Assembly: GCA_041497675.1 (NCBI GenBank) | Contig: JBGQGY010000080.1 | Span: forward strand, 1-18,022 | Reading direction: 5' to 3' | From: a bacterium | GTDB lineage: Bacteria > Sysuimicrobiota > Sysuimicrobiia > Sysuimicrobiales > Humicultoraceae | Length of the DNA stretch: 18,022 nucleotides | Shown: positions 1-18,022 of the stretch, piece by piece | Layout of the letters: each line of letters starts with the position of its first letter | Position numbering within the stretch: the first letter of the stretch is position 1 | The notes under the pieces: generated by a model | The model's database searches: none | What the model was told of the DNA's origin: nothing | Seen by the model: only the letters and a program-made list of their open reading frames with translations | Translations under genes and position numbers: made by a program

Positions 1-2
1 GC

Positions 3-191
3 CGATTGCTGTCCGTCGACGAAGCGCCAAAGGTGATCGAGGGCGAATGGGGCTACACGCGAACTGTCCTCCTCGAGTTTCCGTCGGAGGACCAGGCGCC
101 CTCTTGGTATCACTCGGGTGAATATCAAGACTTGGCGCAACATAGGCGTGCCGCCTCAGACGCAAACCTCGTCTTGATCCAGGGGCGATGA
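3..191 (+). CDS. DUF1330-family protein, 3' part (5' end likely outside window)
   Basis: EGEW..TRTVLLEFPS...WYHSGEYQ..R motif typical of DUF1330; stop immediately followed by an attC site. Confidence 0.8.
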   Translation, partial: RLLSVDEAPKVIEGEWGYTRTVLLEFPSEDQAPSWYHSGEYQDLAQHRRAASDANLVLIQGR

Positions 192-192
192 C

Positions 193-270
193 GCCTAACC
201 CTTCGCTGCAGCCGACCTGCTACGGCCGGCTTCGCCAGCCTTCGCAGGCGGCTGAGCTCAAACGTTAGCT
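193..270 (+). mobile_element. attC: Integron attC recombination site (intact, 78 bp)
   Basis: R'' GCCTAAC (193-199), 5-nt spacer, L'' GCTGCAGC (205-212), palindromic centre CGACCTGC...GCAGGCG, L' GCTGAGC (251-257), 6-nt spacer, R' GTTAGCT (264-270); L''/L' pair with one unpaired base. Confidence 0.9.
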
Positions 271-354
271 GGATCGCAGTGAACGTGGCGAGTTCATCGC
301 AAAGCTGGCAGAATCGGGTCGAGACATTGCAAAACGAAGCTGAAGGAGCGAAAC

Positions 355-651
355 ATGCCCATCCTGATCACGGCGGTAGTCCTGGGGCAAACGCAGGAAG
401 GGTACGATGCCACAATCGCCACCTTACGACCGTTGCTGGAACAGACGAAGGGTTTCATCGCTCACGGAGCAGGGATGTCTCCCGAAGGCTGGCGAGTGTT
501 TGAGATTTGGGAAACGCAACAGGACGCCACGGCGTTTTTTGCCAAGTACATCCACCCGAACTTGCCGGCCGGTGTGACGCCAAAGCGCACGTATCTCGAA
601 CTGCATACCCTCATCGTTCAGCCACAGGAAAATCGCCTACCGACGTTGTGA
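355..651 (+). CDS. Hypothetical protein, ABM/dimeric alpha-beta barrel-like (98 aa)
   Basis: GAAGGAG RBS before ATG; GFIAH...GWRVFEIWETQQDA..FF pattern resembles ABM-like proteins. Confidence 0.65.
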   Translation: MPILITAVVLGQTQEGYDATIATLRPLLEQTKGFIAHGAGMSPEGWRVFEIWETQQDATAFFAKYIHPNLPAGVTPKRTYLELHTLIVQPQENRLPTL

Positions 652-663
652 CGACTGCGACCG

Positions 664-774
664 ATGCAGATTGAGAGGCTATACAGTTCGCTTCAGGATC
701 AGCTGCTGGCCCGCCGTCTGGTGATAGCGCGGCATCTTTGGAACAGGGCTGGCATCTTACCGGCGCCCGGCTAA
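664..774 (+). pseudogene. Short ORF or gene tail (36 aa) ending in an attC R'' box
   Basis: MQIERLYSSLQDQLLARRLVIARHLWNRAGILPAPG*; its TAA lies within GGCTAAC. Confidence 0.35.
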
Positions 775-814
775 CAGGCAAATGGAGCCGACGCGCTCGA
801 CGGCCTGTGCGATC
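769..814 (+). mobile_element. Truncated attC (left half only)
   Basis: GGCTAAC-AGGCAA-ATGGAGCCGAC...; R''/L''-like arrangement with no complementary L'/R' downstream. Confidence 0.6.
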
Positions 815-957
815 CAGGTGCGGCTAGAACTGTATCCTCGACCAGACGAGTTCCGAGGAGCGTGTGTGCTGGGGGTCAAATGACGCCGCCGAACCTCAGG
901 GCCCTTGTGGGAAGCGGAGACAGAATTGGATTGCTTGTGTTGCTTTCCTAGCAGAGC

Positions 958-1701
958 GTGAAGATTGCCACTTGGAACGTGAACGGAATTCGTGCCCGCG
1001 CGGCCCAGCTCCGCGAATGGGTCGAGCGCGACCACCCCGAGATCTTGTGCCTTCAGGAACTCAAGGCCGAAGCGGCCCAGATTCCGCCGGAGTGCCGGCT
1101 GCCCGACTACCACGCGTACTGGCACACCCTCAAGGGTTATTCGGGTGTTTCACTGCACATCCGTAGGGATCTCGTTCCGGCAGAGGTAGTCTTCAGCCAC
1201 CCCACCTTCGACATGGAGTCGCGGATCGTACAGGCGGAGGTCGGCGATCTGATCGTCGCCTCGGTGTACGTGCCCAACGGCGGGAAAGACTTCGCCGCGA
1301 AGATCACGTTCCTGAATGCACTGACCGACTGGGTCCGGCGGCTTCATGCCGATGGCCGCCACCTCGTGCTCTGCGGCGACATGAACATCGCGCGCACCGA
1401 GATGGACGTGCACCCGAGGGAACGGAAGCCGAATGCCGTCGGCCAGCTGCCCGAGGAGCGCGCGCTCTTCGAGACCCTGCTGGGCGATCAGCTCGTGGAC
1501 CTCGGGCGCGCCTTCGATCCGGATAACCCCGGCCTCTTTACCTGGTGGGCGCCGTGGCGCAACCTTCGCGCTCGAAACATCGGCTGGCGGCTGGACTACG
1601 TGCTCGCCGCGCCTCCAGTCGCTGCCCGCGCGTCTGGCTGCGTGGTGCTGACCGACGTGGGAACCAGCGACCATGCCCCGGTCGTCCTGACGATGAGCTG
1701 A
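958..1701 (+). CDS. xth: Exodeoxyribonuclease III
   Basis: MKIATWNVNGIRAR, LCLQELK, GYSGV, VYVPNG, CGDMNIA, FTWW, GWRLDY, SDHAPV motifs; GTG start. Confidence 0.95.
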   Translation: MKIATWNVNGIRARAAQLREWVERDHPEILCLQELKAEAAQIPPECRLPDYHAYWHTLKGYSGVSLHIRRDLVPAEVVFSHPTFDMESRIVQAEVGDLIVASVYVPNGGKDFAAKITFLNALTDWVRRLHADGRHLVLCGDMNIARTEMDVHPRERKPNAVGQLPEERALFETLLGDQLVDLGRAFDPDNPGLFTWWAPWRNLRARNIGWRLDYVLAAPPVAARASGCVVLTDVGTSDHAPVVLTMS

Positions 1702-1806
1702 GGTGGGAGCCAACGTTACCGCAGGACCGCTCAGCCGCGGTGGGGAAGGGGTGGGAACGACGCGCTGAAGTGTGTCGACGCTGGATTTCGGCCGGTGGGG
1801 AGGAAG

Positions 1807-2367
1807 ATGGACGTCTTCGATGCCGTTCTGACGAACATCGCCGTGAGGGAATTCACGGATGAATCTCTCAAGGAAGAGCACCTGATCCGGATTCTCGACG
1901 CGGCGAGACTTTGCCAGAGTGGGAAGAATCTGCAACCCTGGTATTTCATCGTCATCCGAGATAGGGGCACACTGGACGCGCTCGCGGAATTGATGAAAGG
2001 CGACGTCGATGAAGCGATCATGAAGAGATCTCACACGGGGATCGCGATCATCTCCGATCCGAAGAGTGAGTTTGACGTTGTCGACGCTGGGAGAGCAGCG
2101 CAAAACATGACTCTCGTCGCGTGGGAGCTCGGCATAGGGTCGGTGTTCATCTCTGGGCCTGAGCCTCCGGAGCGCATACCATATCGTAAGAAGGCGAAGC
2201 AGCTTCTTGGGGTTCCGGACCATCTCAATCTTGTTGATCTGATCGTTTTGGGGTATCCGAAGCGCAGGCGAATGGTCACGCGAAAGAACCGAAAGGAGCT
2301 CAAGGACATTGCCTTCGAGGGAAGATTTGGGCGTCCCACGAGCTTGACCAAAGCCGCAACCTCGTAG
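1807..2367 (+). CDS. Nitroreductase family protein
   Basis: VREF, ILDAARLCQSGKNLQPWYFIVIRD, DAGRAAQNMTLVAWELGIGS, LGYP; GGGAGGA RBS before ATG 1807. Confidence 0.9.
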   Translation: MDVFDAVLTNIAVREFTDESLKEEHLIRILDAARLCQSGKNLQPWYFIVIRDRGTLDALAELMKGDVDEAIMKRSHTGIAIISDPKSEFDVVDAGRAAQNMTLVAWELGIGSVFISGPEPPERIPYRKKAKQLLGVPDHLNLVDLIVLGYPKRRRMVTRKNRKELKDIAFEGRFGRPTSLTKAATS

Positions 2368-2427
2368 CAGTAGTGATCCTCAGACGGTAGAATGCTCGGC
2401 ATCGTGAGGCGCCATCTCTGATATCCG

Positions 2428-3407
2428 GTGGGTGCGGGTAGCGTTCGTGGCCGAGCGCTGATGGCGGCGCTGATCATTGCCGCTGTGTTGGCCAGTGGAT
2501 CCGCGGCACAGGCGATGGAAGTCAGCGTGATTGGCAACACCATGATGCTCTCCGGCCCGGTCGTCGGTGACGAACTTGCGAAGGTCAGAAACATGTTTGC
2601 CCAAAACCCCTCGATCAACTTGGCGGTCCTGCGTAACTTTTGGGGGGGACACGCGCCGACAGGCTATCGGATCGGCGAGCTCTTTCGAGACAGGGGTATG
2701 ACCACCGCGGTGTCCGGCTACTGCGTCTCGTCGTGCTCCCGTATGTTCCTCGGGGGCCGGCAGCGCATGTTTACCGATGACTATCCAGCGTGGCAAACGT
2801 TCGTAGGATTTCACGGTCGCTACGATGCCGCCGGTCGGCTCGACGTCCGCAGCGTGGTTGCCCAGGGTCTCTACCAGTGGATTGTCAAGTATTCGGACGG
2901 CAAGGCCGACGAGGCGCTCGTGCGCCGGTGGATCAATATCGAAAGAGCGGCAGGGGCGGCGAATTTCTTCCATCCTGAGGTGGCAGCGGTCCGCTCGGCG
3001 AGTGTGTTCTTCTGCGATGGGAGTGAAGGAAACCGGCCATTGGGCTGCGAGCGTCTGTCGACAAACGCGCTGGACCGCGGCGTCATTACCGATACACGCC
3101 GCGTTTCCGGCCCCGATCAAGCGACGCTCCCGCATCGTTTGCGCGCGCAAAGCATGCCCGCCAGCGGCTACGCCGCGATCGATGATCTGGGCAAGGTCCC
3201 GCTGGATTCGACCGAAGGACTCGACAACTACCGGCGATTCCTGGACGCGGGTTTTCCGCGTGCGTTTGCCGTGGCCGCGACGCGCCGGCACTGGGCCTGG
3301 AATACCGCGCCAACGATGTCTCTGAGGCGCTGCGTCGCTGCGCGGAACGCGCCGGTCAAGCCTGCACGCTGTACGCGGTAGACGAAACGGTGGTTTACAA
3401 GCCTTAA
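2428..3407 (+). pseudogene. Secreted ClpP/crotonase-like-fold protein with C-terminal Cys domain, frameshifted near 3308
   Basis: Signal peptide (..SAAQA), GG...G, CVSSCSRMFLGG, GFHG; frame 1 stops at 3381 but a shifted frame reads ANDVSEALRRCAERAGQACTLYAVDETVVYKP* to 3407; start may be 2461. Confidence 0.6.
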
Positions 3408-3423
3408 GGACCCCCTTCGGGTC

Positions 3424-4086
3424 ATGAAGCCGCAATCTAACGACAATCTGCGGAGTAGCTATGATGCCGTCGCCGACGAGTACACGTCGCGCATCGCGGC
3501 GGAGCTCGAGCAGAAGCCCTTCGACCGACTGCTTCTCGATCAGTTCGCGGAGCGAGTCCGCGACCTGGGGTGGGTCGCCGACGTCGGCTGCGGCCCTGGC
3601 CACGTCGCGCGCTACCTGCAGGATCGCGGCGCACGTGTAGTTGGCCTCGACCTCTCGCCACGAATGGTTGAGTGCGCCCGGAGACTGCACCCAACCATTG
3701 AGTTCCAGCAGGCGGACATGGAAACGTTGCCGACGCCCAGCGAGGCGTGGGCGGGAATCGTGGCATTCTACTCTCTCATCCACGTCCCGCGTGGTCGCGT
3801 GGTGGCCGCGCTTCGGGGGTTTCGGCGGGTCCTGCAGCCGCGGGGGCTGCTTCTCCTGGCCTTTCATGTCGGCGCAGAAACCGTGCATCTCGACGAGTGG
3901 TGGGGGCATCGGGTTTCGGTTGACTTCGTGCTCTTTCGCTCCGACGAGGTCGAAAGGTATCTGACGGCCGCAGGCTTCGAGGTTGAGCGGTCCACGGAAC
4001 GCGACCCGTATCCGCCGGAGGTTGAGCACCAGAGCCGACGTGGATACATCCTTGCCAGGGCTGTTGCCACAATAGAAGATGTCTAA
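3424..4086 (+). CDS. Class I SAM-dependent methyltransferase
   Basis: SYDAVA, VADVGCGPG, GLDLSPRM, FYSLIH, LQPRGLLLL. Confidence 0.9.
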   Translation: MKPQSNDNLRSSYDAVADEYTSRIAAELEQKPFDRLLLDQFAERVRDLGWVADVGCGPGHVARYLQDRGARVVGLDLSPRMVECARRLHPTIEFQQADMETLPTPSEAWAGIVAFYSLIHVPRGRVVAALRGFRRVLQPRGLLLLAFHVGAETVHLDEWWGHRVSVDFVLFRSDEVERYLTAAGFEVERSTERDPYPPEVEHQSRRGYILARAVATIEDV

Positions 4087-4096
4087 CAAGCGGCTG
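4081..4096 (+). mobile_element. attC remnant (R'' plus start of L'')
   Basis: GTCTAAC-AAGCG-GCTG overlaps the methyltransferase TAA stop, then breaks off into the next RBS. Confidence 0.6.
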
Positions 4097-4109
4097 AGGA
4101 GGGGTGCCT

Positions 4110-4619
4110 ATGACACTCACTGGAGCAGACTATCTGCTACGACTATCAGCACTCGCGGTGTCATTTGTCGGATTTGCAGCGGTGGTCGTGGCTCTGCGGC
4201 GGGCACTAGGAGCTGATCTCTCTGCCCTGCACATGTACTTCGTCCGCTTCTTCATTGAAGGCGGCCTTGCCGTCGCGGCCTTTGGTCTGTTGCCGGGGGC
4301 GCTCTCGTTCACTGGCCTCGCGAACTTGACGATCTGGCGTCTATCAAGTGCAGCGGCAGCATTCATGTTTTCCGTGTACTTCATATTCCTGTTCCGCCGC
4401 AGGCGCCGCGTAACGATCGGTCCAATCCAGCTTCAAACGCGTGTCGCCTTCGCGATGTCCATCACGGCCACACTTGCCTTGTGGGTGAACACCGTCGGGT
4501 TTGGCTTCCAGCCGAGTGCTGCGGCTTATGCGTTGGCGCTCACCTGGTTGTTGGTGGTGGGCGGGTGGGTCTTCGTACAAAATCTCGGGCTCTTTTTCGG
4601 CGAAGCGCCCTCGCGCTAG
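4110..4619 (+). CDS. Hypothetical integral membrane protein (about 5 TM)
   Basis: GAGGAGG RBS before ATG 4110; several hydrophobic segments; LAVSFVGFAAVVVAL. Confidence 0.7.
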   Translation: MTLTGADYLLRLSALAVSFVGFAAVVVALRRALGADLSALHMYFVRFFIEGGLAVAAFGLLPGALSFTGLANLTIWRLSSAAAAFMFSVYFIFLFRRRRRVTIGPIQLQTRVAFAMSITATLALWVNTVGFGFQPSAAAYALALTWLLVVGGWVFVQNLGLFFGEAPSR

Positions 4620-4627
4620 CCACTGAA

Positions 4628-5242
4628 ATGATCACTGCTGAGTTCCTGATCACGTCGCTGATCGTTGTCCTCATTCCAGGAACGGGAGTCGTGTTCACCG
4701 TTTCGACGGGACTGAGTCAGGGCCGAAGAGCGAGTGTGTTCGCAGCGTTAGGATGCACTGCAGGCATCCTGCCCCATCTTCTGGCAACCGTCCTGGGCTT
4801 GGCCGCGCTCATGCACACGAGTGCCGTCGCGTTTCAAGTTTTCAAGTACGCCGGCGTCGCCTACCTGCTATACGTCGCCTATGCGACCTGGAAAGACAAG
4901 TCGGCGCTCGCAGTCGAGGCCGTGTCTTCGAGAAGCACAGCCTCAGGCGTGATCATCAAGGCGTTTCTTATCAATATTCTGAACCCGAAGCTCACGATCT
5001 TCTTTCTTGCCTTTCTGCCGCAGTTCGTCGAGCCAGGTGCATCGTCGCCGCTCGCGCAATTGCTCTTGCTGAGCGGTGTATTCATGGCAATGACGTTCGC
5101 TGTCTTCGTTGCCTACGGCGTCCTGGCTCACGCGTTTCGCCGGGCAGTCATTGAGTCACCTCGGGTACAGTCTCGGTTGCGTCGTGGGTTCGCGGCAACC
5201 TTCGCCGGTCTCGCGGTCAACCTTGCGCTCGCGGAGCGATGA
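4628..5242 (+). CDS. LysE/RhtB family translocator
   Basis: MITAEFLITSLIVVLIPGTG, KYAGVAYLLY, INILNPK, FFLAFLPQF; ATG at 4628. Confidence 0.92.
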   Translation: MITAEFLITSLIVVLIPGTGVVFTVSTGLSQGRRASVFAALGCTAGILPHLLATVLGLAALMHTSAVAFQVFKYAGVAYLLYVAYATWKDKSALAVEAVSSRSTASGVIIKAFLINILNPKLTIFFLAFLPQFVEPGASSPLAQLLLLSGVFMAMTFAVFVAYGVLAHAFRRAVIESPRVQSRLRRGFAATFAGLAVNLALAER

Positions 5243-5243
5243 G

Positions 5244-5255
5244 GCCTAACCTAGG
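5244..5255 (+). mobile_element. Possible collapsed attC remnant
   Basis: GCCTAAC 2 nt after the LysE stop, directly followed by CTAGG and the next RBS. Confidence 0.4.
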
Positions 5256-5265
5256 GGAGATCCTC

Positions 5266-5545
5266 ATGGCACAAGACCGCATGACTCAGCTTCGAGAGTT
5301 TGCCAGCCGATACACCGCTGCTCAAGGTCTATATGAATGATCTGCTCGAGAGACAGGGCAAGGTGATCTACAAATGGATCCTCGAAGGCACCAACAGTGG
5401 ACCTGGTGGTACAGGTAAGCGGGTTCGGATCAGCGGATTCGAAGAGTGGCGGATTGGTGGCGATGGCTTGATCGCTGAATCGCTCGGCAGCTTCGCCGCT
5501 GCCGAGTACCAGCGTCAGGTCCGGTACGGAGTAGATGGCAAATGA
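5266..5545 (+). pseudogene. SnoaL-like/ester cyclase (NTF2-like) gene with internal deletion and frameshift
   Basis: RBS + MAQDRMTQLREFASRYTAA, joined out of frame at about 5321 to LKVYMNDL...WILEGTNSGPGGTGKRVRISGFEEW...AEYQRQ. Confidence 0.7.
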
Positions 5546-7065
5546 TCCCCATGCCCGATATCAAAGTTAATGATCAGCAACTTGACGAGCGACTCTCGCA
5601 ATTGGAACAGGCGCGCCCCTGGAGTCCGCGAGTGATGTCCAGACTTGAGGCATTCATTCGCTCTGCTCCGGATTTGTCTTTGTTCCGCGTCAATCCGGTG
5701 CAGTACGCGGTGGAGCGCAGCATGACCGAAGCCGAGGCGTTGGATCTCTTCTTGCACGCGACCAAAGTTGGAATATTTGAGATGGACTGGCACATCGTGT
5801 GCCCACACTGCGGCTTTGTCATCGACAGCTTGCACAACATGAGCCAGCTCCGCACCCATCATCTGTGCCCGATCTGTGCGGCTGAACGCGATTATGCGCT
5901 GGACGATTATATCCAGATCGCCTTTTCGATTTCACCGCAGGTACGTGACACTCAATACCATCACCCGGAGTCGCTGAGCATAGAAGACCTGTTCTTCAAC
6001 TACCGTCTGAGTCTGGACGTGATCTCTCCGGTGCCGGCAATCCCCTCGTGGCGTGATGTGATGATGCACATCACCAAATATCTGCATTATGTGCAGCCAG
6101 GCGAGAGAGTGACGGCTGAGTTTGAACTGCCGCCAGGCGCTTTGCGGGCCACCGACGGCCGGGCTTGCCTCCAGCTGTCGATGACGCATGAGCAGAATGA
6201 GCAGGCACGCGTGATCCGGATCAGGCTGGTGAACGGGAAATTCCAGTCGGATGATCCAGAGATGCAGCCACGCAGCCTGACTCGTTACACCGCGGAAAAT
6301 CAGCCGGTGCAATTTCGTTTTGATTTGGAGGGGGAGCTGCCCAACGGCAAGTTGGTGCTCGAATTGGAGAATCTGCAGGATCGCCGCAGCGCATTGTGGA
6401 TTTATCACCCCGGGGAGTTGCCGACGCCCGTGCTTGCCTTGAGGCCGAGTTTGAGCGGCAAGAAGCTGCTGACGACGCAAACCTTCCGCGATCTATTCCG
6501 GTCGGAGGTCACCAGCAGGGACGAGACGCTGTCGATCAAGGACATCACCTTCTTGTTCACCGATCTGAAAGGCTCGACAGCCATGTACGAGCAGATCGGC
6601 GACGCTAAAGCCTATTTTCTGGTGCATCAGCACTTCGATGCGCTGAGCCGCGTGATCCGCGATCGGAACGGCGCGATCGTCAAGACGATCGGTGATGCAG
6701 TGATGGCGGTATTCGACAACCCGGTCGAGGCTACCAGCGCTGCCCTTGAGATGATCGACGCGCTCAACGAGTTTAACCACACGATCTCGCAGGAATTGAT
6801 TCTGAAGGTGGGCATCCACCGGGGGCACTCCATCGCCGTGACGGTCAATGAGCGTGTCGACTACTTCGGGCAGACGGTCAATATCGCGGCGCGAGTGCAT
6901 GCCCTTGCCGACGCCAATGAGGTGTACGTCACCGCCGATGTGTACAACTCGCCCGGCGTCAGCGACGCCCTCAAGGCGCATCACGTGGTCCCGGATGAGG
7001 TACTGGTGAAGGGCGTCATCGAGAAACTACAAGTCTATAAGATCGGCCACCATCACAAAGATTGA
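5542..7065 (+). CDS. Class III adenylate/guanylate cyclase with N-terminal DUF5939-like domain
   Basis: CPHC/CPIC pair; TFLFTDLKGST, VKTIGDAVMA, LKVGIHRG, DYFGQTVNIAARV; start may be 5551. Confidence 0.9.
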   Translation: MIPMPDIKVNDQQLDERLSQLEQARPWSPRVMSRLEAFIRSAPDLSLFRVNPVQYAVERSMTEAEALDLFLHATKVGIFEMDWHIVCPHCGFVIDSLHNMSQLRTHHLCPICAAERDYALDDYIQIAFSISPQVRDTQYHHPESLSIEDLFFNYRLSLDVISPVPAIPSWRDVMMHITKYLHYVQPGERVTAEFELPPGALRATDGRACLQLSMTHEQNEQARVIRIRLVNGKFQSDDPEMQPRSLTRYTAENQPVQFRFDLEGELPNGKLVLELENLQDRRSALWIYHPGELPTPVLALRPSLSGKKLLTTQTFRDLFRSEVTSRDETLSIKDITFLFTDLKGSTAMYEQIGDAKAYFLVHQHFDALSRVIRDRNGAIVKTIGDAVMAVFDNPVEATSAALEMIDALNEFNHTISQELILKVGIHRGHSIAVTVNERVDYFGQTVNIAARVHALADANEVYVTADVYNSPGVSDALKAHHVVPDEVLVKGVIEKLQVYKIGHHHKD

Positions 7066-7093
7066 GAAAGAACTCTCCGCGAGGAGGCGTGAA

Positions 7094-7513
7094 GTGGCGA
7101 AGGTAGCGGTGAAAGGTAAGGGCACGGCGACGGATCCGTGGGTGCTGAAGACGCCTCCGGGCACATCGGAGTACAAGATGTATCATGACGAGGCGGCCGA
7201 CCCTCCAGCGCTGGTGTGCATTGTGGGAACAACCAAGCTCGCCTATCACTTAGGCTGCATCGCCGATCTGCACGCCATGCTCAAGAAACACGGTGACTGG
7301 ATGTTGCTCGGCAGCGCTGACGAGCAGAAGCCTGCCGCCGAAGGCACCGTGGAGGCATGGGCGCGGTCTCCCAAGAACCCCGTGAAGGGCTGGTACGGCT
7401 TGAAGAAGGGTCTGCGCGGAAGATTCGCGATGTATGTGCCGCCATTGATGGAGGTGCTGGGCAAGGCGGAGGTGGAGCACAATCCAAAGAACAACCGAAT
7501 GCGGGCCATCTGA
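7094..7513 (+). CDS. Conserved hypothetical protein (DUF6855-like)
   Basis: GAGGAGG RBS, GTG start; GT..DPWVLKTPPGTSEY, GSADEQK, GWYGLKKGLRGRF; family name from recall. Confidence 0.7.
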   Translation: MAKVAVKGKGTATDPWVLKTPPGTSEYKMYHDEAADPPALVCIVGTTKLAYHLGCIADLHAMLKKHGDWMLLGSADEQKPAAEGTVEAWARSPKNPVKGWYGLKKGLRGRFAMYVPPLMEVLGKAEVEHNPKNNRMRAI

Positions 7514-7517
7514 GCGG

Positions 7518-7568
7518 TTCAAAGACACGGAGGGTAATACTCTCGGCGTTGTACTACTTGTGAGCTAG
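7518..7568 (+). pseudogene. 3' fragment of a VOC/glyoxalase gene
   Basis: Reads FKDTEGNTLGVVLLVS*, the C-terminal F.D.EGN motif of VOC proteins; no 5' part present. Confidence 0.5.
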
Positions 7569-7571
7569 ATC

Positions 7572-8087
7572 ATGCCGCGCTACGCAGCATTCCTCCGAGG
7601 CGTCAGCCCGATGAATGCGACGATGCCTGAACTGGGGCGTTGCTTCGAGCTCGCCGGGTTCACCGATGTGAGGACCGTGCTGTCGAGCGGCAACGTCGTG
7701 TTCAGCGCGCGCGCCGCGTCTGAAGCCGCGCTTGAGCGCAAAGCCGAAGCCGCGATGGCGAAACAACTCGGCCGTGCCTTCTACACAATCGTGCGCCCAA
7801 CAAGCGCGTTGCAACAATTGATCGAGAGCGATCCGTACGCCGCCTTCCGCCTGTCCTCAGCGGCGAAGCGAGTCGTGACATTTCTGCGCGAGCCCCACAA
7901 GACGAAACTCTCGCTCCCGCTCGAAGTCGACGGCGCGCGCATCCTCGCCGTGAATGGTTGCGAGGTCTTCACCGCCTACGTTCGAAGCCCGCGTGGACCC
8001 GTGTTCATGACGTTGATCGAGAGGACTTTTGGCGCCAATGTGACCACTCGTACTTGGGACACCGTCAGGAAGTGCGCGACGGCTTGA
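7572..8087 (+). CDS. DUF1697 family protein
   Basis: YAAFLRGV, GFTDVRTVLSSGNVVF, TTRTWDTV. Confidence 0.88.
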   Translation: MPRYAAFLRGVSPMNATMPELGRCFELAGFTDVRTVLSSGNVVFSARAASEAALERKAEAAMAKQLGRAFYTIVRPTSALQQLIESDPYAAFRLSSAAKRVVTFLREPHKTKLSLPLEVDGARILAVNGCEVFTAYVRSPRGPVFMTLIERTFGANVTTRTWDTVRKCATA

Positions 8088-8198
8088 ACTGAATAGGCCC
8101 ATTGAATCACTCACCGAACGGGACCTAAGCGGTATCCCCCCGGAAGGTTCACGATGGAGAACCGCCGAAAGCGGTTCAATCACCACACGGAGGTCACT

Positions 8199-8780
8199 AT
8201 GACACCACCCGTTGATCCCAATACTGTGCTCATGACCGGAGAGAACTCGTTTGTCCGCCTCAGCCCCGATGGCGGCACGACGACGAGCGATGAGTTCAGC
8301 CACTGGCGCGTGCTGTGGTGTCCGGCGGGGCCAGGCCACGCGTTGTTCGCCCGGAGCGAACTGAGTGATGGCCAGGTTCGAATCTACTCGGACAACATCG
8401 CCGTAGCGCGCTGGCTCCAATCGAGGATCGAGGCGGTGCTACAGTCGCCGTTCGCCGACACGAACGCACCCGTGATCGCAGCCCGGTTCGACCGTTCGGG
8501 GGACCCGCGGTCTGCGGCGACGGAGCGGGTCGTGACTCCCGACACGGAGATCCTGCTCACGTGGTACGATTTCATGGAGAGTTTTGTCCTCAATGCGCCA
8601 CCGGGCTTCAACAACCGTCCGCTTGGCGTCTTCTCGACGTTCTTCCCCGCGCGGGCCGCGCAGGCCTCGCTGAACGGCCGGATCGCGAAAGGCAAACCTT
8701 GGCTTCAGATGCGCGGCGATCGTCAGTCCTCGAGTGCGTGCCTGGCCTGGTCGGAGACTTGGGTGCAGCCGAAAGGCTGA
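8199..8780 (+). CDS. Hypothetical protein (193 aa)
   Basis: GGAGG RBS 5 nt before ATG 8199; open frame with plausible composition (MTGEN, SHWRVLWCPAGPGH, LAWSETW). Confidence 0.7.
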   Translation: MTPPVDPNTVLMTGENSFVRLSPDGGTTTSDEFSHWRVLWCPAGPGHALFARSELSDGQVRIYSDNIAVARWLQSRIEAVLQSPFADTNAPVIAARFDRSGDPRSAATERVVTPDTEILLTWYDFMESFVLNAPPGFNNRPLGVFSTFFPARAAQASLNGRIAKGKPWLQMRGDRQSSSACLAWSETWVQPKG

Positions 8781-8866
8781 TTGTTCCAAAGTTCGCACGG
8801 CGCTGAGCGGATGATCGGCCAGTGGTAGCCGGGCTAACGCAGCCGGGCGAGGGAAGGGAATTGACC

Positions 8867-9436
8867 ATGGCGACCGATGAGCGGTGGGTAGGCGCTCGGA
8901 CTCGACACGATCTTGCCGCCGACGAAGTGATCTCTGCCCTGCAAAAGGAGATCCGGCGCGGGCATGTCGAGAACGCCGCCTTCCTCGCCTACGAGATGCT
9001 GGTGACCAGCGAGGAGCTGGAAGCCAAGCTCTGGCAGCGGCTCCAGGTCATCAGCGTGGAAGATGTCGGCTACGGGCAGATCGACGCGCCGGTGTTGATC
9101 CAAGCACTCTATCAGATGCATCATGACTTTCCAAGACCCCAGGGTGATCGCGACCTGTTTGCCTTACACGCGGTGCGCTACCTGTGCCGCTGCACGAAAG
9201 ACCGCTCCAGCGATGAGTTGTTCAACTGGGTCAAGCATGCTATCGAGACGGACGGGCAGCGCCCGGTTGTGCCCGACTATGCGATCGACAGGCACACGGT
9301 TGCGGGACGGCGACTTGGGCGCGGCGCGCGGCATTTTCTTGAGGAAGGATCCCTTGTCTTGCCCGAACTCGCCGACCGCGAGCGGACTTTCCGCCAGAGA
9401 TTGCTGGCATTGCTTGACGCCAAAGATAGTGGCTAA
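8867..9436 (+). CDS. Stand-alone protein resembling the MgsA/RarA C-terminal region
   Basis: DEVISALQKEIRRG...RL.VISVEDVG resembles RarA ISA..KS.RG...RL...A.EDIG; no Walker A; purine-rich RBS. Confidence 0.6.
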   Translation: MATDERWVGARTRHDLAADEVISALQKEIRRGHVENAAFLAYEMLVTSEELEAKLWQRLQVISVEDVGYGQIDAPVLIQALYQMHHDFPRPQGDRDLFALHAVRYLCRCTKDRSSDELFNWVKHAIETDGQRPVVPDYAIDRHTVAGRRLGRGARHFLEEGSLVLPELADRERTFRQRLLALLDAKDSG

Positions 9437-10364
9437 TCCTGTTCTAGACGCCATCGGCAACACACCACTGGTTGAACTGTCCCGAGTGGTGCCGGCGGGA
9501 TCCGCCCGGGTCGTCGCAAAACTGGAGTCGACGAATCCGACCGGGAGCATGAAGGATCGCATGGCCCGGGCGCTCATCGAGCGTGCCGCGGCAGACGGCC
9601 GGCTCCCTCCAGGCGGAACCGTCGTTGAATACACCGCCGGGACGACAGGGATTTCGCTCGCATTCGTGTGCGCAGCCCTCGGGTACAAGACCCACTTCGT
9701 ATACTCTGACGCCTTCAGTGAGGAGAAGCGGTACACCATGCGCGCGTTCGGGGCCGAGATCACCGATGTTCCGAGTGACGACAAGAAGATCACGTCGCAG
9801 CTCATCAAAGCCATGATCACGAGGGCAGGCCAGATAAGCCGCCAACCCGGCCATTGGTGGTGCGACCAGCTCAACAATCGGGACGGCGAGCTCGGCTACG
9901 TGGCGCTTGGCGAGGAGATGTGGCGGCGGGCGGGCGAACGTGTTGACGCATTTGTCCACTCGGTGAGCACGGCGCATTCGATCCACGGCACAGCACAGGG
10001 TCTTCGCCAACACAATCGTCGGATGCGCGTCGTCGCCGTGGAGCCCGCCGAATCAGCGGTGCTTTCGGGCAAGCCGTCGGGGTCACACAAGATCGAAGGA
10101 ATCGGTATCGGGTTCGTACCTCCGTTGTGGAAGCCCGACGAAGTTGATGAAATCCAGACGGTCACGACGGAGGAGGCCAAAGCGATGACTCGGAGACTGG
10201 CACGCGAGGAAGCCATCTTCGCCGGAACCTCGAGCGGCGCCAACGTGGTCGCGGCCCTGCGGCTAGCGCAGCGGCTCGGCCCGCAGGCAACCGTCGCCAC
10301 GATCATTGTCGACACCGGCCTTCGATATCTCAGTACCGACGTGTTCCGAATGGGGGTTTCATAG
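9429..10364 (+). CDS. PLP-dependent cysteine synthase family protein
   Basis: IGNTPLVEL, KLESTNPTGSMKDR (PLP Lys), HKIEGIG, GTSSGAN, DTGLRYLST; GTG start overlaps upstream stop. Confidence 0.9.
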   Translation: MANPVLDAIGNTPLVELSRVVPAGSARVVAKLESTNPTGSMKDRMARALIERAAADGRLPPGGTVVEYTAGTTGISLAFVCAALGYKTHFVYSDAFSEEKRYTMRAFGAEITDVPSDDKKITSQLIKAMITRAGQISRQPGHWWCDQLNNRDGELGYVALGEEMWRRAGERVDAFVHSVSTAHSIHGTAQGLRQHNRRMRVVAVEPAESAVLSGKPSGSHKIEGIGIGFVPPLWKPDEVDEIQTVTTEEAKAMTRRLAREEAIFAGTSSGANVVAALRLAQRLGPQATVATIIVDTGLRYLSTDVFRMGVS

Positions 10365-10395
10365 CCCCATCATCTGCTGCTGGGAGGAACCAGCC

Positions 10396-10700
10396 ATGGC
10401 GACGATCGAGAAGTACTGCGCTCCAAGCGCGTATGATCCACGCGGCTACAGCCAGGCTGTCCGCGTGACGGGTGCCCAGACGATCCTCATCCTTGCGGGG
10501 CAGGTCGCCTACGACACGGACGGGGTGTCAAGCACCGCGGCGACTTCCGGGGCCAGGCGCGCGAGGTGTTCACCGCGATAAAGGCGCTCATCGAGGCCGG
10601 GGGTGGCACCCTGGACAACGTCGTGACCGTCGAGGAAGCGACCGGTCTGCTAGCCACTCGATACGCACCCACGCGTTATCAAGAATCCAAGTCGGAGTGA
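10396..10700 (+). pseudogene. RidA-family pseudogene, frameshifted, truncated and joined to an unrelated tail
   Basis: GGAGG RBS; GYSQAVRV..ILAGQVA; shift in GGGG at about 10522 to GDFRGQAREVF..IEAGGGTLDNVV, then unrelated sequence to TGA 10700. Confidence 0.75.
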
Positions 10701-10702
10701 GC

Positions 10703-10724
10703 GTCCAACACCGCATGCAGCCGA
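10703..10724 (+). mobile_element. attC remnant (left part)
   Basis: GTCCAAC-ACCGC-ATGCAGCCGA 2 nt after a TGA; no right half. Confidence 0.5.
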
Positions 10725-10735
10725 ACCACGCGGCC

Positions 10736-10909
10736 CTACTGGAGCCCGCCGATCGGGGGGACATCGTCCGGGTCTGACGTGGTCTGCTTCACTCGTTGAA
10801 GCTCGTGGACGGGGCCGTGTTCGGTCCGAACGGCTCTCACGGAGACCGCGGCCACGGTCAGGATGGCCAGGATGGCCAGCACGATCGCCGTGTGCACAGA
10901 GGTCCGCAT
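10736..10909 (-). CDS. Small secreted peptide (57 aa), absent from the ORF track
   Basis: Manual translation MRTSVHTAIVLAILAILTVAAVSVRAVRTEHGPVHELQRVKQTTSDPDDVPPIGGLQ*; basic N-terminus, hydrophobic core, V-R-A cleavage-like site. Confidence 0.65.
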   Translation of the reverse strand: MRTSVHTAIVLAILAILTVAAVSVRAVRTEHGPVHELQRVKQTTSDPDDVPPIGGLQ

Positions 10910-10947
10910 CGCACCGCCCCGCGTGGGTTGATCTCAATTTACCGACC

Positions 10948-10996
10948 ACGATAGCGTGATCGTCGCCGGCGGCCATCGTGGTCGCTGCGTATCTTT
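10948..10996 (-). promoter_or_regulatory. Putative activator-dependent promoter for the small peptide
   Basis: Minus strand AAAGATACGCAGCGACCACGATG (10996-10974), then 20 bp to the -10-like TATCGT (10953-10948); no good -35. Confidence 0.3.
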
Positions 10997-11039
10997 CGGG
11001 GAGGGCCGTACGTACGAATGGCCTGGCGGAGCGGGACGA

Positions 11040-14039
11040 CTACGAGGAAGGCGGCTCGGACTGGGACCCTTCTCGAACGGCCCAAGAGGCGGCCTCGGCA
11101 CGGGTTGCGAGATTGAGTTTCGTCAGAATGTGATTGACATGTACCTCAGCAGTCCGCTGGGAGATGGACAAGCGGCCGGCGATAGCGGCGTTGCTGAGGC
11201 CTTGCGTCAGCAGGCTCAAGACCTCGCGCTCGCGTTCGGTGAGCGCGCGACCAGAGGGCGCGCGTCCGCCGATCCGATGGAGAGCCTGACGGACTGCGTC
11301 CGCGGCGGGCTTCGCGCCCAGACGATCGAGAATCGCAAGGGCATGGGTGAGATGGGCCCGCGCCGCTTGCCGCTCTCCCGGCCGGCTGCGCCGGAGCAGG
11401 CAGGCACCCAGGTGATACCGGAGCAGGGCTTCCTGGTACGGTTGCGGAGGCGTCGCGGGATGTTCCAATCCCGCCTCGTAGTGGTCGATCGCCGCATCCA
11501 GGTTCCCTTCGTGCGCGGCGACTTCGCCTCGAACCCGAAGTATCGCGGGCACCAGACGCCGGTAGCCATTCGCGGCACGCACTGCCTCCTCCAACCAGGA
11601 TCGCGCCGCCGCCGCGTCATCGAGTTGAAGACTCACTTCTGTCAGCAGCAGGAGTGTCTCCGTCTTTCCCGATCCCCCGTATTCTGTGGTCTCAATGATC
11701 TTCCAGGCCTCTTCGAGAAGCGTTTTGCTCGCCGCGACGTTACCCCGTTTGAGCTCCAGGGTGGCCAGCGCATTCCGGGCGAGGACTACGCTGTAAAAGA
11801 GTTCGGGTACGCGGCAGACCTTTTGAAGGAGCGATTCCGCCTCAAGGAACCTGCCCCGGTGAACGAGGACCGTCCCGAGCGCCGTGGTGGCGGTTAGGAT
11901 TGGCCAGTAACGCTTGGATTGCTCCAGGATCCGTGTCGTAACCTCCCTGGCCATGGCTTCGGCCTCGTCCCATCGACCATCCACGAAGGCGAGCAGAGAA
12001 AGGCTCGTTGAAGCGACCCAGGACAGGCGTAGTGCGCCATATTCTCGCGCGAGCGCGTACCCTCGCTCGAGGGCGTCCCGCGCGCTACCGAAATCGGCAT
12101 CTTCCATCGCGAATATGCCGCCGTTGTTCAGCGCCCTGAGTTCGGCCTCACGATCACCGGCCTGCCGCGCGAGTGCCAGCGCCTGCCGCGTGTACGCTGT
12201 GACTTCATTGTGTTGCCCCACCATCTCAAGGAGCAATGCGAGGCTCAGGTAGGCTTGGCTGAGCGCCATCGGAGCTCCACTGCGGACTGCGGCTGCGACC
12301 GCTGCCCGCGCGTCGACCAGCGCGCGCCCGTACTGCCCTATCCTGAATCTGGCACTCGCAGTGACCTGGCGGATGGCGGCTTCCTCGGCAGGATCGTCGA
12401 TTTCAGCGAGAAGAGCCAGGCCCTTCTCCCATGAGTCGAAGCCTCTTCCTGCCTGTGCCTCCTCAACCTGGCCAAGCTTTCTGTAGGCCCGCGCCATCTC
12501 GCGCCGCATCCCGGCTGTTGTGGCGCATTCGAGCATGGCAACAAAGGCGTCGAGCGCACGATCAAAAGCCGCAGCCTTGAAGAGCGCATCTCCAAGACCC
12601 TCAGCCGCCGCGAGCCGGGTCGTTGTGGCGCCCGGAGGCAGCGCCTCCAGGACAAGGCCGAAAAACCGCGCGGCCTCGTCATGCGCATACACCGAGGAGG
12701 CCTCTGAGGCGGCCGCCGTGGCATACTGGATCGTCTTGTCCGGATCTCCCGCCGCGTGGAAGTGGTGCGCGAGAACTTGCGGGGCGGCCACGGGCGACGT
12801 CCGCGTTTCCAGGAACTCACCCGCGCGGCGATGCAGCGCCCGGCGCACATCCGGGGCGAGGTGCTGCATCACCACCTCTCGGATCAGAGAATGCCGGAAG
12901 CTGTAACGCGGCGACGCGTGATCGGCACCCACGAGTTGCGTGAGGAGCAAGGCCGTGGATGCCTGAGAGAACGCCTCTCCTGTCAGTTGGCTGACATGCT
13001 GGAGGGCTTCGAGTTCGAAGGCCCGGCCGAGGATCGCCGCGGCGCTCAAGACTCGCCTGGCGTCGGGCGTCAAGCGACTCACCCGCGTCATGATCATTTC
13101 TCGGACGGTCGGGGGAACGACCACGCCGGAGATGCTCGTCGGATCAAGAGAGACACCGGCGTCGCCGCTGCCGTCGACGATCGAGCGGAGGATCTCCTCG
13201 GTGAAGAACGGGTTGCCCTCGCCCAACCGAAAGATCCAGGCGATAAGGCCGTCCGGAGCGGGCCCCCGGGCACCCAGCACCCGATTGATCAGGTCGCCGG
13301 TTTCCGACGCATTGAGCGGCTTCACGGTCAGTTCTTGGACCCGGCGCTCGCGCACGAGTTCCTGGCGCAGCTGGCTCATGCCCTCGCCGTAGGGAAGCTC
13401 CCCGGGGCGGTAGGTCGCCAAAACAAGCCAGCGGTCTCGTCGTAGCCGCCTGGCCAGAAAGTGCAGCAACTCCAGGCTGGCGGGATCGGCCCAGTGAATG
13501 TCCTCCAGCGCGAGAATCAGCGGCAACTCGGCGGCGACTCGACTTAGCACGAGGTACAGACTCTCGAAGAGGCGGCTCTTCTCTTCCGCAGGACCCAGGA
13601 GCGGGCTGGGTACGACACCTCGAAGCCGCTTCGCGAGTTCCGGCAGGAGTTTGACGACTTCTGATGTGTGCGGTCCGAGCAGCGCTGTTATTTGCGAGGG
13701 AGTGCAAGCATGGAGCAATCCGCGGAAGGCTTCTATGAAAGGCGCGTATGGGAGAGCCGTTTCGAAGAACGAACACTTGCCTTCCAGGACACGGGCCCCA
13801 GCCTGCTGCGCCCTCGTAGCGACTTCCGCGATCAACCGGCTCTTGCCGACACCGGCCTCGCCGGCCAAGAATATGAGGTTGCCCCTGCCACGCCGCGCGT
13901 CTTCCAACCGGTCCTGAAGCCAGCAGAGCTCTTCCTCGCGGCCGACAAAGTCGGGAGAGGGGATGACCAGGTGTCCCAACGACTGGCTCCAGGGTCCGCT
14001 CCCCGCAACGTTGGACACGACGCGGTTCCAACCTCCCAA
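11040..14039 (-). CDS. Large ATP-binding LuxR-family regulator (AAA/STAND-like ATPase, TPR-like repeats, LuxR HTH)
   Basis: FVGREEE, Walker A GEAGVGKS, LEDIHWAD, GNPFF, helical repeats, C-terminal LTEREREVL..GLSN..IA.RL.IS.RT.E.HV..IL.KL; start may be GTG 14018. Confidence 0.93.
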   Translation of the reverse strand: MGGWNRVVSNVAGSGPWSQSLGHLVIPSPDFVGREEELCWLQDRLEDARRGRGNLIFLAGEAGVGKSRLIAEVATRAQQAGARVLEGKCSFFETALPYAPFIEAFRGLLHACTPSQITALLGPHTSEVVKLLPELAKRLRGVVPSPLLGPAEEKSRLFESLYLVLSRVAAELPLILALEDIHWADPASLELLHFLARRLRRDRWLVLATYRPGELPYGEGMSQLRQELVRERRVQELTVKPLNASETGDLINRVLGARGPAPDGLIAWIFRLGEGNPFFTEEILRSIVDGSGDAGVSLDPTSISGVVVPPTVREMIMTRVSRLTPDARRVLSAAAILGRAFELEALQHVSQLTGEAFSQASTALLLTQLVGADHASPRYSFRHSLIREVVMQHLAPDVRRALHRRAGEFLETRTSPVAAPQVLAHHFHAAGDPDKTIQYATAAASEASSVYAHDEAARFFGLVLEALPPGATTTRLAAAEGLGDALFKAAAFDRALDAFVAMLECATTAGMRREMARAYRKLGQVEEAQAGRGFDSWEKGLALLAEIDDPAEEAAIRQVTASARFRIGQYGRALVDARAAVAAAVRSGAPMALSQAYLSLALLLEMVGQHNEVTAYTRQALALARQAGDREAELRALNNGGIFAMEDADFGSARDALERGYALAREYGALRLSWVASTSLSLLAFVDGRWDEAEAMAREVTTRILEQSKRYWPILTATTALGTVLVHRGRFLEAESLLQKVCRVPELFYSVVLARNALATLELKRGNVAASKTLLEEAWKIIETTEYGGSGKTETLLLLTEVSLQLDDAAAARSWLEEAVRAANGYRRLVPAILRVRGEVAAHEGNLDAAIDHYEAGLEHPATPPQPYQEALLRYHLGACLLRRSRPGERQAARAHLTHALAILDRLGAKPAADAVRQALHRIGGRAPSGRALTEREREVLSLLTQGLSNAAIAGRLSISQRTAEVHVNHILTKLNLATRAEAASWAVREGSQSEPPSS

Positions 14040-14202
14040 GAGAGAAAGGTAGGGACGTATGGTTATACGCGGCTCGACCGATCCCTCTGGCGTGCTCTCC
14101 GCGATTTGGGCGGCGGAGGATGGGTTCGTGGTTGAGCCGAACCACCCGTGTATCGTGTTAGCGAACGCGATTCGACCGATCCAGATCGATCACGTGAGCT
14201 TC

Positions 14203-14224
14203 GAACTCGGTCCGGACCGAGTTC
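14203..14224. repeat. Perfect 22-bp palindrome, solo copy
   Basis: GAACTCGGTCC|GGACCGAGTTC; same core as 15059 and 16145. Confidence 0.95.
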
Positions 14225-14362
14225 CCGAGACCTTGCGTCCAAGTTGACAGCGCCGCTCGGACCCGATGACAAGAGGATGTTCATCCGGACTTCCCGAAAA
14301 TGCGGACGCTGGGTAGTGGCAAGAACCGTGGGTTAGGTGCTCATTCACCGGGGGGTTGAGTC

Positions 14363-14917
14363 ATGAGACGGATTGGGATTATCGCGGTGCTGCTGATTGC
14401 GGGCGTGCTGCTGTTCATGCAAACAGTTCTAGGACAGGGCATGAAGGTCGATCAGAAGATCCGCAGCGCGATGAGTGCGGCGCCTTCGTCGATCGCGAAG
14501 AACGCCACGATCATGGATTATCCTGCCAAGGAGGGCCAGCAGCCGCCCCTCCTGCGCAAGGGGACGAATGCGTGGACCTGTTTCCCGGATGATCCCAGCT
14601 CGCCGGGGAACGACCCCATGTGCCTGGACAAGTCGTGGATGGTGTGGTTGCAAGGGTATCTGACCAAGGCGGCGCCGAAGGTCACCGCGCCGGGGATCGC
14701 CTACATGCTCCAGGGTGGCAGCGATACCGGCAACACCGATCCCTTCGCGCCACCGCCTAAGTCCCCGAAGCAGTGGCTCTCGTCGCCTCCCCACGTCATG
14801 CTGGTCGTTCCCGGCAAGCTCGATCCGGCAATGTTTACCGCCGAACACCACTCGGGGGGACCCTGGATCATGTGGGCCGGCACCCCGTATGAGCACTTGA
14901 TGGTGCCCGTAAAGTAA
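14363..14917 (+). CDS. Secreted hypothetical protein (184 aa)
   Basis: Signal peptide; SAMSAAP, LRKGTNAWTCFPD, PMCLD, PGIAYMLQGG, PPHVM, PWIMWAGTPYEHLMVP. Confidence 0.85.
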   Translation: MRRIGIIAVLLIAGVLLFMQTVLGQGMKVDQKIRSAMSAAPSSIAKNATIMDYPAKEGQQPPLLRKGTNAWTCFPDDPSSPGNDPMCLDKSWMVWLQGYLTKAAPKVTAPGIAYMLQGGSDTGNTDPFAPPPKSPKQWLSSPPHVMLVVPGKLDPAMFTAEHHSGGPWIMWAGTPYEHLMVPVK

Positions 14918-14932
14918 GGAACGTCAGACAGG

Positions 14933-14967
14933 GCCCCGCTCAAACGAGCGGGGCTTTTTCTTTTTTT
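14933..14967 (+). terminator. Rho-independent terminator
   Basis: GCCCCGCTC-AAAC-GAGCGGGGC 9-bp stem followed by TTTTTCTTTTTTT. Confidence 0.9.
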
Positions 14968-15058
14968 GGCAAGACTCACGGGCCGTCCCGCATAATGCCT
15001 CGAGCCAGGCCGATGAATGGTATGGGAACGCGTTGTTCGACGCCAAGCGGTGTCCCGC

Positions 15059-15080
15059 CAACTCGGTCCGGACCGAGTTG
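15059..15080. repeat. Perfect 22-bp palindrome upstream of the HNH gene
   Basis: CAACTCGGTCC|GGACCGAGTTG, 20 bp before the ATG. Confidence 0.95.
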
Positions 15081-15100
15081 CGCCAGACTGAGAGGGGACG

Positions 15101-16201
15101 ATGGATCGAGACGCGCTCTCGGCGCCGGCAGAACTCTCCAACAGCGAGCTGCTCGCGCGGGTCGAGGGTCTCGCCCAGAACGAGCGAGAAGCGACAGCGT
15201 CCCTTATTGTCCACCTTGCGGAACTCGACGTGCGGCGTCTGTATCTCGGCGAGGGCTGCTCGTCGCTCTTCACCTACTGCACGCATGTCCTCCACTTCTC
15301 AGAGCACGCCGCGTACGGGCGCATCGAGGCCGCCAGGACGGGCCGGCGGTTTCCCGCCGTGCTCGAGATGCTCGAGGATGGATCGATCAACCTGACGACG
15401 GTGTGCATGTTGACGGCGCACCTGACACACGACAATCACCGCGAGCTCCTTGCGGCAGCCACACACAAGAGCAAGCGACAGGTCGAGGAACTCGTCGCAC
15501 GGCTGCGCCCCAGGCCGGCTGTCCCGGCCACGGTCCGTAAGCTGCCGGCCACGAGCCCGACTCCTGCCTCCCCCCCGCTGGCGGATGTCGCGGAGGCCGG
15601 TGCGCATTTGCTGCTGCCGGTTGCGCCTGTCGCGCCGGCGGCTACGCCCCCTGCGGTCGTCGCCCCGCTGGCGCCCGAGCGCTATAGGGTGCAGTTCACG
15701 GCGAGCGCCGAGACCTGCGACAAGCTGCGGCTCGCGCAGGACCTGTTGCGTCATCAGATTCCTGACGGCGATCCGGCGAAGATCTTCGATCGAGCCTTGA
15801 CCGCGCTCCTCGGGGATCTCGCCCGGCAGAAACTCGCCGCGACCGACCGGCCGCGCGGAAGCCGGGGCAGCGCGCCTGGTTCGCGTCACGTCCCGGCCGA
15901 CGTCAGGCGCGCCGTGTGGCTCCGCGATGGCGGGCGATGCGCCTTTGTCGCGGCCAACGGCCGTCGCTGCGCGGCGCGGGGCTTCGTCGAGTTCCATCAC
16001 GTTACGCCTCATGCGGCAGGCGGTGAGTCCACGGCAGCCAACATCCAGTTGCGATGCCGCGGGCACAACGGCTATGAAGCCGAGCTATTCTTCGGTCCGC
16101 GCCAACCGGCTGCTGTGAGAGAGCCGCGCACGCCCTACCAGGCTACTCGGTCCGGACCGAGTCGATATGCTTGTCTCCGTCGAACTCGGGAACCCGGCTG
16201 A
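15101..16201 (+). CDS. DUF222-like / HNH endonuclease domain protein
   Basis: GAGGGG RBS; helical N-domain (HLAELD.RRLY...GCSSLF.YC), Pro/Ala linker, RHVPA.VRRAVW.RDGGRC..C..EFHHV.P...GG....N.QLRCRGHN. Confidence 0.88.
   Translation: MDRDALSAPAELSNSELLARVEGLAQNEREATASLIVHLAELDVRRLYLGEGCSSLFTYCTHVLHFSEHAAYGRIEAARTGRRFPAVLEMLEDGSINLTTVCMLTAHLTHDNHRELLAAATHKSKRQVEELVARLRPRPAVPATVRKLPATSPTPASPPLADVAEAGAHLLLPVAPVAPAATPPAVVAPLAPERYRVQFTASAETCDKLRLAQDLLRHQIPDGDPAKIFDRALTALLGDLARQKLAATDRPRGSRGSAPGSRHVPADVRRAVWLRDGGRCAFVAANGRRCAARGFVEFHHVTPHAAGGESTAANIQLRCRGHNGYEAELFFGPRQPAAVREPRTPYQATRSGPSRYACLRRTREPG
16145..16162. repeat. Perfect 18-bp palindrome within the 3' tail of the HNH gene
   Basis: ACTCGGTCC|GGACCGAGT. 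Confidence 0.95.
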
Positions 16202-16221
16202 GCGCGCCCTGACGCGCAGCG

Positions 16222-16251
16222 TTGACCTCGACGGCGGGCATCGCCGACAAT
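16222..16251 (+). promoter_or_regulatory. Possible sigma70-type promoter
   Basis: TTGACC-18 nt-GACAAT, about 50 bp upstream of the probable start at 16300. Confidence 0.3.
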
Positions 16252-16299
16252 GACAGCGCAGAATCGGGCGCGAAGGGAGTCGCATCGGAGGCGGAGCGA

Positions 16300-16755
16300 T
16301 TGGGCACCGAAGCGATACATAACTATCGCAAGGCGAGCGACCGGCTCGTCACGGGAGGGCAACCGACTGCGGAGCAACTGAAGGCGGCCGCTGAGGAAGG
16401 GTTTGCCACCGTGATCAATCTGGCCACGATCAGCCCGCGATACTCGTTGGAGGATGAGGCGGGTCTCGTGGGCTCGCTGGGCATGACCTACTGCCACATC
16501 CCGGTCGAGTGGGAGCATCCGACGGAGGGTGATTTCGAGGCCTTTGAGAAAACGGTGCAACAGCTTGCGCCCGGGAAGGCGCTGATTCATTGTGCCGCCA
16601 ACTTTCGCGTCACGGCCTTCTACGCGCTGTACGCGATGAAGCACCTGGGTTGGTCCGGGGCCGAGGCCGAAGCGTTTCGCGCGTCGATCTGGGAAGGGAG
16701 CAACTATCCCGTCTGGGAGAGGTTCATCGAGCAGATGAAAGCCAAGATCGGCTAG
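16300..16755 (+). CDS. Protein-tyrosine-phosphatase-like (DUF442/Blh-like) protein
   Basis: TGGQPT, GFATVINL, HIPV, IHCAANFR (CX4R); TTG start with GGAG RBS. Confidence 0.8.
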   Translation: MGTEAIHNYRKASDRLVTGGQPTAEQLKAAAEEGFATVINLATISPRYSLEDEAGLVGSLGMTYCHIPVEWEHPTEGDFEAFEKTVQQLAPGKALIHCAANFRVTAFYALYAMKHLGWSGAEAEAFRASIWEGSNYPVWERFIEQMKAKIG

Positions 16756-16760
16756 CCGGG

Positions 16761-18022
16761 ATGGACGGATATTACGATCTGGGTACGTACAACCGGCCGG
16801 TCACGACCTCTTCGCGCGAGACGCAGCTCTGGTTCGATCGGGGGCTGCTCTGGTGCTATGGATTCAACCACGAAGAGTCCATTCGGTGTTTCGCGAAGGC
16901 CGCCGAGCTCGACCCGCGCTGTGCCATGGCCTACTGGGGAATCGCCTACGCCGGCGGTTGCAACTACAACAAGCCCTGGGAAGCGTTCAGAGAGATAGAG
17001 TTACAAGAGGCCCTCGTTGCTATTCGGGCAGCCATGAAGAACGCGCTCGCCCACATGGATTCTGCGTCACCGGTGGAGCGGGCCTTGATCAACGCGCTGG
17101 TGCGCCGATACCCGTCTGAAGCGGCCGGCCCCGAAGGGTTCAGCGCGTGGAACGACGCCTATGCTGCCGCCATGCGCGGCGTGTACACGGCTTTTCCCGA
17201 CGACCTGGATGTTGCCAGCCTGTTCGCCGAAGCCCTGATCAATCGAACACCCTGGAAACTGTGGGATCTCCGAAGCGGACTGCCGGCCGACGGTGCGAGC
17301 ACCGTTGAGGCGGTCGAGGTGCTCGAGAGAGCGTTTCATCAGATCGAACGCGCCGGGCTCGCGCCGCACCCGGGACTGCTGCACATGTACATCCACACCA
17401 TGGAGATGTCGCCGCACCCAGAGCGGGCCCTGCAGGCCAGTGACGCGCTGCGCGATCTCGTGCCGGATGCCGGCCATTTACGCCACATGCCCTCGCACAT
17501 CGACGTGCTGTGCGGTCACTACCACGATTCGGTCGTGGCCAACACTAGGGCGATTGAGGCCGACGCCAAGTACCTCGAGCGCGAGGGGCCGATCAACTTC
17601 TACACGCTCTATCGTTGTCACAATTATCACTTCAAACTGTACTCGGCGATGTTTCTTGGGCAGTATAGAACGGCATGTGAAGCGGCCAACCAGATGATCG
17701 CCACGATCCCAGAAGAATTGCTGCGGGTTGCGTCACCCCCCATGGCCGACTGGCTCGAAGGTTTCGTGTCGATGAAGATGCACGTGTACGTCCGATTCGG
17801 GAAGTGGGAGGAGCTTATGGTCGAGCGCCTGCCGCGAGACCGGGATCTGTTCTGCGTGACAACCGCCATGCTGCACTACGCGAAGGGCATCGCGTTCGCT
17901 GCGACGGGGCGGATTCCGGCGGCGGAGGTCGAAAGAGAGCGATTCGCCATAGCGCTCAGACGCGTACCGGAGACGCGCTACGTGTTCAACAATAAATGCA
18001 CCGATATTCTCGCGATCGCCGC
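16761..18022 (+). CDS. TPR-containing protein, 3' truncated by window
   Basis: Frame open from MDGYYDLG in the segments translated; WFDRGL.WCYGFNHEE, DPRCAMAYWG, HPGLLHMYIH, GHLRHMPSHID; no stop seen before the window end. Confidence 0.85.
   Translation, partial: MDGYYDLGTYNRPVTTSSRETQLWFDRGLLWCYGFNHEESIRCFAKAAELDPRCAMAYWGIAYAGGCNYNKPWEAFREIELQEALVAIRAAMKNALAHMDSASPVERALINALVRRYPSEAAGPEGFSAWNDAYAAAMRGVYTAFPDDLDVASLFAEALINRTPWKLWDLRSGLPADGASTVEAVEVLERAFHQIERAGLAPHPGLLHMYIHTMEMSPHPERALQASDALRDLVPDAGHLRHMPSHIDVLCGHYHDSVVANTRAIEADAKYLEREGPINFYTLYRCHNYHFKLYSAMFLGQYRTACEAANQMIATIPEELLRVASPPMADWLEGFVSMKMHVYVRFGKWEELMVERLPRDRDLFCVTTAMLHYAKGIAFAATGRIPAAEVERERFAIALRRVPETRYVFNNKCTDILAIA

Follow-up and report, generated by a model that had tools for sequence, protein, structure and literature searches.

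What kind of genetic unit is formed by an HNH nuclease gene that lies between copies of one and the same palindrome? We addressed this question in an 18,022-nucleotide stretch of DNA from an uncultured sediment bacterium, which is referred to in full as the window. A preliminary description had placed the palindrome 20 bp before the ATG of the gene and again after its HNH motif, and both positions proved exact. The palindrome, here called P, is a 20-bp perfect palindrome (20-mer AACTCGGTCCGGACCGAGTT) with a central CCGG, and a match search across the whole window located its 18-mer ACTCGGTCCGGACCGAGT exactly at 15061-15078, at 16145-16162 and also at 14205-14222, a third copy that had been overlooked. 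These three matches compare with a mean of 0.01 expected by chance, and three were reached in 0 of 200 dinucleotide-preserving shuffles of the window. The locus is composed of the following parts:

14205..14222 (20-mer 14204-14223), no strand: third P copy, an exact match within a divergent intergenic region
14363..14917, forward strand: orphan gene (ORF) of 184 aa with a signal-peptide-like N-terminus, between the third P copy and the cassette
14930..14957, forward strand: terminator-like hairpin carrying a T-run; the segment common to the copy in genome G002 has its left edge here
14967..15058, forward strand: upstream non-coding segment, common to the copies in genomes G001 and G002
15059..15080, no strand: 5' P, a 22-bp perfect palindrome with its core at 15061-15078
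15101..16201, forward strand: HNH gene (ORF), 366 aa
16145..16162, no strand: 3' P, an exact 18-mer whose flanking bases are T and C, not A and T
16163..16265, forward strand: downstream tail, common to the G001 copy

The 20 bp between the 5' P and the ATG hold a Shine-Dalgarno-like GAGAGGGGA. The P at 14205 lies on the left border of a genome-specific segment, with homology to G002 stopping about 24 bp to its left, and homology to the G002 copy of the element begins at 14909. The 184-aa orphan gene within this segment is without a Pfam family and was present in one of the 41 genomes searched, its own; G002 holds a different 2.4-kb insert at its place. The orphan may be DNA acquired beside P and is at most a candidate part of the element. 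The upstream non-coding segment accompanies the HNH gene within the genus and resembles the middle of a leader of about 230 bp in other genera, and in genus g1 the segment common to different species extends about 85-150 bp past the 5' P and about 105 bp past the 3' P.

A genome-wide count of the 18-mer, as the preliminary description had proposed, gave 8 exact copies in the own genome (3.97 Mb, 272 contigs), in which the HNH gene itself is single-copy. Tolerating as many as 4 mismatches to the 20-mer added just 4 further copies, two of which (C45:15478 and C115:1769) keep the stem of P with a changed centre. Several of the own-genome sites lie 10-22 bp 5' of start codons, a placement which, together with the perfect dyad, would be expected if P were the site of a host transcription factor (e.g., the SOS repressor) and the HNH gene a member of its regulon. 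We hold this to be highly improbable, as the LexA boxes of the genome read GAAC-N4-GTTC, not P, upstream of both lexA genes and of recA, which rejects P as a LexA/SOS operator. The genes adjacent to P (TypA, SDR, FAD oxidase, methyltransferases, a kinase-like protein and a PEMT-like protein) are unrelated in function, which likewise rejects a regulon; other P copies sit at gene 3' ends, within the HNH ORF or in arrays, and identity at all 18 positions is rare for operators.

The protein encoded by the HNH gene was predicted with a pLDDT of 81.4 and consists of a helical ParB/KorB-like domain (residues 27-138, 15179-15514), a Pro/Ala-rich linker and an HNH domain (residues 256-335, 15866-16105) which carries the Cys/His/Asn residues that are invariant in the family (C280, C290, H300, C319, H322 and N323). 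The ORF continues in an unconserved tail that runs through the 3' P, with the stop codon in flanking DNA, and the tail after the HNH domain is read in all three frames among other copies. The gene had been labelled DUF222-like/HNH, and the second half of this label holds: Pfam HNH matched the window protein below threshold (E 0.002; 18.6 bits, cut-off 21.4) and 48 of 52 aligned family members. The first half is partly borne out at the level of Pfam, where DUF222 (PF02720) had no match in the window protein and matched 3 of the 52 (best E 6.5e-5). The fold of the HNH domain resembles those of the GVE2 HNH, McrA and the Gme nicking enzyme (Z 6.8-7.2). For the N-terminal domain, VIA-align ranked ParB-parS 6s6h first (Z 7.3, rmsd 8.3, 110 residues aligned), followed by the KorB-operator complexes 8qa8 (Z 7.2, rmsd 3.6, 97 aligned) and 1r71 (Z 6.7, rmsd 3.5, 97 aligned) and by Spo0J 1vz0 (Z 6.3, rmsd 3.1, 91 aligned), all at Z scores (6.3-7.3) in the range, under about 13, where the program warns that helical folds may reflect a common arrangement; Foldseek matches to this domain had E values of 0.29 or weaker.

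KorB, ParB and Spo0J bind as dimers to short palindromes (the operator OB, parS). The predicted domain of residues 27-138 finds its best structural matches in their HTH domains over 91-110 residues; it differs from KorB and ParB in its low sequence identity (10-16%), in its fusion to a nuclease and in lacking the N-terminal CTPase domain of ParB. A homodimer model of the protein scored 0.84 against 0.00 for the best control, the score being the model's own confidence from a custom alignment. Among proteins solved as pairs 20 of 30 attained this mark, compared with 1 of 23 among those solved as single chains; contact agreement between runs was at least 41%, with partner pLDDT of at least 69. 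The predicted assembly is a symmetric dimer whose subunits join a ParB/KorB-like helical domain to an intact HNH domain, an arrangement that suits a reader of a palindrome.

Comparison of 16 full elements revealed that the similarity between copies begins and ends at P. In 20-column windows, mean pairwise identity reached 0.91 across the 5' P and 0.81 across the 3' P, compared with 0.84 for the best coding window and 0.25-0.29 in the flanks, and P is the best-conserved 20 bases of the element. The preliminary description would have been contradicted by homologues without the palindrome or by a lack of enrichment; instead, homologues in other phyla carry it. The same P terminates homologues in metagenome-assembled genomes of Acidobacteriota (50-60% protein identity) and Eisenbacteria, and the hosts of the subfamily among such genomes span Sysuimicrobiota/'Armatimonadota', Acidobacteriota, Eisenbacteria and Myxococcota. 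At E <= 1e-30 the subfamily alone accounts for 4,408 of 1.84 billion cluster representatives, and 8 close homologues carry the source name 'hypothetical protein' or none.

Where P varies, it does so symmetrically, with both arms changing together, and the distribution of the variants follows the protein clades of a quick tree. Natural variants include AACTCGTTCCGGAACGAGTT and AACTAGGTCCGGACCTAGTT. In all four elements examined the variant was identical at the two ends: AACTCGTTCCGGAACGAGTT bounds L111 (Eisenbacteria), L039 and L033, and CTTTCCCCGGGGAAAG bounds L120. An exception is L114, with one variant at its 5' end and another in the linker. Since members of the HNH family end in P in several phyla, P is probably the recognition site of the HNH protein.

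The palindrome and the HNH family belong together. Of 41 related genomes, 12 hold P and 17 hold the HNH family, all within one family (f1), and the gene was present in 11 of the 12 P-bearing genomes; the twelfth (G014) holds relics of P, a leader and the first 30 codons. P pairs bracket the homologous gene at G012:C74, G012:C155, G008:C101, G010:C117 and G018:C3. Exact P copies number 1-13 per genome, relatives have up to 16 HNH-family matches in a genome, many of them at contig ends, and 33 of the 58 exact P copies in relatives have an HNH match no farther than 650 bp away. In metagenome contigs, which are independent of the genome set, a homologue was found within 1.6 kb at 29 of 79 exact 20-mer loci (27 of 76 contigs, many of which are short). 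P is also dispersed, either solitary or in tandem arrays that repeat about every 31 bp, and is found within the linker of some gene copies; at some loci mixed variants stand side by side, and some solo copies are cassette relics.

This dispersal could point to an independent REP-like palindrome whose spread or maintenance depends on another (host) factor, one that gathers near HNH genes or near which HNH genes land. Such independence would accommodate the 25 of 58 P copies in relatives and the 50 of 79 metagenome loci that lack a neighbouring HNH match, the arrays of about 31-bp period and the side-by-side variants, but it is quite unlikely in our estimate, as among the 41 genomes P was found only in the gene-bearing family and occurs with the gene in 11 of 12, the variants agree at both element ends and follow the protein tree, and several of the apparent solos are relics of cassettes. 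Nor did the own genome (98.6% complete) yield a Y1/RAYT gene (PF01797) in a search whose control was positive in 6 of 14 reference genomes.

Does the unit move? The earlier observation that neither a transposase nor a target duplication is evident was borne out, with none of the 17 scanned ORFs of the window matching a Pfam transposase or integrase and no consistent direct repeat or target duplication outside P in the 16 full elements. The bolder suggestion, that the HNH protein mobilizes its own ends, gained no such backing: the gene is single-copy here, and no clean filled/empty pair was found among the loci compared in relatives. Copies within one genome share 64-90% DNA identity, and by sequence comparison the element copies are old and some are orthologous between species, such as the element common to G018 and G024, of which G010:C70 holds a decayed relic. 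The G001 copy lies at another locus, and the matching site at G000 C16 is empty, yet 62 bp there are replaced. The seemingly empty site at G024:C100 is without a 2.2-kb block which also holds a broken SDR gene, G018:C80 has a different interval of about 3.1 kb where G010:C87 carries an element, and the sites in G001, G002 and G011 that are orthologous to solo P copies of the own genome are too diverged or rearranged to read. The stretch is contained in 20 sediment or hot-spring metagenome runs; in the four examined as contigs the filled form was bridged at both P copies and no P-to-P skip or circle junction was found, contigs being unable to reveal rare forms, and the predicted excision-junction pattern had 0 matches in metagenome contigs.

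These results bear on a further alternative, in which the gene is resident and P serves as an operator or insulator of a domesticated or addictive nuclease gene. The protein would then repress through P as KorB does on palindromic operators, with the 5' P silencing the gene and the 3' P stopping read-through, and the nuclease would be directed at other DNA (e.g., foreign or damaged). Residence agrees with the missing transposition signature, with the age and partial orthology of the elements across species, with the similarity of the N-terminal domain to KorB and ParB operator binders, and with the place of the window's P after the upstream non-coding segment and ahead of the ribosome-binding site. 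We nevertheless consider it unlikely, because it leaves unexplained the paralogues in different contexts with nothing in common beyond P, the solo P copies beside unrelated genes, the tandem arrays and the P copies in linkers, as well as the matches that number up to 16 in a genome, many of them at the ends of contigs.

The explanation towards which we lean, if narrowly, is that the unit is a selfish DUF222-like/HNH gene cassette whose ends are set by P, with P as the protein's own site. The pair of P and gene has the look of a selfish DNA cassette of an undescribed kind, and our literature search found no description of a palindrome-bounded HNH cassette. What the analysis establishes is the pairing of P with the gene, the boundaries of the elements, the extreme and symmetric conservation of P, and the modelled fold and dimer; binding, cleavage and any movement or conversion at P we infer along the following lines. 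The N-terminal ParB/KorB-like domains of the dimer would read the two half-sites of P, and the HNH domains would nick or cut it at its central CCGG or close by; occupancy of the 5' P would probably also control expression of the gene itself. Breaks at P would be repaired from other P-bearing DNA, which would keep every P identical. Now and then such repair would copy or remove the DNA enclosed by a pair of P sites, with solo P copies, relics of the termini and P arrays as by-products.

A more far-reaching version, which we offer tentatively and regard as doubtful, is that P and the ParB-like/HNH protein constitute a new nuclease-driven mobile class, an HNH counterpart of REP/RAYT, in which the dimer cuts P, and P-to-P repair or ligation spreads P and moves, deletes or captures the intervening DNA; the 184-aa orphan gene between the P copies at 14205 and 15059 would be an example of such capture. 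If this were true, it would provide a mechanism for the large, unexplained gene families of the DUF222-HNH/REP13E12 type. Should the proposed protein-site pair operate as described, it would amount to a system, mobile or self-maintaining, that relies on an HNH nuclease in place of a transposase or recombinase, and to a compact nuclease that reads a 20-bp site by protein alone. The sharp ends, made of one 20-bp palindrome whose conservation across phyla exceeds that of the protein, provide a concrete and testable protein-site pair.

How does the cassette compare with known systems? REPs are imperfect palindromes present in tens to hundreds of copies per genome. The REP/RAYT analogy drawn in the preliminary description holds for the architecture: P and gene are paired, homologues in other genera and phyla have P at both ends, similarity ends at P, P is best conserved with symmetric, clade-following variants, it is dispersed singly and in arrays like REPs, and no rival Y1/RAYT enzyme was found in the genome. 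For mobilization it gained no support. Like REPtrons and REPINs, the unit is a single gene between short palindromes that are also dispersed singly and clustered, and the gene is single-copy in the own genome; unlike them, its enzyme is an HNH protein with a ParB/KorB-like domain rather than a Y1 HUH transposase (PF01797), P is a perfect, almost invariant 20-mer with 1-13 exact copies per genome, and the gene is itself multi-copy in relatives.

DUF222-HNH genes of the REP13E12 type form dispersed multi-copy repeats of about 1.3-1.4 kb and are very common. The cassette shares with REP13E12 of Mycobacterium tuberculosis and other Actinomycetota a single ORF with a helical N-terminal domain and a C-terminal HNH, a unit of about 1.1-1.4 kb, and copies that are multiple and diverged within genomes (in relatives, the own genome being single-copy). 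It differs in that the present subfamily is shorter and mostly beyond the reach of the DUF222 model; its ends, a 20-bp perfect palindrome across phyla, may also set it apart from the mycobacterial copies. According to a 2026 preprint (PMC13061034), REP13E12 regions are gene-conversion hotspots that 'lack defined biological function', and DUF222-HNH/REP13E12 genes are repeats known for decades with no defined function.

With IS200/IS605 elements and their TnpB/IscB nucleases the cassette shares small size, hairpin-forming ends and the lack of usual terminal inverted repeats; it has no TnpA (Y1), and its ends are two identical perfect palindromes instead of different subterminal imperfect hairpins. 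The idea that a nuclease can aid the retention of the element encoding it, via cutting and templated repair, stems from these systems (10.1101/2023.03.14.532601). The HNH cassette has neither the RuvC domain nor the omega-RNA of IscB/HEARO (OMEGA), and NCBIfam guided_IscB matched the protein with 12.5 bits (cut-off 175) in the HNH part only. In phages and introns, free-standing HNH homing endonuclease genes are thought to spread through cleavage of one specific site, followed by repair that uses a donor copy. They resemble the cassette as selfish HNH genes and differ in that the putative site of the cassette's protein is found unbroken to either side of the gene and at further places in the genome, and a cleavable 'empty allele' with a clean junction was not seen among the loci compared. 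In integron cassettes, attC measures at least about 57 bp and an IntI tyrosine recombinase is nearby, in contrast to the 20 bp of P and the 17 window ORFs, which contain no recombinase by Pfam.

Candidates of another kind were sought in RNA. Group II intron homing to P was not confirmed, as no intron or other Rfam family lies beside P at 38 loci, where the Rfam matches are tRNAs only, and a guide or structured RNA in the leader of about 230 bp was rejected, with no Rfam family in the leader. RNAalifold on 19 leaders identified the P hairpin and a 4-bp stem as the only conserved structures. Symmetry of the palindrome beyond 20 bp, with at least 3 extra pairs, was observed in 6 of 41 instances, compared with 1.4 +/- 1.2 in shuffled sequences (maximum 7), and is driven by few loci (L001 and L003, 32-38 bp). 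Conserved blocks of the leader look like an (A)CTTGACA(A/G)GT box and an extended -10-like TGnTATAnA, the latter 6-7 nt before the ATG; together they may point to a leaderless mRNA. On the far side of the cassette, a promoter-like TTGACC-18-GACAAT at 16222-16251 faces the next gene, which is PTPase-like and starts after about 16250.

The 18-mer ACTCGGTCCGGACCGAGT, which the preliminary description had placed at both ends of the HNH nuclease gene, is matched exactly at 15061-15078 and 16145-16162, and a third exact copy that it had overlooked lies at 14205-14222. The window thus holds three copies against a shuffle mean of 0.01, and 0 of 200 dinucleotide-preserving shuffles contained three. As had been described, the upstream copy belongs to a 22-bp perfect palindrome (15059-15080) situated 20 bp 5' of the ATG of the open reading frame at 15101-16201 (366 aa), and the downstream copy falls in the 3' tail of that frame, beyond the HNH motif. 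Below, P denotes the 20-mer perfect palindrome AACTCGGTCCGGACCGAGTT, and cassette or element the HNH gene with P at both ends. The genome-wide count in the window's own assembly (G000; 3.97 Mb, 272 contigs, 66% G+C) is eight exact copies, and a search tolerating as many as 4 substitutions in P adds just four, two of them with the stem kept and the centre altered.

Genes adjoining P in this genome encode TypA, a hydrolase, an SDR, an FAD oxidase, methyltransferases, a kinase-like protein and a PEMT-like protein; they do not form a coherent regulon, and it is very improbable that P is the site of a host regulon. P is part of no known RNA family, has no group II intron beside it in the 38 loci covered, is too short for an integron attC site, with no recombinase among the Pfam matches of the 17 window ORFs, and is not a LexA box, the genome's own lexA and recA promoters having GAAC-N4-GTTC boxes instead:
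G000:C38:4580-4771, lexA paralogue, GAAC-N4-GTTC-type boxes upstream
G000:C33:17151-17336, lexA paralogue, GAAC-N4-GTTC-type boxes upstream
G000:C24:15260, recA, GAAC-N4-GTTC-type boxes upstream

Comparison across 41 related genomes tied the palindrome to the gene family. Exact P turned up in 12 genomes and members of the HNH family in 17, every one of these genomes belonging to a single taxonomic family; 11 of the 12 P-bearing genomes also carry an HNH gene, and the twelfth (G014) has relics consisting of P, part of the leader (between the 5' P and the start codon, ~230 bp in standard copies) and the first 30 codons. Some of the six gene-bearing genomes lacking exact P have variant palindromes. 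The proposed bracketing extends to homologues, since P pairs enclose the HNH gene at G012:C74, G012:C155, G008:C101, G010:C117 and G018:C3. HNH matches reach 16 per genome in the relatives, many of them repeat-like at contig ends; G000 has one copy. When copies were aligned with their flanks, similarity began at the 5' P and ended at the 3' P. In windows of 20 columns, the 16 full elements had an average pairwise identity of 0.91 over the 5' P and 0.81 over the 3' P, compared with 0.84 in the best coding window, 0.15-0.47 in the linker, 0.26 past the 3' P and 0.25-0.29 outside the element, and copies within one genome share just 64-90% DNA identity despite the conservation of P. A near-invariant, symmetric 20-mer that marks the precise limits of a rapidly diverging gene is most simply explained if P is read by the protein which that gene encodes, and on balance we favour P as both the predicted site of the cassette's own protein and the border of a selfish cassette. 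The ORF reads through the 3' P every time, in any of the three frames, and stops in flanking DNA, so its tail is not under selection as protein. Several lineages and metagenome contigs carry an extra P in frame (TRSGPS) within the Pro/Ala linker, at residue ~157-185, for example:
L020:1965-1984, linker P copy
L029:2247-2266, linker P copy
L028:2158-2177, linker P copy

The family extends to MAGs labelled Acidobacteriota/Vicinamibacterales, Eisenbacteria, Myxococcota and others, whose homologues are 37-60% identical, and many Acidobacteriota copies end in the identical P. Elsewhere the palindrome differs from P, alike at both ends: AACTCGTTCCGGAACGAGTT stands at both ends of the Eisenbacteria copy L111, of L039 and, with one extra mismatch, of L033, and CTTTCCCCGGGGAAAG at both ends of L120, so that the ends match in four of the four non-canonical elements for which both were found. 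In the further variants AACTAGGTCCGGACCTAGTT, AACTCGTCCCGGGACGAGTT and AACTCCGTCCGGACGGAGTT both arms are altered together and the CCGG centre is kept. Variants track clades in a quick protein tree, with L114, whose 5' end variant differs from its linker variant, as a counter-example.

P also occurs as solo copies, with no HNH gene nearby, and no Y1/RAYT gene was found in the window's own genome; it appears doubtful that P is a REP-like palindrome in its own right, on which some other factor acts. An HNH match lies within 650 bp of 33 of the 58 exact P copies in the relatives. In metagenome contigs the exact 20-mer was found at at least 79 loci on at least 76 contigs: for at least 29 of these loci (at least 27 contigs), a homologue of the family lies no more than 1.6 kb away and P occupies its 5' end, linker or 3' end, and at least 50 have none within that distance, many of these contigs being short. 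Among the solos, L262 and L264 are cassette leaders without the ORF; L210 and L261, like the solo on own-genome contig C1, have a left flank resembling the cassette 3' end; and L222, L241, L242, L251 and L283 adjoin other P variants. At L227:1590-1678, three or more P copies stand in tandem, with spacers of 11 nt (GGAACGACGGC, GGAACGAGGGT), immediately 3' of a gene's stop codon; this array runs into the contig end.

The window protein, previously called DUF222-like, has no Pfam match to DUF222; its HNH match is below threshold, and an NCBIfam search returned nothing real. Among 52 homologues drawn from the compared loci, Pfam matched HNH in 48 and DUF222 in 3, and the alignment has invariant HNH zinc-finger nuclease residues C280, C290, H300, C319, H322 and N323 (window numbering). 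At E <= 1e-30 the family numbers 4,408 cluster representatives, rising to 13,273 when the limit is E <= 1e-10; eight close homologues looked up bear the source name 'hypothetical protein' or none. The AlphaFold model (pLDDT 81.4, pTM 0.69) has three parts:
Residues 27-138, N-domain, all-helical
After the N-domain, Pro/Ala linker, disordered
Helical middle part and HNH domain (256-335)

Foldseek alone gave weak matches; without its pre-filtering, the best structural matches of the N-domain were ParB-parS (6s6h, Z 7.3), KorB-operator (8qa8, Z 7.2; 1r71, Z 6.7) and Spo0J (1vz0, Z 6.3), and those of the HNH domain were GVE2 HNH, McrA and the Gme nicking enzyme (Z 6.8-7.2), all in a range that the comparison tool itself treats as uncertain for helical folds. 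The protein modelled as two copies scored 0.84 (best control 0.00); among proteins of solved structure, 20 of 30 pairs and 1 of 23 single chains attained the mark of 0.84. Across runs, contact agreement was at least 41% and partner pLDDT at least 69. The predicted interface is symmetric, through helix 14-45 and residues 193-240. The protein thus models as a symmetric dimer in which a ParB/KorB-like DNA binder is fused to an HNH nuclease. For such a protein, nuclease-induced breaks at P followed by templated repair would be the likeliest way for P to stay identical, and the same process would be the likeliest origin of cassettes, solos, relics and arrays.

No movement of the cassette was seen in locus comparisons. 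The locus of the G018:C67 element holds an ortholog in G024 and, at G010:C70, a relic from which ORF and 3' P have been deleted; flanks 74-80% identical mark these as old residents. That P is purely the operator or insulator of such a resident gene seems unlikely. The G001 copy occupies a different locus, and its flanks match G000 contig C16, making C16 ~40229-40290 an empty site, at which 62 bp are replaced relative to the filled form. A 2.2-kb block of G018:C3, comprising the element and a broken SDR gene, is absent from G024:C100. The suggested comparison of filled and empty loci therefore yielded two candidate empty sites and a clean interruption at neither. No consistent direct repeats were found outside P; contigs of four public runs bridged the filled form, with no P-to-P skip or circle junction, and the predicted excision junction had no exact match in metagenome contigs. 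In G002, of the window's genus, the cassette sits at the corresponding locus, with homology from window 14909 onward. Window 14181-14908, with the P at 14205 and an orphan 184-aa gene, is specific to G000; in its place G002 carries another insert, of 2.4 kb, which resembles own contig C184. The 184-aa gene has a signal-peptide-like start, was found in one of the 41 genomes (its own) and matched no Pfam family.

The nearest described family to the P-bounded HNH gene is REP13E12/DUF222-HNH, known as a repeat. A 2026 preprint (PMC13061034) treats REP13E12 as a gene-conversion hotspot lacking a defined function, and the DIVE paper (PMC10589994) lists it among repeats. Among the papers listed by full-text searches of literature outside subscription journals, assessed largely by titles and abstracts, none described palindrome-bounded HNH cassettes.

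Standard leaders share a box, (A)CTTGACA(A/G)GT, ~45-65 bp 3' of the 5' P (leader alignment A2, columns 83-93), and GCCATGATATAcATAGGCtATGG at the start codon (columns 268-295); the latter resembles an extended -10 motif, precedes the ATG by 6-7 nt and suggests leaderless mRNA. No conserved fold was found in the ~230 bp. The window copy lacks both motifs and has a Shine-Dalgarno-like sequence in their place. What the G000 and G001 copies have in common extends ~85 bp leftward from the 5' P and ~105 bp rightward from the 3' P (to window 16265), and the tail travelling with the cassette contains a promoter-like TTGACC-18-GACAAT (16222-16251) facing the next, unrelated gene in both genomes. Because this motif stands directly before that gene, the gene's expression may be driven from the cassette.

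A solo P plus ~25 bp of one flank (TCCTGCAAACTTCCCTCAAAG) is conserved across two genera, the surroundings being rearranged:
G000:C92:9564 (L187:1264), flank-sharing solo P
G001:C26:447, flank-sharing solo P
G006:C13 (L157:510), flank-sharing solo P

At L001:1494-1525 and L003:1491-1528 (G003:C12 and G020:C190), a solo P lies inside perfect palindromes of 32 and 38 bp with similar outer arms (GAACAGA / CCGAACACA), then TTCGGTATCC; these may represent a longer hairpin element around P. A tRNA gene lies ~70-130 bp from P in three unrelated loci (L018 ~2887-2959; L158:644-715; L264:138-211).
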